Assembly (NCBI GenBank): GCA_965219685.1 | Contig: CBDCOH010000002.1 | Coordinates: 3,328,001 to 3,392,000, forward strand | Source of the DNA: Candidatus Spongiisociaceae bacterium | GTDB lineage: Bacteria; Actinomycetota; Acidimicrobiia; Spongiisociales; Spongiisociaceae | Reading direction: 5' to 3' | Length of the DNA: 64,000 nucleotides | In this document: positions 1 to 64,000 of the stretch, piece after piece | Numbering within the stretch: the stretch's first letter is position 1 | Layout: every line of letters starts with the position of its first letter | Program-made: the position numbers and the translations under genes | The notes under the pieces: generated by a model | What the model was told of the DNA's origin: nothing | What the model saw: only the letters and a program-made list of their open reading frames with translations | Databases searched by the model: none

Positions 1-3000
1 CCACCCACACCGAAAGGCGCGATCGCCCGGCGGGACGACAGGATGTTGACGGTCATCTCGTCACCGAACCGGACCCGGCGCACCGCCCCGTCACCGCCCC
101 GGTGCCTGCCCTGTCCTCCCGAGCCGTTCCTCACCTCGAAGCTGTCCAAACGCACCGGGAACCGCCACTCCAGCACCTCCGGATCGGTGAGACGGGAGTT
201 GGTCATGTGGGTGTGCACCGCGCTCCGCCCGTCACGCCGGGGGGTGGCGCCCGCCCCACCGCAGATGGTCTCGTAGTACTGGTAACGGTCATTGCCCCAG
301 ATGAAGTTGTTCATGGTGCCCTGCGATCCGGCCACCACCTCGAGGGCGCCGAACAGGGTGTCGACGATCTGCTGGCTGGTCTCGACGTTGCCCGCTATCA
401 CCGCGGCCGGGTACTCGGGATTGATCATCGAGTTCTCCGGCAATACGAGGGTGACCGGCTTCAGGCACCCCTCGTTGAGGGGAATGTCTGCGTCCACCAG
501 GCAGCGGAACACGTAGAGAACCGCGGCGTGGGCCACCGCCCTCGGTGCGTTGTAGTTGCCGGGATGGGTTCCGCTCGTGCCGGTGAAATCCACGACCGCC
601 GTACGGTCCTCCCGGTCGACCGTGATCTCCACCACGATGCGGCTCCCGTCGTCCATGTGTCCTACGAAGGACGAGTCGACGAGGGCGTCGATGACCCGTC
701 GCACCGACTCCTCGGCGTTGTTCTGGACGTGGACCATGTAGGCGTGGACCACGTCGAGCCCGTAGTGACCGATGACGGCCCGCAACTCGGTGGTCCCTTT
801 CTCGCAGGCCGCCACCTGCGCCTTCAGGTCGGCGATGTTCTGGTCCGGGCTCCGGGCCGGGTAGGGACCGCCCGCCAGCAGGTCCCTCAACTGCGGCTCC
901 CGGAACCTGCCGCCGGACACGAGGGTGAAGTTGTCTATGAGGATGCCTTCCTCATCCACGGTGGTGCTGTCGGCGGGCGCCGAGCCGGGAGTGCGACCGC
1001 CGATGTCGGCGTGATGACCCCGCGTGGCCACGTAGAAGATGACCGACTCCTCGGTCTCGTCGAACACCGGTTTTATCACCGTGATGTCCGGCAGGTGGGT
1101 CCCGCCGTTGTAAGGGGCGTTCATGACGTACACGTCTCCCGGGGCCATCCCTGCGGGGCCGCCCCGGTCCCGGATGATCGACTTGATCGACTCGCTCATG
1201 GATCCGAGATGAACCGGCATGTGGGGCGCATTGGCGATCAGATCACCCTCGGGGTCGAACAGGGCGCAGGAGAAGTCGAGCCGTTCCTTGATGTTGACCG
1301 ACACGGCGGTGTTCTCCAGCACCAGGCCCATCTGCTCGGCGATGTTCATGAACATGTTGTTGAAGATCTCCAACCGGACCGGGTCGGCGTCTGTACCGAT
1401 CGAAGCCCGGCGCGGCAGCGGCACCACCCTCTCCATCACCAGGTCACCTGAGAGGCTGATGACTGCCTGCCAACCGGGCTCGACCACCGCCGTCGAGGTC
1501 GGCTCGATGATCACGGCCGGGCCGTCCACCGGGTAGCCGGCGGGGATCGCCGCCCGGTCGAAGAAGGGAGTGGCTACCCACCGACCCTCCACGTAGGTGT
1601 CATGGGTGTCCATGGGATGGAGGTCTCCGCCGGCGACCGGCGGTAGGCCGAGGGGGACCTCGTGGCTGTGCCCGACCACCTCCACCTGCATCGACTCGAC
1701 CTCCAACCGGGTCCCGGGGGACAGGAAACCGAACCGCGCCATGTGAGCGGCAGCGAACCCGTCGGTGACCTCGCCCACCGATCCGGCCGGCACCTCGAGG
1801 GACGTGTCGGAGCCCCGGTACCTGACCCGGACCCTCCGCACGACCTCGGTACGGTCGGCGCCGACCCCCTGGGTCTGCATCGCTGCGGTGCCGTCCGCCG
1901 CCAGTTCCTCGAAATCCCGCTCAAGCCGCGCCAGCAGGTCCTCGTCGAGAGCGGCCTCCACGGAGCGGTCCCTCACCACCCGGACGTCGGCCAGCCCGAT
2001 TCCGAAGGCCGACAGGACACCGGCGTAGGGATGGCTAAGGACCCGACGCATCCCCAGGCTGTCGGCCACCCGGCAGGCATGCTGGCCAGCCGCGCCCCCG
2101 AAGCATGCGAGCGTGTATTCGGTCACGTCGTAGCCGCGCTGGACCGAGATCTTCTTGATCGCGTTGGCCATGTTCTCCACCGCGATCTCGAGGAACCCTT
2201 CGGCGGCGTCCTCCGGAGTCCGGGGAGTTCCGGTGGCTGCCGCGATCTCGTCGCTCAGGACGCCGAAGAGGGACCTCGTGCGGCGGGCATCGAGGGGCTG
2301 GTCGGCACCGGGCCCGAAGACCTTCGGGAACAGATCGGGCTGGAGGCGCCCCATCATCACGTTGCAGTCCGTGATCGCCAGTGGCCCTCCGTTGCCGTAG
2401 CAGGCCGGTCCCGGATCGGCACCGGCGGAGTCGGGTCCCACCGTGAGGCGACTCCCGTCGAAGTGGAGGACGGACCCGCCTCCTGCGGCCACCGTATGGA
2501 TCAGCATCATCGGTGCCCGGACCCGCACGCCGGCCACTTCGGTCTCGTAGGTCCGTTCGAGTTCACCGGCGTAGTGGGACACGTCGGTCGAGGTTCCTCC
2601 CATGTCGAAACCGATCAGGCGGTCGTATCCGGCGGCCAGGCCGGTCCGGACCATCCCGACCACGCCCCCGGCCGGCCCCGACAGCAGGGCATCCTTGCCT
2701 TGGAAGGAGTGTGCGCCGGCCAGGCCTCCGTTCGACTGCATGAACATCACGCGGGGCCGCCGGGCCGAGATCGACGCCAACTGCCGCTCCACCCGCTCTA
2801 TGTAGCGGCGGAGGATGGGAGACAGGTAGGCGTCCACGACTGTGGTGTCCCCGCGAGCCACCAGCTTCATCAGGGGGCTCACCTCGTGGCTGACCGAGAC
2901 CTGCCCGAACCCGAGGCGCCTGGCGACGGCGGCTGCCCTCTTCTCGTGGTCGCGGTAGCGGTAGCCGTGCATGAACAGGATCGCCACCGAGTCGATCCCT

Positions 3001-3464
3001 CTTGCCCTCGCCGCGGCCAGGTCGGCTTGGACCGCCTTCTCGTCCAGGGGGACGATCACCTCGCCCCCGGCACCGATCCTCTCGTCCACCTCGATGACCG
3101 ACTCGTAGAGCATCTCAGGGACTTCGATGTCTAGTTCGAACAGATCCGGACGGGTCTGGTAGCCGATCACCAGTGCGTCCCTGAAACCCCTGGTGGTCAC
3201 GAGGACGGTCGGCTCGCCCCGGCGCTCCAGCAGGGCATTGGTGGCCACGGTCGTACCCATCTTGACGGACTCGATCGGTGCCTCGCCGCCCGTCTGGCGG
3301 AGGATCCTCCGGATGCCCTCGATGGCGGCGTCCCGGTAGTGGCGCGGATTCTCGGAGAGCAGCTTCCCGGTGAGAACCTCACCGTGGGGCGTGCGGGCAA
3401 CCACGTCCGTGAAGGTGCCTCCGCGGTCTATCCAGAACTGCCAACCTACGCTCTGCGGCGCCAT
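1..3464 (-). CDS. oplA: 5-oxoprolinase / hydantoinase A+B fusion (ATP-hydrolysing); 3' end runs off the window
   Basis: Not in the ORF track. Read from ATG at 3464: MAPQSVGWQFWIDRGGTFTD..., then FDMGGTSTD, IHTVAAGGGS, SVNIKERLDFSCA, NAPHMPVHLGSM, GGTHLPD, SQGTMNNF. Confidence 0.92.
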   Translation of the reverse strand, partial: MAPQSVGWQFWIDRGGTFTDVVARTPHGEVLTGKLLSENPRHYRDAAIEGIRRILRQTGGEAPIESVKMGTTVATNALLERRGEPTVLVTTRGFRDALVIGYQTRPDLFELDIEVPEMLYESVIEVDERIGAGGEVIVPLDEKAVQADLAAARARGIDSVAILFMHGYRYRDHEKRAAAVARRLGFGQVSVSHEVSPLMKLVARGDTTVVDAYLSPILRRYIERVERQLASISARRPRVMFMQSNGGLAGAHSFQGKDALLSGPAGGVVGMVRTGLAAGYDRLIGFDMGGTSTDVSHYAGELERTYETEVAGVRVRAPMMLIHTVAAGGGSVLHFDGSRLTVGPDSAGADPGPACYGNGGPLAITDCNVMMGRLQPDLFPKVFGPGADQPLDARRTRSLFGVLSDEIAAATGTPRTPEDAAEGFLEIAVENMANAIKKISVQRGYDVTEYTLACFGGAAGQHACRVADSLGMRRVLSHPYAGVLSAFGIGLADVRVVRDRSVEAALDEDLLARLERDFEELAADGTAAMQTQGVGADRTEVVRRVRVRYRGSDTSLEVPAGSVGEVTDGFAAAHMARFGFLSPGTRLEVESMQVEVVGHSHEVPLGLPPVAGGDLHPMDTHDTYVEGRWVATPFFDRAAIPAGYPVDGPAVIIEPTSTAVVEPGWQAVISLSGDLVMERVVPLPRRASIGTDADPVRLEIFNNMFMNIAEQMGLVLENTAVSVNIKERLDFSCALFDPEGDLIANAPHMPVHLGSMSESIKSIIRDRGGPAGMAPGDVYVMNAPYNGGTHLPDITVIKPVFDETEESVIFYVATRGHHADIGGRTPGSAPADSTTVDEEGILIDNFTLVSGGRFREPQLRDLLAGGPYPARSPDQNIADLKAQVAACEKGTTELRAVIGHYGLDVVHAYMVHVQNNAEESVRRVIDALVDSSFVGHMDDGSRIVVEITVDREDRTAVVDFTGTSGTHPGNYNAPRAVAHAAVLYVFRCLVDADIPLNEGCLKPVTLVLPENSMINPEYPAAVIAGNVETSQQIVDTLFGALEVVAGSQGTMNNFIWGNDRYQYYETICGGAGATPRRDGRSAVHTHMTNSRLTDPEVLEWRFPVRLDSFEVRNGSGGQGRHRGGDGAVRRVRFGDEMTVNILSSRRAIAPFGVG

Positions 3465-3527
3465 GACTGCTCCTCCGTGCTCGTGTTGGGTCGTTGTTCG
3501 ACTGCTTTGCCTGGCCCGACGCAGCGG

Positions 3528-4613
3528 CTAGCGGGCACCGCCCGGGTTGGGAGTCAGGATTCTCCTGGGGTTCTCGACGAGCATGTTGCGGATCTGCTCC
3601 CCGGTCACGCCGAGGCTCCGCAGCAACGGTACCGCCCATTCGAGGACCAGCGAGTACCCGGACCCGCCGTAGCGCTTCCACAGCATCCGCATCCCCACGT
3701 CCTGCGCCATCACGATCTGGCGGTCGTACCCCTCGCTGCAGAGGACGGCGATGGCGTTGACCCGCTCGATGTCCGAGGGCATCCGGCATCCTCCCAGGAA
3801 CGCGGGCAAGTTCATCCCCTCGTAGCCGAAGGTGTCGTAGGACAGGGTGATGCCCCGCTCGAGGAGGCGCCGGTGGTAGTCCAGGTGGTCGAGGCTCAGA
3901 TCGCAGTGGCTGAGGTAGAAGCTGGCAAGGTCCGCGCCTTCCTCCTCTATCAGGTCTACGTAGGCCTCCCCCACCGTGGCGATACCGCCACCGCGGGCGT
4001 CGAAGATCGACGGGTGGATGGTGAAGCCCACCCCGGTCCTGACCTGGGCGCGGCAGGCGGCTCGTAGGATCTTCTCCTCCTCGGGATGGTACGGAAGCGG
4101 TTCCTCGGAGCAGGCGCACTCACCGATGGAGCCCGCCCGGATCCCGGTCTCCCCGATTCCCACGTCGATCTCCTCCACCATCAGGTCGGCAACCTCATCG
4201 GCGTCCATCTCGCTGACCCACGCCGGGTGCATCCCGTGCTTGTAGAACCCGGTGGTAGTGACGATGTTCAGACCGGTCGCCTCCGCGATGCGGCGAAGCG
4301 CCACGGGATCCCGGTTGAGGCCCACACCGGTGTTGTCGACCACGGTTCTCCCGCCGTGCGCTGCGAAGTGGCCCAGTTCCTCGGCTGCGATCCCCTCGTC
4401 GTTCAGCGACATGTTCTCCCGGTTGGGCGCCCCGCGACGGAGAGCGCCCAGGATGTCGATGGTGATCGGCAGATCCCAATAGGGAAAGTCGGAGGGATCC
4501 TCCCGGTCCGCGTTGAGCGCGGGTCCTCCGCCTGAGTAGACGTGTTCGTGTAGCAGGACGATTCCGAGTGCGTCCGGACCTACCGGTCCGGTGACCGTCT
4601 GGATCATGTTCAT
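3528..4613 (-). CDS. Phosphotriesterase-family (PHP-like) metallohydrolase
   Basis: IQTVTGPV...LGIVLLHEH, G-I-GE, TIHP, LSHCD and MAQD metal-ligand pattern; GGSGY near the C-terminus. Confidence 0.88.
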   Translation of the reverse strand: MNMIQTVTGPVGPDALGIVLLHEHVYSGGGPALNADREDPSDFPYWDLPITIDILGALRRGAPNRENMSLNDEGIAAEELGHFAAHGGRTVVDNTGVGLNRDPVALRRIAEATGLNIVTTTGFYKHGMHPAWVSEMDADEVADLMVEEIDVGIGETGIRAGSIGECACSEEPLPYHPEEEKILRAACRAQVRTGVGFTIHPSIFDARGGGIATVGEAYVDLIEEEGADLASFYLSHCDLSLDHLDYHRRLLERGITLSYDTFGYEGMNLPAFLGGCRMPSDIERVNAIAVLCSEGYDRQIVMAQDVGMRMLWKRYGGSGYSLVLEWAVPLLRSLGVTGEQIRNMLVENPRRILTPNPGGAR

Positions 4614-4651
4614 TCGGCACAGCCTCCATAAGGGTGATTCGAATCTTATGC

Positions 4652-4686
4652 CTGGTGGCTGGTGGCTGGTGGCCGGTGGCAGGTGG
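4652..4686. repeat. Heptamer tandem array (CTGGTGG)x5
   Basis: ctggtgg ctggtgg ctggtgg ccggtgg caggtgg, about 40 bp upstream of the PHP start. Confidence 0.9.
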
Positions 4687-4860
4687 AGGTCTTACCGCAC
4701 TGACAACTGTTATCTCAGGACATTCCGGCGGACCGGCCCCGATGTTGGAAAACCTGTTGAAGGTCGAACCGGCTGGCAGTAGTCTCGCCGGAGGGGCTGG
4801 ACTGCCGCACGGGACGGTCAAGGGACTGGATGCGCAGCAGCTGGCGGGAAGGAGACGGCA

Positions 4861-6222
4861 ATGGCATTGCCGAGCAGAAGGGATTTTCTAAAGAACTCAG
4901 CGAAGGTCGGAGGTGGTCTTGCCCTGCTCGGGGTGGCGGCTTGCGGGGAGGACGAGCCCGCTCCCACCACCGCGCCGCCCACCACCGCCGCACCGACCAC
5001 TGCGCCACCCACCACGATGGGCATGGAACCGGTGACCATAACGATCCTCACCGCCGACCAGTCCGCGGTTCAGTTCTTCACCGACATCGGACCTGACTTC
5101 GCCGCTATGCACCCCGATTTCGACATCACGTTCGACATCCCGGCCGAGCAACCGGCGGAGGTGCGGCAGCGGGTCCTTGACCAGTTGGCAGCCGGTGAGA
5201 AGATCGCTGACAGCACCGATCTCGACAGCGAGGACACGTGGAATTCGGCTCTCGCCGCCGGACTCCACGAGTCGGGTCTCTACGACTTCACGGACGCCGC
5301 CCAGCCCTGGGTGGACCAGATCGCGGGAGGCATGCGCGAGGGCAAGTTCAAGGGTCGCTACTACGGCATTCCCGGACTTCTCTCGGCGGTCACCTACTAC
5401 TACCGCGCCGATCTCTTTGAGCAGGCCGGGATAAGTGCCGACTTCGCGTCCTGGGACGACTTCATCGAGGGCGGGAAGAAGCTCAAGGCTGCCACCGGCG
5501 CCAACATCATGATCATCGAGGACAGCACCTCGAGGCACTTCAACTACATGATGCCCCACGCCGGCGGGAACGTCTTCGACGAGGAAGGGGCCGTCAATCT
5601 CGATGCCGATGAGAATCTGGAGGCCCTCGAGACCCTCGTCCGGATGGTTCGCGAGGACATCGCCTTCACGACCAGCGAGTTCTACGGGGCCGGGACTTTC
5701 GAGGCCTATCGCGACGACACCATCGGTGGCGCCTACATGCCCAACTGGTACGGCGATCTGCTGCTGCCCCCGAACCTGCCGGAGCACCAGGGCAGATTCA
5801 AGATGGCGCCGCCTCCGAAGTTCGAGGCCGGCTACACGAGCGCGCGTGGTGGAGCTCCCATCTATCCGGTCCTGGCCGGGCCGCATCAGGAGTTGGTGTT
5901 CGACTTCCTCGCCTTCGGGTTCCTGTCGGTGGAGAACAACGTCAAGAGGTTCGAGGACTTCGCGACGCCTCCGATGAACCTGGCGGCCTACGACGATCCG
6001 GCCTTGGCCGAGGCGGTGCATCCGTACCTGGAGCAGCCCGTGGCGCCGGTCTACACGGCGATGATCGAGAACTTCGCCACCGTCAACACCCACCCGCTGC
6101 TTATCCGGGCCCTGGACCATCTCACGACCAACACGGTTCCGCCCGTGCTGGCGGGGGACAAGGAGCCGGCAGCCGCCCTCAAGGAGGCGGCGGACGCGAT
6201 CCGGGCGATGGCCGGAGAGTGA
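4861..6222 (+). CDS. Carbohydrate ABC transporter substrate-binding lipoprotein with Tat signal
   Basis: SRRDFLK twin-arginine motif, VAAC lipobox, PTTA linker, YYRADLFEQAGI...SWDDF motif; followed by two permeases. Confidence 0.9.
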   Translation: MALPSRRDFLKNSAKVGGGLALLGVAACGEDEPAPTTAPPTTAAPTTAPPTTMGMEPVTITILTADQSAVQFFTDIGPDFAAMHPDFDITFDIPAEQPAEVRQRVLDQLAAGEKIADSTDLDSEDTWNSALAAGLHESGLYDFTDAAQPWVDQIAGGMREGKFKGRYYGIPGLLSAVTYYYRADLFEQAGISADFASWDDFIEGGKKLKAATGANIMIIEDSTSRHFNYMMPHAGGNVFDEEGAVNLDADENLEALETLVRMVREDIAFTTSEFYGAGTFEAYRDDTIGGAYMPNWYGDLLLPPNLPEHQGRFKMAPPPKFEAGYTSARGGAPIYPVLAGPHQELVFDFLAFGFLSVENNVKRFEDFATPPMNLAAYDDPALAEAVHPYLEQPVAPVYTAMIENFATVNTHPLLIRALDHLTTNTVPPVLAGDKEPAAALKEAADAIRAMAGE

Positions 6223-6379
6223 TAACCGGCACCGTCGTCCCTGTCACGGACCGCGGTGCGAGAGCGGGAACTCGATCAAGAGATGACGAGCGGACGGAGC
6301 CGCTGGTCGACCGAGAAAAAGTGTCGGCCGGCGGCCGGTCTCTCCGACTCCGAGCATCCCGGTACGCAACAGGACTGAG

Positions 6380-7351
6380 TTGACTTCCCGATCCGACGAA
6401 TCGCGCTCTGACCTGCGGTCCCTGTTCCGTGGCTCGAGGGAATCGCGCCTGGCTCCCTACCTGTTCCTGGCGCCGTTCCTGGTCCTGTTCACCATCTTCA
6501 CGATCTACCCGGCTGCGCTGGGTGTCTACCTGAGCCTCACCAAGTGGACGGGAGCGGTCGGCCAGGAACCCGAGTTGATCGGCCTGTCCAACTACCGGCG
6601 CATGCTGAAGGATCCGTCGTTCATCACCTCCCTCACCAACACCGCATGGCTGGCGGTGGGCGCCGTCATCGTGATCGTCCCGACCGCCCTGTTCCTGGCG
6701 GTGGTCCTGAACACGCAATGGATACGTCTGCGTACCTTCCTGCGGACCGCCTTCTTCCTCCCGATAGGCACCCCGACCGTGGTGATAGCCATGGTTTTCA
6801 TCGTGCTGTACAGCGAGCACTACGGGGCGCTCAACTGGCTTCTCGGCCTGTTCGGTGTCGGGCCGTTCGATTTCACCGGGACCCCCGCCTTCGTCAAACC
6901 CGCCATCGTCGGGCTCCTGCTGTGGCAGTGGACCTCTGTTCCCATGATCTACTTCCTGGCCGGCCTGCAGGGCATCCCGCCTTCCCTGTACGACGCCGCC
7001 CTGGTCGACGGGGCCGGACCCTGGGCGTCGTTCCGGAGAGTGACCCTCCCCCTGCTGCGGCCCGTTTCCCTCCTGGTCCTGGTCCTGCTGGTCAACGACG
7101 CCATCCGTATCTTCGACCAGATATTCATCCTCCTGTTCTTCACCGGCGCTCCATACCAGACGAGCGGGGGACCGGGAGAGCAGGGACTGACGCTCGTCCT
7201 GTATATGTACCGCTCGGCGTTCCGGTTCAGGGAGTTGGGCTTCGGCGCAGCCGTGGGCGTCTCGATCTTCGCACTGGGGCTGGCCATCGCCCTCGTGCAG
7301 TTGTGGAGGTTCGGTGCGCTGAGAAAGGAGGGCGGCGGTGCCGGCAACTGA
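6380..7351 (+). CDS. Carbohydrate ABC transporter permease (MalF-like)
   Basis: YLFLAPF, GLSNY, LAGLQGIPPSLYDAALVDGA (EAA loop), VTLPLLRP. Confidence 0.92.
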   Translation: MTSRSDESRSDLRSLFRGSRESRLAPYLFLAPFLVLFTIFTIYPAALGVYLSLTKWTGAVGQEPELIGLSNYRRMLKDPSFITSLTNTAWLAVGAVIVIVPTALFLAVVLNTQWIRLRTFLRTAFFLPIGTPTVVIAMVFIVLYSEHYGALNWLLGLFGVGPFDFTGTPAFVKPAIVGLLLWQWTSVPMIYFLAGLQGIPPSLYDAALVDGAGPWASFRRVTLPLLRPVSLLVLVLLVNDAIRIFDQIFILLFFTGAPYQTSGGPGEQGLTLVLYMYRSAFRFRELGFGAAVGVSIFALGLAIALVQLWRFGALRKEGGGAGN

Positions 7352-8228
7352 CACCGAACGCCGCCCGGCGACTCCTTCCGCGGGATCGCTCGACACGTCC
7401 GTGTACCGTCGGCGGGCTGTCCGCGTCCTCCTCCAGGTCCTGCTCGTCATCGCGGCGCTGGTGGCTCTCTACCCGCTGATCTTCATGGTGTCCGGCTCCT
7501 TCAAACGCGTCTCCGAACTCACGTCCCTGCCCCCCACCCTCATCCCGAGGGCGTTCGACCCGGGCGGCTACGAACAGCTGGCGACCACCGGATTCCCCCG
7601 GTGGTTCGCCAACAGCATCTTCGTGACCGCTCTCCGCGTGAGCCTCACGATCCTGGTCTCGTCGATGGCCGCCTTCGCGTTCGCCGTGTACCGCTTCCCG
7701 TTCAGGCGGATCCTGTTCATCATCGTGGTCGGATCCCTGCTGCTCCCCTTCGAGGTGCTCTACCTACCGCTGCTTTCGCTGATGATCGACCTCGACTGGA
7801 TGAACACCTACCAGGCCCTGATCCTCCCGTTTGTCGCCAGCGGCTTCTCCGTGTTCGTGATCCACCAGTACATGGTCAGCCTGCCGTCCGAGCTCATCCA
7901 GGCGGCCCGGGTCGACGGAGCGTCGGAGTGGCGTATCTACTGGAACGTGGCTATGCCGCTGGCGCGGCCCATCCTCGGGGCGATCAGCGTGATCCTCTTC
8001 ATACAGACCTGGAACAGCTTCTTCTGGCCCCTGATCGTCCTCCAGGACACGGACCTGTTCGTCCTACCGGTGGGCCTGACCGCTCTGCTCGCACGGGTGT
8101 TCCACGAGCAGGACATGTGGACGGCGGTCCTGGCGGGGAGCACCCTGATGACCATCCCGATGGTGATCGTCTTCCTTGTGATGCAACGCCACCTGGTCGC
8201 AGGACTAACGGAGGGCTTCAAAGCCTGA
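7338..8228 (+). CDS. Carbohydrate ABC transporter permease (MalG-like)
   Basis: LPSELIQAARVDGA EAA loop, WNSFFWPL, LVAGLTEG C-terminus. Confidence 0.92.
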   Translation: MPATDTERRPATPSAGSLDTSVYRRRAVRVLLQVLLVIAALVALYPLIFMVSGSFKRVSELTSLPPTLIPRAFDPGGYEQLATTGFPRWFANSIFVTALRVSLTILVSSMAAFAFAVYRFPFRRILFIIVVGSLLLPFEVLYLPLLSLMIDLDWMNTYQALILPFVASGFSVFVIHQYMVSLPSELIQAARVDGASEWRIYWNVAMPLARPILGAISVILFIQTWNSFFWPLIVLQDTDLFVLPVGLTALLARVFHEQDMWTAVLAGSTLMTIPMVIVFLVMQRHLVAGLTEGFKA

Positions 8229-8265
8229 GGCCCCCCTGTTCGGAGTCCTGCCCCGACCCAAGGGG

Positions 8266-9592
8266 TCATACATCGAAGTAGGACACGGAACCCGGAATGA
8301 GACCCATCAACCGCTGGTAGGTCTGGACGACCTGCCGCTCTGTCATGCTCGCCAACAGATCGGCCGCCAATCGCTGTGAGCTGTCCCCGCTGTCACGCCG
8401 ATCCCGTATGGCCTGTGGGAGCAAGGCGCGATCACGATGTTTCTTGCTTCCGATCACGTCGACGTAGACGCTGAACAGCGTCTCGAGCATCCGCCGTTGA
8501 CCCGCTCGGATGCTGACAACCCTCGGATGCTGGATGACGTAATGCTTCGTCAGCCCCTTCAGCAGTTTGACGTCGAACTCGGCCTCCTCGTCAATCTTGA
8601 CGAGTCGTGTGTCCTCGGCCGTCGCCTCGCGTAGCGATATGGCATTGATGAACCTCGTTATCAGCGCCGACGCGGCAGTCCGTAGCGCCTCCCGCTGCTG
8701 CCTTCTACCGTCGAACGGAGCATCAAGGGGTAGAAAGTAGAGGTCGATCAGATACACCAGTCTCTCGGCCGCCTTGGTCTGGTCTTCGGTTAGATCCTCC
8801 TCCTCGTGCAATTCCTCGGCCACCCGGTCTATCTCAGTGGTCATGCCGCTTGAACCGTTGGAGCCTCGCGTATAGAGCCTCTCGAGTGGGATCAGGCCCG
8901 CACGGTAGAAGTCTTCCAGATCATGGACGGCATAGGTGATGTCGTCGGCCCAATCCATCAACTCGGCCTCGACACTTAACTGCCCTTCCCGAAGGTCTGC
9001 GCTGTCCCGGGCCCATTCGAAACAGTCGGTGTCCTCCCCGTAGGCACCCCACTTACCTTTGTTCTCACCAGCCTTCTCCCCACAGCCATGGGTATTTGAG
9101 AATGGCGTTGAGCGAGGCTCTTGTGAGGTCCAAGCCCGGAGGTTCCTGCTCTGCATAGCGGACAGCCAGCCTGGTGACGATGCGGAAGGACTGCGGGTTT
9201 CCTTCAAATCCCTCAGAGAGGCCGCTATCCCGCATTGCCCTGTTGATCGCGGCCTCACCACCATGGCCGAATGGCGGGTGACCGAGGTCATGAGCAAGGC
9301 CCGCCAATTCTACGACATCCGGATCAGGCCCTCCGCACACCTTCAACAGATCGCGAGAGGACTTCTGGATAAGCCTCTCGGCCATCCGGCGTCCTACTTG
9401 TGCCACCTTGAGTGAGTGCGTCAGACGGTTGTGGAACACATCACCTTCGGTTGCCGACACAACCTGTGTGACACCGCTGAGGCGACGGAACTCATCTGAG
9501 TAGAGAACCCGATCGCGGTCACGCTGGAATTCGCTTCGGTATTCCCCTTCTTTCCGCCGGGATCCCGAGTAACGCTCAGGCCCTCCCCTCAT
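8266..9592 (-). pseudogene. dgt: dGTP triphosphohydrolase (HD domain) split by a 1-nt frameshift near 9078-9081; possibly a sequencing error
   Basis: ORF 9065-9592 has FQRDRDRVLYS, RLTHSLKVAQ, AHDLGHPPFGH, FEGN, LKYPW. ORF 8266-9297 continues with KWGAY, EAELMDWADDITYAVHDLED and ADLLASMTE. Confidence 0.88.
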
Positions 9593-9843
9593 CGACGGAC
9601 TAGACGGATGCCCTCGATGCCCGTGTCAAGACTCCCGCGGCTCACGAGCTCCAAAACTGCGATAGAAACCTGCGCATGGCTGAAGTGAGGATCATTGAGG
9701 CGTCGCTTCACCTCTCGCACGTTCGTGATCGTCTCTCCATCCTCGAAGAGCCTCAACACCCGTTGTCTGCGCTCCCGGCGCGCGGCCATCACCTGCATAA
9801 TTCGTTGCCTGCGGCTATCGCTTCTCGTCGGAGTCCGCTCCAT
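9589..9843 (-). CDS. Small basic hypothetical protein, possibly winged-helix, translationally coupled to dgt
   Basis: 84-aa ORF with a purine-rich RBS; its TGA overlaps the dgt ATG (ATGA). Confidence 0.6.
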   Translation of the reverse strand: MERTPTRSDSRRQRIMQVMAARRERRQRVLRLFEDGETITNVREVKRRLNDPHFSHAQVSIAVLELVSRGSLDTGIEGIRLVRR

Positions 9844-9936
9844 CCCTCTCCCCTTCCCCCTGCTTGAACTTACGTCAGTGTAAGTAATAGCACGTGGGTA
9901 TGACAGCCCTGGTCGGGATCGTCGGGATCTGGTTTC

Positions 9937-10464
9937 CTAGCTTCGTTCGATGACTCCGCAGGCAACTCGGTCGCCGGCCCCGGGTTCCGCGCCGTAGCTG
10001 TCGGGTTTGGCGTGGATGATGATCGCGGAGCCGTCGGCGTCGAAGAGGGATCCATCGGCACCGGCCGCGAGGGAGATCCGGTCGGCGAAGTAGTCGGTGC
10101 GTGCGATACCGTCGTCGCCGGCGTGGATGTTAGGTAGGTCCCCTGGATGCCAGCTCTCCGCGTGCATGAAGCCGTGGCCCTCGTCGTCGGGATCGAAATG
10201 GCCTCCGGCCGCCGAGAAGTCCGGCGTGCAGGCGCCAACACCATGGATGTGGAATCCGTGCGGTCCGGGGGTCAGCCCGCTGATCTCGGCGGAGATCAGA
10301 ACACCGTTGGGTCCTTGCGTCAGGACGACCTTGCCCATCGGGTCGCCATCGGGCCCCGACATCGACGCTACGGCCGTTTGGCCCACCGCGCTCGTTTCCT
10401 CCCCGCACGCCGCCAGGCCGACTACTACCACCAACCCCAACACAACTACAGCAATACGTCGCAT
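9937..10464 (-). CDS. sodC: Cu/Zn superoxide dismutase lipoprotein
   Basis: Lipobox LAAC; HGFHIH, GGHFDP, HPGDLPNI, IIIHAKPD, GAGDRVACGVI. Confidence 0.95.
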   Translation of the reverse strand: MRRIAVVVLGLVVVVGLAACGEETSAVGQTAVASMSGPDGDPMGKVVLTQGPNGVLISAEISGLTPGPHGFHIHGVGACTPDFSAAGGHFDPDDEGHGFMHAESWHPGDLPNIHAGDDGIARTDYFADRISLAAGADGSLFDADGSAIIIHAKPDSYGAEPGAGDRVACGVIERS

Positions 10465-10542
10465 TATCACTCGAGTCCTTTCGTTTCCTAAAGTCACGTC
10501 TTCTAAGGATTTCGCTTTCGTATGTCCCCTATTCCTCAACCT

Positions 10543-11514
10543 CTATGCACACCTGAGATCGTCGGGGTCCCAGCGGAACGAGGTCGGCGGCTCCCGGGAG
10601 ATGCGCTCCCGCGTGTCCAGCCACATATCCCGCCAGATGGCGGAGTCTTGCACCACGGAAGCCGGATCCGCCCGGCTGCGAGCCACGAAGCTGGGTGCCC
10701 AGTCCCGTCCGGTAGGCGCTCCGACCGGCGAGTAACGCAGGTCGAAGCTCCATCGCAGTTCGTCGCTCAAGTTGGGCAGGGAGGAGTGGACGGTGCGCCG
10801 GTGCATGAACAGGACATCGCCGGGCTCCATCTCGACCGGAACCGCTCCCGGAGGGACCCGTTCCTCCGGGATGTGCAGGCCCTTGGTCTTGGGTGTGTCG
10901 AGGCAGTGCAGGATGAGTTCACCCCGATGGCTCCCCGGCACGACGAGGAGGCACCCTGTCTTGAGTGTGGCTTCGGTCAACGGGATCCAGACCGTGAGGA
11001 TGCCGGTCTCGTCGCCGGCCTCGTGGACCACACTCTGATCCTGGTGCCAGACGGTCCGGGAGATCATGGTGTTGAAGTAGAGATCCTCCGGAACGAGGTG
11101 CTGGGGCGGTTTCATCCGGGCGTGCTGGACTGGATGCACCAGGATCTCGGGCCCGATGAAGGCCTCCACCGCATCGAGGAGGTTCTCGTTGGCCAGCAGA
11201 CCGAACACGGCCGGGCCGAGATGGATGGGTGTGTCGGGCGTGGTACGGGCTCCCGGCAGGCAGATGTCGGTATGCGCGAAGACCTGCCCACGACTCTCGA
11301 CGGCAAGACGGATCACCCGGTCGCCGAGCGGTAGGTCCGAGTAGCGATCCGCCACGACCCCATCCGCCTCCATCCGGGCGGATACATCGTCGATCAGTTG
11401 GTCGTACTCCTCGAACAGCGGGAAGAGATCCCGAGCAGGATCGAGCAGGTTCTGCCAGACCACGTAACCGACATCGTCGAGCACCTGTCTCCGGGTGGTA
11501 ACAGTGACGTTCAC
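10543..11514 (-). CDS. Phytanoyl-CoA dioxygenase family (Fe/2-oxoglutarate) protein
   Basis: WHQD, VWIPL...GCL.VVPGSH, PGDVLFMH...VHSS.PN.S...RWSFDLRY. Confidence 0.9.
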   Translation of the reverse strand: MNVTVTTRRQVLDDVGYVVWQNLLDPARDLFPLFEEYDQLIDDVSARMEADGVVADRYSDLPLGDRVIRLAVESRGQVFAHTDICLPGARTTPDTPIHLGPAVFGLLANENLLDAVEAFIGPEILVHPVQHARMKPPQHLVPEDLYFNTMISRTVWHQDQSVVHEAGDETGILTVWIPLTEATLKTGCLLVVPGSHRGELILHCLDTPKTKGLHIPEERVPPGAVPVEMEPGDVLFMHRRTVHSSLPNLSDELRWSFDLRYSPVGAPTGRDWAPSFVARSRADPASVVQDSAIWRDMWLDTRERISREPPTSFRWDPDDLRCA

Positions 11515-11808
11515 ATGTCCTCCAACAGTGTTCCGGCGCCGTGACGGCAGGCTCTCGCGGCGCCATACGGCGTCCGCCGCGGTCCATGTGGATCGTAATA
11601 GGAAGCGGCAGACACGGGTGGGTATGAGGCTGCGAAAACTGCGCTGATCAAGAGGGTTGACCTTGTCACTGCTTCATCGCACTATGGGTGGCAGCCAAAC
11701 ACCGGTGCGGTCCGAACCCGGCGTCATTCGACCGCCAAGGGATCATCAGGCTCGGAACAACGGCTCCTCTCGGAGACCCCGCCAGGACGCGCTCCGAGCC
11801 CAGGCAAG

Positions 11809-11864
11809 GTGGTGGTTGGGGGAGGGCCCGATGGGTAGGCAGGCAGCGACGTTTTTCGCGACCT
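11809..11864 (+). repeat. Dispersed non-coding repeat family B, copy 1
   Basis: gtggtggttgggggagggcccg...tttcgcgacct aligns with the reverse complement of 28416-28473. Confidence 0.65.
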
Positions 11865-12065
11865 GAGGGGTTCCCTGCCGACGTTCCGTCAGCGGCGGCT
11901 ACGGACGGGTGCGGATCGGGCGGTTTCGGGCCGATCCTGCGTCTTGCGGATCGAAACCATGCGAGCGAGACGGTGGCTCTCCCGCACCCGTCGGGCAAGA
12001 GACCGGAAGCTACACTCCGCCACGGCGGTTCGGCTTCGTAGAGGATCCGGATCGGCTCCGGCCTC

Positions 12066-13577
12066 GTGCCTCCCGAGAGGGTCGCCAACTTGATTCCATC
12101 CTCCACAGCCAGGCATCTCGACTCTCACTTGCAAGACAGGCGCGCCGCCGACGTGCTGGTCGTAGGAGGGGGAACGGCCGGATTCGTCGCGGCCATCGCC
12201 GCCGCTAGGAACGGCGCGAGGACCGTGCTTGCGGAGTACCTCCCGTTCCTGGGGGGCACCCATGGCGGCGGGGCGATGGTCATGGGAACGATCGGGTTCC
12301 GACCCACAGGGGAGAGCAGCCACCGGGTGGAGGCGGAAGGCCAACTGATGGTGGGCGGCATTCCCCTCGAGTACTACGACCGGATGCTGGCGGCGCGGGC
12401 CACGTCGGGGGACCCGGGCGATCCCAGCAATGCCTGGCCGAAGGACCTCGAGATCAGCAAGGTCGTCACCGAGGAAATGGTCACCGAAGCCGGGGCGGAC
12501 ATCTGGTTCATGACGCAACTGGTGGATGTCATCGTCGACGACGGAGCCGTGTTGGGCGCGCTGGTGACCAGGGGGGGCGGGTTGGTCCGTGTCGACACCG
12601 GGATCATCATCGACGCCAGCGGTGACGGAGTCGCCGCGGTCCAGGCCGGCGCCGGATACGAGGTCGGAAGGCCCAGCGACAACAAGGCCGAGGCCGCCAC
12701 CCTCTACTTCGAGATGGCCGGGATCGACCTCGGGCGCCTGCTCGATCATCTGGCGGACCATCCCGAGGACATAAGCCACCATCACCGCGACCGGGGCGTG
12801 TCGGCCACCACCCTGCGGCGGGACTGGGAGGCGGGAGGTCCCTTCGTGGTCCGGCTGGGCGTCAACTACGCCGCTGGGAGGGAGGCCGGGCTGCTTCCCA
12901 CGCCCGTAGGAGCCGAGCACTCCGCCCACACCGATCCCAGCCTGGGGACCTTCTGGATGCACTGGCGGGACGGGCAATGGGTGGCCTCGTCGTTCTCCGT
13001 CAACATGGACACGACCTACGGCCTGGATCCGCGGGATCGGGACGCATACGACGACGCCCTGGTGGCTACACGCCGGTTCGTGCTGGACATGGTGCGCTAC
13101 TACCAGGCCAACGCCCCCGGCTTCGAGAACGCATACCTGCTGAGGTTCGCCACGTTGCTCGGTGTCCGGGAGGGCCCGCGCATCCTCGGCCGGTACCTGC
13201 TCACCGCCGCGGATGTAGCCGCGGCTTCCGACTTCCCCGATGCCGTGGGGCGGTGCGGAGTGAGGGTGGACATCCATCCGGAGGATCCGGGAGGGCGGGA
13301 GTTCCTGCTCACCGATGTGGGCGGGGATCGGGGCTGGTACCAGATCCCCTACCGGGCGCTGGTCGCCGCCGATGTCGACGGCGTGATGATGGCCGGGCGG
13401 AACATCTCGGCGGACCATGTCGCCCACGGATCGGCTCGCCACCAGGTCACCTGTATGATGATCGGCCAGGCAGCAGGTACCGCCGCCGCCATCGCCGCCC
13501 GGCGGGGGGTGCCGCCCCACGACATCGACGTCGCGCTACTCCAGTCCACCTTGCGGCGTCAGGGAGCGATCATATGA
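12066..13577 (+). CDS. FAD-dependent oxidoreductase (FAD_oxidored family)
   Basis: DVLVVGGGTAG..AAIAAARNGA, IDASGDG, GVRE..RI.G.Y, YQIPYRALV, AGRNISADH, GQAAGTAAA. Confidence 0.9.
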   Translation: MPPERVANLIPSSTARHLDSHLQDRRAADVLVVGGGTAGFVAAIAAARNGARTVLAEYLPFLGGTHGGGAMVMGTIGFRPTGESSHRVEAEGQLMVGGIPLEYYDRMLAARATSGDPGDPSNAWPKDLEISKVVTEEMVTEAGADIWFMTQLVDVIVDDGAVLGALVTRGGGLVRVDTGIIIDASGDGVAAVQAGAGYEVGRPSDNKAEAATLYFEMAGIDLGRLLDHLADHPEDISHHHRDRGVSATTLRRDWEAGGPFVVRLGVNYAAGREAGLLPTPVGAEHSAHTDPSLGTFWMHWRDGQWVASSFSVNMDTTYGLDPRDRDAYDDALVATRRFVLDMVRYYQANAPGFENAYLLRFATLLGVREGPRILGRYLLTAADVAAASDFPDAVGRCGVRVDIHPEDPGGREFLLTDVGGDRGWYQIPYRALVAADVDGVMMAGRNISADHVAHGSARHQVTCMMIGQAAGTAAAIAARRGVPPHDIDVALLQSTLRRQGAII

Positions 13578-13608
13578 ACCGTTACAGCAACGGGGACAGG
13601 GAGTCCCG

Positions 13609-14409
13609 GTGCTCGGTGACCTGAGCGGCAGGACCGCGGTCGTGACCGGGGCCGGGGGCGGCCTCGGCCGGGCGATGGCCGTTGCTCTCGCCGATTACGG
13701 CGCCCGCGTAGCCGTGACCGACCTCCACGAGCACCGGGCCAGGGAGACGGCCGACCTCCTGGATGGCGACCCGATGGCGCTCGAAGTGGACGTGACCTCA
13801 CTGGAATGCGTGACCGCGGGCGCCGGCGCCGTGCTCGATGCTCTGGGACCGCCCCATATCCTGATCAACAACGCCGGCATCGCATCCGCCACCGTCGGGA
13901 GGGAGGGCGCTCCCGACCGCGACGAGGACTGGACCGCGGTGCTCCTGGTGAACATCCAGGGCACTGTTCGTTCCTGCGAGGCCTTCCTCCCCGCGATGAA
14001 GGAGAACCGGCGGGGCAAGATAATCAACGTCGGCTCGATGGCCGGCCATGCCGCCCGCCAGATCGGCGGCGCCTACGCCACCAGCAAGGCTGCCATCCTG
14101 CGGTACACCAAGGGTCTGGCCGTCGAGGTCGCGCCCTTCGGGATCAACGTGAACGCCGTCTGCCCCGGTGCTGTCTGGACCCCTCTTCAGGAGCGGGGCA
14201 TCGCCTACCGCCAAAGCCAGGATCCGGAACTCGCCGCCAGGGACCCGTACGAGATCTTCACCGCCAACTACGCCCGGACCATTCCCCTCGGTAGGCCGCA
14301 GACCGCCGAGGAGGTCGCCGCGGCGGTCGTGTTCCTGGCGTCGAGCGCCGCCGACAGCATCACGGGGCAGTGCCTGCACGTCGATGGCGGCGCCATCCTC
14401 CGCGACTGA
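13609..14409 (+). CDS. SDR oxidoreductase
   Basis: TGAGGGLG, NNAG, YATSK, NAVCPG, VDGG. Confidence 0.93.
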   Translation: MLGDLSGRTAVVTGAGGGLGRAMAVALADYGARVAVTDLHEHRARETADLLDGDPMALEVDVTSLECVTAGAGAVLDALGPPHILINNAGIASATVGREGAPDRDEDWTAVLLVNIQGTVRSCEAFLPAMKENRRGKIINVGSMAGHAARQIGGAYATSKAAILRYTKGLAVEVAPFGINVNAVCPGAVWTPLQERGIAYRQSQDPELAARDPYEIFTANYARTIPLGRPQTAEEVAAAVVFLASSAADSITGQCLHVDGGAILRD

Positions 14410-14446
14410 CCATGGGCGGTGGTGCGAACATGGCGCGGGACACCCG

Positions 14447-15568
14447 ATGAGGACGGTCGGTCTCAGGTTCTCCTCCTACCGGTGGCAACGGCCGCGGCCG
14501 ATCCACAACGGCCTGTTCACCTACTCGGAGGCATGTGTCGGCCTCGTCGAGATCGAGACCGACGAGGGCGTCACGGGATTCGGACTGACCACCGATCCGC
14601 TCATCGGCAACGGGAACCTGATCATCTCGGAGACGATCCGCACCCTGGCCCCGGTGATCCTCGGGAAGGACCCGCTCCGCCACGAACTCATCTGGGGCGA
14701 CCTGTGGCGGCCCAAGCTGATCGGGCGACGCGGCCTCACCACCCGGGCGATCAGCGCGGTGGACATAGCCCTGTGGGACATCAAGGCCAAGGTGGCGGGA
14801 CTCCCGCTCCATGTGCTGCTGGGGGGTTTCCAGGACCGCATACCCGGCTACGTCGCCGGTGGCTACTACGAGGAGGGCAAGGGGATCGACGAACTCCAGG
14901 CGGAGGTGTCCGGATACGTGAAGCTCGGCGCCAGAGCGATCAAGATGAAGATCGGGGGCATGCGCATCCGCGAGGACGTGGAGCGGGTGGCCGCGGTCCG
15001 GGACGCTCTGGGTCCCGACATCGATATCCTGCTCGACGCCAACGGCGCGTACACCGTGTTCGACGCCGTCAAGGTCGCCCAGGCCCTCGAGCCGCTCGAC
15101 ATCTTCTGGTTCGAGGAGCCCATCCACCCGGAGGACTACGAGGGCCTGGCCAGGGTGGCCGGGAGCACCACCATCCCGATCGCAGCCGGCGAGAACGAGT
15201 ACACGAAGCACGGCTTCAGGGACCTCATAGAGCGGACGGGCGTGAGCATCCTCAACGCCGATGCCCAGATAATGGGCGGGATCACCGAGTTCATGAAGGT
15301 TGCCGCCTATGCCCAGGCGCACAACATCCCGATCGCCCCGCACGGCCACCCGCACATCCACACACCGCTGGTGGCGGCCATACCCAACGGCCTGGTCATC
15401 GAGTACTACCCGTCGTCCGTGGTGCCGGGAGCGAGCGCCATGCTGCGGAGGACGGTCGGATTCGGCAGCGACGGCTACGTCAGGCCGATGGACGAGGTTG
15501 GCCTCGGGATCGACATCGACCCCGACGTTCCAAGTGATCTGCATTTCGAGATACGGCGTCCGGCCTGA
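14447..15568 (+). CDS. Mandelate racemase/muconate lactonizing enzyme family protein
   Basis: SAVDIALWDIKAK, KMKIG, DANG, FEEP, AGENE, APH; ATG at 14447. Confidence 0.92.
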   Translation: MRTVGLRFSSYRWQRPRPIHNGLFTYSEACVGLVEIETDEGVTGFGLTTDPLIGNGNLIISETIRTLAPVILGKDPLRHELIWGDLWRPKLIGRRGLTTRAISAVDIALWDIKAKVAGLPLHVLLGGFQDRIPGYVAGGYYEEGKGIDELQAEVSGYVKLGARAIKMKIGGMRIREDVERVAAVRDALGPDIDILLDANGAYTVFDAVKVAQALEPLDIFWFEEPIHPEDYEGLARVAGSTTIPIAAGENEYTKHGFRDLIERTGVSILNADAQIMGGITEFMKVAAYAQAHNIPIAPHGHPHIHTPLVAAIPNGLVIEYYPSSVVPGASAMLRRTVGFGSDGYVRPMDEVGLGIDIDPDVPSDLHFEIRRPA

Positions 15569-15605
15569 GAGAGCCGCCCGACCGGATGAAAAATGGGGTG
15601 TGAGC

Positions 15606-16736
15606 ATGGCTGACCGGATCGAACGCATCGAGGTGAGGACCGTCTCGGTCCCCCTGCCGGCGCCCGTGGCCTGGTCCAACGTGAAGGTCACCGAACGCGA
15701 GTACGTACTGGTCTGGATCCGGACGACCGACGGAGGCAGTGGCCTCGGTTTCACCGTCGGTTCCCGTTTCAGGGGCGGCGCGGCCGTGATCCGCTCGGCC
15801 ATAGAGAACGCCCTGGGGCCGGTGATCGTGGGTCGGGATCCGGCGGAGATCGAGCGGCTGTGGGAGGACATGGCGTTCGAGACGTTGCTGCTGGGAGCAC
15901 GGGGAGCTGTGACGCGTGGGCTGTCGGCGGTCGACATCGCCCTGTGGGACCTGCTCGCCAAGCGGGCAGGACTGCGCCTCTGCGACCTCCTGGGCAGGTA
16001 CCGGCTGCGGGTGCCCGCATACGCCAGCGGCGGCTACTACTACCACGACGACCCCGCACGGGACCTCGGGAACCTCGAGGAGGAGGTGCGGCGCCATGTC
16101 GACCTGGGCTTCCGGGCTGTCAAGATCAAGATCGGCCGGCTCCCCATCCGCGACGACCTGAAGCGGGTCGAACGGGTCCTCGAGGCGGTCGGACCGGGAG
16201 TGAAGGTCGCCGTCGACTGCAACCACGCCTGGCCAGACGCGTCCAGCGCCATCCGCGATCTGCGGCTTCTCGACGATCTGGGACTCTGGTGGATCGAGGA
16301 GCCGGTCCTGCCCGACCGCATGAAGGCCTCGGCCCGGATCGCCGCCGAATTGACAACCCCCGTGGCGACCGGGGAGATCGAGGCCGGTCTGGCCTCCTTC
16401 CAGCGCCTGATCGACACCGGCGCCGCGGACATCCTCCAGCCGGACGCCACGGTCGTCGGCGGGGTCACGGAATGGGTGAAGATCGCCCATGCCGCCGAGG
16501 CGCAGGACATCGTGCTGGCCCCCCACTGGGTTCCCGACATCCACGTCCACCTCGGCGCGGCCACACCCAACGTGGAGGTGCTGGAGTACTTCCACGCCGG
16601 CGTGGGGGTGCTCAACTTCGAGACTCTCCTCCAAGAGAAGCTCGGGTTCGAGAACGGCGAGCTGCTGGTGCCTCCGCGCCCCGGACACGGGATAAGGCTC
16701 GATCAGGAAGCGGTAGACAGATTCGAGGTGAAGTGA
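15606..16736 (+). CDS. Second mandelate racemase/MLE family protein
   Basis: SAVDIALWDL, KIKIG, DCNH, IEEP, TGEIE, QPD, APH. Confidence 0.92.
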   Translation: MADRIERIEVRTVSVPLPAPVAWSNVKVTEREYVLVWIRTTDGGSGLGFTVGSRFRGGAAVIRSAIENALGPVIVGRDPAEIERLWEDMAFETLLLGARGAVTRGLSAVDIALWDLLAKRAGLRLCDLLGRYRLRVPAYASGGYYYHDDPARDLGNLEEEVRRHVDLGFRAVKIKIGRLPIRDDLKRVERVLEAVGPGVKVAVDCNHAWPDASSAIRDLRLLDDLGLWWIEEPVLPDRMKASARIAAELTTPVATGEIEAGLASFQRLIDTGAADILQPDATVVGGVTEWVKIAHAAEAQDIVLAPHWVPDIHVHLGAATPNVEVLEYFHAGVGVLNFETLLQEKLGFENGELLVPPRPGHGIRLDQEAVDRFEVK

Positions 16737-17518
16737 TGACAGATTGGGGCTTGACCGGGAGCGTGGCCTTGGTGACCGGCGCCGCCGGCGGCATCGGGCA
16801 GGCCATTGCCGACCGACTCGCCGAGGCAGGCGCTCGGGTCTACGCCAGCGACATGGCACCCGGAGGGGTCGATGTGGGAGGGAGCGGCCTCATCGTCCCC
16901 ATCGAGTTGGACGTGACGGATCGCCGGGCTGTCCGGGGGACGATGGAGCGGATCGTCGACGAGTCCGGGAGACTGGACGTCCTCGTGAACAACGCCGGAC
17001 TGATCAGGGCCGCAGGCCTGTACGAGTTGACCGAAGCCGACTGGGACGTGACGCTGGACGTCAACGCCAAGGGCCTGCTGTTCTGCACGCAGGCGGCCGC
17101 CGAGTTGATGCGCTCCTCCGCAGAGTCCTGCCCTGCGGGACGCTCGATCGTGAACATCGCCTCCACCGCCGGGCGGGACGGGCGCACCATGTCCCCTCCG
17201 TACGCCGCCAGCAAGGCCGCGGTCATCAACATCACCCGCTCCACCGCCCGCATCCTGGCGCCGGACGGCATCCGCGTGAACGCGGTATGCCCCGGTGTGG
17301 TAGACACGGCCTTCAACGCCCGCCTCGGCGAGCAGTTCGCTCCAGCCGAGAAGATGGAGCCGCGGGCGTGGGTCCTGCGGCGGGCGGAGCCGATACCGAT
17401 GGGCCGGTTGGCAGATCCCGACGAGGTGGCAACCGTGGTCCGGTTCCTGGCGTCGTCCCACGCGTCGTACGTGACAGGCCAGTCGCTCAACGTCGACGGC
17501 GGCCTATTGATGAATTGA
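16736..17518 (+). CDS. SDR oxidoreductase
   Basis: TGAAGGIG, NNAG, YAASK, VTGQSLNVDGG; TGATG overlap with the upstream gene. Confidence 0.93.
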   Translation: MTDWGLTGSVALVTGAAGGIGQAIADRLAEAGARVYASDMAPGGVDVGGSGLIVPIELDVTDRRAVRGTMERIVDESGRLDVLVNNAGLIRAAGLYELTEADWDVTLDVNAKGLLFCTQAAAELMRSSAESCPAGRSIVNIASTAGRDGRTMSPPYAASKAAVINITRSTARILAPDGIRVNAVCPGVVDTAFNARLGEQFAPAEKMEPRAWVLRRAEPIPMGRLADPDEVATVVRFLASSHASYVTGQSLNVDGGLLMN

Positions 17519-17573
17519 GGCGCCGGCTGCCCGTCGGTCGTATACCTTCTAGTACCCTTACAGGTTGATTCAG

Positions 17574-17608
17574 ACCACCAACCACCAACCGCCAACCACC
17601 AACCACCA
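17574..17608. repeat. Heptamer tandem array (ACCACCA)x5
   Basis: accacca accacca accgcca accacca accacca, between convergent genes. Confidence 0.9.
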
Positions 17609-17630
17609 TGGTTGCCAGACTGCGATGCTT

Positions 17631-18806
17631 CTATGGCCGCCTACCTGATCCCGCCACCTCACTCGCCAGTTCGAGGACCGTTACGGCTTCAATGTCCTGG
17701 GCGATCCGGTAGCGCTCATCTCCGGGGTAGACAATGAACTTGGATTCGGGACTCACGTCCTGGCAAGCGCTGTGGTAACCCCTGCGGGGGCGCGGGTTGA
17801 GGGAGCGCTTCACCTCGATCGCCCAAGGCCCTCGGCCGGGGAGCGTCAGGATGAGATCGATCTCTGCCCCGCCCGACGAGCGGTAGAAGCTCGCCTCGGC
17901 ACGGTCCGGGGCGACCGACAGGAGCGTCTCGATCACGTATCCCTCCCAACTCGCGCCGACGACCGGGTGGCCGACGATGTCCTCCTTGGAACCCAGGCCG
18001 AGCAGTGCGTGCACGATGCCGCTGTCGCGGACATAGACCTTCGGCGACTTGACCAGACGCTTCCCCACGTTGCGGCGCCATGGCGTGAGGCGTCGCACCA
18101 GTAGAAGGTCCACCATGAGGTCCAGGTTCCGGGAGACCGTCCTGCCGGACACGCCAAGCCCACGGGCCAGGGCAGCCGCGTTGAGGACTCCTCCCTGCGT
18201 GTGCCCCAGCATCACCCAGAAACGCCTGAGGGTCTCGGCCGGAATGCGGGGGCCGAACTGGGGAACGTCTCGTTCGAGGTACGTCCGTATGAAGTTCTCC
18301 CGCCACTCGAGGCTTCTGCGGTCGTCAGCCGCCAGGAAACTGTCGGGGAAACCACCCCGGACCCAAAGCGCATCCTGGTCACTTCGACCGACCTCTAGAA
18401 CGTCGAACGGACCGAGTTCGAGGTAGGCGATGCGGCCGGCCAGGGTCTCGCCGGACTGCCGCAACAGGTCCACGGAGGCGGACCCCAGCAGGAGGAACCG
18501 CCCTGCTCGCCTCCCTCTCCGCCTCCCGCGGTCGATGAGGCCGCGCAGGCTCTGGAAAAGGCCCGGCAGGCGATGGACTTCGTCGAGGATCACCAGCCGG
18601 TCCTCATGATCCGCCAGGTACAACTCGGGATCGGAGAGCCTGGCGAGATCCGTGGGGGACTCCAGGTCGAGATACACCGAGTCCACGACCTCGGCGACTT
18701 CCAGGGCTAGGGTCGTCTTGCCGACCTGCCGCGGTCCTATAAGCGCGACAGCCGGGTAGTCCGCGAGCAGGTCACGGAGCCTTGCGTGCAGGCGACGGGC
18801 GATCAT
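17631..18806 (-). CDS. AAA_14 ATPase with DUF4143 (C-terminal PD-(D/E)xK-like domain)
   Basis: GPRQVGKTT, ILDEVH, LLGS, ETLAGR, RGGFP, KSPKVY..DSG, EIDL...AIEVK. Confidence 0.92.
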   Translation of the reverse strand: MIARRLHARLRDLLADYPAVALIGPRQVGKTTLALEVAEVVDSVYLDLESPTDLARLSDPELYLADHEDRLVILDEVHRLPGLFQSLRGLIDRGRRRGRRAGRFLLLGSASVDLLRQSGETLAGRIAYLELGPFDVLEVGRSDQDALWVRGGFPDSFLAADDRRSLEWRENFIRTYLERDVPQFGPRIPAETLRRFWVMLGHTQGGVLNAAALARGLGVSGRTVSRNLDLMVDLLLVRRLTPWRRNVGKRLVKSPKVYVRDSGIVHALLGLGSKEDIVGHPVVGASWEGYVIETLLSVAPDRAEASFYRSSGGAEIDLILTLPGRGPWAIEVKRSLNPRPRRGYHSACQDVSPESKFIVYPGDERYRIAQDIEAVTVLELASEVAGSGRRP

Positions 18807-18921
18807 CGTTGTAATTATGGACCATCGTGCCGGAATTGCAAGGTTGAAGAGCAACGGCACGCGCGATTGCCGGATACCCGCGACCGGCAGCAGGGCCGAT
18901 CGCGTGCATTACCGTTATCCC

Positions 18922-19680
18922 ATGGAAGGACTCTCCGGAAAGGTAGCCATTGTCACCGGCGCGGCCATGGGGATCGGCGCCCGGATAGTCGAACTTCTCG
19001 TGCAGGCCGGAGCGAGCGTCGTGGCCGGCGACATCGCCTACGGCGCGCTCTATGAGCGGTTAGGCGGTATCGGGAGGAATGTCCGGATCCGTCATGCCGA
19101 CGTCAGGCGGAGGTCGGACTGCGACGCTCTTGCCGCTACGGCGATCAGGCGTCTCGGCCGGGTGGACATCCTGGTGAACAACGCCGGCATCACCAGACGG
19201 GCGCCGCTGGGTGACACCACCGACGAGTTGTGGGACAACGTGCTGCAGACCAACCTGGCCAGCGCCTTCTACATGGCGAGGGCGGTGGTGCCGACCATGC
19301 AGGCCCAAGGAGGTGGCGCGATCGTCAACATCGCATCGATCAACGCCATCCGGGGCAACCTGGAACTCACCGCCTACGGCGCCTCCAAGGGCGGGATGAC
19401 CGGGATGACCCGGGTGATGGCCATGGAACTGGCGCCCGACAACATACGGGTGAACGCCCTCTGCCCCGGGACCGTCGACACGCCGATGAACGACGAGTAC
19501 CTGGCGGCGGTCGAGAGACCGGTGGAGACCATGGAGATGCTGATCGCCAAGCACCCGATGGGTCGCATCGCCACGGCCGACGACGTCGCCTGGGCAGCCC
19601 TGTTCCTCGCCTCGGACATGGCATCGTTCATCACCGGCGTTTCGGTTCCCATCGACGGCGGACGCCACCTGGGCAGATGA
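18922..19680 (+). CDS. SDR oxidoreductase
   Basis: TGAAMGIG, NNAG, YGASK, NALCPG, IDGG. Confidence 0.93.
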   Translation: MEGLSGKVAIVTGAAMGIGARIVELLVQAGASVVAGDIAYGALYERLGGIGRNVRIRHADVRRRSDCDALAATAIRRLGRVDILVNNAGITRRAPLGDTTDELWDNVLQTNLASAFYMARAVVPTMQAQGGGAIVNIASINAIRGNLELTAYGASKGGMTGMTRVMAMELAPDNIRVNALCPGTVDTPMNDEYLAAVERPVETMEMLIAKHPMGRIATADDVAWAALFLASDMASFITGVSVPIDGGRHLGR

Positions 19681-19725
19681 AGGATCGGTGGAACCGCGGC
19701 AGGAGCGGGCGATAGGAGGAAGGCC

Positions 19726-20754
19726 ATGACACGGATGCGGGCCGTCATCTTCGGGGACGACAGGCGAATCCGGCTGGAAGAGGTCCCGGTTCCCGAGGTG
19801 GGACCCGACGACGTGCTGCTGCGCCCCCACTTCTGCGGGATATGCGGCACCGACCTGCACGCTCCCTCCATGACCGCCCCCTTCCGCTCGGGGGTCGTCA
19901 TGGGACACGAGTTCTCGGGGGAGGTGGTGGCGACCGGGGAGCAGGTGCAGGGATGGGAACCCGGCACGCGGGTGGTGGTGAACCCCAACGGGAACCTCTG
20001 CGGGGCGTGCGGGGCCTGCAGGGACGCCATGTTCAACCTGTGCCGCCCGGCCGTGTTCGAGAACGGGATCGGGATCCGCCACGACGGCGGCATGGCGGAG
20101 TACGTGACGGTCGACCCGAAGGTGCTGCATCGCCTACCCGACTCGGTCAGTTCCGAGCAGGGCGCCTTCGTCGAACCGCTGGCCACCGCGATCCGGGCAG
20201 TGCGGCGCTCCCGCTTCCGCCTCGGGGGCTCTGCCGCGGTGATCGGGTCCGGGCCGGTCGGCCTGCTGATGGTCCAAGCCCTCCGGCACGCCGGCGCCTC
20301 GACGATCACAGCAATCGAACTGTCGCCGTTCCGGCGCCAGGCAGCCCTGGACCTCGGAGCCGACTTCGCGCTCGATCCCGAGACAGAGCCACCGCGTGAC
20401 GTGTTCGGGACCGATCTCGAACCGCCCGAATTCGTCTTCGAGTGCTCCGGAGCCCAGGGCACCCTCGAGCTCGCAGTCGACATCGTCCGCTACGGGGGGC
20501 GGGTCGCCCTCACGGGTCTCCCCTCACGCCCAGTCGAGGTGACCGCCACCACGGTGATCGGCAAGGAGGTCGACGTCGTCGGGAGCATCATCTACGTCGA
20601 GGAGTTCCCCCTCGCCATCGACCTTCTGGCCAAGGGAGCCTTCGACATCGAGAGCCTCATCTCCATCGTCCTCCCGATAGCCCGCTTCGACGAAGGCTTC
20701 GAAGCCCTCGCCAACCCCGTTTCGACCCTGAAGGTCCTGCTCCACCCCGGCTGA
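19726..20754 (+). CDS. Zn-dependent medium-chain dehydrogenase (butanediol/sorbitol dehydrogenase-like)
   Basis: CGICGTD, GHEFSG, CGACGAC...C, GSGPVG. Confidence 0.92.
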   Translation: MTRMRAVIFGDDRRIRLEEVPVPEVGPDDVLLRPHFCGICGTDLHAPSMTAPFRSGVVMGHEFSGEVVATGEQVQGWEPGTRVVVNPNGNLCGACGACRDAMFNLCRPAVFENGIGIRHDGGMAEYVTVDPKVLHRLPDSVSSEQGAFVEPLATAIRAVRRSRFRLGGSAAVIGSGPVGLLMVQALRHAGASTITAIELSPFRRQAALDLGADFALDPETEPPRDVFGTDLEPPEFVFECSGAQGTLELAVDIVRYGGRVALTGLPSRPVEVTATTVIGKEVDVVGSIIYVEEFPLAIDLLAKGAFDIESLISIVLPIARFDEGFEALANPVSTLKVLLHPG

Positions 20755-20871
20755 TACGACGATGTGAGCAGATGTGCTAGTGGCGTGGATGCCGGAGGAA
20801 CCCTGGGGCGATGAGTATGGCTCGGGATCGTCACCGCTACGCAGGCGAGAATCGGCCACGCTCCAGGTTCG

Positions 20872-20978
20872 ACCATAACGGCACCGGCCGATTCCGTAAC
20901 AGTCAGGCACCCACCATTACACGAATGAAAGGGTCCACTCTCCACCATAACGGAAACAGGCCGATTCCGTAACAGTCA
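20872..20978. repeat. Two 34-35 bp direct repeats separated by a 38-bp unique spacer, upstream of fic
   Basis: accataacggcaccggccgattccgtaacagtca (20872-20905) and accataacggaaacaggccgattccgtaacagtca (20944-20978). Confidence 0.85.
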
Positions 20979-20996
20979 TGCTACGTTGGGCGTCTG

Positions 20997-22184
20997 ATGG
21001 ATTTCCAACGCTACACCGACACCACCTATGGCGAAGTACGGTTGGTCCCTGGGCTGGGATACAGGGCCTACTACCCGAACACCCTCGCTCCGGTTGTGGA
21101 ACTGGCCTCGGCCACCGTTACGTGCCTCGCCGATGCCGAGGCGGCCTTGGGACGGCTGGCCGGGACGGGCCGGCTCCTACCCAATCCACACCTCCTGATC
21201 CGTCCCTATCTCTTGCGGGAGGCCCTGGCCTCCGCCCGGATCGAAGGGACCCGGGCCAGCCTTCTGGGCGTGCTCGAAGCGGAGGCGGACGAGGCCGAGT
21301 ACACCCCGGACATCGAAGAGGTGCTCAACTACGTAGCGGCCATGGAGCAGGGCTTGGCCCGTCTCGACAGCCTGCCCTTCAGCCTCCGCCTGATACGGGA
21401 CATGCACGCCATCCTCCTGAGGGGTGTACGCGGCAGGGAGCGACAACCGGGAGAGTTCCGGACATCCCAGAACTGGATCGGACCGCCCGGCTCGACGATC
21501 GAGACCGCCCTGTTCGTGCCGCCGCCGCCCGACGAACTCGGCCACCTACTCTCCGACTGGGAGCGGTACGTTCACGAGAACCGGTCCGTCTCCGTCCTGG
21601 TGCAGAGTGGCCTGCTCCACTACCAGATCGAGACCATCCATCCATTCCTCGACGGCAACGGCCGGATGGGCCGACTGCTCATCGTGTTCCACCTGGTGCT
21701 CCGCCAGCGCCTACCGCAACCCCTGCTGTATCTGTCCTCCTATTTCGAGCGCCATCGAGATACGTACTACGCCATGCTCCAAGCTGTGCGAGAGCGAGGC
21801 GATCTCGACGGCTGGCTTCGCTTCTATCTGAGAGGAGTCGAGACCCAGGCCAACGACGCTGTCATTCGCGCCGAGCGCCTGATCGATCTCCGGGAGTCCT
21901 ACAGAACTCGGGTCATCGAGTCGACGCGTGGCCAGGCAATATCCTTGGTCGACGCCCTATTCGCCAACCCGATAATCACCGCACCGCGGGTCGAGCGCAT
22001 GCTGGACGTCACGCGGCCCACCAGCCTGCGGATCCTGGACCGGCTGCGCGGACTGGAGATCCTGACCGAGACCGCGCCGGGAGCCCGGCGCCAGCGCCGC
22101 TTCATGGCTGCAGAGATCTTGAATGTGCTCGAAGACGAAGAACCCGGCAGCCCCAAGCCGACGGTCACGGCGGAGAGACGCTGA
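20997..22184 (+). CDS. Fic family protein (class II) with probable C-terminal HTH
   Basis: HPFLDGNGRMGR catalytic motif; SARIEG inhibitory (S/T)xxxE(G/N)-type motif in the N-terminal part. Confidence 0.93.
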   Translation: MDFQRYTDTTYGEVRLVPGLGYRAYYPNTLAPVVELASATVTCLADAEAALGRLAGTGRLLPNPHLLIRPYLLREALASARIEGTRASLLGVLEAEADEAEYTPDIEEVLNYVAAMEQGLARLDSLPFSLRLIRDMHAILLRGVRGRERQPGEFRTSQNWIGPPGSTIETALFVPPPPDELGHLLSDWERYVHENRSVSVLVQSGLLHYQIETIHPFLDGNGRMGRLLIVFHLVLRQRLPQPLLYLSSYFERHRDTYYAMLQAVRERGDLDGWLRFYLRGVETQANDAVIRAERLIDLRESYRTRVIESTRGQAISLVDALFANPIITAPRVERMLDVTRPTSLRILDRLRGLEILTETAPGARRQRRFMAAEILNVLEDEEPGSPKPTVTAERR

Positions 22185-22330
22185 ACCATGACTGATTCGG
22201 CTGCTTCTGGCCAGATCCCTTGGAACTACTCGTCTAGAAACGCAAGGGTTGGATCCGAGACTGGCGCGTCCGTGCCCGTCGGGAAGCCGTCTGGGGCGGC
22301 GCTGTTGTTCCGATCCTCGGGACCTCCCGG

Positions 22331-23293
22331 TCAGACCAGGACTGGCTCCATGCGACCGTCGCGCCACCGGATGGTCGCGACGGTGTAGCCGACCTGCCGC
22401 CAGTTCTCGTCAAGGTCGAAGTCGCCCAGCAGGGTGGATGTCCGCCAGGCCGCCACCTCGTCACGGTCCATCCTGCATCGGTGTGCTCGGGCGGCGAGGA
22501 AGCCGGCCGCGGCCGCCTGGGCCGCCACGTATCCGGGCTGCGTTCCGAAGACCTCTTCGTATAGGTACCCGAAGCTGACCCCTGACGGCCCGATGTCGGG
22601 CCGGTCGGACGCGGGGATCCACTGGGTGGGTCCGATCACGCCGTCAGCGGACGGCCCGAGCCGCTCGCCGAACTGGGGTACCCCCGCCGCGACGCATCCG
22701 AGCATCGCGGGCTGGGGCTCACCGTCCCTGATGCGACCAACCAACGACACATCCTCCTGGAATCCTGCCGTGACCAGGATGGCGGCCCCGGGATCGACAC
22801 CGGCCAGACGGTCGACCCCGATGACGAGTTCGGGGCTGATTCCCAGCCGCCTGGCCTCGTCGCGGGCGCCCTTGGCCACCATGGCGGCGAAGGGTCCCTT
22901 GCCCGTGACTATCGACACACGACGGATCCCCGACCTTTCGCAGTGGCGTACCGCACCCACCAGGTAGGTGGAAGCCCTTGCAACCACCTGAACGACTCCG
23001 GGCCGGATCAGGTCGTCCGCCGATCCCCCGTGGTTCCAGAGCATCCTGCCGGTGGCGCCGACCGCTGGGAGTATCCGGCGAACCAGGCCGCTCCCGTACG
23101 GTCCGAGCACGATGTCGGTACGGTCCTCCCGCAACCAACGGTGGTATGTCTCGGTCACCGACCGTTCGCCCAATCCCTCCAAGAGGTCGAGTTCCACGCC
23201 CTCGAGGCGGGCCCACAGCTCTAACCCTTGGGCAGCCTCAACCCCCTGCATGGCCAGGGCTCCGCGCCGGACGATCAACGCCGCAGCCCGCAT
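22331..23293 (-). CDS. Type-1 periplasmic-binding-fold protein (branched-chain amino acid SBP-like) with no signal peptide
   Basis: DIVLGPYGSG, LWNHGG, YVAAQAAAAG, TLLGDF.LD motifs; start uncertain. Confidence 0.7.
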   Translation of the reverse strand: MRAAALIVRRGALAMQGVEAAQGLELWARLEGVELDLLEGLGERSVTETYHRWLREDRTDIVLGPYGSGLVRRILPAVGATGRMLWNHGGSADDLIRPGVVQVVARASTYLVGAVRHCERSGIRRVSIVTGKGPFAAMVAKGARDEARRLGISPELVIGVDRLAGVDPGAAILVTAGFQEDVSLVGRIRDGEPQPAMLGCVAAGVPQFGERLGPSADGVIGPTQWIPASDRPDIGPSGVSFGYLYEEVFGTQPGYVAAQAAAAGFLAARAHRCRMDRDEVAAWRTSTLLGDFDLDENWRQVGYTVATIRWRDGRMEPVLV

Positions 23294-23309
23294 CTCAGCC
23301 CCCAACCGG

Positions 23310-24530
23310 TTACTCGAGACGGCCTGCTCGATCCGGGAAGACCGAGTCCCCCGCCCCGTATAGCCCGAACCGGAGGCGAGGGTCGCCCGGAACCCAGTCG
23401 TGACGGAACTGGCTCCCGTCACCGATCCACCGGGCCCTCTCAAGCAGGGCATGGCCCATCGCGAGTTGGCGCGGTTCCCAGGCGGCCAAGGCCGTATCGA
23501 CATCCCCTTGCGCTTCCCGCAGGGCGTCACGCAGCGCCCAGGCGTCGGCGCAGGCCTTGGCGGTTCCCGCGCCGGCATGTGGACGGACGGAGATGGCTCC
23601 GTCCCCCATTAGACAGATGCGCCCGAAAGCCATCCGGTCCACCGCTACGTCGAAGATGACCTGGACGAAGGGGTTGGCGGTCTCGTTCACCACCTCGGCG
23701 AGGGCGGGGGGAAACCGTTCGGTGGCGTACTGCCTGGTCCAGGCCACGTGCTCGTCCCGCATGAAGCCCGGCGGGACGGAGGATTCGCGCCTGGCTCCCG
23801 TTCGGTCGGTGAGGAGGTCGTCCAGATCCTCTCCCTCGTTGTAGTTGTGGTACCAGACGAACCCCTGGACGCGGCGGCCCGGTTCCAGTTCGCCGCGGAG
23901 GCCCGGGATGGGATACACGAGGAAGTGACCCTCGTCGCTCAGGTAGTAGGTAATCGCATCGCCCAGCCGTGCCGCCGTCCGGGGCGAGAGCGCCGACTCG
24001 GGAATCGTGCCGCGCCAAGCCACGTACCCTGCATAGTCGGGCTCTATGTGGGGTTGCAGGATCGCCCGCGCCCGTGACGAGACCCCGTCGGCGCACACGA
24101 CCATGTCGGCGCTGAACGTGTCGCCGCCGGCCAGATGGATCGTTGCCCGGTCCGAGTCCTGGTCAAGGGCGACCATCTCGTATCCGAGGTGGTAACGGTC
24201 ACGGTCGAAGTGGTCCAGGAGGTTCCGGTAGATGGTGTTCCAGGAACTGAACCGGTAGTTCCTCCGCTCCTCGTGACGGGTGGATCCGTCGCGGTCGAGG
24301 AACCTGAGCCAGGGCAACTCCACCGCGACCTTGGCCACGTCCAGCGGGCGGTGTTCCTCGAAGTACCGGACCGTCACCGGGTGCAGGACTATGCCCGCGC
24401 CGCGGGCCTCCAACTCCGCGGTGGAACGTTCGAAGACATCCACCTCGCATCCGAGGTCCCGCAGCACCAGGGCTACGGTCAGGCCCCCGACCGATCCGCC
24501 CACGACCGCGACTCGCGGAAGGGAACTCAT
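23310..24530 (-). CDS. FAD-dependent monooxygenase, 2,6-dihydroxypyridine 3-hydroxylase (DhpH)-like
   Basis: VVGGSVGGL, RGAGIV, ADGVSS, YAGYVAWRG, GDGA...RPHAGAGTAKA. Confidence 0.85.
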   Translation of the reverse strand: MSSLPRVAVVGGSVGGLTVALVLRDLGCEVDVFERSTAELEARGAGIVLHPVTVRYFEEHRPLDVAKVAVELPWLRFLDRDGSTRHEERRNYRFSSWNTIYRNLLDHFDRDRYHLGYEMVALDQDSDRATIHLAGGDTFSADMVVCADGVSSRARAILQPHIEPDYAGYVAWRGTIPESALSPRTAARLGDAITYYLSDEGHFLVYPIPGLRGELEPGRRVQGFVWYHNYNEGEDLDDLLTDRTGARRESSVPPGFMRDEHVAWTRQYATERFPPALAEVVNETANPFVQVIFDVAVDRMAFGRICLMGDGAISVRPHAGAGTAKACADAWALRDALREAQGDVDTALAAWEPRQLAMGHALLERARWIGDGSQFRHDWVPGDPRLRFGLYGAGDSVFPDRAGRLE

Positions 24531-24567
24531 GGATTCGCCCCGGCCGGAGAGGAGCCGGGACTCCCGA

Positions 24568-25089
24568 TCAGGGCTGGCCGAAGGTCGAGACCTTGTCCAC
24601 CCGGCATTCGAACAGGACCCTGCGCTCGTCGATGGACGGATCGCGCAGTCCGTAGGGCGGCTCGGCGCCCGTGTACTTGGTCCAGATCCCATCCAGTTGA
24701 GCGGTGACACGCGCACCCTCGTCGGGATCGTCCTCGCTGATCTCCCGTTCGGCGGTGACCTTCATCGACACCCAGTGGTACGGGTTCTCAGGATTGATAA
24801 GGATTAGGGAGACCTCCGGGTTCGCCCTGATCCAGGAGGTCTTCTTGCGTTGGGCGGCGACGTTGACCAGGACCTTGTCGTCCTCGTAGTCGAACCACAT
24901 CGCGGTGAGGCTCGGCCGGCCGTCGGCGGCTATGACGCTCATTACGGCGGTGACCTGCTCGTCGAGCAGCCGCTTGTAGATCGGGTTCAGATCGTTGAGA
25001 CTGTCGATCTCGCTGCGGCCACCGATGCCGAATTGGCCGGCCTGCAATCCTCCCGATACGTCTAGGAACTCGTAGAGCCTGATGCCCAT
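24568..25089 (-). CDS. Pyridoxamine 5'-phosphate oxidase-like (PPOX, possibly F420-binding) protein
   Basis: DGRP..TAMWF, RKK..IRANP.VSL, NPYHW, ERRVLF. Confidence 0.85.
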   Translation of the reverse strand: MGIRLYEFLDVSGGLQAGQFGIGGRSEIDSLNDLNPIYKRLLDEQVTAVMSVIAADGRPSLTAMWFDYEDDKVLVNVAAQRKKTSWIRANPEVSLILINPENPYHWVSMKVTAEREISEDDPDEGARVTAQLDGIWTKYTGAEPPYGLRDPSIDERRVLFECRVDKVSTFGQP

Positions 25090-25163
25090 GGGTAGTGCCT
25101 CCTAAGTTGGTCGATGGGGCCAGATCGTACTCCCCTGCAAGGGTGCAGGGTTCGCCGGGGAGT

Positions 25164-26750
25164 TCAGCCGCGCGCGGTCTCGATGACGTGCGTGTAGACC
25201 TCCGGGCTGACCCGGGCGTCGATCAGCTTCGGACCTCTTCCGGCAGCCAGGGCCCGTCTCACCTGGTCGGGCTCCGTGGCCACGTACCCGTCCATGCCCA
25301 GCCCCCGAGCCACTGTCGCGAAGTCGGAGGGTCCGTAGCGGTACGGCCTGACGCCCTCGGCGCCCTGGCCGTCCTGCTTGATCTCGATGAGGCTAAGCGC
25401 CGAGTCGTTGAACACCACCACGGTGACATCGAGGTCCAGCCGAGCCACCGTCTCCAACTCGGCCAGCGCCATCCCCAGCCCGCCGTCACCGGTCAGGCAG
25501 AGCACCGGCCTCCGCGGCCGGGCGAGGGCGGCGCCGACCGCGGCGGGGAGGGCGAAGCCCATGGTGGCGAGCCCGTTGGAGATGAGCAGGTCGAGCGGGC
25601 GGCTCACGCGCCAGAGCGGCATGATCACCAGGAAGTGGGCGCCCGCGTCGACCGTCACGATCGGATCGTCCGGACCGGCCTCGGCGACCGCGTCCATCAA
25701 CTCGAACGGGGAGAACCCCCGGCTCTCCCCACGCAGGTCCTCCAGGACCCGGCTGTTGTGCGCGGGTCCCGCCCCCTTGGGCCAGGTCGTCGAGAACGCG
25801 GTCCGGAGAGCCCTCAGCGACCCGTCGACCGGACCGTTCACCTCGACGGCCACCGGGTAGTAGGAGTCGCTGAGCGGACGGTGGTTGAGAGCCAGCACCG
25901 GCGTGCTGTACGGCCAGGGACGGGCCAGCGGCTCCACCGGATCGAGTTCCACGGCGACGATCAGGTCGGCGGCTTCGACCAGGGGTCGCTCCGACAGTGC
26001 GTTGGTGAACAGGCCCCCGTAGCTGGGTGACGTGTCGGGGATGACCCCCTTCGCCTGGTAGGTGACCAGGGCCGGGACGCCGAGGCTCTCGACAAGGCTG
26101 TGTACTTCCCCTGCGTCGGGGGCGGCCGCGGCCCCCACCAGGAACAGCGGCCGGTTTGACGAGGCGATCATCCTCCGGGCCGCTTCAAGAGCCTGCGGGT
26201 CCGGCCGGGGCAGCGGAGGCGGCTCGGGAGGGAGGACTCCCGGCGCGGTGAGATCGAAGTCCAGATGCACGGCGCCGGCGGGGGGATCGACCGCGAGGCG
26301 GGTAGCGCGTTCCACTACCTCTGCCGGGTTCGCGTAACCCAGCGTCCCGGTCCACTTGGTGAGGGGCGCCATGATCGCGTTCTGGTCGAGTCTCTGGTGG
26401 ACGAACCTCTCCCGTTCGGCAGCAGGAACCGCGTCGCTGAGCAGGACCACCGGAAAGCGATCGAGGGTGGCCTGGGCCATCCCGTTGGCCGCCGAGGTCA
26501 CGCCGGGCCCCCGCGTCACCGCCGCCAGTCCCGGCGACCGGGTCAGCTTGCCGTAGACCCCGGCGGAGATGCAGGCGGCGGTCTCACCATGGGTGAGGAC
26601 GAACCGGATACCTGCCTCGGCGCCCTTCTCGATCATATCGATGTTCGGCCCGCCGCCGGGAACGCCGAACATGAGATCGGCGCCGGCCGCAGCGAACTGC
26701 GACATGGCGACCTCGGCTAGAGAACCCGCTCCGCCCATCAGGCCCGACAA
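25164..26750 (-). CDS. Thiamine diphosphate-dependent enzyme (acetolactate synthase-like superfamily)
   Basis: FGVPGGG, HGETAA, RGPG, MGFALP, GDGG...FND ThDP motif. Confidence 0.9.
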   Translation of the reverse strand: MSGLMGGAGSLAEVAMSQFAAAGADLMFGVPGGGPNIDMIEKGAEAGIRFVLTHGETAACISAGVYGKLTRSPGLAAVTRGPGVTSAANGMAQATLDRFPVVLLSDAVPAAERERFVHQRLDQNAIMAPLTKWTGTLGYANPAEVVERATRLAVDPPAGAVHLDFDLTAPGVLPPEPPPLPRPDPQALEAARRMIASSNRPLFLVGAAAAPDAGEVHSLVESLGVPALVTYQAKGVIPDTSPSYGGLFTNALSERPLVEAADLIVAVELDPVEPLARPWPYSTPVLALNHRPLSDSYYPVAVEVNGPVDGSLRALRTAFSTTWPKGAGPAHNSRVLEDLRGESRGFSPFELMDAVAEAGPDDPIVTVDAGAHFLVIMPLWRVSRPLDLLISNGLATMGFALPAAVGAALARPRRPVLCLTGDGGLGMALAELETVARLDLDVTVVVFNDSALSLIEIKQDGQGAEGVRPYRYGPSDFATVARGLGMDGYVATEPDQVRRALAAGRGPKLIDARVSPEVYTHVIETARG

Positions 26751-26754
26751 CTGC

Positions 26755-27123
26755 TCAGGCGTAGAGCTCGACGGTCATGAACCGTATCTCGGTATCCCCG
26801 TAGTTCTCGAAGTCGTGGATCATGTGGTTCCCGCCGGAATGGTCGCCGAAGCTGGTATCTCCCACCTCGTAACGGCGCACCACGTAGGTGCCGTCGTCCG
26901 TCCGCTGGCGACCGATCCCGGCATCTACCACAGTCCAGAAGTACGGCTTGTCGTGGATGTGGAAAGCACCTCGCTCACCCGGCTGGAGCCTTATCTCCCA
27001 CACTCCCACCCGTTCGTTCTCGAACACGAGTTTGGTTCCCACATCGTGGTTGGTCGGAGCCGCAGCCAACTCGTCTTCATAGTCGGCCAGGTCGAACGTC
27101 CCCTCCTCGATTACTTCCGGCAT
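26755..27123 (-). CDS. Cupin domain protein
   Basis: FENERV.VW.I.L.PGE...FH.H...Y...H...N.G motif pattern. Confidence 0.8.
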   Translation of the reverse strand: MPEVIEEGTFDLADYEDELAAAPTNHDVGTKLVFENERVGVWEIRLQPGERGAFHIHDKPYFWTVVDAGIGRQRTDDGTYVVRRYEVGDTSFGDHSGGNHMIHDFENYGDTEIRFMTVELYA

Positions 27124-27174
27124 GGATCCTCCTCGGCGTTTCTGTGATCGTGCCCGTAATCGTAGGATGCGGTC

Positions 27175-28389
27175 GTGGATCCGAGCACACCTGCTCCTGT
27201 ACTCGACGGACTCCGGATCGTGGAGTTGTCAGCCTTCGTAGCGGTCCCGCTGGCGGGAATGACGCTGGCGCAGTTGGGCGCGGACGTGATCCGGGTGGAC
27301 CCGCTCGGCGGCGGCCTCGACTACCGGAGGCGGCCGATCACCGACTCGGGGGCCGGTCTGTACTGGGCGGGCCTCAACAAGGGAAAACGTTCGGTCGCCC
27401 TCAACCTGCGGAGCAAGGAGGGACGGGACCTGGTCCGAGATCTGGTGACCGCGCCGGGCGAGGACGCCGGAGTGCTGATCACGAACCTCTCCCCGCGTTG
27501 GATCTCCTACGACCACCTACGGCGGGACCGGCCGGATCTGATCATGGTTGTTCTCAAGGGCAACCCTGATGGCTCGATCGCGGTGGACTACACGGTCAAC
27601 GCGGCGGCAGGTTACCCGGCGATCACGGGGGTCGGCGACGATCCGGTCAACCACGTCCTGCCGGCGTGGGATCTGGTGGCGGGGGGGATGGTGGCCACGG
27701 CGGTGCTGTCAGCCGAGCGGCGCCGCTACCGCACCGGCGAGGGAGGCCTGGTCGAACTGTCCTTGGCCGATGTGGCCTTCGCAACCCTGGGCCACCTGGG
27801 GCAGGTGGCGGAGGTGGTCATCAACGACGACGACCGGCCCAGGTACGGAAACTACCTCTACGGCTCGTTCGGAAAAGACTTCGAGACTTCCGACGGGGAG
27901 CGGGTGATGATCATCGCCCTCACCCCCCGGCACTGGTCCTCGCTCGTTCAGGCAACCGGAACCGCCGGCGCCATGGCGCGGATCGAGGACGAACTCGGGT
28001 TGGATCTTGCGGACGAGGGGGCACGATTCGCCGCCCGGGAACGTATCGCCGGAGTCCTCGGGAGCTGGTTCTCCCGCCGTACGCTGGCGGAGACGGCCGA
28101 GGTCCTCGACCGGCACCGCATCTGCTGGGGGCCGTACCGCACGGTGCGCCAGTTGCTCGAAGCGGACCCGAGAGTGCAGCCGGAACTCAACCCGATGTGG
28201 GCCGACATCGCCCAACCCGGGATCGGGACCTACCCGGTCCCCGGTACGCCGCTCGCCTTCTCGGGTGTCCCCCGCAGCACGCCGAGACCTGCCCCGCTCC
28301 TGGGCGCCGACACCGAACCGGTCCTGAACCAACTGCTCGGCTTGGAGGACCGCAGGCTCGACGAGCTGCGGAGGATGGGCGTGCTCTGA
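27175..28389 (+). CDS. mct: Family III CoA transferase, mesaconyl-CoA C1-C4 transferase (Mct)-like
   Basis: SAFVAVPLAGMTLAQLGADVIR.DP.GGGLDY, YWAGLNKGKRS, AVDYTVN, PVNHVLPAWD, GNYLYGSFGKDF. Confidence 0.82.
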   Translation: MDPSTPAPVLDGLRIVELSAFVAVPLAGMTLAQLGADVIRVDPLGGGLDYRRRPITDSGAGLYWAGLNKGKRSVALNLRSKEGRDLVRDLVTAPGEDAGVLITNLSPRWISYDHLRRDRPDLIMVVLKGNPDGSIAVDYTVNAAAGYPAITGVGDDPVNHVLPAWDLVAGGMVATAVLSAERRRYRTGEGGLVELSLADVAFATLGHLGQVAEVVINDDDRPRYGNYLYGSFGKDFETSDGERVMIIALTPRHWSSLVQATGTAGAMARIEDELGLDLADEGARFAARERIAGVLGSWFSRRTLAETAEVLDRHRICWGPYRTVRQLLEADPRVQPELNPMWADIAQPGIGTYPVPGTPLAFSGVPRSTPRPAPLLGADTEPVLNQLLGLEDRRLDELRRMGVL

Positions 28390-28415
28390 ACGACCCGTCC
28401 CCGAGGCCAGGTCCA

Positions 28416-28473
28416 AGGTCGCGAAATTCGCCCCGGCCGGGCCTCCCTCCGGGCCCTCCCCCGCCACCACCAC
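28416..28473 (-). repeat. Dispersed non-coding repeat family B, copy 2
   Basis: Reverse complement gtggtggtggcgggggagggcccg...tttcgcgacct matches 11809-11864. Confidence 0.65.
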
Positions 28474-28569
28474 GCCACATTCGACTTCGCGGAGGCCCCA
28501 ACTTGGTGGGAAACGGACTCGGACGACGGCATCGAGACCGGACAACTAACTCCACTAATATTAACAGTC

Positions 28570-28604
28570 CACTACCAACTAATAACTAGCAACTAACGAC
28601 TAGG
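28570..28604. repeat. Degenerate heptamer array (AACTARC-like)x5
   Basis: cactacc aactaat aactagc aactaac gactagg. Confidence 0.7.
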
Positions 28605-28640
28605 ATCTAGACGTGGTTATCCGGTCGCCAAGCTGCCATC

Positions 28641-29432
28641 ATGTCGTCTATGCGACCTAACCCGCTCCGCGCCAGGTGGGCGGCCGGTGAGCCCGCCATA
28701 GGTGGTTGGCTTACGATTCCCAACCAACTGACCGCCGAGATGACAGCAGCAGCCGACCTCGACTACGTATGCATCGACATGCAGCACGGGCTGATCGACT
28801 ACTCGGATGTCGTGCACATGCTGACCGCCGTCACTGCGGGCGGCGTAACCCCCATCGTCCGGGTACCCGAGAACTCGATCGCCAACATCTCCACCGCTCT
28901 CGACGCCGGCGCCGTCGGGGTGATCGTCCCGCTGGTCAACACGGTGGAGGAGGCGGCGTCGGTGGTCTCCGCCTGCCGTTACCCGCCGGCGGGCGAGCGG
29001 AGCTACGGCGCGATCAGGGCAGCGGCCGTGGAGGGGCCGGACTACTACGACCGGGCCAACGACGAGGTGGTCTGCATACCGATGATCGAGACCGTCGAGG
29101 CTGTCGACGACCTGGACGGCATCCTGTCGATCCCGGGGATCGACGTGGCCTACGTAGGCCCGTCCGACCTGTCCATATCGATGGGATACTGGCCTGGAAC
29201 GGCTGCCGCTCCCTTCCTGGCCATGCTCGATCGGATAGTCGAGGCCTGTGACCGCCACGGCGTCGTGCCCGCAATCCAGGCGTCGCCGTCCACGGCCGCC
29301 GACCGCCTGGCGCGGGGGTTCCGGATGGTCACAGTGGTGACGGACATCCTCGCCTTCAGGGTCTCCGTCGACCTGGCCATCGCCCAGGCTCGCGGGACCG
29401 ATCCGGGCGCGCCCGGCTCGCCCCTGTACTGA
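28641..29432 (+). CDS. HpcH/HpaI aldolase family protein
   Basis: IDMQHG, PIVRVP, ALDAGA.G.IVP.V, RYPP.G.R, MIET, VGPSDLS. Confidence 0.92.
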   Translation: MSSMRPNPLRARWAAGEPAIGGWLTIPNQLTAEMTAAADLDYVCIDMQHGLIDYSDVVHMLTAVTAGGVTPIVRVPENSIANISTALDAGAVGVIVPLVNTVEEAASVVSACRYPPAGERSYGAIRAAAVEGPDYYDRANDEVVCIPMIETVEAVDDLDGILSIPGIDVAYVGPSDLSISMGYWPGTAAAPFLAMLDRIVEACDRHGVVPAIQASPSTAADRLARGFRMVTVVTDILAFRVSVDLAIAQARGTDPGAPGSPLY

Positions 29433-29482
29433 TAGGACAGTCGATCGGACGCCGGGCCGAGTAAGCGAGCAGATCCCAAGCC

Positions 29483-29664
29483 ATCCGACCGGAGCGAATC
29501 GCACTGAACCATCAGTATACAACGATGCACAACATAGTTATGGCCCGAGTGTGTCTGCTCTGTTTCGCCGGGCCCCAATCTTCGGTCTGTGAGGCCCCCT
29601 CGGCGCCCACGTGAACCCGGACAGCCTTTCTGACGCCGGAAAACGATGCGATCTAATGCTAACC
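29483..29664 (+). repeat. Dispersed non-coding repeat family A (about 185 bp), copy 1
   Basis: Collinear with 31590-31774: atccgaccg...caacga...aggccccctcggcgc...gccggaaa...cgatcta. Confidence 0.8.
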
Positions 29665-29672
29665 ATCGATTC

Positions 29673-29700
29673 CCGACTACCAACTACCGACTACCGGCTA
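29673..29700. repeat. Heptamer array (CCGACTA)x4
   Basis: ccgacta ccaacta ccgacta ccggcta. Confidence 0.8.
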
Positions 29701-29755
29701 GGAACCATTCGTCCACCGGTGCCACAACCTCTCCTTCACAGCACGAGCACGTAGA

Positions 29756-30427
29756 ATGCCGGACGTGAAACCGGTCCGGGATCTGCACGAATCTGCGGTC
29801 AGGCTTGCTCGTCTCGCCGAGCAGGTGCCCGCTCGGGCCCGCGGCGGATCGGTCCATCCGTCCGAACTGGTAGCAGGCATCAACGCCGAGTCAGATCTGG
29901 CCTGCCGACCGGGGCCCTTCGGACCGGTGGCCCCGAACCGCTTCGCGATACGGCTCAACAACGTGGACCTGGCGGCCCTGGGAAACCAGAGACGCGTGAC
30001 GCATGAACTGGAACGCATCACGGAAAGCACGGGGATGGGCAGAGGGCACCGCTTGGAGGGACCGGTCCGGGTCTGGTTGGAGGCGGACACCTCGACGGAG
30101 CAGGGGACGTTCGCCGTGCGGTCCTTCCACCGCCCCGGCCGCCGTCCGGCCTGGGCTTTCCTAACCGGTGGCGGGCCAACGCTGGAGATCACTGTCAACC
30201 GTTCCCTGGTGGGCCGGGCCGGCGACGCCGATGTCATCATCGCCCACGGCTCGGTCAGCGAACACCACGCCCTGGTCTGGTTCGAGGGGGAGAGCGCCTG
30301 GATACGGGACCAGGGTTCGAGCGGCGGCACCTTCGTCGATGGCGAGGCGGTCAGCGGGAACACGCCGGTTCCGGATGACGGCACGATCCGCTTCGGAAGG
30401 GTCGAGTACATGCTGCGGGTCGGGTAG
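29756..30427 (+). CDS. fhaA: FhaA-like protein (DUF3662-like N-terminus plus FHA domain)
   Basis: VHPSEL...VAPNRF N-domain; VGR...SEHHA...D.GS..GTFV FHA domain; first gene of the pknB cluster. Confidence 0.8.
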   Translation: MPDVKPVRDLHESAVRLARLAEQVPARARGGSVHPSELVAGINAESDLACRPGPFGPVAPNRFAIRLNNVDLAALGNQRRVTHELERITESTGMGRGHRLEGPVRVWLEADTSTEQGTFAVRSFHRPGRRPAWAFLTGGGPTLEITVNRSLVGRAGDADVIIAHGSVSEHHALVWFEGESAWIRDQGSSGGTFVDGEAVSGNTPVPDDGTIRFGRVEYMLRVG

Positions 30428-30430
30428 TCG

Positions 30431-30844
30431 ATGCCCGCGATCATCCTCGTCTCGCTGAAGCTCATCTTCGTGGCCTACATCTACCTGTTCGTATGGCAGA
30501 TCGCCAAGGCAATCGCCGCCCACATCGGCACCGGCCAGCCCCGTGAGCGCAGCCGCCCGGGAACCGGGCTGACGGTGGTCCGTAGCGATACCCAGACCGG
30601 ACTGAGCGTGGAGGTACGCCAGCCGGTGGTCCTGGGCAGGGCGAAGGGCGCGGACGTTCTCATCGACGACGCCTACGCTTCCGACTTCCACGTCAGGCTG
30701 GTCAACGACACGGGCGTACTGTCCCTGTTCGATCTCGGTAGCACCACCGGCACGTACGTGAACGGGAAGCGGGTTGGGGCTCCGCTGGAGCTGAGCAAGG
30801 GCGACTCGGTGCAGATCGGCAAGACCGTTCTGGAGGTGACGTGA
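30431..30844 (+). CDS. fhaB: FhaB/FipA-like membrane-anchored FHA protein
   Basis: N-terminal TM segment (LKLIFVAYIYLFVWQ), LGR...D.YAS..H, DLGST.GTYVNG. Confidence 0.85.
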   Translation: MPAIILVSLKLIFVAYIYLFVWQIAKAIAAHIGTGQPRERSRPGTGLTVVRSDTQTGLSVEVRQPVVLGRAKGADVLIDDAYASDFHVRLVNDTGVLSLFDLGSTTGTYVNGKRVGAPLELSKGDSVQIGKTVLEVT

Positions 30845-31572
30845 GATTCATCTGGGCTTCCGATACCCATACCGGCCGGACACGCAAGAACAACGAGGAC
30901 GCGGTGTATCCCGAGACCGACGGACACTGCTCGGAGCCTCTCCTGGTGGGTGTGGCGGACGGCCTCGGTGGTCACCGGGACGGTGAGGTCGCCAGCAGGG
31001 TGGCCATCGACAGCGCAGTCAGAGCGGAGGGTCCTCCCTGGCAGAAGGTCAAGGCCGCCAACGCCGCCATCCTGGACGACGTGCTGGACCATCCCCACCG
31101 CGTCGGTATGGGCACGACCCTCACACTGGCAGAACTCGACCCGGGCGGCCGCGCGACCATCGGTCACGTGGGGGACAGCCGGGCCTACCTGCTGCGGGCG
31201 GGAAGGCTCATCCGCCTGACGGTGGACCACACTTTCGTCCAGGAGGAGATCGAGGCGGGGCGCCTCACCGAGGAACAGGCCCGCATCCATCCCCGCCGCG
31301 CCCAACTCACCCGCGCCCTGGGACTCGGGCAGGAGGTGATCGTAGACGTCGGGAGAACCTCCCTCGCGCTCGACGATCGCCTGCTCGTCTGCTCGGACGG
31401 ACTGACCGCGATGGTCACGGACGACGAGATCACCGGCATCCTCGCAGAGGGCCCGCCGTCTGACGTGGTGTGGGGGTTGATCGAGGCGGCCAACCGGGCC
31501 GGGGGCCACGACAACGTGTCCGCGGTCGTGGTGGTGGTTACAGCACCTGAGGAACCCGACGGAGAGGACTAG
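30841..31572 (+). CDS. pstP: PP2C-type Ser/Thr phosphatase (soluble, no TM extension)
   Basis: GRTRKNNED, VADGLGGH, HVGDSRAY, CSDGL, GGHDN. Confidence 0.93.
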   Translation: MRFIWASDTHTGRTRKNNEDAVYPETDGHCSEPLLVGVADGLGGHRDGEVASRVAIDSAVRAEGPPWQKVKAANAAILDDVLDHPHRVGMGTTLTLAELDPGGRATIGHVGDSRAYLLRAGRLIRLTVDHTFVQEEIEAGRLTEEQARIHPRRAQLTRALGLGQEVIVDVGRTSLALDDRLLVCSDGLTAMVTDDEITGILAEGPPSDVVWGLIEAANRAGGHDNVSAVVVVVTAPEEPDGED

Positions 31573-31589
31573 ATGATCTGTCGTGATGG

Positions 31590-31774
31590 ATCCGACCGAA
31601 ACCGATCGCGCTGCGCGATCGGCGCGCAACGAAGTGCAATACACCTCTGACGCGTATACGTCAGTCTCCCTCGACGCGGATTCCCTCCCAGCTGTTCATG
31701 AAGGCCCCCTCGGCGCGACCCGAAACGCGGACGGTGCTACCGAGAGCCGGAAACGACTCGATCTAGGGCTGACC
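31590..31774 (+). repeat. Dispersed non-coding repeat family A, copy 2, followed by short A/C-rich heptamers (31791-31805)
   Basis: Aligns with 29483-29664; contains hairpins gatcgcg-ctg-cgcgatc and ctgacg-cgtata-cgtcag. Confidence 0.8.
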
Positions 31775-31875
31775 GCCGAGAGCCAGGAAGCAACCACCAA
31801 CCGCCAGGCCGGCAACCTGCCGATGTCCCGGGCCGCGGCCTCGGGCATCGATCGTCCCGACACAAGACCCTTCCG

Positions 31876-33168
31876 GTGAGCCGTACCGCCGAGGCCGTCC
31901 TGGTGCTGGCGGCCGCGGCCCTGGCGGCTTTCGGCGTCCTGCTGGTCAACTTCGCCAGGGGCGTGAACCTCAACGCGGACACCCCCGTGACGCTCCTGGT
32001 GTTCATCACCGTCTTCGGCGGCCTTCTGGCGGCCGTCAGATCGTGGGCCCCGCGCTCGGTACCGTTCCTGATCCCACTGGCGGCCACCCTTACCGCGGTA
32101 GGGTTCGTGATCCTGTACCGCCTCGACCATCAGTTGGCCGGCGTGCAGCGCTGGTGGCTGCTGACCAACGCCGGGCTGGCGGCGCTGTGGCTCTTCTCGG
32201 TCAGGACGAGAGGGATTCGCTCGCTGGCCCGCCACCGCTACGTCTTGCTGGCTGTGGCCGCGGTCCTCGCGTCGCTTCCCCTGATCCCTCCGGTCGAGGG
32301 TCTCCCGGTGCAGGGACTGCCGATCGACGGCTCCCGGCTCTGGGCGGAGTGGTCCTGGGGCGTTCAGATCCCGTTCCAGCCCGGCGAGGTGGCGAGGCTT
32401 CTCCTGGTCGTGTTCCTCGCCTCGTTTCTGTCGGAACACCAGACGGCTCTGAGCGCGGCGGGCCGGACGGCCGGGAGGCTCCGCCTCCCTCAACCCCGGG
32501 GCTTGGTACCCGCGGGGGTCGGCTGGCTCGCCAGCCTCGCGATCCTCCTGTACTTCAGGGACCTGGGCGCCTCCCTTCTGCTCGCCGCGGTGGTTCTGAC
32601 GATGCTGTACATAGCCACCAACAGACCCTCATACCTGGCGACGGGAGGCGGCCTCGTTGTGGCCGGTGTGTTCGTTGCCTACTTCGTGGTCGACCATGTA
32701 CGGGACCGCATCGACGCCTGGTTCGATCCATGGGCCAACCTCGACGGCGCCGGCCTCCAGACCGTCCAGGGGCTGTTCGCCCTAGCCGCCGGGAGCCTCT
32801 CCGGCACGGGCCTGGGCCTGGGCGAGCCGGGCCTGATTCCCACGGCGACCACCGGCTTCGTCTTCGCCGCTTCGGGGGAGGAGCTGGGTCTGGCAGGCTC
32901 CGTGGTGGTTCTGGCCGCGTACGCTCTACTGGTCGCGACGGGCTTCGGCATCGCTCTGCGCGCGAGGGACCTATTCAGAAAGCTGCTGGCCGCCGGTCTG
33001 TCCCTCACGCTGGGCTTCCAGACGCTGCTGGTTGTCGCCGGCGTGCTGCGGATCCTCCCGGTGACCGACATGACCGCCCCTTTCATGTCGGCGGGAGGCT
33101 CGTCGACGTTGGCCGGGTTCCTGCTCCTGGCGCTGCTGGCGCGGACCAGCCACGAGGAGCGCACGTGA
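31876..33168 (+). CDS. rodA: RodA/FtsW (SEDS) family protein; catalytic Asp apparently replaced by Gly
   Basis: FQPGE, DLGASLL, RI.AW.DPW, GTGLGLG, GEELG, PFMS.GGSS; TTGFVF in place of TDFIF. Confidence 0.92.
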   Translation: MSRTAEAVLVLAAAALAAFGVLLVNFARGVNLNADTPVTLLVFITVFGGLLAAVRSWAPRSVPFLIPLAATLTAVGFVILYRLDHQLAGVQRWWLLTNAGLAALWLFSVRTRGIRSLARHRYVLLAVAAVLASLPLIPPVEGLPVQGLPIDGSRLWAEWSWGVQIPFQPGEVARLLLVVFLASFLSEHQTALSAAGRTAGRLRLPQPRGLVPAGVGWLASLAILLYFRDLGASLLLAAVVLTMLYIATNRPSYLATGGGLVVAGVFVAYFVVDHVRDRIDAWFDPWANLDGAGLQTVQGLFALAAGSLSGTGLGLGEPGLIPTATTGFVFAASGEELGLAGSVVVLAAYALLVATGFGIALRARDLFRKLLAAGLSLTLGFQTLLVVAGVLRILPVTDMTAPFMSAGGSSTLAGFLLLALLARTSHEERT

Positions 33169-34301
33169 ACGGACCGATGCGACGCGTGGCGTTGGGCCTG
33201 TTCCTGGCCTTCCTGGTCCTGGCCCTGGATGTCACCTACTGGCAGATCATCGCCGCCGACCGGCTGCGGGAACACCCCCAGAACGCCCGCGCCCAGCTGG
33301 CCCGCTCAGGCCGGGAGAGGGGCCAGATCATCTCCTCCGACACGGTAGTGCTGGCCACATCGGTACCGGACCCCTCCGATCCCCGCTACTACGTCCGCGA
33401 GTATCCTCACGGGCCGCTGTACGCTCACACGGTGGGTTTCTCGTCCCCGCTGTTCGGTGACAGCGGCCTCGAGCGCTCTCAAGCCGGCGTCCTCACGTCG
33501 GGCCGAGACCTGACCGTCTCGGGGATCATCAACGCCCTCGTCGGCGAGGACCGGCGGGCCCGCTCCATCCAGATCACTTTGAACCACCGGCTGCAACGGA
33601 CCGCGGCGCGCGCGCTGGGCAGCCGGTACGGGGCGTTGGTTGCCATCGAGCCGACCACCGGACGCCTGCTCGCCCTTGCCAGTTCCCCGACGTTCGATCC
33701 CAACTTCCTGATCGGCGCCGAGGCCGCAACCGTGTGGAACACACTCGGCCGGGACCCCTCCCGCCCCCTCCAGAACCGAGCCACCGGAAGGTGGCTTCCG
33801 GGCGACCTCCTGCCCGCGGATGCGATCACCGGCATCCCCAGTGGTCCGGACACCAGCAGCGAATCGGCCTTCTCACTGGCTCTCAGGACGGCGGCCGTGG
33901 CGACCGGGGGTCAGCCGATGAGACCCTACGTGGTGGCCCGGGTGTTCGACCGGGATTCGCAACTCGAGTCCGAGACCGAACCGATCCCGTTCGCCCAGCG
34001 GCTCAGCGGCGAAGAAGTAGCCACCCTGCGTGACAGCATGGACGTGCTCGAGATCGACAGTGCCCGATTCGGCCCGATACGCGGCCTCGGTGCGTCCGGC
34101 ACCGACCGGGACCCATACGACCGCCAGCGTATCTGGTTCGTCGGTTTCCTCCCCCTGGGCCAGCCGGCCATCGCCGTGGCGGTGGTGATCGAGTCGGTGG
34201 CGGCGAGCGGATCCCGGGGCACTGGCACTGCGGAGGCCGCCTCGATCGGCAGGGCTGTCATGGTGGCCTGGCTGGACCAGCAGAGTCCGCTCGGTCGGTG
34301 A
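33165..34301 (+). CDS. pbpA: PbpA-like class B PBP with an internally deleted, motif-less transpeptidase domain
   Basis: TM, N.R....RG.I, R.YP.G.LYAH.VG, GA.VA.EP.TG..LA.AS.P.FDPN, PL.NRA are present. SxxK, SxN and KTG are not recognisable. Only 378 aa. Confidence 0.85.
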   Translation: MNGPMRRVALGLFLAFLVLALDVTYWQIIAADRLREHPQNARAQLARSGRERGQIISSDTVVLATSVPDPSDPRYYVREYPHGPLYAHTVGFSSPLFGDSGLERSQAGVLTSGRDLTVSGIINALVGEDRRARSIQITLNHRLQRTAARALGSRYGALVAIEPTTGRLLALASSPTFDPNFLIGAEAATVWNTLGRDPSRPLQNRATGRWLPGDLLPADAITGIPSGPDTSSESAFSLALRTAAVATGGQPMRPYVVARVFDRDSQLESETEPIPFAQRLSGEEVATLRDSMDVLEIDSARFGPIRGLGASGTDRDPYDRQRIWFVGFLPLGQPAIAVAVVIESVAASGSRGTGTAEAASIGRAVMVAWLDQQSPLGR

Positions 34302-34464
34302 TGCCGCCGAGGACGGGAACCTGCCCATCGTCGTCGGTGAAGGAGCCTTCGCGCCCCTCCGCGCGGGCGTGCCAGGCCAACCGCGACCCTGGCGCCGCAG
34401 AGGTGGCCCCCGGCACGACATGGCGAAGGATTCCCCCGGCGGAGCACTAGATTCAGGGGTGGTC

Positions 34465-36609
34465 ATGGACTCACCACATTCTCTAGGAAGGTACGACCTC
34501 ACGGCCCACCTGGCTCGGGGCGGTATGGCGGACGTGTTCGAGGCGTCCGATCGGATGCTGGACCGGCGCGTCGCGGTCAAGATCCTGCACCAGCGCTACG
34601 CCGAAACCGACACGTTCGTCGCACGATTCCGCAAGGAGGCCCAGGCCGCCGCCAACCTCAGCCACCCCAACATCGTTTCCATCTACGACTGGGGTGAGCA
34701 GGAGGGGACCTACTTCATCGTGATGGAACTCGTCAAGGGTCGTTCCCTGCGTGACGTGGTGAAGTCGGAGGGCAAGATCCTGCCACGGCGGGCCGCGGAG
34801 ATCGCCAGCGAGGTCTCCTCAGCGCTGGAGGTGGCGCATCGCAACCGGGTGATCCACCGGGACATCAAACCCGGAAACATCCTCCTCTCGGAGGACGGCA
34901 TCGTCAAGGTCACCGACTTCGGCGTGGCTCGCGCCTGGGATGACTCGGAGGATCTCACCAAGACCGGCGCGGTCATCGGAACCGCCACCTACTTCAGCCC
35001 CGAGCAGGCCCGCGGCGACCCGGCGGACGAACGTTCCGACATCTACAGCCTGGGCGTGGTGCTCTACGAGATGCTGGTCGGACGACCGCCCTTCAGCGGG
35101 GAAACCCCCGTCTCGGTGGCCTACCAGCACGTCACCGCCGAGGTGCCCGTGCCTAGCCGCCTCAACCCGGACGTACCGCCGGAGTTGGAGGCGATCGTGA
35201 TGAAAAGCCTCGCCAAGGATCCTGCCCGGCGTTACGAAGCAGCAGCCGACATCCGTCGCGACCTCCTGCTGTTCCTCCAGGGAAGGAAGCCTCCCAGGCC
35301 CTCTCCGGCCCCGCCGCGACCTGCCCAACCCCAGCGAGGCCGCAGGCCCGACCTCCCGCCTCCCACCGTTGCGCCTGACGAGGCGTACCGGAGGTTGCAT
35401 GCCACCCCCCGTCAGCCGTCACAGGTGCCTTTCATCATCACCTCGATAGCCCTGGCCGCCCTCGTCGTGGTCGGGGTCTGGTACCTGTTCAACGTGATCA
35501 CGGACCAGCCGGACGAGACGACCACGACGACCGGCGTGCGGATGGTTGTCGTGCCGCCCGTGAGCGGAAGGCTGGAGGACGAGGCTATCCAGATGCTCCA
35601 GGAGGCCGGTCTTTTCGTGGTTCCGGAGGGCGAGGCGGGCGACGCCGAGGCCGGCACCGTGCTGCGGACCGAGCCGGGTGCCGGAGCGGAACTCGAGGCG
35701 GGCGAGCGGGTAACGATGGTGGTCTCCATCGGACCCGTACAGATCCAGATACCCAACGTGGTCGGCTCGACGCAGGAGAGGGCCGAGAGTTCGCTCGAAG
35801 GGTTGGGATTCGGGGTAGATCCGCGGACCATCCGGCACGACACCATCGGTGCCGGACTGGTCGTCTCCCAGGATCCTCCCGGTGGGGCCAGCGCGCCGAG
35901 GGGGTCCACGGTGGAACTCGTGGTGTCGGCAGGACCGGAGCCGATCCAGATGCCCCGCGTGACCGGCCTGACCAGCGATCGGGCCGAGGGCAGGCTCGAG
36001 GGTCTGGACCTGGAGGTCGAACTCGTCACCACCTTCCACGACGAGGTGGAAGAAGGGCTGGTGATAAGCCAGAGCCCGGCGCCTGGCGCCGACATCAATC
36101 CCGGTTGGACCGTTCAAATCGTCGTGTCGAGCGGCCCTGAGGAGACCGAGGTCGAACTCGAGGATCTGTCGGGGAGGTCGATCGGCGATGCGACCGCATG
36201 GCTGGAGGAGTCAGGCTTCGAGGCGGTCATCGAGCAGGAGAGCAGCCGGGAGGTCGAGGCAGGCTCGGTCATCCGGACGGAGCCGCCGGGAGGCACCTCG
36301 CTCGAGCCCGGATCCCGGGTGGTGGTCGTGGAGTCCACCGGATCGCCGTTCATCGCCGTACCCGACCTCACCGGCTCCACCATCGAGGACGCGGAGGCTA
36401 CGCTGAGCGACCTGGGCCTTTTGCTGGAGGTTGCCAACTCGCCACGTTCGGTCGACGACCCCAGCCTGGACGGCAGGGTCGTCCGGCAAGCCCCGAGTCC
36501 CGGAGAGGAGTTGCTCGAGGGCGAGGCGGTGCTGGCGGTACTCGGCGAGTACTCCCCGGAGCCAACGCAGCCGCAGGACGGCAACGACGAGGAATCGGAG
36601 ACCGCATGA
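34465..36609 (+). CDS. pknB: PASTA-domain Ser/Thr kinase with five PASTA repeats
   Basis: GGMADV, VAVK, HRDIKPGN, DFG, GTATYFSPEQ, TM segment, five VP.V.G-type PASTA repeats. Confidence 0.96.
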   Translation: MDSPHSLGRYDLTAHLARGGMADVFEASDRMLDRRVAVKILHQRYAETDTFVARFRKEAQAAANLSHPNIVSIYDWGEQEGTYFIVMELVKGRSLRDVVKSEGKILPRRAAEIASEVSSALEVAHRNRVIHRDIKPGNILLSEDGIVKVTDFGVARAWDDSEDLTKTGAVIGTATYFSPEQARGDPADERSDIYSLGVVLYEMLVGRPPFSGETPVSVAYQHVTAEVPVPSRLNPDVPPELEAIVMKSLAKDPARRYEAAADIRRDLLLFLQGRKPPRPSPAPPRPAQPQRGRRPDLPPPTVAPDEAYRRLHATPRQPSQVPFIITSIALAALVVVGVWYLFNVITDQPDETTTTTGVRMVVVPPVSGRLEDEAIQMLQEAGLFVVPEGEAGDAEAGTVLRTEPGAGAELEAGERVTMVVSIGPVQIQIPNVVGSTQERAESSLEGLGFGVDPRTIRHDTIGAGLVVSQDPPGGASAPRGSTVELVVSAGPEPIQMPRVTGLTSDRAEGRLEGLDLEVELVTTFHDEVEEGLVISQSPAPGADINPGWTVQIVVSSGPEETEVELEDLSGRSIGDATAWLEESGFEAVIEQESSREVEAGSVIRTEPPGGTSLEPGSRVVVVESTGSPFIAVPDLTGSTIEDAEATLSDLGLLLEVANSPRSVDDPSLDGRVVRQAPSPGEELLEGEAVLAVLGEYSPEPTQPQDGNDEESETA

Positions 36610-37538
36610 AACCGGTGGCAAGCCACCTTGCGCCGAGCCCGACCGGCAGCGAGCCGGCCGTGACCATCACCGACGCCGTGTTCCGCTACGGGAGCGAGGT
36701 GGTGCTCGATCGCTCCAGCCTTGCCATAGAACCCGGGACGATCACCGCCCTCATCGGTCCTAACGGCGCAGGGAAGTCCACGCTCCTCAACGGGATCGCC
36801 GGCCTGATCCCCCTGTCGGAGGGCCGAGTGGAGCTTGGAAGGGCCAATGGCCGGCCCTTGCGCCTTTCGTACGTGTTGCAGGACACCAAGATCAACCAGT
36901 CGCTTCCGGTCACGGTTCGCGAGGTGGTGAGCATGGGCCGCTACCCCGGCAAGGGACCCATCAGACCCCTCTCCAAGCGTGACCGGCAACTCGTGGACAA
37001 GGTGATGGAGCGAACGAACATCAGCCATCTGGCCAAGCGCCACCTGTCACGGTTGTCGGGAGGACAGCGCCACCGCGTGCTCCTGGCCCAAGGCTTGGTC
37101 CAGGAGCACGAGATCCTGCTGCTCGACGAGCCGGCGACCGGACTCGACCTGGTGTCTATCCAAGCCATAAGGGACACGGTGCGCGAGGAGGCCAACATCG
37201 GATGCACGGTGATTCTCACCACCCACGACATGGCCGACGCTTGGACAGCCGACTACGTGGTGTTGCTTGCCGGAAGGGTGGTCACGAGCGGCCCGCCCGA
37301 GGAAGTCCTCCAGTCGTCCCACCTCATCGAGGCCTACGGAACCGCCCTGCTGAACGTGGACGGAACCCACCTCCTCCTGGACGATCCGCATCACGACCAC
37401 CCCGACTCTCACCAGCCGACCATGCGATCGATCAGCGTGGAGACATGGGAATGGCTCCGCGAGGAGATCCCCCGGCTACTCGGCGCTTCGCCCGAGGACA
37501 TGATCGCGGGCAGGGACAAGACGACAGAACCTGAATAG
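36606..37538 (+). CDS. Metal (Zn/Mn) ABC transporter ATP-binding protein (ZnuC/AztA-like)
   Basis: GPNGAGKST, LPVTVREVVSMGRY, LSGGQ, LDEP, THD, His-rich tail DDPHHDH. Confidence 0.9.
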   Translation: MKPVASHLAPSPTGSEPAVTITDAVFRYGSEVVLDRSSLAIEPGTITALIGPNGAGKSTLLNGIAGLIPLSEGRVELGRANGRPLRLSYVLQDTKINQSLPVTVREVVSMGRYPGKGPIRPLSKRDRQLVDKVMERTNISHLAKRHLSRLSGGQRHRVLLAQGLVQEHEILLLDEPATGLDLVSIQAIRDTVREEANIGCTVILTTHDMADAWTADYVVLLAGRVVTSGPPEEVLQSSHLIEAYGTALLNVDGTHLLLDDPHHDHPDSHQPTMRSISVETWEWLREEIPRLLGASPEDMIAGRDKTTEPE

Positions 37539-37566
37539 TGAGTGGTGAATCGTGAATGGTGAATGG
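37532..37566. repeat. Heptamer array (TGAATGG)x5 containing the stop codon of the metal ABC ATPase
   Basis: tgaatag tgagtgg tgaatcg tgaatgg tgaatgg. Confidence 0.88.
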
Positions 37567-37717
37567 AGGGCTGGGTTGGGAGCCAGTCTTCTCGGACCCT
37601 TTGAGCTGGATCGCCGCCCGCCCGTCCCGTATCAGGCGGGAGGTGGGTGGTAGAGGCCTACAACGCCCAGCCTATTGTCACCAAGGCCTAACTCGCTATC
37701 GAATACCCTTGAGAGTT

Positions 37718-37780
37718 ACTCACCACTCACCACTCACCACTCACCACTCACCACTCACCATTTACCACTCACCACTCACG
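37718..37780. repeat. Heptamer array (ACTCACC)x9, inverted relative to 37532-37566; contains the trpG stop
   Basis: actcacc x6, atttacc, actcacc, actcacg. Confidence 0.93.
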
Positions 37781-38328
37781 AAGTTCTCCAGGAGGGCCAT
37801 GCCTTCCACGGTGAGAACGCTCTCGGGGTGGAATTGAACGCCATGGATGTCGAGTTCCCGGTGCCTCACGCCTTGGACCACATCGTCCTCGCTCCACGCG
37901 CAGGGCTGTAGTACGCCGGGGAGCTTTGCCGCGGAGAGCGAGTGGTACCGCGTCGCGACGAACGGGTTGCTCAGCCCCTTGAAGACGCCCTCGCCGTCGT
38001 GGCGGACCGAGGAGGTCTTCCCGTGCATGACCTGGGGCGCAAGGTCCACCTGCCCGCCGAAGGCGGTGACGATCGCCTGATGGCCCAGGCAGACGCCGAG
38101 AATCGGAACGTGTCCTGCGAAACGCCGGATGTACGCTATGGAGTAACCGGCATCCTCGGGCCGGCCCGGACCCGGCGAGATGACCACCCGCTCAGGGTTC
38201 AACTCAGCCGCCCCATTCGCGTCCAACTGGTCGTTCCGCACGACGGTGGGCTCCGCGCCCAACTCGCCCAGGTACTGGACCAGGTTGAACGTGAAGCTGT
38301 CGTAGTTGTCGAGCACCAGGATCCTCAT
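37762..38328 (-). CDS. trpG: Anthranilate/aminodeoxychorismate synthase component II (glutamine amidotransferase)
   Basis: DNYDSFTFNL, SPGPGRP, GVCLGHQ, RYHSL, GVQFHPES. Confidence 0.96.
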   Translation of the reverse strand: MRILVLDNYDSFTFNLVQYLGELGAEPTVVRNDQLDANGAAELNPERVVISPGPGRPEDAGYSIAYIRRFAGHVPILGVCLGHQAIVTAFGGQVDLAPQVMHGKTSSVRHDGEGVFKGLSNPFVATRYHSLSAAKLPGVLQPCAWSEDDVVQGVRHRELDIHGVQFHPESVLTVEGMALLENFVSGEW

Positions 38329-38422
38329 GGCGTGCACGAGGATACCGGGCCGGGTTCGCAAGAGCCCCGGAGAAACCCGCGAAGTTTGTACAGGGCGGCG
38401 CGGGAGCGGTTACCCTTTGGTA

Positions 38423-38668
38423 ATGCCGCAATCCAAGGGACGCCGCAAAGCCAAGACGGTGCGGAGACCGACGCCGCCCAAGAGCGCGTCCGGAGGCAAG
38501 CGTGCCAAGCAGTCGCCGAAGATCTACGTTGCGATCATGTTCGGCCTGATGGTCTTGGGCGTGCTGATGGTCGTCACCCGCTATATCCTCGACACCCCCT
38601 CATGGCTTCTGCTGGCAGGGCTCGGATGCATGGGTGCCGGCTTCCTGATGACCACCAACTATCACTGA
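38423..38668 (+). CDS. crgA: Cell division protein CrgA
   Basis: MPQSKGR basic N-terminus, SP motif, two TM segments, GFLMTTNY C-terminus; canonical position opposite trpG. Confidence 0.88.
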   Translation: MPQSKGRRKAKTVRRPTPPKSASGGKRAKQSPKIYVAIMFGLMVLGVLMVVTRYILDTPSWLLLAGLGCMGAGFLMTTNYH

Positions 38669-38729
38669 GTGGTAAGTGGTGAATGGTGAATGGTGAATGG
38701 TTAGCACTCCACCAGCCACCAGCCACCAA
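38666..38729. repeat. Facing heptamer arrays (TGARTGG)x5 and (CCACCAG)x3
   Basis: tgagtgg taagtgg tgaatgg x3 starting at the crgA stop; ccaccag ccaccag ccaccaa at 38709-38729. Confidence 0.88.
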
Positions 38730-38785
38730 GTTACACGTGTGTAGTTTTCCCCCTGGTTTTCCCCGCCCTGTGGAAAACGGGAGGG

Positions 38786-39031
38786 TCACTCCGCGGGGAC
38801 CTCGTCCATCTCCTCGCGGCAGTGGCGGGGGGGTTTCGGCTCGGAGACATTGGTGACCGTCATCGTCACCTGCGTGCCGCACAAACTACACCTGAAGCGC
38901 CGCCGGGTTTCCACCACATCTTCGGGGTCGACCTCGGGAGGCGGGTTGGCCACCGCCCTTATCGCCGTCATCAGCACAGTCCAGATCACCACGCCTATGA
39001 GCAGGGCAATGATGATGTTCAGCAGGGTCAC
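38786..39031 (-). CDS. Small membrane-anchored protein with a putative zinc ribbon
   Basis: N-terminal TM helix, CSLC and HC..EM motifs. Confidence 0.7.
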   Translation of the reverse strand: MTLLNIIIALLIGVVIWTVLMTAIRAVANPPPEVDPEDVVETRRRFRCSLCGTQVTMTVTNVSEPKPPRHCREEMDEVPAE

Positions 39032-39071
39032 TTCGGCCCGTTCCCGACCCTCTCGGCCATCCGGCGAACGG

Positions 39072-40250
39072 CTAGGCGACCCGCTCGAGGATCATGGCGT
39101 TTGCCATCCCACCCCCCTCGCACATGGTCTGGAGACCGTAACGGGCTCCTCGACGCTCCATCTCGTGGACGAGGGTGGCGGTCAGTTTGGCGCCCGTCCC
39201 GCCGAGCGGGTGACCCAGGGCGATCGCGCCTCCGTTGACGTTCGTCCGCTGCCAAAGGGGATCGGGATCGCTGCCGCCGTGCTCCGCTAGCCAGATCGCA
39301 ACGACCGACGCGAAGGCCTCGTTCACCTCGAACAGGTCGATGTCGTCGACGGCGAGGCCACACCTGTCGAGCACCCTGGTGGTGGCCGGGATGGGCCCGG
39401 TGAGCATGGTGACCGGATCGACGCCCGCCAACGCGAACCCGACGAAGCGCGCCTTCGGGACCAGGCCGAACTCGTGTGCCTTGGCTTCCGACATGATGAG
39501 CACCGCGGCAGCACCGTCGGATATCTGCGACGAGTTGCCGGCGGTCACGACACCGTCGGGTTTGAAGACCGGACCGAGGCCGGCCAGTACCTCTATCGAG
39601 GTGTCCGGTCGGATTCCCTCGTCGGTGACCATCACCTCTTTCGATCCGTTCAGCGCCACCTCGACCGGGACGATCTCCCTGTCGAACCGCCCCTCCTCTG
39701 TAGCCTGGGCAGCACGCATGTGCGAGTCATAGGCGATCCGGTCGAGGGACGCCCTCGACAGTCCCCACTTCTCGGCGATCATCTCGGCTGATATGCCCTG
39801 CGGGACGAGGCTGGCGGCGTAGCGCTCGACCATGAGGGGGCCGAACGGCTTGCCCGGCCCCTGATGGGCTGTGATCCCCATCGGAACGCGGGTCATGGAC
39901 TCGACCCCACCCGCGATGGCCACGTCGTAGGCGCCCGCCATCACCCCCTGAGCGGCGAAGTGCGACGACTGCTGTCCGGATCCGCACTGGCGGTCGATGG
40001 TCGTACCCACCACGTCTTCGGGGAAGCCGGCCGCCAGCGCCGCGTTGCGACCCACGTTTAGGCTCTGCTCGCCGGTCTGCATCACGCAGCCCATGATCAC
40101 GTCGTCGACGAGGGCGGGATCCAAGTCGTTCCGCTCGACGAGTGCACGCAGGGTGATGGCGGCGAGGTCCACGGGGTGGTAGCCGTCGAGTTTGCCGTTC
40201 CGCTTGCCGGTGGGGGTGCGCACCGCATCCACGATCACTGCTCTCTCCAT
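39072..40250 (-). CDS. Thiolase (acetyl-CoA C-acyltransferase)
   Basis: DRQCGSG, EVNEAFA, GGAIALGHPLG, MCEGGG. Confidence 0.96.
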   Translation of the reverse strand: MERAVIVDAVRTPTGKRNGKLDGYHPVDLAAITLRALVERNDLDPALVDDVIMGCVMQTGEQSLNVGRNAALAAGFPEDVVGTTIDRQCGSGQQSSHFAAQGVMAGAYDVAIAGGVESMTRVPMGITAHQGPGKPFGPLMVERYAASLVPQGISAEMIAEKWGLSRASLDRIAYDSHMRAAQATEEGRFDREIVPVEVALNGSKEVMVTDEGIRPDTSIEVLAGLGPVFKPDGVVTAGNSSQISDGAAAVLIMSEAKAHEFGLVPKARFVGFALAGVDPVTMLTGPIPATTRVLDRCGLAVDDIDLFEVNEAFASVVAIWLAEHGGSDPDPLWQRTNVNGGAIALGHPLGGTGAKLTATLVHEMERRGARYGLQTMCEGGGMANAMILERVA

Positions 40251-40300
40251 GGCTACTCCTCGTCGGATGATCGTTCGTTTCCGGTTCCGGGTGTCCAGGG

Positions 40301-40374
40301 TGGAGGTGATCGGATTCGAACCGACGGCCTCCTGGATGCAAACCAGGCGCTCTGCCAGACTGAGCTACACCCCC
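40301..40374 (-). tRNA. alaT: tRNA-Ala(TGC); CCA not encoded
   Basis: GGGGGTGTAGCTCAGTCTGGCAGAGCGCCTGGTTTGCATCCAGGAGGCCGTCGGTTCGAATCCGATCACCTCCA: cloverleaf, G3:U70 pair, TGC anticodon. Confidence 0.97.
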
Positions 40375-40459
40375 GACAGGTACCAGTCTATGCCAGGCGC
40401 GACGTGACCGATGCCGGATGGGAACCTCGGGCCGGCCGGGCAGCCCCCGGCGTTGGTGG

Positions 40460-42022
40460 TCAAGGTAGGGCCCGCCCGGCCAAGACGCCGGTAGGGTTGC
40501 CGTTCTCAACCGCGATCCGGCCGTTGACCAGCACGTGTTCGATTCCCTCCGGATGGCTCTTGGGAACGTCGTAGGTGGCGGTGTCCGTTACGAGATCCGG
40601 GTCGAAGACCACCACGTCGGCTGCCTTGCCCGGCTGAATGAGACCGCGGTCTGTGAAGCCGAAGCGGGACGCCGGAAGGCCCGTCATCCGGTTGACCAGG
40701 TCCTCCAGCGGGTTTCCGTACCGTCTCCTCAGCGGACCCAACACCTTCGGGAAGGTGCCGTACGCCCTTGGATGCGGCTTGTCGCCCGCCAGGATGCTGT
40801 CGCTGCTGACCGCGTAGTCCTCCCGTTCGAGCAGCTTCATGTATTTCTCGCTGCCCGCTTCGACCACTTCGTCGGGAGGAGGGGGCATGCGATGGCCCAC
40901 CTCCAGGTTCTCCTCCAGGAGGATCTGGCAGACGAACTCCTCGCATGTCTCGAAGCCGCGCGCCTCGGTCGCCTCCGGGATGGTGAGGCCGACCAGATGG
41001 TTGTTGATCGCAGAAGGGGCGTGGCTGATCATCATGTCGCCCCATGACATGATCCGGTTGGCGATCCGCACGCCTGATACCTCGCCCTCCATCCGCTCGC
41101 GCTGCACCGGATCGGCCAAGCGCTCGAGGATCTCGTCGGGACCGCCCACCTGGGCCCAGGGCGGTAGGAAGGCCATGAGCGTGCTCGACCCCGAGAAGTA
41201 CGGGTACGCGTCGAAGGTCACATCGAGGCCGTCGGCTTTAGCGCGGTCGACCATCGAGATGTCCCAGCCGGGGCCGAAGTGGGTCAAGTGGAGCCCGATG
41301 CCCGACCCTCTGGCTACGTCCATGGCCTCCTGTACGGGATCGAACGGTTCCTCCCGGAAAATGGTGCGGAGGTGCGGGGCGAACACGCCGTCCGCGGCCG
41401 GGCGGCATAACTCGATCAACTCCTGCGTGTCCGAGTAGACCTGCGGGTAGTAGGCCAGCCCGGTGGAGAACCCGACCCCCCACTCCTCCATCCCCCGCTC
41501 GACCAGACGCTGGGCCAGCCTCAGGTCTTCGCCGACCAGCGGGGTGTCCTCCATTCCCACGACCTGCAGGCGGATCGCTCCATGGGGGATCAGGTAAGCG
41601 GTGTTGATGGCCACATGCCCGTCGAAGCGGTCCCGGTACTCAGCCACGCTCGACCAGTCCCAGCCCACGTCCAAGCTGGTGTTGAGGCCTGCCAGGTACC
41701 GGCGGTAGAGCTGGAGTTTGTCGGGGGACAGGGGCGCGTACGAGAGGCCGTCCTGGCCCAGCACCTCGGTCGTGATCCCCTGCAGGAGCTTCGGGGCGTG
41801 CTGCGGATCGGCGAGGAGCATCACGTCGGAGTGAGCGTGGGAATCGATGAACCCAGGCGCCACCACCTTCCCGCCCGCCTCGATGGTCACCTCGGAATCA
41901 ACGCCGGCGAGCCGGTCAACCGCCTCTATGAAGCCGCCCGCTATCCCGACGTCAACGGACCGGGCGGGTCCGCCGGATCCGTCGATTACGGCCCCGTCCC
42001 GGATTATCACGTCAAAGTTCAT
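40460..42022 (-). CDS. N-acyl-D-amino-acid deacylase family amidohydrolase
   Basis: PGFIDSHAHSD, GITT...GQDG.S, STGL.Y.P, HPRAYGTFP, G..AD.VVFDP. Confidence 0.92.
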   Translation of the reverse strand: MNFDVIIRDGAVIDGSGGPARSVDVGIAGGFIEAVDRLAGVDSEVTIEAGGKVVAPGFIDSHAHSDVMLLADPQHAPKLLQGITTEVLGQDGLSYAPLSPDKLQLYRRYLAGLNTSLDVGWDWSSVAEYRDRFDGHVAINTAYLIPHGAIRLQVVGMEDTPLVGEDLRLAQRLVERGMEEWGVGFSTGLAYYPQVYSDTQELIELCRPAADGVFAPHLRTIFREEPFDPVQEAMDVARGSGIGLHLTHFGPGWDISMVDRAKADGLDVTFDAYPYFSGSSTLMAFLPPWAQVGGPDEILERLADPVQRERMEGEVSGVRIANRIMSWGDMMISHAPSAINNHLVGLTIPEATEARGFETCEEFVCQILLEENLEVGHRMPPPPDEVVEAGSEKYMKLLEREDYAVSSDSILAGDKPHPRAYGTFPKVLGPLRRRYGNPLEDLVNRMTGLPASRFGFTDRGLIQPGKAADVVVFDPDLVTDTATYDVPKSHPEGIEHVLVNGRIAVENGNPTGVLAGRALP

Positions 42023-42033
42023 TGCGTTCGCCC

Positions 42034-42075
42034 GTTGCCAGTTGCCAGTTGCCAGTTGCCAGTTGCCAGTTGCCA
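42034..42075. repeat. Perfect heptamer array (GTTGCCA)x6
   Basis: Six perfect units ending about 12 bp upstream of the deacylase ATG. Confidence 0.95.
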
Positions 42076-42180
42076 GTCAGGCTACCCGTTCACCGCTACC
42101 CGAGCACTGCTCAGCCCAGGCCAAGTGCCCGTTCCTGTGGAGGGCCGCTTGGGTTCTCCGAATCGCAGTCCGGATCACGA

Positions 42181-42215
42181 ACCACCAGCCGCCGATCACC
42201 CGCCACCAACCACCG
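42181..42215. repeat. Degenerate heptamer array (RCCACCA-like)x5 overlapping the ABC ATPase stop
   Basis: accacca gccgccg atcaccc gccacca accaccg. Confidence 0.7.
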
Positions 42216-43263
42216 GTATCCCATCCAGGATGCACCTGACCCGGCGACCATTCGCCCCCGTCGCCCGGAGGGACTGGGGCTCGAGGCACTCCGCCCGCGA
42301 GTATGGGCAGCGGGGCTCGAACCGGCAGCCCGGCGGCACCGTGGCCACGTCCAGGGCTTCGCCGCGAATCACCTCGCCCCGTTGGTCGGCCCGGAGCTTG
42401 GGACGGGGAACGCTCTCGATAAGGGCCTTCGTGTACGGGTGGCGGGGCCGGGCGAACACATCGGCAGTGGTCCCGCTCTCGACTATCTGGCCCGCGTACA
42501 TGACCGCCACCCGCTCGCTGAGATGGCTGACGACCCGCAGGTCATGCGAGATGAACAGGTAGGCCATGCCCAGTTCCTGCTGCAGGCGCTTCAGCAGGTT
42601 GAGGATCTGCGCCTGAACCGACACGTCCAGTGCCGAGGTCGGCTCGTCCGCCACTATCAGCTTCGGGCGCAGCGCGATGGCGCGGGCGATGCATACCCGC
42701 TGGGCCTGGCCGCCGCTCAACTCGTGTGGGAAGCGGTCCGCGATGGTGGCGGGAAGGCCGACTGTACCCAGCAGATCGATCACCGTATCGAGCGCCTCCG
42801 TCGCGTTCCGGACCTCCCCATGCGTGCGGAGGGGATGGGCGACGGCTTGCAGGACGGAGTGCCTGGGGTTGAGCGAGGACAGCGGATCCTGGAAGATCAG
42901 CTGCATCTGGCGGCGCGTCCTTCGCAGTTCCGCCTTCTCGAGATCGAGAAGGCGGACTCCATCGAATTCGATCGCTCCCGAATCGGGCCGTTCGAGGGCG
43001 AGGAGCAACCGACCGACCGTCGTCTTGCCCGACCCGCTCTCGCCGACCAGTCCCAACGTCTCGCCCGACCGGATGGCCAGGCTGACATCGTCGCAGGCCC
43101 TGACGACAGGGGCGGGGCGCCGCAGCGCGATATCGCTAAGCGGGCGCGGCAACGGGTAGTACTTCTTGAGGCCCTTGATGGTGACGAGGGGTCGCTCGCT
43201 CGCCACGGAGTCCTCCATGACCCTACGCCGCCCGCCGCCGACCGGGGACGAGTCGACCGTCAT
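42196..43263 (-). CDS. Oligopeptide/dipeptide ABC ATP-binding protein (AppF/DppF-like)
   Basis: GESGSGKTT, FQDP, LSGGQ, DEPTSALDV, HPYT, GCRFEPRC. Confidence 0.94.
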   Translation of the reverse strand: MTVDSSPVGGGRRRVMEDSVASERPLVTIKGLKKYYPLPRPLSDIALRRPAPVVRACDDVSLAIRSGETLGLVGESGSGKTTVGRLLLALERPDSGAIEFDGVRLLDLEKAELRRTRRQMQLIFQDPLSSLNPRHSVLQAVAHPLRTHGEVRNATEALDTVIDLLGTVGLPATIADRFPHELSGGQAQRVCIARAIALRPKLIVADEPTSALDVSVQAQILNLLKRLQQELGMAYLFISHDLRVVSHLSERVAVMYAGQIVESGTTADVFARPRHPYTKALIESVPRPKLRADQRGEVIRGEALDVATVPPGCRFEPRCPYSRAECLEPQSLRATGANGRRVRCILDGIPVVGGG

Positions 43264-44324
43264 GCCCCGGCCTCCGGGGCATCGTAGAAGCAGGCCACCC
43301 GGTGGTGCTCGCCCACCTCCCGGAGGGGTGGGCGCTCGGTGGCGCACCGCGGGTCGAGCCGGTGCGGGCACCTGTCGAAGAAGGCGCACCCTGCGAACGG
43401 CTCGGTCAGGTCCGGCATGGAGCCCTTCATGGTGACCAGCCACTCGTTATCGTCGTCCAGGTCGGGTGTCGATGCCAGCAGCCCTTGCGTGTATGGATGC
43501 CGGGGATCGGTGAACAGATCCTGCACCCGGGCCTCTTCGACGATCCGGCCGGCATACATGACATAGACCCGGTCGCAATTCTCGGCCACCAGCCCGATGT
43601 CGTGGGTGATCAGGAGCAGACCCATCTGCATCTCCTGCTGCAAGTCGGCGATCAGCTCGAGCACCTGTGCCTCGATGGTCACATCAAGGGCGGTGGTGGG
43701 TTCGTCGGCGATCAGCAGCGACGGGCTCCACGCCAGCCCGGCGGCGATCATCACCCTCTGGCGCAGGCCGCCGCTGAACTCGTGCGGGAAGCTCCTCACC
43801 CGGCGACCCGCGCCCGGGATGCGGACCTTCCGGAACAACTCGACGACCCGGACCTTGACGCGCCTGGCCATCCGGCGAAGGCGGTGCAGTGCCAGCAGTT
43901 CGTCGAGCACCACGACCAGCCTCATACGGCCGGGCTGGTGGACCCTCATCCCGTCCGCCACCTGCTCGCCCACCCGCAGGACGGGATTGAGGCTGCTCAT
44001 CGGATCCTGGAAGATCATGGCGATGTCCCGACCCCGGATATTGCGGATCGCCTCGGCTGATTGGCTCCGCAGGTCCACCCCGTTGAAGACGATCCGTCCA
44101 GACTCGATCCGGCCGGGTCGGGTTGTCAGGCCCATGACGGCCAGCGCCGTCTGGCTCTTGCCGGACCCGGACTCGCCGACCAGCCCCACCGCCTCGCCCT
44201 TCGCGATCTTGAGGTCTATGTCGTCCACGGCCCGCACCACGCCGCTGCGGGTGTAGAAGTAGACCCGCAGGTCCTCCACGCTCAGTACTGCCCCGCCGTT
44301 AGCGGACCTGTCCGGTGACGTCAT
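43260..44324 (-). CDS. Oligopeptide/dipeptide ABC ATP-binding protein (AppD/DppD-like)
   Basis: GESGSGKS, FQDPMSSLNP, FSGGLRQR, DEPTTALDV, HPYTQGL. Confidence 0.94.
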   Translation of the reverse strand: MTSPDRSANGGAVLSVEDLRVYFYTRSGVVRAVDDIDLKIAKGEAVGLVGESGSGKSQTALAVMGLTTRPGRIESGRIVFNGVDLRSQSAEAIRNIRGRDIAMIFQDPMSSLNPVLRVGEQVADGMRVHQPGRMRLVVVLDELLALHRLRRMARRVKVRVVELFRKVRIPGAGRRVRSFPHEFSGGLRQRVMIAAGLAWSPSLLIADEPTTALDVTIEAQVLELIADLQQEMQMGLLLITHDIGLVAENCDRVYVMYAGRIVEEARVQDLFTDPRHPYTQGLLASTPDLDDDNEWLVTMKGSMPDLTEPFAGCAFFDRCPHRLDPRCATERPPLREVGEHHRVACFYDAPEAGA

Positions 44325-44331
44325 ATCAGCT

Positions 44332-45240
44332 TCACCTGATGTCCCGCATGCGGGGGTCGAGGGCGTCCCTCAATCCGTCGCCCAGGATGTTGAATCCGAT
44401 CACGCCCCAGCTGATTGCAAGGCCGGGGAAGACCACCGTCCATGACGCCACCGAGATGAACGAGCGGGACTCGCTAAGCATCCTGCCCCAACTCGGCTCC
44501 GGCGGCTGGGTACCGAGCCCGACGAAGCTCAGGCCGGCCTCGGCGATCAGGGTGCCGCCGAATCCGAGGGTCATGACCACCAGGACCGGGACGAAACTGT
44601 TGGCGAGCACCTGGCGGACCATGATGGACACGGGACCGTCGCCGATGGCCCGGGCGGCGGTCACGTAGTCCTGTTCGCGCACTTCCAGGACCGAACTCCT
44701 CACCAGCCGGGCGTATCCGGGTATGCCGGGCAACGCGAGGGCGATGATCACATTCCACACGCCCGGACCCAGGAAGGCTACGACCATCAGCGCCAGCACC
44801 AGCCAGGGGATGGCCTGCAGGATGTCCATCAACCTCATTATCAACTGATCGACCTTGCGCCCGACGAATCCGGCCACCAGACCGAGCACACCTCCGGCCG
44901 TTACGGCCAGCAACACCGCGGCCACCGAGATGACCAGGGCCTTCCTCCCACCCCAGATCACCCGGCTCAGCACGTCGCGCCCGAAGTCGTCGGTGCCGAA
45001 GGGATAGTCCCAGCCGGGTGGGGTGAACTGGGGGCCATGGTCAGGAATCACCGGATCGTACGGCGCGATGATCGGCGCGAAGAGGGACACAATCACCATG
45101 CCGAGGACGAGAACGAGTCCGACCAGGGCCCTCCGGGTGTGAAGGATCGTCGAGAGCACTTTTAGGGCCCTCGCCCTGCGGGTGGTCCGGACGATCGACA
45201 CCTCCCGCGCAGCTGCCTGCTCGCTGCCGGTACCGGTCAC
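44332..45240 (-). CDS. Peptide ABC permease (DppC-like)
   Basis: FGTDDFGRD, DYVTAARAIG, EAGLSFVGLG, GDGLRDALDP. Confidence 0.94.
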   Translation of the reverse strand: MTGTGSEQAAAREVSIVRTTRRARALKVLSTILHTRRALVGLVLVLGMVIVSLFAPIIAPYDPVIPDHGPQFTPPGWDYPFGTDDFGRDVLSRVIWGGRKALVISVAAVLLAVTAGGVLGLVAGFVGRKVDQLIMRLMDILQAIPWLVLALMVVAFLGPGVWNVIIALALPGIPGYARLVRSSVLEVREQDYVTAARAIGDGPVSIMVRQVLANSFVPVLVVMTLGFGGTLIAEAGLSFVGLGTQPPEPSWGRMLSESRSFISVASWTVVFPGLAISWGVIGFNILGDGLRDALDPRMRDIR

Positions 45241-46193
45241 TCGAGCCTCACCTTGGGGTTGAGAACCGGGTAGAGCAGGTCGGTGACCAGGTTCACCAGG
45301 GAGAACGAGATGGCGAAGAAGAAGACCGCCGCTTGGATCACGATGTAGTCGCGCGACGAGACGGCTTCGAGGAACAGCCGTCCTACCCCTGGCAGGGTGA
45401 ACACCACCTCCACGAAGATCAGGCCGGAGATCAGGTCCGCTACATGGAGACCGATGACGGTGACGGTGGGGATGAGGGCGTTGCGCAGCGCGTGGCGGAT
45501 GTTGACCACACTGGACGGTAGACCCTTGGCGCGGGCGGCCAGCACGTAGGGCCTCCGGAGTTCCTCCAGGGTGCTGGACCGGAGCAGGCGGCTGATGGAG
45601 GCCGCGCTGTACATGCCCACCGCCAACGAAGGAAGCAACAGGCTGTGAGCGGTCCCCAGCGGATCGCCGAGCGGGTCTATTCCCAGGCTGCCGATAATCG
45701 GAAACCAGCCGAGCCAGAGCCCTCCCGTCAGCAGGAGCAGCATGGCCAGGTAGAAACTGGGCAGGGCAACGCCAACCAACGAGGCGAGGGAGGAAACGCC
45801 GTCGAGCCAGGTTCGATGGTTGAACGCGCCAGTCATACCCAGCGACATCCCGATCAGCACCGTGAACGCCAACGACATGACGGCAAGCGGGACCGTTACT
45901 CGCAGACCACGTCTGAGGATCTCGAAGGCGGGCTGGCCGGAGTAGAGAGAGTTACCCAGGTCACCCTTCACCGCGCCGGTCACGAACACCCAGTACTGCT
46001 CGACCAAGGGCTTGTCCAGACCGTGTTGGCGCCGGAACTCCTCGGCCAACTCCGGATGCTCCCGCGCCATCTCGCCGTACCTGATGAGGGCCGGGTCACC
46101 GCCGATGGCCCGGATAAGGAAGAAGACGAGCGTGGTCACCCCGACCGTGACCACGAGCGCCCACGCCAGCCGACGGACTATGTAGGAGCCCAC
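45237..46193 (-). CDS. Peptide ABC permease (DppB-like)
   Basis: GLDKPL..QY, GDLG.S, YVLAARAKGL, HALRNAL, DLLY..LNP. Confidence 0.94.
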   Translation of the reverse strand: MGSYIVRRLAWALVVTVGVTTLVFFLIRAIGGDPALIRYGEMAREHPELAEEFRRQHGLDKPLVEQYWVFVTGAVKGDLGNSLYSGQPAFEILRRGLRVTVPLAVMSLAFTVLIGMSLGMTGAFNHRTWLDGVSSLASLVGVALPSFYLAMLLLLTGGLWLGWFPIIGSLGIDPLGDPLGTAHSLLLPSLAVGMYSAASISRLLRSSTLEELRRPYVLAARAKGLPSSVVNIRHALRNALIPTVTVIGLHVADLISGLIFVEVVFTLPGVGRLFLEAVSSRDYIVIQAAVFFFAISFSLVNLVTDLLYPVLNPKVRLE

Positions 46194-46304
46194 GCCTCAA
46201 CCATCGTCAGATTGCACGCCGAACACGACATCCTCCCCGCCCGACGACCAACTCGCTGGTCGACGAGCGGCGGGAGAGATGTGGTGGATTGTGATGGACG
46301 CCTG

Positions 46305-48083
46305 CTATGCCTCGATCCAGGCCGTTTCCCAGCGTTGCTGCTGTTCGGGGAACATTGGGAAGCCCTTGACCTTGTTGGACATGGCGACCGCGTACGGCGC
46401 CGCCACGATAGCGATGAAGGTCGCACCCTCGTTGAGGTACTTGTTCCAAGCCATCGAGTAGAGCCTCCCGCGCTCGTCGACATCGGCAACGGCGCTTGCC
46501 TCCGAGATCCATGCCGAGATCTCGGGGTCGGTGTAGCCGGTGACGTCGCCTTCCCCGATGAACCGTGAACGCGGCCCGGGATCCATGAAGCTGATGGAGG
46601 CGCTGTTGGCCATCTGCCAGTCCTGCTGTGACCAGCGGTTGGCCCAGAACCCCTCCTCCAGTGCCGCGACCGTGGCGTTGATCCCGACCGCCTGCAGGTC
46701 GGCGGCCACCGACTCGGCGACCTTCTTGATGTGCGCCACGTCGTGTGCCGTCAACTCGAGATCGAATCCGAGTACTCCCTCAGCTTCCAGGATCGCCCGC
46801 GCCCCCTCCGGGTCGTAGGGCGGCGGGGTGATGTTGAGCGGGACATTGGACAGCGGCGGCACGTTGGTGTAGGCCGGCGCACCCAAGCCGAAGAGAGCCC
46901 GCTCGTTGGCAGCGTCCCGGTTGATCGACATGGCAATGGCCCGCCGCACGTTCGGGTTGTCGAGTGGCGGATACCTCGGGCTGATCCGGAACCAGTCCAC
47001 CCATGTGGAGGGCAGTACCTGGACGTTGATCGAATCGTCGGCCTGCAGGGCGGGGATCTCCACTCGCGGAGGGTTCCTGATCCAGTCGACTTCGCCGGCC
47101 CGGAGAGCCGCCAGACGGCTGGTCTCGTCCGGGATGGGGATCATGCGGATCTCATCGAGGATCGGCAGGTCCTCCTCCCAGTAGTTGGGGTTCTTCTCCA
47201 TGATCGTCACCACATCCGGGATGTGCTCCTTGAAGCGGAAGGGTCCCGTACCCACCGGGTAGCTGTTGATGTCGGCGATGGCCTCCTGCGGCATGATCGC
47301 GTTGACATGCACGAAGAACAGTTCCTCGAGGCGGGGATGGGGCTGATGGAGCGTGATGTGGATCGTGTGCGAGTCGGTGGCCTCGATGCTCTTGAAGAGG
47401 CTCTCATCGGTCTCCGCATTCACGAACGAGGCCCGGTACGCCGAACCTGTCTCCGGATTCAGCACGCGCATCGTGCTGTAGATGACGTCGTCGGCGGTCA
47501 TCTCCCGTCCGTTGTGGAAGTAGACCCCGCGCCGGACGTTGAAGGTCCACTCCATGAAGTCGTCGCTGAACTCCCAGCTCATCGCCTGCTCCGGAACGTG
47601 CCGGTAGGTAACCGGATCGAGATCCGACAGGCCGCGGAAGATCTGCGAGGGTGCCCACGCGTCCGTGAGGTTGAACTGCTTGTGGTAGTCGAAGTTCTGT
47701 ATCGACCCATCGATCCCCAGCCTGATGTTCTGCGGCGGCAGCTCGGGTTCGGGTGGCGGAGGGGGCGCCGTCGTACCGGGAGCAACCGTCACGGTGGTGG
47801 TCGAAGCCTCGGTGAGGGCCGTCGTGGTGTCGGCTGCCATCGCCTCGGTGGTCGTGGGCGCCGCCGTGGTCGGTGCCGCCGTCGTGGGTGCGGCAGTGGT
47901 GGGGGCTGCCGTTGCAGGGGCCGCGGTATCGGGAGCCGGAGCGTCCTCCCCGCACGCCGCCGCCAGTGAACCAGCCGCTACCAGCGAACCTCCGTAGCCC
48001 ATCCACTTCAGGAATGTCCGTCGATCTACAGGGGATCCGCGCCCGGGATCCTCGGGTCGCGTCTCTTCACTTCTACTAGCCAT
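46305..48083 (-). CDS. Peptide ABC substrate-binding lipoprotein with Tat signal
   Basis: DRRTFLK, LAAAC, PTTAA linker, FHNG..MTADDV, PVGTGPF, VRRAI. Confidence 0.92.
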   Translation of the reverse strand: MASRSEETRPEDPGRGSPVDRRTFLKWMGYGGSLVAAGSLAAACGEDAPAPDTAAPATAAPTTAAPTTAAPTTAAPTTTEAMAADTTTALTEASTTTVTVAPGTTAPPPPPEPELPPQNIRLGIDGSIQNFDYHKQFNLTDAWAPSQIFRGLSDLDPVTYRHVPEQAMSWEFSDDFMEWTFNVRRGVYFHNGREMTADDVIYSTMRVLNPETGSAYRASFVNAETDESLFKSIEATDSHTIHITLHQPHPRLEELFFVHVNAIMPQEAIADINSYPVGTGPFRFKEHIPDVVTIMEKNPNYWEEDLPILDEIRMIPIPDETSRLAALRAGEVDWIRNPPRVEIPALQADDSINVQVLPSTWVDWFRISPRYPPLDNPNVRRAIAMSINRDAANERALFGLGAPAYTNVPPLSNVPLNITPPPYDPEGARAILEAEGVLGFDLELTAHDVAHIKKVAESVAADLQAVGINATVAALEEGFWANRWSQQDWQMANSASISFMDPGPRSRFIGEGDVTGYTDPEISAWISEASAVADVDERGRLYSMAWNKYLNEGATFIAIVAAPYAVAMSNKVKGFPMFPEQQQRWETAWIEA

Positions 48084-48345
48084 GGATTCTCCTCCCGGGT
48101 TTCCCCAATCCACCCACCGCGGCTGATCCTCGGCGTGCCCGGGCCACGGCGCAGGCGACTGGAGTGCGCTCGACGTGGATCTCCTAGATACCTCCCTTGC
48201 AACGACCGGGCACTACTCGCTTCTGACTCTAGGAGCCAGCAAAAAGGACCGTCAACCAAAACTCCGGCTTTTCGCTTATCCACGCGGCACCGAACCGAAT
48301 CATCCACCTCGGTATCGTGAGACCAAGTCGGAAGGTGAGCGACAA

Positions 48346-49479
48346 GTGAGCAGATACAGCAACGACCCCTACCGGACACTTCTCGGTCTGCGACCGTTCA
48401 TAAACGCGTCGGGAAACTCCACCACGCTCGGGGGCAGTGTCATGCCCGGCAAGGTGGTCGACGCAATGGCCGCCGCGGCCCGATCCTTCATCGATCTGAA
48501 CGCCCTGCACGAGAAGGCGGGAGAGAAGTTGGCCGAGATGATCGGTGTAGAAGCCGCCTTCATTTCGTGCGGCGCTTCCAGCGGCGTGGCGATGTGCGCC
48601 GCCGCCTGCATGACCGGAGGAGACCCGGAAAGGGTTGCAAGCCTGCCGCATACGGAGGCGTTTGCAGACGAGTTCGTGATCAGCCTCATAGACCCCCACG
48701 TTTTCGTTCACCAGGGCATCGAATCGGTCGGCGGCAAGCTGGTCAGGGTAGGTAGCCGTACCGACGTGACCATCGCCGATATGGTGGCCGCCATTGGTCC
48801 GCGCACCGCGGCCGTGGTGCTGTTCTACGGTCTGCAGTCCCGCCAGGACCTGGCCGAGTTGGCTTCGGCTGCTTCGGCGCTCGGCGTTCCGGTCATCGTC
48901 GACGCCGCCGCCCAGCTCCCGCCCCGTTCCAACCTGACCTCGCTCCTCGATCTGGGAGCTTCCCTGGTCGCCTTCAGCGGCGGCAAGGCGATCAGAGGGC
49001 CGCAGAGCACCGGCCTGGTCCTCGGGCGAGCCGACCTGGTGGAGGCGGTCAGGCTCAACGCCAACCCCTTCACGGCCATCGGCCGCGGCATGAAGGTGGG
49101 CAAGGAGGAGATCGTGGGCCTGCTGGCCGCGGTCGAACTCTTCCTGGCCGCGGATGAAGAGGAGGAACTGGCGGGCTGGCGCCGGGACCTGGAGGGCATC
49201 GCCGCCAGGCTCAACGAACTCGACGGCGTACGCGCCGAGGTCGGATCCAAGGGGCACGCAGCGGCACCCGCCGCAGTCGCTCGTGGGTACGTCACGTTGG
49301 ATCCCGACCGAACACCGCCGGCCGCATCGATCATCGAGGACCTGCTGGCCGGGGAGCCTTCGATAGCGCTACGGGCCGATGCAGACGCCATCGTGATCGA
49401 TCCGATGACCATGCTGCCGGGCGACGCCGAGGTGGTGGCCCGGCGGATGGCGGAAGTTATTGTTGGCGTTAGGCGTTAG
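48346..49479 (+). CDS. SelA-like PLP-dependent enzyme (DgaE-type)
   Basis: INASG..T.LGGS, VDAAA, FSGGKAIRGPQSTG, IGRGMKVGKEEI. Confidence 0.88.
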   Translation: MSRYSNDPYRTLLGLRPFINASGNSTTLGGSVMPGKVVDAMAAAARSFIDLNALHEKAGEKLAEMIGVEAAFISCGASSGVAMCAAACMTGGDPERVASLPHTEAFADEFVISLIDPHVFVHQGIESVGGKLVRVGSRTDVTIADMVAAIGPRTAAVVLFYGLQSRQDLAELASAASALGVPVIVDAAAQLPPRSNLTSLLDLGASLVAFSGGKAIRGPQSTGLVLGRADLVEAVRLNANPFTAIGRGMKVGKEEIVGLLAAVELFLAADEEEELAGWRRDLEGIAARLNELDGVRAEVGSKGHAAAPAAVARGYVTLDPDRTPPAASIIEDLLAGEPSIALRADADAIVIDPMTMLPGDAEVVARRMAEVIVGVRR

Positions 49480-49517
49480 GCGTTAGGCGTTAGGCGTTAG
49501 GCGTTAGGCGTTAGGCG
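49465..49517. repeat. Perfect heptamer array (GGCGTTA)x7 supplying the stop codon of the SelA-like gene
   Basis: Seven perfect units plus a partial; last codons GVRR* lie inside the array. Confidence 0.95.
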
Positions 49518-49590
49518 GCGGTTGGGCTCTCTCTTCCCTCTCGGCCCGAATCGGTAGCGTTGCGGTTTCCCCGCGTTTTCTTGGCAAATC

Positions 49591-49639
49591 AGTTTGCATT
49601 GCAAACTCTCGGCCTCTAAGGTGGTTTGCAGCACAAACT
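49591..49639. promoter_or_regulatory. Tandem palindromic operator sites upstream of a membrane protein / wHTH regulator pair
   Basis: AGTTTGCA-T-TGCAAACT (49591-49607, perfect) and GGTTTGCA-G-CACAAACT (49623-49639). Confidence 0.75.
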
Positions 49640-49682
49640 ATGCGGTGGGCCAGGCCCGCCTGACTTGAGACGGAGGTGCATT

Positions 49683-50315
49683 ATGGGAGGACAGGACGGC
49701 GGGACTGCCGCCCTCACGCCTGAAGAGAGTTGGGGCACGATCCACGAAACACTGGACCGGACGCGTAGCTCGATCTACGTCGCCGGAGCGTCGACAATCC
49801 TGATCCTCTGGGGGGTCATAGTCGCTCTCGGATACTTCTGGCAGTACGCCTACCAGACATTGGCCGGCGATCTCTTCGCGGGCCGCCCCTGGATTCCCTT
49901 GCCGATCTGGATAGCACTCGGAATCGGGGGAATGGTGGGAAGCGGCATCATCAGCCACCGCGCCACGCGCAGGCTTGCCCCCGGGGTCGACCTGCGGCAA
50001 GCGGGAATCCGGGTGGGTCTCTTCTGGCTGGCGGTCGTGACCGCGTCGTTCCTCCTTCCGGGCGCGGCCGGTTTGTGGAACGCGGAGTTGGCCGCCCGGA
50101 TACCCTATGTCGTGGTCGGCGTGATAGGACTCGGATACGTCCTGTTCGGCATCATGTTCCGTCCGGCCTTGGCGATGGTGGGTCTGGGTATCGCCGCCTC
50201 CTTCTACCTTCCCAACTACCTGGCCGGCGATGTCGCGCCGGCCTTGTCGGGAGCAGCGACATTGGTGGTGGCAGGACTTGGCTGGGCGTGGATCCGAAGG
50301 ACAGACGTGGCGTGA
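49683..50315 (+). CDS. Multi-TM membrane protein of unknown function
   Basis: About six hydrophobic segments, GGAGG RBS, overlaps the regulator start. Confidence 0.75.
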   Translation: MGGQDGGTAALTPEESWGTIHETLDRTRSSIYVAGASTILILWGVIVALGYFWQYAYQTLAGDLFAGRPWIPLPIWIALGIGGMVGSGIISHRATRRLAPGVDLRQAGIRVGLFWLAVVTASFLLPGAAGLWNAELAARIPYVVVGVIGLGYVLFGIMFRPALAMVGLGIAASFYLPNYLAGDVAPALSGAATLVVAGLGWAWIRRTDVA

Positions 50316-50638
50316 CCGCAGAACCCATCGTCTTGAACGAGACCATCCACCAATCCACACGGCTGCGGATAATGTCCATGCTGGTCTCCCAGCCTGAGAC
50401 CGACCGGCTCACCTACGGGTTCATCCAGAAGACGCTGCATCTCACGGGTGGGAACCTGACAACCCATCTGCGGAAACTCGAGAGCGCAGGCTACCTGGTC
50501 ACCGCCAAGGAGTTCCTCGACTCCAAGCCTCGCACATGGGTCAGGGCGACACCGGAGGGCCGCCGAGCGTTCGCCGAGCATCTTGCCAACCTGGACAAGG
50601 CCCTCAACCTCCGGCGGGCACTGGCGGGTGACCGGTAA
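50312..50638 (+). CDS. Winged-helix transcriptional regulator (HTH_34/ArsR-like)
   Basis: IHQSTRLRIM, LTGGNLTTHLRKLESAGY, K.F...PRTW...T.EGR.AF. Confidence 0.9.
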   Translation: MTAEPIVLNETIHQSTRLRIMSMLVSQPETDRLTYGFIQKTLHLTGGNLTTHLRKLESAGYLVTAKEFLDSKPRTWVRATPEGRRAFAEHLANLDKALNLRRALAGDR

Positions 50639-50813
50639 CGGCTTCCAAGACAAAGACGTTGTAGCCGCCGGTGTCCAGCAACGCCGAACCCTGCAACTAT
50701 CATAAGAAATGTGTATGGATGCTACAAAATAGATAAATATATCTGAATCCACCTGCGCCGTTCGTCTCCCATCAATATGATTTCGCGAGGAGCGCTACGA
50801 GGGAGGGTATCGA

Positions 50814-51416
50814 ATGAGCGCCATCCAAGACGGTCTACGACTCAAGACAGCTTTCACGACAGCAGCCTGGGTCCTGATCCCGGTCGCCATCGGGATCAAC
50901 CTCATCGGAAGGTACTTCGCCCAGACCTTGAACCTGCCGCTGTTCATCGACACGACCGGCACCACGATGGCGGCCTTCCTGGCCGGCCCCTGGGTTGCCG
51001 CAGTCGCCGGGGTGCTCACGAACCTCGTGATCGGGCTCACGCTCGAAGCGACGTCGATTCCATTCGGTATCGTCAACGCGGCTATCGGCATTGTGGCCGG
51101 TGTCATGGCAGCGCATGGATTCCTTCGCTCCACGGGCAAGGTGATCTGGCTGATACTGGCCTTGACCGCTACCACCATCATCACCGCCACGCCCATCGTG
51201 GTGCTCGTTTTCGAAGGCGTCTCCGGGTCAGGCGTCGACGTGGTCACCGGCTTCTTCGTGGCATCCGGGCAAGGAATCGTCGAATCGGTTATCGGTCAGC
51301 AACTGCTCACGACTCCGGGCGACAAGGTGCTCACGGTGCTCCTGTCCTTCATCTTGATAAAGGGAGTTCCGGCACGCTACCGGCCCCCGTTCGGCCGAGA
51401 AGTCGTTCCGTTCTAG
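50814..51416 (+). CDS. ECF transporter S component
   Basis: LIPVAIGIN, LPLFIDTTGT, GPW, TPI...F.G..G.G, DK. Confidence 0.85.
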   Translation: MSAIQDGLRLKTAFTTAAWVLIPVAIGINLIGRYFAQTLNLPLFIDTTGTTMAAFLAGPWVAAVAGVLTNLVIGLTLEATSIPFGIVNAAIGIVAGVMAAHGFLRSTGKVIWLILALTATTIITATPIVVLVFEGVSGSGVDVVTGFFVASGQGIVESVIGQQLLTTPGDKVLTVLLSFILIKGVPARYRPPFGREVVPF

Positions 51417-51705
51417 GAAGGTACTGAGGAACCGCCGGCTGGCCCGACGGTCGATGGCAACCCACATGTCAGCGGACGGCGGGCCACCGGCATTCCTTGT
51501 TTCTCAGCACCCTTCTGACCGGCTAGTGGTCACCCTGTGAAGCAGCGGCACGGAGTGCACGGCGACGGCTCTCCGGGACAGACCCGCCTGTGAAGGCGTG
51601 CGGGGAACGGAACGTCGAGGCAGCGGAACGCAGCGCTGGGCTTCGCCGGTCGGCAGCACGGGCCGGTCCGCCTGGCGGGCAGACCACCCGAACCACGACG
51701 CGGTA

Positions 51706-52497
51706 GTGGAAGCCGACACGACCGCTTGGTCCCCGGCGCGATTAGCCGCGCTGTACGAGGTCGGGAGCACCTGGCTCCACCGGGTGCATCCCCTGACCAA
51801 GCTGGCCGCAGTGCTTCCACTATCGGTTGCGGGATTCGCCGGCGACACGGTTCGGGTTCCCGCAGTCCTCTTGCTGGCGGCGGCAGTGATCCTCATCGTG
51901 ACCCGTCTGGGTTCGGTCGTGCTGAAATCACTCCGGCTCATCGCACCGATGACATTCGCCCTCTTCGTGATACACGGGGTGGTCCGCCCTTACGATTCGG
52001 AACCTATCGCCAGCTGGGGCCCCATCTCGATCAACGCCGAAGGACTGGCCCTCGCCGGAACCACCGCCGCGCGCCTGGCGGTGTTCGTCGTCGCGGTGAC
52101 CGCCGCGATGGCGACCGTACACCCCAAGGTCTTCGCCACGGCCCTGATCCAGCGAGGTGTCTCGCACAAGCTTGCCTACGCGTATCTAGCCGGGGCAGAA
52201 TTGCTCCCGGAGATGCGGCTCCGGGCTTCCCAGATCCTCGATGCCCAGCAGTCGCGCGGCTTCGACACGAAGGGCAGTTTGCCGCGACGTCTCCGGACCC
52301 TCTTCGCACTGCTAAAGCCCCTGCTGGTCAGTTCCCTGATCGGGGTTGAGATGAGGACCCTGGCCCTCGAATCAAGGGGGTTCGCCCGACCCGGGCGCCG
52401 GACCTCCGCCGTGGAGGTGGAAGATCGGGGGAGGTGGCTCCAGAGGGCGCTCCTGCTGGCTGCGATCCCGCTGGTCGTCCTGGCCATCCTATGGTGA
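51706..52497 (+). CDS. ECF transporter T component (start uncertain)
   Basis: SWLHRVHPLTK-like N-motif, AQQSRG and ALESRGF X-R-X motifs. Confidence 0.85.
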   Translation: MEADTTAWSPARLAALYEVGSTWLHRVHPLTKLAAVLPLSVAGFAGDTVRVPAVLLLAAAVILIVTRLGSVVLKSLRLIAPMTFALFVIHGVVRPYDSEPIASWGPISINAEGLALAGTTAARLAVFVVAVTAAMATVHPKVFATALIQRGVSHKLAYAYLAGAELLPEMRLRASQILDAQQSRGFDTKGSLPRRLRTLFALLKPLLVSSLIGVEMRTLALESRGFARPGRRTSAVEVEDRGRWLQRALLLAAIPLVVLAILW

Positions 52498-53399
52498 GCG
52501 GCGCTCGCTCCCCGGACTCCAACGGGTCGGGGACCGCGGCATTTGCGAGGTTCGAGGGGTTCGGCGTCACTTACGCCACCGCTTCCGAGCCCTCGCTGAC
52601 CGGGGTGACCCTCGAGCTCTACAGCGACCGGCTCGCCCTCGTCACCGGGCCCTCCGGGAGCGGAAAGTCCACGCTGGCGCGGATCGTGGCCGGGTTCGTT
52701 CCGAGGCTGCTGCACGGGCAGGTGGAGGGCTCGGCACACGTGCTCGGTCACGACGTGGAATCCGCCGCGCCGCACGCGATCATCGAGTCCATAGGCATGG
52801 TGTTCGACAACCCCTTCGACCAGCTGACCGCCGCCACCAGGACGGTGTTCGACGAGACCGCCTACGCCTTGGAGAACGAGGGACTACCCCCTGCCGAGAT
52901 CGTCATCAGGGTTATGGGGGCCTTGGAGAACGTCGGGCTGGCCGAGATGGCCGGCCACCACCCCCGCCGCCTCTCGGGCGGCCAATCGCAGCGGCTGGCG
53001 ATAGCGTGCGCTCTGGCCCAGCAGAAGCCGATCCTGGTCCTCGACGACCCGACCTCCCAGCTCGATCCCACCGGAACCGCGGAGGTCGTGTCCATGGTCA
53101 AGAAGTTGCGGAGGGAGCACACGACGGTGGTACTGGTAGCCCAGGACCTGAGCCACTGGCTGGCCATCGCCGACCGGCTGATCATCCTGGACGAGGGTCG
53201 TGTGACGGCGGACGGGAACCCTGCTTCCCTCCTCGCCGACCCGGGGCCGCTTGCCGGAAAGGTCCTGATCCCTCGCTACGTCGCTATCTGGACCGAGTTG
53301 AGCAGCCGCGGGATGGAACTGGGTGATCGCGCGCCCCTCGGGACGGAACAGTTGCTGGAGTCACTCCGAGCCTCGGGCGGCGCCGGAGGATCGGAGTGA
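52491..53399 (+). CDS. ECF ATPase (EcfA) with degenerate Walker B and H-switch
   Basis: GPSGSGKST, LSGGQ, LDDPTSQLDP, VAQD. Confidence 0.88.
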   Translation: MVSGARSPDSNGSGTAAFARFEGFGVTYATASEPSLTGVTLELYSDRLALVTGPSGSGKSTLARIVAGFVPRLLHGQVEGSAHVLGHDVESAAPHAIIESIGMVFDNPFDQLTAATRTVFDETAYALENEGLPPAEIVIRVMGALENVGLAEMAGHHPRRLSGGQSQRLAIACALAQQKPILVLDDPTSQLDPTGTAEVVSMVKKLRREHTTVVLVAQDLSHWLAIADRLIILDEGRVTADGNPASLLADPGPLAGKVLIPRYVAIWTELSSRGMELGDRAPLGTEQLLESLRASGGAGGSE

Positions 53400-54202
53400 T
53401 CCGGCTTCGCGATGTCAGCTACACCTACCCGAAGGGTGTCGAGGCGATACGTGGACTGAGCCTCGACGTGTCCGTCGGCGAGATCCTGTTCGTGCTAGGG
53501 CACAACGGCGCCGGAAAGTCGACGATGCTCCGCCTTTTCAACGGTCTACTCAAGCCCACCACCGGTACGGTGACGGTCGACGGCACCGACACGGCGAAGG
53601 TGAGACCCGCCCAACTCGCGCGTAGCGTCGGTCTGGTGTTCCAGAATCCCGACGCCCAGTTGTTCCGTGACCGGGTCTCGGACGAGGTGTCGTTCGGAGC
53701 CGACCATGGCGCCGGAACGGCGGATTCGACGCAACGCTTCGATCAGGCGATGGCTCTTCTCGGACTCGAGTCGGTGGCGGATCGCAACCCCTACGATCTC
53801 TCCCTCTCGTGGCGCAAGCGGGTGGCCATCGCGTCGGTCGTCGCCATGGGCAGCCCGATCTTGGTGCTCGACGAGCCTACGGGCGGCCAGGACGCCGAAG
53901 GAACCCGTGTTCTCACCGACCTCGTCATGGACAGGCGCCGTCACGGTCACGGTTGCGTGGTGGTCACCCACGACGTGGACCTGGCCTTCGACTGTGCCGA
54001 CCGGGTGGTGGTGATGAGAGAAGGCGAGATCCATCTAGAAGGCGACCCGATGACCGTGCTCGGCGATCCGCTCCTGGCGGCGGCCGGTGTCGAACCTTCA
54101 ACGATGCACCGTGTCTCGCAGGGGCTGGGACTGGATCGACCGGTCCGTACAGTGGACGAACTGGAAGAACACCTCAGATCCGCAGGAGGCACAACTCCAT
54201 GA
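53396..54202 (+). CDS. ECF ATPase (EcfA') with degenerate signature motif
   Basis: GHNGAGKST, FQNPD.Q, LSLSW, LDEPT, VTHD. Confidence 0.9.
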   Translation: MIRLRDVSYTYPKGVEAIRGLSLDVSVGEILFVLGHNGAGKSTMLRLFNGLLKPTTGTVTVDGTDTAKVRPAQLARSVGLVFQNPDAQLFRDRVSDEVSFGADHGAGTADSTQRFDQAMALLGLESVADRNPYDLSLSWRKRVAIASVVAMGSPILVLDEPTGGQDAEGTRVLTDLVMDRRRHGHGCVVVTHDVDLAFDCADRVVVMREGEIHLEGDPMTVLGDPLLAAAGVEPSTMHRVSQGLGLDRPVRTVDELEEHLRSAGGTTP

Positions 54203-54990
54203 GCTTCGATCCGCTGAGCACCGACAAGCCGCAGCACCATATCCGATGCCTCCCGGGCGATGTGGCCGACAAGGTCCTCCTACCCGGTGACCCCAAGAGA
54301 GCGGAGCGGATAGCAGAGTTGCTCGACGACGCCCGCCACATCGCCACCAATCGCGAGTACGCCACCTACACGGGGACCTATCGAGGCATGCCGGTGTCCG
54401 TGACGTCGACCGGCATCGGTTGCCCTTCTGCGGCCATCGCCATCGAGGAACTCACCAGCGTGGGCGCCAGAACCCTGATCCGCGTCGGAACCAGCGGTTC
54501 GATGACGCCCGACGTGCAACCCGGTGAGGTGATCGTCGGGACGGGGGCCATACGGGAGGAGGGGACCGGGACGTCGTACCTTCCCATCGAATACCCGGCC
54601 GTGGCCGACCTCGACATGACGATCTGCCTGCGGGCCGCAGCCCTGGAACTCGGGCTGCCGGTGCGGTCGGGCGTTCTCCATTCCAAGGACTCGTTCTACT
54701 CGCACCGGACTCCGGACCGGGTGCCGGTGGCGCAGGAGATGCTGGGGAAGCGGGCCGCGTGGAGAGCGGGTGGGGCCCTCGCATCGGAGATGGAGACCTC
54801 CACGCTGTTTATCCTCGGATCCATGCTGCGGTTGAGGACAGGCTCCATATGTATGGTCGCCAGTTCGCATGATGCGGCTACCCGCCTGCCGCCTGCGGAG
54901 GCGGCGGCGCTGGTCGACAAGGTGATATTCGCCGCGCTCGATGCCCTGGTCATGGTCGAGTCACCGGGCAAGGGAGGCAACTCCGGATGA
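54199..54990 (+). CDS. udp: Uridine/nucleoside phosphorylase (PNP_UDP_1 family)
   Basis: QHHI, LPGDP.R, NREY, STGIGCPS..IA.EEL, IRVGT.G, DSFY, EME. Confidence 0.88.
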   Translation: MSFDPLSTDKPQHHIRCLPGDVADKVLLPGDPKRAERIAELLDDARHIATNREYATYTGTYRGMPVSVTSTGIGCPSAAIAIEELTSVGARTLIRVGTSGSMTPDVQPGEVIVGTGAIREEGTGTSYLPIEYPAVADLDMTICLRAAALELGLPVRSGVLHSKDSFYSHRTPDRVPVAQEMLGKRAAWRAGGALASEMETSTLFILGSMLRLRTGSICMVASSHDAATRLPPAEAAALVDKVIFAALDALVMVESPGKGGNSG

Positions 54991-55991
54991 CCACCCGGAT
55001 CGACGTCCACACCCACTTCTACCCCACTTCCTACCTGGCCGCCCTGGAACGACGGAGCGACATCCCGCGCGTCTACCGGGACGGCGCTGTCAGACGGTTC
55101 GTGATCTTCCCGGAGGAGGATGCCGACCCGCGCATAGGTCGCCCCATCGAGGACGGGTGGTGCACCGTCGCGGGGAAGGTCGGCTTCATGGACGAAAAGG
55201 CCATCTCACGCTCCGTCATCTCGCTCGGCAACCCCTGGATGGAGCCGTTCGAGGGTCAGCAGGGGATCGAACTGACACGAGTGGTCAACGACGAGTTAGG
55301 CGCCCTGGAGGAGACGACGGATGGGCGGATGGTGGGTCTCGGAGCCCTCCCCGCAACCAGTGTCGAGGATGTCGTGGCGGAGATCGCGGCCATCGACCGG
55401 CACCCGAGCCTGCGCGGAATCGTGACGGGCCCCCGGATCGCGCAACTCCGGCTGGACGATCCGGAGTTGGAACCGGTCTGGGCGGAACTGGAGTCGCGGG
55501 ACGTCCCCGTGTTGTTGCACCCCCAGGACGGTATCGCCCTCGACCTCCTGGAAGGCTACGGACACGTCCTGCCCGTCGGGGTGGGTTTCCCGATGGAGAC
55601 CACCGCAGTGGTGAGCCGCCTCGTGTTCGGCGGCGTTCTCCACAACCACCCCGATCTCAAGATGATCGTCTCGCACGGTGGGGGGACGCTGTCGGCCCTG
55701 GTAGGGCGGCTCGACGCTGCCTGGCGATCGGACGAGATCGGCCGGTCCCGCCTTCCCGAACCCCCATCCAGGTCGATCGCCCGGCTCTACGTCGACGCCA
55801 TCACCTACGCACCGGGTCCGCTGCACGCATCCATCGCCATGGTCGGTAGCGAACGGGTCATGTTCGGCACCGATCACCCCTTCTCCATCGAGGATGCCGA
55901 AGCAACTGCGGACGCCATGGGTGCGGTCGACGAGATCGCCCGCGAGTCGATCTTCGCAGGCACCGCCTCCGCCCTCTTCCGATTGACCTGA
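54987..55991 (+). CDS. Amidohydrolase_2 decarboxylase, uracil-5-carboxylate (iso-orotate) decarboxylase-like
   Basis: DVHTHFYP.SY, GRP, SVISLGNPW, LHP, YGHVLP..GFPMETT, HGGGTL, FGTDHPF. Confidence 0.8.
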   Translation: MTTRIDVHTHFYPTSYLAALERRSDIPRVYRDGAVRRFVIFPEEDADPRIGRPIEDGWCTVAGKVGFMDEKAISRSVISLGNPWMEPFEGQQGIELTRVVNDELGALEETTDGRMVGLGALPATSVEDVVAEIAAIDRHPSLRGIVTGPRIAQLRLDDPELEPVWAELESRDVPVLLHPQDGIALDLLEGYGHVLPVGVGFPMETTAVVSRLVFGGVLHNHPDLKMIVSHGGGTLSALVGRLDAAWRSDEIGRSRLPEPPSRSIARLYVDAITYAPGPLHASIAMVGSERVMFGTDHPFSIEDAEATADAMGAVDEIARESIFAGTASALFRLT

Positions 55992-56065
55992 CGATCGAGA
56001 AGCTGCCTGACCAATCGGCCAATCGAGCGGCAGCCCCGACAGGGTTGCGTAGCTAGTTGGTCAAG

Positions 56066-56080
56066 TCTGATCTAGTCAGA
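56066..56080. promoter_or_regulatory. Putative toxin-antitoxin autoregulatory operator
   Basis: TCTGA-TCTAG-TCAGA inverted repeat ending 13 bp upstream of the antitoxin ATG. Confidence 0.45.
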
Positions 56081-56093
56081 TAAACTGGCCTGT

Positions 56094-56327
56094 ATGATCG
56101 TCAACGTTTACGAGGCCAAGACCCATTTCTCCAAGCTCCTCGACCGTGTTCTGAACGGTGAGGAGATCGTGATAGGTCGGGCGGGGAGGCCCGTCGCCCG
56201 ACTAGTTCCCTTCGTCGCGAAGCGAACTCCAAGGGTGCCGGGCAGGCTGGCCGGCAAGATCGTCATGGCTGAGGACTTCGACGCGACACCCGGCTGGCTG
56301 CTCGACGCTTTCGAGGGCCGGGAGTGA
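56094..56327 (+). CDS. vapB: Type II TA antitoxin, Phd/YefM family
   Basis: NVYEAKTHFSKLL...GEEIVI.RAGRPVARLVP, DFD. Confidence 0.93.
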   Translation: MIVNVYEAKTHFSKLLDRVLNGEEIVIGRAGRPVARLVPFVAKRTPRVPGRLAGKIVMAEDFDATPGWLLDAFEGRE

Positions 56328-56695
56328 ATCTACTGCTGGACACCCACACCGCGTTGTGGTGGTTCAGCAACGAGGGTCTCTTCACAGGAGGGGCGGATGC
56401 CATCGCGGATCCCAACAACCTCGTTTACGTAAGCGTGGCCAGCATCTGGGAGGTCAGCATCAAGCAGACCATCGGCAAACTCGCCATCAGTGATGAGTTC
56501 TACACGTTTGTCTACGAGGACTTCGAGCCTCTTCATATCACCATCTCAGACGCCCGAGCAGCCGGTGCCCTGCCGCGACACCACCGCGATCCGTTCGACA
56601 GGATGCTTGTCGCGCAGGCTCTTGCGCGCGACCTGACGCTGGTGAGTCGGGATCGGGCGTTGAGCCAGTATGGGGTCAAGTTGATGAGAGCCTGA
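56324..56695 (+). CDS. vapC: Type II TA toxin, PIN domain
   Basis: LLDTH, SIWE..IK, HRDPFDRMLVAQA; GTGA overlap with the antitoxin. Confidence 0.94.
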   Translation: MNLLLDTHTALWWFSNEGLFTGGADAIADPNNLVYVSVASIWEVSIKQTIGKLAISDEFYTFVYEDFEPLHITISDARAAGALPRHHRDPFDRMLVAQALARDLTLVSRDRALSQYGVKLMRA

Positions 56696-56826
56696 ACCGG
56701 GTTCGATACCTCCCAGGATGTGTTGTGGGCGCAGCCCGGAAGGCGTAACTCCCTACAAGGCCCCTTACCGTCGACACGTGGCCCGAAAAACTCCTACAAT
56801 GGCCACCCTCCGGCAACCGGCAACGG

Positions 56827-57798
56827 CTACGCTCGGCGTCCGGTGTAGGGGATGTCGTCGAGGATCCGGAACAGGACCTTCTTGTCGTCGTCGCCCAGAG
56901 CGCTGAAGGGTGGCCGCACGGACCCGCCCTTCAGGCCCACGTAGTCAAGGGTGCCCTTGATGACCGATGCCCCGAAGTAGTACGGGTACTCCTCGCCGGT
57001 CGTGAACTCCTCCCCCATGAAGAAGTGCATATAGGGCGCCAGCCTGGCGTGCATGCGGTCCGCCTCGCCGTAGGCGCCCTTCTCCAGCAGGTCCCAGTAC
57101 TCGAGCTCGAACTCGGGCCACCAACTGGCCGGACCCGAGATGAAGCTGGCGCTGCCGTGGATGTGACCGACCGACGAGGTGAAGCCCAGGGAGTTGTCGA
57201 TGAAATTGAACCGGTCCTTGAACATCGGGATGGTGCTGATCATCGGTACGTATATGCCCGGTCCCCCGTACTTGAGGGACAGGACGTTGGGGATGTCGGT
57301 CACGCGCTGAAGCAACGTGGCGGTGAGGCTGGTGGCGAGGTGCCCGCGCCACGGCTGGTCGTACAGCATGATGGCCATGTCCGGAACGGATTCCGCCACC
57401 ATACGTATGAAGGTGTCGAAACTGTCCTCGTCGAGGCGGTAGTAGAACGGCGGGGTGAGCATCACATGGCCGGCCCCGGCGTCGCGGGCGTTGCGGGTCA
57501 TCTTGATGGCTTCGAACACGCTGCAGGAACCCACCCCGGCCACGATCGGGAGCTTCCCGTCGGCGCCCCTGACGGACGCCTCGACTATCTGGCTGTGCTC
57601 CTCCTCGTTCAGATGTACCAGTTCACCCGTTCCCGACGGGGAGATGACGAAGCCGCGTCCGGTGACAAGGCCGCCTTCGACCATCCAGCGGATGTTGTCC
57701 TCCAGGGCGCCTAGATCCGGGCTGAAGTCATCGTTCCAGGGAATCATTGCCAGCGAGGCAGGCCCGCATATCTCCGCTTTCCGTGCGTCCCAGTCCAT
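56827..57798 (-). CDS. Dihydrodipicolinate synthase family (class I aldolase/lyase) protein
   Basis: GTGE..L...E, GVG, TPPFY, MLY, LKY Schiff-base lysine, VRPP. Confidence 0.85.
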   Translation of the reverse strand: MDWDARKAEICGPASLAMIPWNDDFSPDLGALEDNIRWMVEGGLVTGRGFVISPSGTGELVHLNEEEHSQIVEASVRGADGKLPIVAGVGSCSVFEAIKMTRNARDAGAGHVMLTPPFYYRLDEDSFDTFIRMVAESVPDMAIMLYDQPWRGHLATSLTATLLQRVTDIPNVLSLKYGGPGIYVPMISTIPMFKDRFNFIDNSLGFTSSVGHIHGSASFISGPASWWPEFELEYWDLLEKGAYGEADRMHARLAPYMHFFMGEEFTTGEEYPYYFGASVIKGTLDYVGLKGGSVRPPFSALGDDDKKVLFRILDDIPYTGRRA

Positions 57799-57988
57799 TT
57801 TCGCCCTCCACTCGAACCGGCACCGAACCTGCGCCGGTCTGTCTATCGACACCGAAACTATCGTCGTTCGTCGCTCCGTTGTCAACGGCCTGCAAGCCGG
57901 CCGCCCCAACCCTGCCGTTCATCGCCCTTCCGCCGAACCTGTGCTCGTCATTAGAGTCGAACGCGCGCCGGGAAGGAGGTTCGTAGCC

Positions 57989-58720
57989 GTGACAGCCGGC
58001 CTCGGGCGGATCGGCTTGATCGTCCCTTGTGATCTGACACTCGATGCGGAGTATCCGCGCTACCTCCCGGAGGGAGCGACCGTTCACGTGACACGTACCG
58101 GTTTTCACGCCGGCGATCTCGATCTCGACTTCATCTTGGGCGTGTCCTCACCGTCCGAGATCGCCTACGCCACCCGCAGCCTCACCAAGATCGCTCCGGG
58201 CGTCATCAGCTTTGCATGCACGTCCGGGAGCTTCGTTCTCGGCCTCGGCGGCGAGTCCGGTATCCGGGCCCTGATGGAGGATGCGGGGGCTGCAGTCGCC
58301 CAGACGACCAGCGGGGCGCTCCTCGATGCACTCGCCGCGCTGGGGGTCGAGCGGATCGGGCTCGGCACGCCCTACACGGAGTCGGTCGGCGCCAGACTCG
58401 GGTTTTTCCTGACCGAAGCCGGGTACCACGTCACGGATGTGGTCAACATGGAACTCCACGACGTGATCGGCCCGGTGGCGGACGACATGGTGACCGACCT
58501 GGCGCGCCGCGCGGCTGGCGGCCGCCCGGACGCCGTCTTCCTCGCCTGCACGGGTGTCCCGACGCTCGACTTGATCATCCCTCTCGAGGCCGACCTGGAG
58601 ATGCCCGTGCTTACCGCCAACCAGGTCACGATGTGGGCGGCCCTGGGATCGATCGGCATGCGCTCGCCGCTGGCCTCCCAACGCCTTCTCCGCACCGGGT
58701 GGAGGAGCCACCGGGCCTGA
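57989..58720 (+). CDS. Asp/Glu racemase / maleate isomerase (EutA/AMDase-like) family protein
   Basis: IGLIVP, FACTSGSF, TPY, FLACTG, PVLTANQ; GGAAGGAGG RBS before GTG. Confidence 0.88.
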   Translation: MTAGLGRIGLIVPCDLTLDAEYPRYLPEGATVHVTRTGFHAGDLDLDFILGVSSPSEIAYATRSLTKIAPGVISFACTSGSFVLGLGGESGIRALMEDAGAAVAQTTSGALLDALAALGVERIGLGTPYTESVGARLGFFLTEAGYHVTDVVNMELHDVIGPVADDMVTDLARRAAGGRPDAVFLACTGVPTLDLIIPLEADLEMPVLTANQVTMWAALGSIGMRSPLASQRLLRTGWRSHRA

Positions 58721-58757
58721 GCGGACCACTCCACCGGTCACCTCACCACGGTCGACC

Positions 58758-59899
58758 TTATCGGACCCGACTGAGGCCGACCGGTGCGGTCGACAGCACC
58801 TCGGGAGCACCATCGGTGATAGCGAGCACCTGCTCTGCGCAGTAGATCCCGGTGTCGTCCACGACGGCCGGTTCGATAGTGACCACCATGCCCGGCTGCA
58901 ATACCGTCTCGTCGAACTCGGCGATGCTGGGGGGTTCGGTCGCGTCGAGGCCGATGCCGTGACCGAGCCGCCCGAACCCGAGCGAGTCAAGCCCGAGAGA
59001 GTCCGACCTGTCCCGCACGGCCGCCGCGACCTCTCCGACCGCCGCACCGGCGCGGGCCACCTCGATCCCGGCGTTCGTGGCCTCAACCACGGCCTCCTGG
59101 AGTTCCGTCTGCCGGGAGTCGGGGCCTCCGACCACCGCTGCCCGGCAGAAGTCGGACCAGTACCCGTCCACCCGCACACCAACGTCGGACCAGACGAGGT
59201 CCCCCTCCCGGATGACACGGTCGCGCGGAGCGCTGACGAACCGGTCGTACGACCCGGACCCTGACGTTATGGCGATCCAACCCAGGGTGTCAGCCCCCGC
59301 ACCGATGGCAGCCCTCGCTATCCGTCGCGCCAGTTCACGCTCGGTGACTCCGGTGAGGGTCCCTGCCAGTACCTGCGCAAACGCTGCACTCGTGGCCTGG
59401 GCCGCAGCCCGTAGGCAGGCTATCTCGTAGGGGGACTTGACGGTCCGCAGCACCAGAGCAAGTCCTGGCCGTCGACCAACCGGAGGCGGTCGACCTGGCG
59501 GGCGATGGCACCGAAGTCGGCGGGAGTTACTCCCGCCCTCGCCTCCCTACCCAACTCCAAGCCGATGGGGCCGGGCGGAAGGGCACCGATCGCATCGACC
59601 ACATGCGGCACCACGCTCTCGGGCGGTACGTCGTAGCGATGGACCACCGAGTCGGGCCATGCCTCCCCGGCCTCATCGGCGACGAAGGCGGGGAGGCAAA
59701 GGTGGAGGGGGCCGTCCTCCGGAACCACCGCGATCGTCGACCTGGTGGCCGATGACCACATCGGGTCGAACCGTAGACCGGTGAAGTAGACGAAGTTGGC
59801 CTGTGTCGAGACGACCAGCCCAACCAGGCCGGCATCGGCCATCGCAGATCGGGCTCGCACGACGCGGTCGCGGAACTCGTCGGGGGGTGGTTGCGGCAT
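58758..59899 (-). pseudogene. Xaa-Pro peptidase (M24B) family gene with a frameshift near 59453; possibly a sequencing error
   Basis: N-domain in ORF 59420-60055 (MPQPPPDEFRDRV...NFVYFTG). Catalytic domain in 58758-59453 (RTVKSPYEI, DVG, SDFCR, GHGIG, TIEP, AEQ). Confidence 0.85.
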
Positions 59900-60231
59900 C
59901 AGGCGACAGATGGGGGCACGGCGGCGACTCCCCGCTGGCGGCAGGCCACCAAGAGCCTCCGGTTGATGGAATTGCGCAGGCTCCCATCGACAACCGCCAT
60001 GGCGATGTCTCGAAGGAGCGCCCTCTCGTGGGTCATGCGTTCCTTTTGATCCCAAGTCCGTTCATCCGGAGATCGGACGCGCCGGATTATCGCGTGCGAC
60101 GCGTCGAACGTCGACCGGCCCGGGGCCGCCCAACCCCCGAATCGTATACTCCTACACGAGCCGGAGGCCGGGCAAGGCGAGGGCCATGAGCGACGGTTTG
60201 CCGGAAGCAACCGGAAGGGGAGGAGCGGAAG

Positions 60232-61059
60232 ATGAACCCGACATGGCTAGGCGACAGGGCCGTCGCCGCATTCTTCTCCTTCGACCTCGACGGCGAGGCG
60301 TGGCTGCTCGCGGTTGACCGACGGAACGCCGACCTCCCGATCACCATGTCGCAGGCTGCATACGGACCCAAGGTCGGCGTCTACCGCATCCTCGATGTGC
60401 TGGCCGAATTCGAAGTCAGGTCCACCTTCTTCGTACCCTCGTGGGTGGCCGAGCGCCACCCGGCCGCGGTTGAAGCGATCCTCGCCGGGGGTCACGAACT
60501 CGGCTTGCACGGCCACATGCACGAGCGCCCGGATCTCCTGTCTGAACAAGAGGAGGTCGAGGTAGTGGAGCGGAGCATCCGGATCCTGAGCGAGATGTCG
60601 GGCCGGCCACCCATTGGCCACCGGGCGCCTGTCGCGGAGATCAGCCCGGCGACGAACCGGATCCTCGCCGAGCGGGGCGTCCAATACACGTCCACCTTCA
60701 TGGACTCGGTCGTTCCGTACTTCCATGATCTCGAGAATCTGTCACTTCTCGAATTGCCGATGCACTGGGTAGCCGACGACTGGGGATTCGCGATGGTCTC
60801 GCCCAATGCGTACCCCGCGCCGCACGTCAATCCGGTTATGACCAATGACCACGTCGTGTCGCTGTGGTCCGCCGAACTCGAAGGGATCCGGGAGGTGGGC
60901 GGGCTGTTCACCCTCGTCAACCATCCACAGGTCACGGGCCGTCCGTACCGGATCGACACGCTGCGCCGCATCATCATGCACGCCCGGGAGATAGACGCAT
61001 GGATAGCAAACGGGGAGGACATCAACGCTCATTGGAGATCCCTGTCAACTCCGGCGTGA
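60232..61059 (+). CDS. Polysaccharide deacetylase family protein (PgdA/PuuE-like)
   Basis: SFDLDGE, YGPKVG..RIL, TFFVP, HELGLHGHMHE, RAP, DDW, HPQVTGRP. Confidence 0.9.
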   Translation: MNPTWLGDRAVAAFFSFDLDGEAWLLAVDRRNADLPITMSQAAYGPKVGVYRILDVLAEFEVRSTFFVPSWVAERHPAAVEAILAGGHELGLHGHMHERPDLLSEQEEVEVVERSIRILSEMSGRPPIGHRAPVAEISPATNRILAERGVQYTSTFMDSVVPYFHDLENLSLLELPMHWVADDWGFAMVSPNAYPAPHVNPVMTNDHVVSLWSAELEGIREVGGLFTLVNHPQVTGRPYRIDTLRRIIMHAREIDAWIANGEDINAHWRSLSTPA

Positions 61060-61715
61060 GGAGTAGCAGGATCTCGTGATCCTCAGCGTCACCGCGTCGG
61101 GCGCCGGTATCGGGTTCGGTGACATCAACGATCCGCCCGGGATCGTAGGTGAGGGCCTTGCCGCCGTCCAGGGTCGCCCCGCCGCATAAGAGACCCGGTC
61201 ACCGTCGGAAGACCCCCATGGATAGAGCTGCTCTCTAGTCGGCAAACGCCGCTCTCGCAGCCGCCCCGACCTCATCCTCACCGATGCCCTGTAGTATTCT
61301 TCAGGCCTATAGGGTGGCGAATGTACATGACCTCAAGAGTCTTGCGGCGCGGCCGGGATCCGGCCTACGAAGCCGCGCCTACTCCCCGCGGCGGCCGTCT
61401 AAGTTGTAGCCAAGTCAGCAGCGATCGTGTCGAACCCTCCACGGCAACTCAAGACCCGGTGACGATCGGTCACGGCACGAAGGCAGGCGTCAGCAGCCTC
61501 CGGCTCGACTCTCTCACCGCCGCCAACCTGTCGTCCCCGAACTCACCGGCCTCGGCCGCTTCGAGCGTTCCGGTCCGCGAGGCCTGCGTTCTCGCCGCTC
61601 CCCACCCCCGCAGCCCGAGACCCCAGCGGCCCCTGTGTCACTGGGCTTCTCGCCTTGACGAGAAGGCGCTATCGGTTCATCAGGCTCCTGATTCCAGCCG
61701 TGATCGCACTGTACG

Positions 61716-62627
61716 TTGTCATGCTCCCACTCTGGCGAGGCGGCACGCACGAACACTCTGTCATGTCTGGCCGTCTTGTGGCTGATCCAGAGCCTTTTGC
61801 TTCTTCCCTATTCGCTGTCGGGCTTGTGGAAGATATGGGACGGTCGTCTTGAATTACTGTCGTCAGACAGTATGGTCAGAATACTATTGAATCGCGCTAT
61901 AGACGATGCTAGCAATATAGCGCCGCTCCTACCGCTAATCGCTCGGCATGACCTGCTCGCTCAGTCCATACTCCTGGTTACAGCCTATATAGAAGTGTTC
62001 GCACTCTTAGTGGTCTTCAGACCACATTTGCATAGAGTCTTTGGAGTCATACTGATCATCTTCCATGTCGGAAGTGATTGGCAAATGAACATCTCCTTCT
62101 TCAGCAATATTCTCATGATCGGCCTCTTCCTAGTGCTGTCTCCGACGGCTCCAACCCGGTTTTCTCTATCTGGCTTGGTACAATCCTTACCCGTGTACGG
62201 TATCCCTTTTCGTGCCTGGGCCCGCCTTCGATCGTCGCGCGACCGCGGTCCCGTGGCCCGGGCTTGGCTCGTCTACGATGGCGAGTGCCCGCTCTGCAGG
62301 AATTACACGCAATACCTCCGGGTGAAGGAGACGGTTGGAGAACTGACACTCGTCGATGCCCGTAAGGGCGGTCCCCTCGTAGATGAGGTTCGTGAATTAC
62401 CTCATGATCTCAACGATGGGATGGTTCTGAAGATGCACGGGCGTTACTACATCGGGCATGAGGCGCTGAATGTCCTTGCGTTGGTCTCGGAGAGACGTGG
62501 TGGCTTCAGTAGGGTGAATCGACTCGTATTCAGTTCGCCTCTGGCCGCACGGCTCGGCTATCCCCTGCTGCAGGCAGGACGCTGCCTGCTGCTGAGGGTC
62601 AAGGGCGTCCCACCCATACCGGAGTGA
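61716..62627 (+). CDS. HTTM-like membrane region fused to a DCC1/DUF393 thiol-disulfide oxidoreductase domain; N-terminus probably truncated
   Basis: Y..SG..K, E, FH TM pattern, then LVYDGECPLC; lower GC; no convincing start. Confidence 0.7.
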   Translation: MSCSHSGEAARTNTLSCLAVLWLIQSLLLLPYSLSGLWKIWDGRLELLSSDSMVRILLNRAIDDASNIAPLLPLIARHDLLAQSILLVTAYIEVFALLVVFRPHLHRVFGVILIIFHVGSDWQMNISFFSNILMIGLFLVLSPTAPTRFSLSGLVQSLPVYGIPFRAWARLRSSRDRGPVARAWLVYDGECPLCRNYTQYLRVKETVGELTLVDARKGGPLVDEVRELPHDLNDGMVLKMHGRYYIGHEALNVLALVSERRGGFSRVNRLVFSSPLAARLGYPLLQAGRCLLLRVKGVPPIPE

Positions 62628-62882
62628 GAGAGGATCCTGCCGGCGTAGTTCGTTCGTGAAAGTAACGACAGCGAGTCTTGTATCCGGAGGCGCCTACGTC
62701 CCTGTGCCCCCTCGGGTCAATCCCCGTTAGTCTGTCGTCTAGGCCTCTCTGTCGATGGAGTGACTACCGTACCGGAGGTTAAGCGGCTGCGATTGCGCGG
62801 TTGCCCCAGCGCTCAGGATCGCTCCGACAGCGAATGCCTCCCGCTGTTACAGTCGGACGCGTGCCTACGAGGAGGTGAGGGC

Positions 62883-64000
62883 GTGGGAGACAGCAGGCGC
62901 TACAAGGCCTTCGAGCCCCCCGCCCACGTAGACGCCATCCGCGGAGACCTGCTCCGCCTCACCTTCCCGCTGGAGGAGTACAGGACTCGCTACCGCAGGG
63001 TCCAGCGGATGATCGGCGACGCGGGCCTCGATTACCTGTTCAGCACCTACCTGCCGCCCGTCTGCTGGATAACGGGATACGAGACCCTCGCCTCCGGGGC
63101 ACCTGTCGCGCTGGTGATCCCGGCCGAGGGTGAGCCGACCCTGATGATCGACGACTTCGAGGCTTTCAACACCCTGACGTCGGCTTGGGTGGAGGATGTG
63201 GTCACCTTCCCCTGGGCGGAGAACACCACCGGCGCCTTGATCGACCTGGCCAAGGATCGTGGGTGGGCCGGCAAGCGACTCGGTTGGGATTACAACCGGA
63301 TGGCGGTTGACGTCTTCCAGGCGGTTTCGGACGCGGTCGACGCGGAGTGGGTGCCCACGCGCAACATGCTTGAGGAGGCTCGCTCCCAGAAGAGCCCCGC
63401 CGAGATCGAGCAGATCCGCCGCGCCGGCCGCCTGACGGTGCTCGGCATGGCGGCGGCCCGCGAGTCCATCCGCCCGGGCGTCATCGATACCGACATCGCC
63501 AACGCCGCCTACGACGCCATCATCGGGGGCGGCAGCGAGCGGATGGGGCTCCAGCCGATCGTGACGGTGGGCAAGCGCTCCGGGATTCCTCACACCACCT
63601 TCCGCCGTATACCGATCGAGCCGGGCGAGTCGATCCTCATGGAGTTCGGGGCCTGCATCAACCGCTACACGGCGCCGATGATCCGGGCCGGATTCCTGGG
63701 CCAGCCCAACAACCCCCTGTGGGTCGAGATGTGGGAGGGGTGCAAGGACGCGGTCGAGAACACCATCCGGCTGATGCGACCCGGCGCCGAGGTCACGCCA
63801 CTGGCCGAGGAAGCCTCCGTACGCCTGTTCTCACTCCCGGAAGGGGTGTACGTGGACGGCAACCGCGGTTACTCGATGGGGCTCAGTTTCCCGGCCGGGT
63901 GGGGAGACTGCCCCGGCCTCCAGATCGCCACCGAGCAATTCTTGCCCTCCGCCAGGCCCGCCAGCTACGCCACCCTGAAGGTCGGCCACACGTTCCACGT
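62883..64000 (+). CDS. M24-fold hydrolase, DoeA/EutD/creatinase-like; runs off the window
   Basis: Not in the ORF track. GAGGAGG RBS then GTG 62883: FPLEEYRTR, WITGYET, KSPAEI, PHTT, EFGAC..RY.APM.R, GYSMG. Confidence 0.88.
   Translation, partial: MGDSRRYKAFEPPAHVDAIRGDLLRLTFPLEEYRTRYRRVQRMIGDAGLDYLFSTYLPPVCWITGYETLASGAPVALVIPAEGEPTLMIDDFEAFNTLTSAWVEDVVTFPWAENTTGALIDLAKDRGWAGKRLGWDYNRMAVDVFQAVSDAVDAEWVPTRNMLEEARSQKSPAEIEQIRRAGRLTVLGMAAARESIRPGVIDTDIANAAYDAIIGGGSERMGLQPIVTVGKRSGIPHTTFRRIPIEPGESILMEFGACINRYTAPMIRAGFLGQPNNPLWVEMWEGCKDAVENTIRLMRPGAEVTPLAEEASVRLFSLPEGVYVDGNRGYSMGLSFPAGWGDCPGLQIATEQFLPSARPASYATLKVGHTFH

What the first reader, a model, noticed from the sequence alone, without database searches (positions are those of the whole stretch)
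31876..34301. Apparently catalytically dead RodA-PbpA pair kept as intact, coupled ORFs
Seen in RodA: the sequence reads LIPTATTGFVF, with GGC (Gly) at 32854-32856 where SEDS proteins have the Asp of the TDF motif. Seen in PbpA: it reads NRATGRWLPGDLLP, with Asp at 33804-33806 where the PGSTFK serine belongs. It then jumps within about 25 aa to AAVATGG.PMRPY, has no SxN, and has GLGASGT in place of the KTG motif. It is 378 aa, while its TM and pedestal regions are well kept. Established: that Asp (E. coli RodA D262) is required for glycan polymerisation; SxxK, SxN and KTG form the transpeptidase site; M. tuberculosis PbpA is about 490 aa. Inference: both enzymatic halves were lost without stops or frameshifts, so the complex may persist as a non-catalytic scaffold or lipid II/muropeptide sensor beside PknB. 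Alternatively it is decaying in a lineage that dropped this mode of wall synthesis.
Basis: partly seen in the sequence, partly recalled or inferred. Interest (0 to 1): 0.85.

Follow-up and report, generated by a model that had tools for sequence, protein, structure and literature searches.

The report
Conserved dead RodA-PbpA wall-synthase pair
A sponge-associated actinobacterial lineage keeps, under purifying selection, a paired cell-wall polymerase and cross-linker that have both lost their catalytic residues, so the pair probably now serves as a non-enzymatic membrane complex next to the PknB kinase.

Summary
The SEDS protein (31876-33168) has Gly (GGC, 32854-32856) where SEDS proteins carry the catalytic Asp. 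The overlapping PbpA (33165-34301, 378 aa) has PGD for PGS, lacks about 105-110 residues including SxxK/SxN, reads ASG for KTG and contains no lysine. It is not an artefact: contigs from two other studies carry the same sequence. It is not decay. The short PbpA defines one clade of 19 genomes (three genera; PbpA 41-96% identical to the window's). All have open frames and the 4-nt rodA/pbpA overlap, and 18 of 19 lack the Asp (G, S or R). Omega is 0.09-0.16, and omega=1 is rejected. The sister genus is an intermediate: full-length PbpA with a degenerate active site. The 19 other genomes of the order that hold the locus keep every motif examined. The genome also holds intact FtsW-FtsI, MreB-linked RodA-PBP2 and a further intact PBP with a transpeptidase domain, so wall synthesis is covered. 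Constraint persists on the PbpA TM helix and pedestal, on RodA TM8-9 and on a cytoplasmic SHEER tail. A complex model scores 0.83 (best control 0.00). Best reading: a selectively kept pseudoenzyme complex in the FhaA-FhaB-PstP-PknB module. Its actual role is untested.

The parts
29756..30427 (+). fhaA (FhaA_N + FHA domain), first gene of the conserved module
   Evidence: Pfam PF12401 44.3 bits, PF00498 52.4 bits
30431..30844 (+). fhaB (membrane-anchored FHA protein)
   Evidence: Pfam PF00498 61 bits
30841..31572 (+). pstP-like PP2C Ser/Thr phosphatase
   Evidence: Pfam PP2C/PP2C_2/SpoIIE
31876..33168 (+). SEDS pseudo-glycosyltransferase ('RodA*', 430 aa, P0001)
   Evidence: PF01098 186.4 bits (cut-off 26.4), but below the NCBIfam ftsW/rodA equivalog cut-offs (206 vs 337.5; 145 vs 336.7)
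32854..32856 (+). GGC = Gly327 at the position of the SEDS catalytic Asp (TDF motif)
   Evidence: In the clade the codon is GGN, AGC/AGT or CGG. It is GAC/GAT in the 18 of 18 long-form genomes examined
32737..32739 (+). Asn288, at a column that is Asp in all 10 active SEDS compared; kept in only 2 of 19 clade members (extracellular loop 4)
33139..33165 (+). cytoplasmic C-terminal tail A-R-T-S-H-E-E-R-T. It is specific to the PknB-operon SEDS and as conserved in the dead clade as in active orthologues
33165..34301 (+). truncated class B PBP ('PbpA*', 378 aa, P0002): TM helix, PBP_dimer_2 pedestal and a remnant alpha/beta core of the transpeptidase domain
   Evidence: PF21922 57.9 bits; PF00905 39.9 bits on profile positions 165-298/299 only. 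AF2 pLDDT 85.1, pTM 0.81. Foldseek top hits are M. tuberculosis PbpA at E 1e-24
33804..33806 (+). Asp214 where the SxxK nucleophile Ser belongs (PGD for PGS)
33807..33860 (+). poorly conserved linker that replaces about 105-110 residues (SxxK helix, SxN loop, helical subdomain) present in long orthologues
   Evidence: pLDDT dip 61-77
34092..34100 (+). Ala310-Ser311-Gly312 in place of KTG
34369..36609 (+). pknB ORF: Ser/Thr kinase with five PASTA repeats (true start may lie a few codons downstream)
   Evidence: Pkinase 183.3 bits, PASTA 5 stretches. A PknB kinase domain was found on the same fetched locus in 29 of 30 loci

Best explanation
This is the third SEDS-bPBP pair of an Acidimicrobiia genome, the one embedded in the actinobacterial fhaA-fhaB-pstP-rodA-pbpA-pknB module. 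In one clade (three genera, close to records named Candidatus Spongiisociaceae) it has become a pseudoenzyme pair. PbpA lost its nucleophile, its general-base Lys, SxN, KTG and the whole helical half of the transpeptidase domain. RodA lost the catalytic Asp and several other loop residues that are invariant in active SEDS. The pair cannot polymerise or cross-link peptidoglycan; that work is done by the intact FtsW-FtsI, MreB-linked RodA-PBP2 and a further intact PBP with a transpeptidase domain. The two genes are nevertheless kept translationally coupled and under purifying selection. Constraint is concentrated on the parts that hold the two proteins together in the membrane (PbpA TM helix and pedestal; RodA TM8-TM9) and on a cytoplasmic RodA tail. 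The most likely role is a non-catalytic membrane complex acting as a docking or regulatory element of the PknB/PstP/FhaA/FhaB wall-signalling module. It may still bind lipid II or partners of the active synthases. Shown: loss of residues, clade-wide retention, selection, pattern of constraint. Inferred from published mutant data: no catalysis, but retained partner binding. Speculative: the signalling or regulatory role. Order of events inferred from the sister genus: the transpeptidase site died first, then came the deletion and loss of the Asp.
For: (1) Residue losses; 0 Lys in P0002. (2) Clade-wide: of 41 related genomes, 40 hold the locus. 19 have the short PbpA (366-380 aa where complete; one runs off its contig), all without stops and all with the 4-nt overlap. 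18 of these 19 lack the Asp (5 Gly, 10 Ser, 3 Arg); one keeps Asp. (3) The short forms are one clade (100/100) and sister to genus g3 (97/98). In g3, PbpA is 463-471 aa but reads SAFY/SVFT for SxxK, SCG/SCD for SxN and ASG in one genome; RodA has Glu or Asp. (4) All 19 long-form genomes keep PGSxFK, SCN and KTG. The RodA Asp is present in 18 of the 18 examined. (5) Selection: omega is 0.152 (RodA), 0.093 (PbpA 1-205) and 0.155 (PbpA C-terminal remnant). Omega=1 is rejected with 2dlnL 1867, 1356 and 561. Seven close pairs with RodA dS 0.1-0.4 give dN/dS of 0.13-0.25 (RodA), 0.06-0.31 (PbpA-N) and 0.05-0.47 (PbpA-C), close to the 0.08-0.35 of long-form pairs. (6) Pattern of constraint: PbpA 1-210 is as conserved within the dead clade as among active orthologues (ratio about 0.9-1.9), while stretches around the former active site drop to 0.42-0.48. 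In RodA, residues 331-390 and the tail keep ratios of 0.8-1.2, while 106-240, 271-300 and 316-330 drop to 0.4-0.7. (7) Of 43 columns invariant in 10 active SEDS, 6 are lost in the clade (kept in at most 5 of 19), including D327 and D288, and 17 stay in at least 17 of 19. (8) Complex model: ipSAE 0.83, best of 3 controls 0.00. That mark was reached by 58 of 80 solved complexes and 2 of 110 mismatched pairs. Runs agree in at least 94% of contacts; partner pLDDT is at least 73. The interface is PbpA 1-45 against RodA 334-393 plus 242-249 and 286-308. Like complexes are solved (6pl5, 8tj3, 8bh1 appear), so this shows likeness to the canonical interface, possibly from memory. (9) Redundancy: intact FtsW (HTDFIF), FtsI (PGSTQK, SSN, KTGT), RodA (TTDFIF), PBP2 (PASTFK, SCN, KTGT), a third PBP (PGSAFK, SVN, KTGT) and mreB next to PBP2-RodA. 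(10) Published passages (PMC8765783): E. coli FtsW D297A does not complement and is dominant-negative, yet still localises, binds FtsI and binds lipid II.
Against: No biochemical or expression data exist; no RNA run was listed, which says nothing either way. Evolution is faster than in active orthologues: dN relative to the PknB kinase domain is about 2-8x in the clade against about 2x in long-form pairs. Pfam scores fall from 218-247 to 109-196 bits. So constraint is relaxed, and part of the protein may be drifting. One clade member (G019) keeps the Asp, and one g3 genome keeps Asp with a dead PbpA, so RodA activity may persist in some members. The complex score may reflect memory of solved SEDS-bPBP structures. 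The link to PknB rests on gene order only. The omega values come from trees with long total length (14-22 substitutions per codon). I rely on the close pairs for unsaturated estimates.
Confidence: 0.62

Rival explanations
1. The pair is still enzymatic in some way. RodA* might polymerise or translocate a lipid-linked substrate using other residues, or act as a flippase-like lipid II carrier, with PbpA* reduced to the allosteric activator that bPBP pedestals are known to be.
For: The fold, the TM core and many SEDS-invariant residues (E171, D229, W156, the EE.G..G motif) stay in at least 17 of 19 members. The pedestal, the part that activates SEDS proteins, is the best conserved part of PbpA*. 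G019 keeps the Asp. Engineered transpeptidase-dead bPBPs can still support their SEDS partner in B. subtilis and C. difficile (passage in PMC12516126).
Against: The Asp column holds four different residues (G, S, R, D) within the clade, reachable by single-base steps through Gly. That pattern fits an unconstrained site, not a new catalytic residue. No acidic residue lies within 8 positions of Gly327 in the window's protein. A second invariant loop Asp (D288) is also lost. D297A in E. coli FtsW is non-functional (PMC8765783 passages).
Confidence: 0.15
2. The pair works as a built-in competitor. A dead SEDS-bPBP complex titrates lipid II or shared elongasome/divisome partners and so slows wall growth, with its level or state set by PknB/PstP.
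For: Engineered dead FtsW is dominant-negative while still binding its partner and lipid II (PMC8765783 passages). The pair is retained beside a kinase/phosphatase module. Near-identical sequence occurs in sponge and coral metagenomes, and relatives carry a sponge-symbiont name, a lifestyle in which slow growth is plausible.
Against: Nothing here tests competition. Residues lining the SEDS cavity are partly degenerate, so lipid II binding is not assured. This is a special case of the best explanation rather than a true alternative.
Confidence: 0.15
3. Slow decay: the genes are functionless relics that have not yet been broken.
For: Catalytic residues are gone, the evolutionary rate is raised relative to the neighbouring kinase, and family scores are lower.
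Against: All 19 genomes spanning three genera have uninterrupted frames in both genes, although the PbpA frame of one runs off its contig end; all keep the 4-nt overlap. This holds despite synonymous divergence that reaches about 0.8-1.3 in the more distant pairs measured. Omega=1 is rejected in all three partitions. dN/dS in close pairs is 0.05-0.47.
Confidence: 0.05
4. Assembly or binning artefact in this one genome.
For: None found.
Against: Contigs from runs of other studies carry the same sequence without gaps. About 36 protein clusters of 367-380 aa at 50-99% identity exist in the public collection. 18 further genomes share the form.
Confidence: 0.01

Closest known systems
M. tuberculosis RodA-PbpA in the fhaA-fhaB-pstP-rodA-pbpA-pknA-pknB operon (PbpA structures 3lo7, 3un7)
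   Same: Same gene order apart from pknA. Same PbpA architecture of TM helix, PBP_dimer_2 and transpeptidase domain. These are among the best PDB sequence matches (E 8e-33) and the top structure matches (E 1e-24).
   Different: The mycobacterial proteins keep SxxK, SxN and KTG (visible in the aligned chains), and their structures include beta-lactam acyl-enzyme complexes. Here all three motifs and about 104 residues are gone, and the SEDS partner lacks its Asp. That genome has no MreB-linked pair (recalled); this one does.
Long-form orthologues in the same order (19 genomes) and the Streptomyces SCO3846-SCO3847 pair beside PknB
   Same: Orthologous locus with the 4-nt overlap, the same RodA C-terminal SHEER tail, and a PknB kinase gene on the same fetched locus. 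Streptomyces, which also has MreB, has the same operon, and its PBP is reported as part of the spore-wall synthesising complex (passages of PMC6273383).
   Different: Those keep PGSxFK, SCN, KTG and TDF.
Engineered catalytic-dead SEDS and bPBP variants (E. coli FtsW D297A; transpeptidase-dead B. subtilis PBP2b / C. difficile bPBP)
   Same: They show what a dead version can still do. FtsW D297A localises, binds FtsI and binds lipid II (PMC8765783 passages). Transpeptidase-dead bPBPs still fill a structural role (PMC12516126 passage).
   Different: Those are laboratory point mutants of one partner, and they are toxic or need a back-up enzyme. Here both partners are naturally dead, one carries a large deletion, and the state is fixed and conserved in a clade.
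Pedestal-only bPBP-like proteins found in a survey of bacterial genomes
   Same: 2572 proteins with a pedestal but no canonical TPase domain are reported across many phyla, including Actinomycetota (PMC12516126 passage). So bPBP relatives without a working transpeptidase are not rare.
   Different: PbpA* keeps half of the TPase fold and still passes the Pfam cut-off, so it may not be in that list. In the passages I read, nothing is said of a paired SEDS without its Asp. The paper's supplementary tables S9/S10 could not be opened.

Membership tests
SEDS (FtsW/RodA/SpoVE, PF01098) fold family | Match to the family profile above its curated cut-off | tested here: met
   186.4 bits against 26.4, residues 99-429
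SEDS peptidoglycan glycosyltransferase (functional RodA/FtsW) | Catalytic Asp in extracellular loop 4 (E. coli FtsW D297 / TDF motif) | tested here: not met
   Gly327 (GGC 32854-32856). 18 of 19 clade members lack Asp
SEDS peptidoglycan glycosyltransferase (functional RodA/FtsW) | Score above the NCBIfam equivalog cut-offs for ftsW or rodA | tested here: not met
   TIGR02614 206 against 337.5; TIGR02210 145 against 336.7
SEDS peptidoglycan glycosyltransferase (functional RodA/FtsW) | Other residues invariant in active SEDS of this order and its paralogues | tested here: inconclusive
   Of 43 invariant columns, 17 are kept in at least 17 of 19 members and 6 are lost, including D288. The SYGG Tyr is not informative because the genome's active paralogues carry Ala/Val there
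SEDS peptidoglycan glycosyltransferase (functional RodA/FtsW) | Lipid II polymerisation activity | not testable with these tools
   Needs a biochemical assay
Class B PBP, PbpA type (PF21922 + PF00905) | N-terminal TM helix and PBP_dimer_2 pedestal | tested here: met
   PF21922 57.9 bits, profile 1-82 of 83; helix 3-35 in the AF2 model
Class B PBP, PbpA type (PF21922 + PF00905) | Complete transpeptidase domain | tested here: not met
   Only profile positions 165-298 of 299 are matched. About 104 residues of M. tuberculosis PbpA have no counterpart
Class B PBP, PbpA type (PF21922 + PF00905) | SxxK, SxN and KTG active-site motifs | tested here: not met
   PGD-LLP for PGS-xxK, the SxN region is deleted, ASG for KTG, 0 Lys in the protein
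SEDS-bPBP cognate pair | Adjacent, co-oriented genes and a TM-helix/TM8-9 plus pedestal interface | tested here: met
   4-nt overlap in 30 of 30 loci. The model interface is PbpA 1-45 with RodA 334-393, score 0.83 against a best control of 0.00 (may reflect solved homologous complexes). Interface segments keep their conservation
Actinobacterial FhaA-FhaB-PstP-RodA-PbpA-PknB module | Conserved gene order with FHA proteins, PP2C phosphatase and PASTA kinase | tested here: met
   a PknB kinase domain lies on 29 of the 30 fetched loci; crgA and a GATase gene follow
Pseudogene | Frame disruption or neutral evolution | tested here: not met
   No stops in 19 of 19; omega 0.09-0.16 with omega=1 rejected

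The most novel reading that the evidence does not exclude
A natural, doubly dead SEDS-bPBP complex has been exapted as a non-enzymatic component of Ser/Thr-kinase wall signalling. It would still assemble through its TM/pedestal interface, present a conserved cytoplasmic tail to PknB/PstP/FHA proteins, and bind lipid II or partners of the live synthases. It would thereby act as a sensor or brake on wall growth in slow-growing sponge symbionts. The sister genus would preserve the intermediate step: a dead transpeptidase with a still Asp-bearing polymerase.
Probability: 0.3. Interest if true: 0.8.

Novelty: new variant of a known kind. Interest (0 to 1): 0.66.

Why it matters
SEDS-bPBP pairs are regarded as the core enzymes of bacterial wall growth and division and are major drug targets. 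Their non-catalytic roles (scaffolding, allosteric activation, partner and substrate binding) have so far been separated from catalysis only with engineered point mutants. Here evolution has done that separation in both partners at once and kept the result under selection across three genera, with an intermediate stage in the sister genus. This gives a natural system for three questions. What does a SEDS-bPBP complex do apart from making peptidoglycan? Why does the pair sit in the PknB/PstP/FHA operon throughout Actinomycetota? Which surfaces are needed for assembly rather than chemistry? It also warns that genome surveys counting 'RodA' and 'PBP2' by domain hits will overcount active synthases. 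In five literature searches and the passages read, I found no description of a naturally dead SEDS or of a doubly dead pair. The supplementary tables of the most relevant survey could not be opened.

Tried and rejected
Expression: the look-up of sequencing runs listed no RNA holder, so nothing can be said about transcription.

Second inactivating change in RodA: I considered Tyr-to-Ala in the SYGG motif (E. coli FtsW Y379A is non-functional, PMC8765783 passages). I rejected it because the genome's own intact FtsW and MreB-linked RodA read SVGG and SAGG.

Baseline omega from the long-form set: the estimates (0.015-0.048) come from trees of length 21-65 substitutions per codon and are saturated. 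I did not use them as a baseline and used close pairs instead.

Displaced catalytic residues: there is no Lys at all in PbpA* and no acidic residue within 8 positions of Gly327. The Glu/Asp at the 'IP[DE]' position in some clade members corresponds to the non-catalytic Glu of 'LPE' in E. coli and P. aeruginosa SEDS.

Independent second case: among the best 150 representatives of a 1.84-billion-protein library, 144 have Asp, 2 are fragments that do not reach the column, and 3 (Gly, Ser, Ser; 44-55% identical) look like members of the same clade. One, P0193 (425 aa, 37% identical), has Gln. I could not recover its genomic context. The best matches were only 36-43% identical in 301 genomes of the class and 38% in metagenome contigs. 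Whether its partner PBP is also dead is unknown.

Habitat: only X5 (sponge metagenome) and X6 (coral metagenome) were laid and shown to carry near-identical sequence.

Literature: a search for 'Spongiisocius' found 0 papers.

Unpublished genomes: G028 and G039 are two of the 19 long-form comparators. They were used, including the pair G028-G039. I did not rerun those analyses without them. The other 17 long-form genomes show the same motifs. G284 appears only as a row.

Not checked: the RodA of G037 lies on another contig and was not fetched. G012 (72% complete) had no match.
Full report
WHAT IS THERE. The window carries the actinobacterial wall-signalling module in its usual order. The genes are fhaA (29756-30427), fhaB (30431-30844), a PP2C phosphatase (30841-31572), a SEDS gene (31876-33168), a class B PBP gene (33165-34301) and a PASTA kinase with five PASTA repeats (34369-36609). 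An ABC ATPase, a GATase gene and crgA follow. The SEDS protein (P0001, 430 aa) matches PF01098 at 186 bits but falls well below the NCBIfam equivalog cut-offs for ftsW and rodA. The PBP (P0002, 378 aa) has a complete PBP_dimer_2 pedestal but matches only the last 134 of 299 positions of the transpeptidase profile.

GGC at 32854-32856 is codon 327. In alignments to E. coli MrdB and P. aeruginosa FtsW it lies on the Asp of HTDF. Against M. tuberculosis PbpA the protein aligns in two blocks that skip about 104 residues of the solved chain. PGD lies over PGS, and ASG lies over KTG. P0002 has no lysine at all, so neither SxxK nor KTG can be hiding elsewhere. An AlphaFold2 model is confident (pLDDT 85.1, pTM 0.81). 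It shows a TM helix, the pedestal and a compact alpha/beta remnant, and its closest structures are M. tuberculosis PbpA entries.

NOT AN ARTEFACT. A contig from a sponge-metagenome run of a different study covers the whole 2426 bases with 53 substitutions and no gap, and none of the listed differences touches the Gly codon. Contigs from a coral-metagenome run cover the Gly codon region and the deletion junction. The public protein collection holds about 36 clusters of 367-380 aa at 50-99% identity.

THE GENOME DOES NOT NEED THIS PAIR FOR CHEMISTRY. The genome has three SEDS genes and four transpeptidase-domain genes. The dcw FtsW reads HTDFIF, and its FtsI reads PGSTQK, SSN, KTGT. A second RodA (TTDFIF) lies beside a PBP2 (PASTFK, SCN, KTGT) and mreB. 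A further PBP reads PGSAFK, SVN, KTGT. Three SEDS matches were found in 37 of the 41 related genomes searched, whether their third pair is live or dead. So the dead state did not follow the gain of a spare copy.

COMPARATIVE PICTURE. Of 41 related genomes, 40 hold the locus. I extracted both genes from 30 loci and later fetched 11 more stretches. Nineteen genomes in three genera (g1, g4, g7) have the short PbpA: 366-380 aa in the 18 complete ones, while one runs off its contig. None has SxxK, SxN or KTG, and none has a stop. In all 30 loci first examined, the rodA stop overlaps the pbpA start by 4 nt.

In 18 of these 19 genomes the SEDS Asp is replaced by Gly (5), Ser (10) or Arg (3). The codons GGN, AGC/AGT and CGG are all one step from Gly, which is one step from GAC. 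One genome (G019) has Asp.

The 19 long-form genomes (463-489 aa class; one has two copies) keep PGSxFK, SCN and KTG. The Asp is present in the 18 of 18 whose SEDS I examined.

The two genomes of genus g3 are intermediates. Their PbpA is 463-471 aa but reads SAFY or SVFT, and SCG or SCD, and in one genome ASG. Their SEDS has Glu in one and Asp in the other.

A maximum-likelihood tree of the concatenated proteins was built with the deleted columns left out and the row with a partial SEDS omitted. It makes the short forms one clade (100/100) with g3 as sister (97/98). The simplest history has three steps. The transpeptidase site was lost first. Then came one deletion and the loss of the Asp at or near the base of the clade. 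After that the Asp position drifted.

SELECTION. Codon models give omega of 0.152 for the SEDS gene, 0.093 for PbpA codons 1-205 and 0.155 for the C-terminal remnant within the dead clade. Fixing omega at 1 costs 2dlnL of 1867, 1356 and 561. These trees are long, so I also computed Nei-Gojobori values for close pairs. With RodA dS of 0.1-0.4, dN/dS is 0.13-0.25 (SEDS), 0.06-0.31 (PbpA-N) and 0.05-0.47 (PbpA-C). This is similar to long-form pairs (0.08-0.35) and higher than the neighbouring PknB kinase domain (0.035-0.21). Relative to the kinase, the pair evolves about 2-8 times faster in the dead clade and about 2 times faster in long-form pairs. Constraint is therefore relaxed but clearly present. 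Simple decay is excluded.

WHERE THE CONSTRAINT SITS. Within the dead clade, PbpA residues 1-210 (TM helix and pedestal) are as conserved as among live orthologues. The stretches that used to frame the active site (211-240, 286-315, 346-360) fall to about 0.4-0.5 of the live level. In the SEDS protein the relaxed parts are 106-240, 271-300 and 316-330, which include the loop with the former Asp. Residues 331-390 and the C-terminal tail keep their level. Of 43 columns invariant in ten active SEDS (eight long-form orthologues plus the genome's two paralogues), six are lost in the clade, among them D327 and a second loop Asp, D288. Seventeen are kept in at least 17 of 19. The tail A-R-x-S-H-E-E-R-[TVA] is absent from the two paralogues and present in live and dead orthologues alike. 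That points to a cytoplasmic contact specific to the PknB-operon SEDS.

DO THEY STILL BIND? A complex model of the two proteins, each with its alignment, scored ipSAE 0.83 against a best control of 0.00. That mark was reached by 58 of 80 solved complexes and 2 of 110 mismatched pairs. The runs agree in at least 94% of contacts, and the partner pLDDT is at least 73. The interface is PbpA 1-45 against SEDS 334-393 plus parts of 242-249 and 286-308. This is the canonical bPBP TM helix against TM8-TM9 and loop 4. Homologous complexes are solved, so the pass may be from memory and shows likeness rather than proof. It is nevertheless consistent with the independent finding that exactly these segments kept their conservation.

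MECHANISM. From published work, an Asp-to-Ala SEDS (E. coli FtsW D297A) is non-functional and dominant-negative, yet it still localises, binds its bPBP and binds lipid II (PMC8765783, passages read). The Ser nucleophile and Lys of SxxK, together with SxN and KTG, form the transpeptidase site (textbook knowledge, recalled). I therefore infer that the pair makes no peptidoglycan but still assembles in the membrane. What it is kept for is not shown.

The gene order, the kinase found on 29 of the 30 fetched loci and the conserved cytoplasmic tail make a docking or regulatory role in the PknB/PstP/FHA module the most economical reading. A competitor or brake on the live synthases is a bolder version of the same idea. 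Residual or altered enzymology is a minority alternative, kept alive by G019 and by the g3 genome that retains Asp.

TAXON AND HABITAT. A 96%-identical orthologue lies on a record titled 'MAG: bacterium isolate RHO1_bin_3', and a 63%-identical one on 'MAG: Candidatus Spongiisociaceae bacterium'. A 51%-identical short form is named Candidatus Spongiisocius sp.. That genus is filed under Acidimicrobiia, Candidatus Spongiisociales.

KNOWN OR NEW. The closest described things fall into three groups. The first is the live RodA-PbpA pairs of Mycobacterium and Streptomyces. The second is engineered dead variants of one partner. The third is the 2572 pedestal-only bPBP-like proteins counted in a recent survey (PMC12516126, passages read; its supplementary tables could not be opened). 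In five literature searches I found no report of a naturally Asp-less SEDS or of a pair dead on both sides. Among the 150 nearest representatives in a 1.84-billion-protein library, only members of this clade and one other protein (P0193, Gln) lack the Asp. I could not recover the context of P0193. I file the finding as a new variant of a known kind.

LIMITS. There are no expression or biochemical data. Omega for the live set is saturated.

Noticed in passing
window 37532-37566, 37718-37779, 38666-38701: Heptanucleotide tandem arrays lie in the intergenic spaces around the GATase and crgA genes: TGAATGG x5 occurs twice, about 1.1 kb apart, and ACTCACC x8.9 once. Their function is unknown.
   Followed up: no
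P0193 (protein from the representative library; no locus recovered): A 425-aa SEDS, 37% identical to the window's, has Gln at the catalytic Asp column. It may be an independent second case of a dead SEDS. Its nearest genomic relatives were only 36-43% identical.
   Followed up: partly
L028 (G014) and L031 (G009), genus g3: Intermediate forms. PbpA is full-length-like (463-471 aa) but has lost the SxxK Lys and the SxN Asn, and in G014 KTG as well. The SEDS has Glu (G014) or Asp (G009) at the catalytic column.
   Followed up: yes
window 33139-33165 and all orthologous loci: The PknB-operon SEDS ends in a conserved cytoplasmic tail, A-R-x-S-H-E-E-R-[TVA]. The tail is absent from the genome's FtsW and MreB-linked RodA. 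It is a candidate kinase or FHA contact site.
   Followed up: partly
G008:C70 and G008:C86 (L030, L077): One long-form genome carries two copies of the RodA-PbpA pair, both with intact motifs. Its stated contamination is 8%, so the second copy may come from another organism.
   Followed up: no
window 34369-36609: PknB here has five PASTA repeats, one more than the four I recall for M. tuberculosis PknB.
   Followed up: no
window 31573-31875: About 300 bases without a called gene separate the phosphatase gene from the SEDS gene, whereas the other genes of the module abut or overlap. A separate promoter for rodA*-pbpA* is possible.
   Followed up: no

Follow-up and report, generated by a model that had tools for sequence, protein, structure and literature searches.

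The stretch of DNA analysed here (the window, 64,000 nucleotides) contains a six-gene operon at 50814-55991 on the + strand, which encodes the S and T components of an ECF transporter, two ATPases, a uridine-phosphorylase-type enzyme and an Amidohydro_2 enzyme. On computational evidence, we consider the chances even that this operon serves the uptake of a 5-carboxylated pyrimidine nucleoside, followed by its phosphorolysis and then by decarboxylation to uracil, with 5-carboxyuridine or 5-carboxy-2'-deoxyuridine as the most likely substrates. As part of this reading, we propose that the six genes form one transcription unit.

All six genes named in the earlier note (S, T, A, A', udp and the amidohydrolase) are present at the following positions:

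50690..50790, + strand: AT-rich, promoter-like region 5' of S (sequence reading)
50814..51416, + strand: S, ECF substrate-capture component, CD3073-like family, 200 aa
51598..52497 (ORF), + strand: T, ECF scaffold component, likely GTG start at 51706, Pfam CbiQ 72.6 bits
52491..53399, + strand: A, ECF ATPase, ORF opening at GTG 52434, likely ATG start at 52491
53396..54202, + strand: A', ECF ATPase, ABC_tran 104.8 bits, TIGR04521 (ECF_ATPase_2) 199.4 bits, below the cut-off of 330
54199..54990, + strand: udp, uridine-phosphorylase-type enzyme (hexameric NP-I family, S. pyogenes type), 263 aa
54987..55991, + strand: IDCase-like (uracil-5-carboxylate decarboxylase-like) Amidohydro_2 enzyme, 334 aa

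The operon comes from a sponge- or coral-associated actinobacterium. ATPase A scored 82.3 bits with ABC_tran and 188.6 bits with TIGR04520 (ECF_ATPase_1), below the cut-off of 315, while relatives of the T component align with its last 250-283 residues only. The last five genes overlap their neighbours, as had been claimed: on reading the sequence, the T/A junction shares 7 nt (ATGGTGA, the ATG at 52491 overlapping the T stop codon), and 4 nt are shared at each of the junctions A/A' (GTGA), A'/udp (ATGA) and udp/amidohydrolase (ATGA). No overlap joins S and T, which lie ~180-290 nt apart, depending on the choice of the T start. Upstream of S there is a -10-like TATGAT at 50776-50781, and a ribosome-binding site, GAGGGAGG, precedes the ATG. 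The best-conserved upstream part in an alignment of 12 relatives is the block ATCAATATGAT(T), ~35 nt ahead of the S start codon. A sigma-70 consensus scan of this region found no site, so its promoter role stays putative.

By sequence and by its predicted fold, the amidohydrolase is clearly nearer to fungal IDCase than to ACMSD. It matches Pfam Amidohydro_2 with 98.2 bits and no model of NCBIfam. Its translation contains all five motifs on which the earlier note had relied (HTHFYPTSY, GRP, SVISLGNPW, YGHVLPVGVGFPMETT and FGTDHPF), and the view that they suit IDCase more than ACMSD was upheld by a PDB sequence search. Herein, the closest solved relatives were uracil-5-carboxylate decarboxylases (E 7.5e-50, 173 bits), whereas the best ACMSD match reached E 6.8e-31 and 111 bits, and LigW E 1.4e-19. 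A Foldseek search with the AlphaFold2 model (pLDDT 94.8) gave TMq values of 0.92-0.94 for the IDCases of C. militaris and M. anisopliae (PDB 4hk5, 4lam, 4hjw), 0.85-0.87 for ACMSD and 0.82 for LigW. ACMSD belongs to the same superfamily and shares the fold, but is the more distant relative on both measures. In our tree, the amidohydrolase lies within a bacterial clade of 27 rows (support 99), joined at support 90 by a neighbouring clade of 20 rows, which contains the IDCase-type sequences P0165 (379 bits to M. anisopliae IDCase) and P0162 (269 bits). Sequence, predicted fold and tree thus all place the amidohydrolase on the side of IDCase, apart from ACMSD and the aromatic-acid decarboxylases. 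Several sources, JGI names among them, call its bacterial homologues ACMSD; the automatic label "aminocarboxymuconate-semialdehyde decarboxylase" is probably wrong.

The active site points the same way. The accessible text of PMC6305744 names 11 active-site residues in C. militaris IDCase, of which Arg68 forms bonds to the base at N1 and O2, and Asn98 at N3-H and a carbonyl. Ten of these 11, Arg68 and Asn98 included, are retained in the amidohydrolase: H8, H10, R52, N82 and H178 correspond to His12, His14, Arg68, Asn98 and His195, and F201, H230, R241, D296 and F299 to Phe222, His251, Arg262, Asp323 and Phe326. All ten stay unchanged across 32 aligned bacterial homologues; the remaining one, Phe327, is replaced by Ser. 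The substrate residues of IDCase are accordingly present, namely the metal ligands, the carboxylate-binding His/Arg, the uracil-reading Arg/Asn and two of the three stacking Phe. Among 137 aligned rows, the Arg and Asn pair occurs only in the clade uniting the amidohydrolase with IDCase-type proteins; the other clade, with 78 rows, lacks the pair throughout. The bacterial protein also has differences from the fungal enzymes: identity is ~32-33% by structural alignment, the chain is shorter (334 versus 376-387 aa for the solved IDCases), and the fungal insertion near residue 45 is missing.

The S component scored 106.5 bits with NCBIfam ECF_S_CD3073 (below the cut-off of 180) and weakly matched Pfam ECF_trnsprt (PF12822; 20.3 bits, E 5.9e-4, below the cut-off of 30.7); a search by sequence found no solved relative. 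Independent gene neighbourhoods support the operon's link to nucleoside handling, and several of them involve the S family itself. In one genome (G114), an ECF module with an S homologue sits between rbsK-rbsC-rbsB-rbsA-rbsD and a nucleoside hydrolase, and in three more genomes a nucleoside hydrolase or PfkB kinase adjoins the S homologue. In metagenomes, 12 of the 19 T-linked S-homologue loci of at least 4 kb carry a nucleoside hydrolase, PfkB kinase or PNP/UDP-family gene nearby.

According to the accessible text of PMC11130926, PF12822 proteins include queuosine importers. There, an ECF transporter with QrtT (a PF12822 member) or QueT imports the modified nucleoside, the adjacent nucleoside hydrolase QueK, with which QrtT clusters, cleaves off the sugar, leaving the base for reuse, a logic like the one we propose for the operon. 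One might suppose that S itself imports queuosine or a precursor in the manner of QrtT, and that the operon enzymes process that nucleoside. We regard this as highly improbable, since queuine has no ring carboxylate on which an IDCase-type enzyme could act, the partner enzyme is of the uridine phosphorylase type rather than a QueK homologue, and neither a preQ1 nor another riboswitch was found. Moreover, the base salvaged in the queuosine system is a 7-deazapurine, of a different class from the base proposed here, its sugar is removed by hydrolysis rather than phosphorolysis, and no decarboxylase takes part.

The udp product matches PNP_UDP_1 with 137.9 bits and TIGR01718 with 239.7 bits, the latter below the uridine-phosphorylase equivalog cut-off of 280.3. 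Its best solved relative is the uridine phosphorylase of S. pyogenes (PDB 3qpb; E 7.4e-65, 222 bits, residues 12-226), followed by T. thermophilus PNP (166 bits). The FYGQH motif of the S. pyogenes enzyme reads FYSHR in the clade of the udp product, with Gln replaced by His, while the Gln is kept in distant udp genes that accompany IDCase-like genes. This residue presumably has a base-binding role, as in the E. coli enzyme. The genome holds six PNP_UDP_1 paralogues, operon udp included, so the operon enzyme can be a specialised one.

The gene set recurs beyond this window, also in lineages that are not related to this one. The complete operon was found in 12 of 16 loci of close relatives, and the complete gene set also on three metagenome contigs of near relatives. 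Farther away, Nonomuraea carries S(63%)-T-A-A'-udp(56%)-GntR-IDCase(45%)-DeoC-aldehyde dehydrogenase, and a Terrimesophilobacter island combines an IDCase-like gene, a nucleoside hydrolase and a PfkB kinase with S-A-A'-T-udp. An Anaerolineaceae genome keeps the udp/IDCase-like pair with a 4-nt overlap, and a cytidine deaminase lies three genes further. Part of this evidence would also suit general uptake and breakdown of pyrimidine nucleosides, in which the transporter and phosphorylase take ordinary uridine, deoxyuridine or thymidine, and the decarboxylase is an accessory clearing 5-carboxyuracil or a related base that arrives by other routes. The phosphorylase indeed has its closest match in a uridine phosphorylase whose structure was determined with ordinary substrates, S homologues stand beside general ribose and nucleoside-hydrolase genes, and the DeoC and aldehyde dehydrogenase of Nonomuraea make up a generic deoxynucleoside catabolic set. 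However, udp and the decarboxylase gene are translationally coupled through a 4-nt overlap in two phyla, which points to a common substrate stream, and five other PNP_UDP_1 paralogues are available for ordinary nucleosides. ECF transporters would also be unusual as importers of a bulk nutrient. Such general uptake therefore seems unlikely to us.

We return to the preferred reading, salvage of a 5-carboxylated nucleoside. The dedicated ECF transporter (S, T, A, A') would take in 5-carboxy(deoxy)uridine, possibly derived from cytidine forms through a deaminase encoded elsewhere. The phosphorylase would then use phosphate to release (deoxy)ribose-1-phosphate and 5-carboxyuracil, which the IDCase-like, metal-dependent decarboxylase would convert to uracil and CO2. 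Finally, a uracil phosphoribosyltransferase would turn the uracil into UMP (upp is present in the genome and scores above its curated cut-off). Of the pathway suggested in the earlier note, the IDCase grouping, the IDCase residues and the nucleoside-linked neighbourhoods stood; the carboxylated substrate we infer, as we do which molecule is imported, which of the two enzymes acts first and what activities all these proteins have.

Nucleoside phosphorylases are reversible enzymes, and it is conceivable that the free base 5-carboxyuracil (iso-orotate) is imported and decarboxylated to uracil, from which the phosphorylase synthesises uridine. The contact of Arg68 with N1, as far as the accessible account of the fungal structure goes, implies a free base as the decarboxylase substrate and would suit this scenario too; it is only because of this contact that we place phosphorolysis before decarboxylation. 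Import of the free base is nonetheless quite improbable, since upp already makes UMP from uracil, S homologues adjoin nucleoside-cleaving and ribose-using genes, and DeoC in the Nonomuraea cluster fits sugar release.

Fungal thymidine salvage combines thymine-7-hydroxylase with IDCase (accessible text of PMC4787775). It would share its last step, 5-carboxyuracil to uracil, with the operon, and both routes would cleave the nucleoside ahead of base processing. Unlike the fungal pathway, the operon has no oxidising enzyme and includes an ECF importer; the bacterial decarboxylase is tied to a transporter and a phosphorylase instead of a thymine-7-hydroxylase. The operon encodes no carboxyl-making enzyme, and the genome (96.7% complete) yielded no 2OG-Fe(II) oxygenase of the thymine-7-hydroxylase type, so the carboxyl would have to be either present on the molecule at import or added by unrelated enzymes. 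Our literature searches identified no natural pool of 5-carboxyuridine or 5-carboxydeoxyuridine; what they turned up was mostly synthetic chemistry, along with papers on 5-carboxycytidine in RNA. The suggestion that such a pathway had not been described in bacteria fits our searches of open-access papers, which found no such bacterial route and in which salvage of 5-carboxyuracil to uracil has so far been described only in fungi.

Finally, we would like to comment on the more distant bacterial IDCase-like homologues. A udp gene lies near them in three of 44 loci. Most of the distant loci contain deaminase-like or dihydropyrimidinase-like amidohydrolases, SDR, aldehyde dehydrogenase, a RutB-like hydrolase, TenA (thiaminase II, above cut-off) and an NMT1/THI5-type ABC transporter with its binding protein; a lactonase-like PTE protein also occurs among the neighbours. 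Such surroundings, together with the loss of the Arg in eight of the 27 rows of the bacterial clade, would fit a decarboxylase acting on some other ortho-hydroxy or ortho-oxo carboxylate, with the phosphorylase cleaving the matching riboside. Examples are a carboxylated thiamine-pyrimidine product, a 5-carboxycytosine-type base or a hydroxypyridine carboxylate. For the operon itself we find this rather unlikely, as its own subclade keeps the uracil-reading Arg and Asn along with the carboxylate and metal residues, and its partner is a uridine-phosphorylase-type enzyme, joined in other lineages by cytidine deaminase or DeoC. For the family, the 41 loci without udp nearby, lying in other heterocycle clusters, mean that 5-carboxyuracil need not be a family-wide substrate, and bacterial IDCase-like enzymes may act on other 5-carboxylated heterocycles too.

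The six genes that the earlier note had read as an operon were all located, head to tail, on the + strand at 50814-55991. They encode, in this order, an ECF S component (50814-51416), a CbiQ-type T protein, two ECF-type ATPases (A and A’), a PNP_UDP_1 phosphorylase (udp, 54199-54990) and an Amidohydro_2 enzyme of 334 aa, in whose translation all five of the motifs quoted in that note were recovered. A gap of approximately 180-290 nt separates S from T; the remaining junctions, read from the sequence, are ATGGTGA (T/A), GTGA (A/A’), ATGA (A’/udp) and ATGA (udp/amidohydrolase), the first of which places the start of A probably at 52491. GGAGG-like sites precede the starts at the A’/udp and udp/amidohydrolase junctions. 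An AT-rich stretch lies 5’ of S, with ATCAATATGAT as the block best conserved across 12 relatives, including a -10-like TATGAT at 50776-50781. A consensus promoter scan returned no sigma-70 site, and the terminator scan gave one terminator-like hairpin, located inside S and no stronger than those obtained from shuffled sequences. An Rfam scan for riboswitches and leader RNAs over 48000-57000 (E up to 1) gave only a weak match to the CcsR1 sRNA (19 bits, E 0.49) at 50017-50076, outside the operon. A pair of overlapping genes adjoins the operon on each side:

49626-50638, + strand: 229-aa membrane protein and HTH_34 winged-helix regulator, 4-nt overlap, just 5’ of the operon
56094-56695, + strand: PhdYefM-type antitoxin (77 aa) and PIN-domain toxin (123 aa), 4-nt overlap, directly 3’ of the operon

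The pair with the HTH_34 protein was considered as a regulator of the operon and rejected, since just two of the 12 complete loci of close relatives (L021 and L023) have it upstream of S; it is probably an independent module. Other flanking genes code for a DgaE-like lyase, a peptide-type ABC system, and DHDPS-like and Amdase-like proteins, with no evident link to nucleosides. On the minus strand, at 58758-60055, a creatinase/prolidase-type M24 peptidase is split into overlapping ORFs in different frames (Creatinase_N at 59420-60055, Peptidase_M24 at 58758-59453), which points to a frameshift or assembly error, or to a pseudogene. The G+C content across the window is 0.60-0.69. Near-identical homologues are named Candidatus Spongiisocius or Spongiisociaceae, or come from “Acidimicrobiia bacterium” MAGs, indicating a sponge-associated lineage of Acidimicrobiia, and public runs labelled as coral, sponge and marine metagenomes contain 0.20-0.56 of the operon’s sampled words; no RNA dataset was among those listed for the operon. 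Among open-access papers and preprints, we found none on Spongiisocius.

The amidohydrolase matches Pfam Amidohydro_2 with 98.2 bits. In a sequence search against solved structures, its five best distinct chains were all uracil-5-carboxylate (iso-orotate) decarboxylases, or IDCases, the fungal enzymes of EC 4.1.1.66 (E 7.5e-50 to 1e-47, 166-173 bits). ACMSD (6.8e-31, 111 bits), LigW (1.4e-19) and gamma-resorcylate decarboxylase (1.6e-15) followed as weaker relatives. An AlphaFold2 model built with 32 homologues (mean pLDDT 94.8) gave the same ranking in Foldseek: IDCase chains came on top (TMq 0.92-0.94, rmsd 2.2-2.9 A, 32-33% identity), with ACMSD (TMq 0.85-0.87) and then LigW (0.82) as runners-up. 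ACMSD was thus rejected as the nearest solved relative on both scores. Matches in the protein atlas were only unannotated Amidohydro_2 clusters.

The active site was compared with that of a fungal IDCase. The description of the Cordyceps militaris IDCase in PMC6305744 assigns the metal site to His12, His14, His195 and Asp323, the carboxylate contacts to His251, Arg262 and Asp323, and the surroundings of the ring to Phe222, Phe326 and Phe327. According to the same source, Arg68 bonds N1 and the C2 carbonyl while Asn98 bonds N3-H and a carbonyl, and these two residues distinguish IDCase from LigW and gamma-resorcylate decarboxylase. By residue counting in the HMMER alignment to chain 4lak_A, which shares the numbering of PMC6305744, 10 of the 11 active-site residues are matched in the window’s enzyme. 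H8, H10, H178 and D296 align with His12, His14, His195 and Asp323, the HxH, His and Asp metal ligands of the Amidohydro_2/COG2159 TIM-barrel, and R52 and N82 with the uracil-reading Arg68 and Asn98. Four of the five carboxylate and stacking features are kept (H230, R241, F201 and F299 for His251, Arg262, Phe222 and Phe326); the fifth, Phe327, is replaced by Ser300, a position mostly occupied by Ser or Thr in the bacterial relatives. All ten matched residues are invariant across 32 bacterial homologues with 44-91% identity. Overall, it is well supported by sequence and by the structural model that the amidohydrolase is an IDCase-like enzyme, predicted to decarboxylate 5-carboxyuracil.

A search of 1.84 billion cluster representatives returned 6700 relatives at E <= 0.001, a number that fell to 195 at E <= 1e-30. 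From the best 150 of these, 126 representatives of at least 290 aa were combined with 11 bacterial homologues and the window’s protein; after removal of two rows longer than 520 aa, 136 rows were used to build a quick FastTree phylogeny with a midpoint root and SH-like support. The tree splits into two clades of 78 and 58 rows (support 95 each). The pair of Arg and Asn in the Arg68/Asn98 columns is present in none of the 78 rows of the former, and all 41 rows bearing it belong to the latter. Within the 58-row clade, the window’s protein falls into a bacterial clade of 27 rows (support 99). This clade joins, with support 90, a group containing an IDCase-type clade of 20 rows (support 99), so the window’s protein sits beside the IDCase-type clade and not inside it. 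The label of the 20-row clade comes from two members that were searched against solved structures and matched IDCases strongly (P0165, 379 bits; P0162, 269 bits); its proteins are mostly longer, with a Phe-Phe ending. With our query, the 150th representative still reaches roughly 128 bits, compared with about 111 bits for ACMSD chains, which suggests that ACMSD-type proteins lie outside the sampled set. Taken together, the scores of solved relatives, Foldseek and the position beside the IDCase-type clade, in a tree built without named ACMSD or LigW rows, bear out the earlier suggestion of a grouping with IDCase rather than with ACMSD. With the Arg lost from eight of its rows, the 27-row bacterial clade is not uniform in specificity; the 14-row subclade that includes the window’s protein retains both residues. 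Many bacterial homologues (43-51% identity) carry the JGI name “aminocarboxymuconate-semialdehyde decarboxylase”, which, given the residue pattern and the tree, is probably a mis-annotation.

Orthologues (79-91% identity) were found in all seven genomes of the window’s genus and in 10 of the 12 genomes from another genus within the family; the rest of the order yielded nothing closer than paralogues with at most 34% identity. Among 16 loci of close relatives, 12 carry the full S-T-A-A’-udp-amidohydrolase arrangement, one is cut by a contig end but consistent with it, two end at uninformative contig edges and one is decayed; as all of these are kin, we counted them as one observation. In the decayed locus (L024, from an Acidimicrobiia MAG), the IDCase-like gene has stayed intact, whereas only a 59-residue stretch of udp is left (9819-9995) and no ECF genes were found upstream; apparently, the operon has decayed in this one relative.

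A more independent view comes from 44 distant loci (38-50% identity). In three of them, belonging to three different orders or phyla, udp was found within 10 kb. In Nonomuraea sp., the block S-T-A-A’-udp (S 63% and udp 56% identical) leads without interruption into the gene for a GntR/FCD regulator, the IDCase-like gene (45%) and then the genes for a DeoC-family aldolase and an aldehyde dehydrogenase. In an Anaerolineaceae MAG, udp (56%) overlaps the IDCase-like gene by 4 nt, and the two are followed by genes for TrmD, an MFS transporter and cytidine deaminase. The third case, a 19-kb island of a Terrimesophilobacter MAG, combines a Bmp-type ABC system, a deaminase-like amidohydrolase, the IDCase-like gene, ROK and PfkB kinases and a nucleoside hydrolase with S-A-A’-T-udp. 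Among the remaining 41 loci, an 8-oxoguanine-deaminase-like Amidohydro_1 protein occurs in 21 and an allantoinase/dihydropyrimidinase-like enzyme in 12. Also present among them are SDR and aldehyde dehydrogenase genes, a RutB-like isochorismatase-family hydrolase, a PTE-family protein, an NMT1/THI5-type binding protein with ABC parts, TenA (above the thiaminase II cut-off), CN_hydrolase and Bmp/PnrA-type binding proteins. We regard these loci as nitrogen-heterocycle clusters, largely of a pyrimidine flavour, that fit a family removing a ring carboxylate to leave a uracil-like product. They are at the same time a warning that the substrate may differ between subclades of the bacterial family.

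One such cluster is conserved around the IDCase-like gene in nine loci, mostly from actinobacterial (Actinomycetota) MAGs (L037, L039, L041, L045, L053, L057, L060, L077 and L078). It holds a MocR-type regulator, a deaminase-like Amidohydro_1 protein, a RutB-like hydrolase, a PTE-family protein, an SDR, an aldehyde dehydrogenase and an NMT1/THI5-type ABC transporter, with TenA in several of the loci. This cluster seems to encode an undescribed route for the catabolism of a hydroxymethyl-pyrimidine, e.g., the thiamine pyrimidine or 5-hydroxymethyl bases.

The window’s phosphorylase is best described by the uridine phosphorylase model TIGR01718 (239.7-241 bits), below the cut-off of 280.3. Its best solved relative is the uridine phosphorylase of S. 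pyogenes (3qpb, 222 bits), ahead of the PNP of T. thermophilus (166) and gamma-proteobacterial uridine phosphorylases (about 150). The genome encodes six PNP_UDP_1 members, of which the operon’s one tops the uridine phosphorylase model, with the second at 204 bits. The motif FYGQ of the S. pyogenes enzyme, shared by the distant IDCase-linked udp genes, reads FYSH in the window’s family; this Gln-to-His change being confined to that family, a specificity signature common to all IDCase-linked udp genes was rejected.

The transporter has a group I ECF layout, with S, a CbiQ-type T, an ECF_ATPase_1-like A and an ECF_ATPase_2-like A’ in one operon; S and the ATPases score below the equivalog cut-offs. 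The S-T-A-A’ unit is kept together in the relatives and in Nonomuraea. By sequence, S has no solved relatives, and it matches only the model “CD3073 family putative ECF transporter S component”, again below its cut-off. S is rare among Actinomycetota: homologues were found in 7 of 401 sampled genomes, the window’s own included, and the neighbours were scanned in five of the other six. In one of these (G114, S with 48% identity), the ECF module lies between rbsK-rbsC-rbsB-rbsA-rbsD and an inosine-uridine nucleoside hydrolase. A nucleoside hydrolase adjoins the S homologue in G069, and a PfkB kinase does so in G182 and G416; no telling neighbours surround it in G326. Outside the window, the genome G000 contains a fragment of 47-48 residues that is 75-77% identical to S residues 22-69 (G000:C2:3610369-3610512; L095 7373-7513, minus strand), probably the remnant of a second S copy.

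We also scanned metagenomes for S with a five-sequence alignment of close homologues, keeping 80 loci, setting three near relatives aside and counting loci of at least 4 kb. A nucleoside hydrolase, a PfkB kinase or a PNP/UDP-family match was found near S in 14 of the 48 loci counted, and in 12 of the 19 with a recognisable T, where the hydrolase and kinase queries came from loci already chosen by adjacency to S and PfkB is a broad family. A part of these neighbours may belong to queuosine systems: as reported in PMC11130926, QrtT, an S component for queuosine and its precursors from the same Pfam family as ours, clusters with the nucleoside hydrolase QueK. QrtT/QueK is a direct precedent for an ECF transporter that imports a modified nucleoside to be deglycosylated by a neighbouring enzyme, and the queuosine work was the only description of an ECF transporter with a nucleoside hydrolase that we found among open-access papers and preprints. 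For the operon itself, a QrtT/QueT-type context, with the queuosine salvage genes tgt, QueK or QueL as partners or a preQ1 riboswitch in front, was rejected, the operon partners of S being udp and the IDCase-like gene and a preQ1 riboswitch being absent from the Rfam scan of 48000-57000.

How might these parts work together? As the earlier note proposed, a nucleoside would be imported via the ECF transporter and split by phosphorolysis, and the freed base would then be decarboxylated by the IDCase-like enzyme. The resulting uracil could be used by Upp, which is encoded in the genome and scores above its cut-off. N1 is the glycosylated atom of the nucleoside; since Arg68 bonds this atom, the decarboxylase should act after removal of the sugar, hence the order of import, phosphorolysis and decarboxylation. 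We consider this scheme a reasonable inference, about equally likely to hold or to fail, and the rival readings differ from it mainly by the transported molecule.

The origin of the carboxyl group is a further point. Fungal thymidine salvage includes thymine-7-hydroxylase, whereas we found no such 2OG-Fe(II) oxygenase in the window’s genome (96.7% complete; no match to PF03171 or PF14226). The fungal way from thymine to 5-carboxyuracil would therefore be unavailable, and the carboxyl would either be carried already by the molecule taken up or be formed by unrelated enzymes. One might speculate that it comes from oxidised 5-methylpyrimidines of host RNA or DNA, or from algal DNA rich in 5-hydroxymethyluracil. 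In the literature found, which included papers on 5-carboxycytidine in RNA, there was no evidence of free 5-carboxyuridine in nature. In its fullest form, our scenario is possible but rather doubtful: sponge- and coral-associated Acidimicrobiia, together with scattered other Actinomycetota and Chloroflexota, would possess an undescribed pathway by which oxidised 5-methylpyrimidine nucleosides released from host or algal nucleic acids (5-carboxyuridine, 5-carboxydeoxyuridine, or the cytidine forms after deamination) are salvaged to uracil and sugar phosphate. Its components would be a bacterial orthologue of fungal IDCase and an ECF transporter dedicated to a pyrimidine nucleoside, the first of its kind.

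IDCase has been investigated in fungi and has served to model a DNA 5-carboxycytosine decarboxylase that is itself hypothetical, and we found no paper on a bacterial IDCase route among open-access papers and preprints. What would be new here is the predicted chemistry of the fungal enzyme within a bacterial import-and-cleave operon. A sister family in bacteria that keeps the substrate-reading residues would bring IDCase chemistry to bacteria and would assign a function to proteins whose present label is “amidohydrolase family protein” or ACMSD, the latter probably wrong. It would also suggest nucleosides as the substrate class of an ECF S family that NCBI lists only as “putative”. Finally, it leads one to ask about the origin of carboxylated pyrimidine nucleosides in sponge and coral holobionts; if our scenario is true, 5-carboxy pyrimidine nucleosides would be real environmental metabolites, worth seeking.
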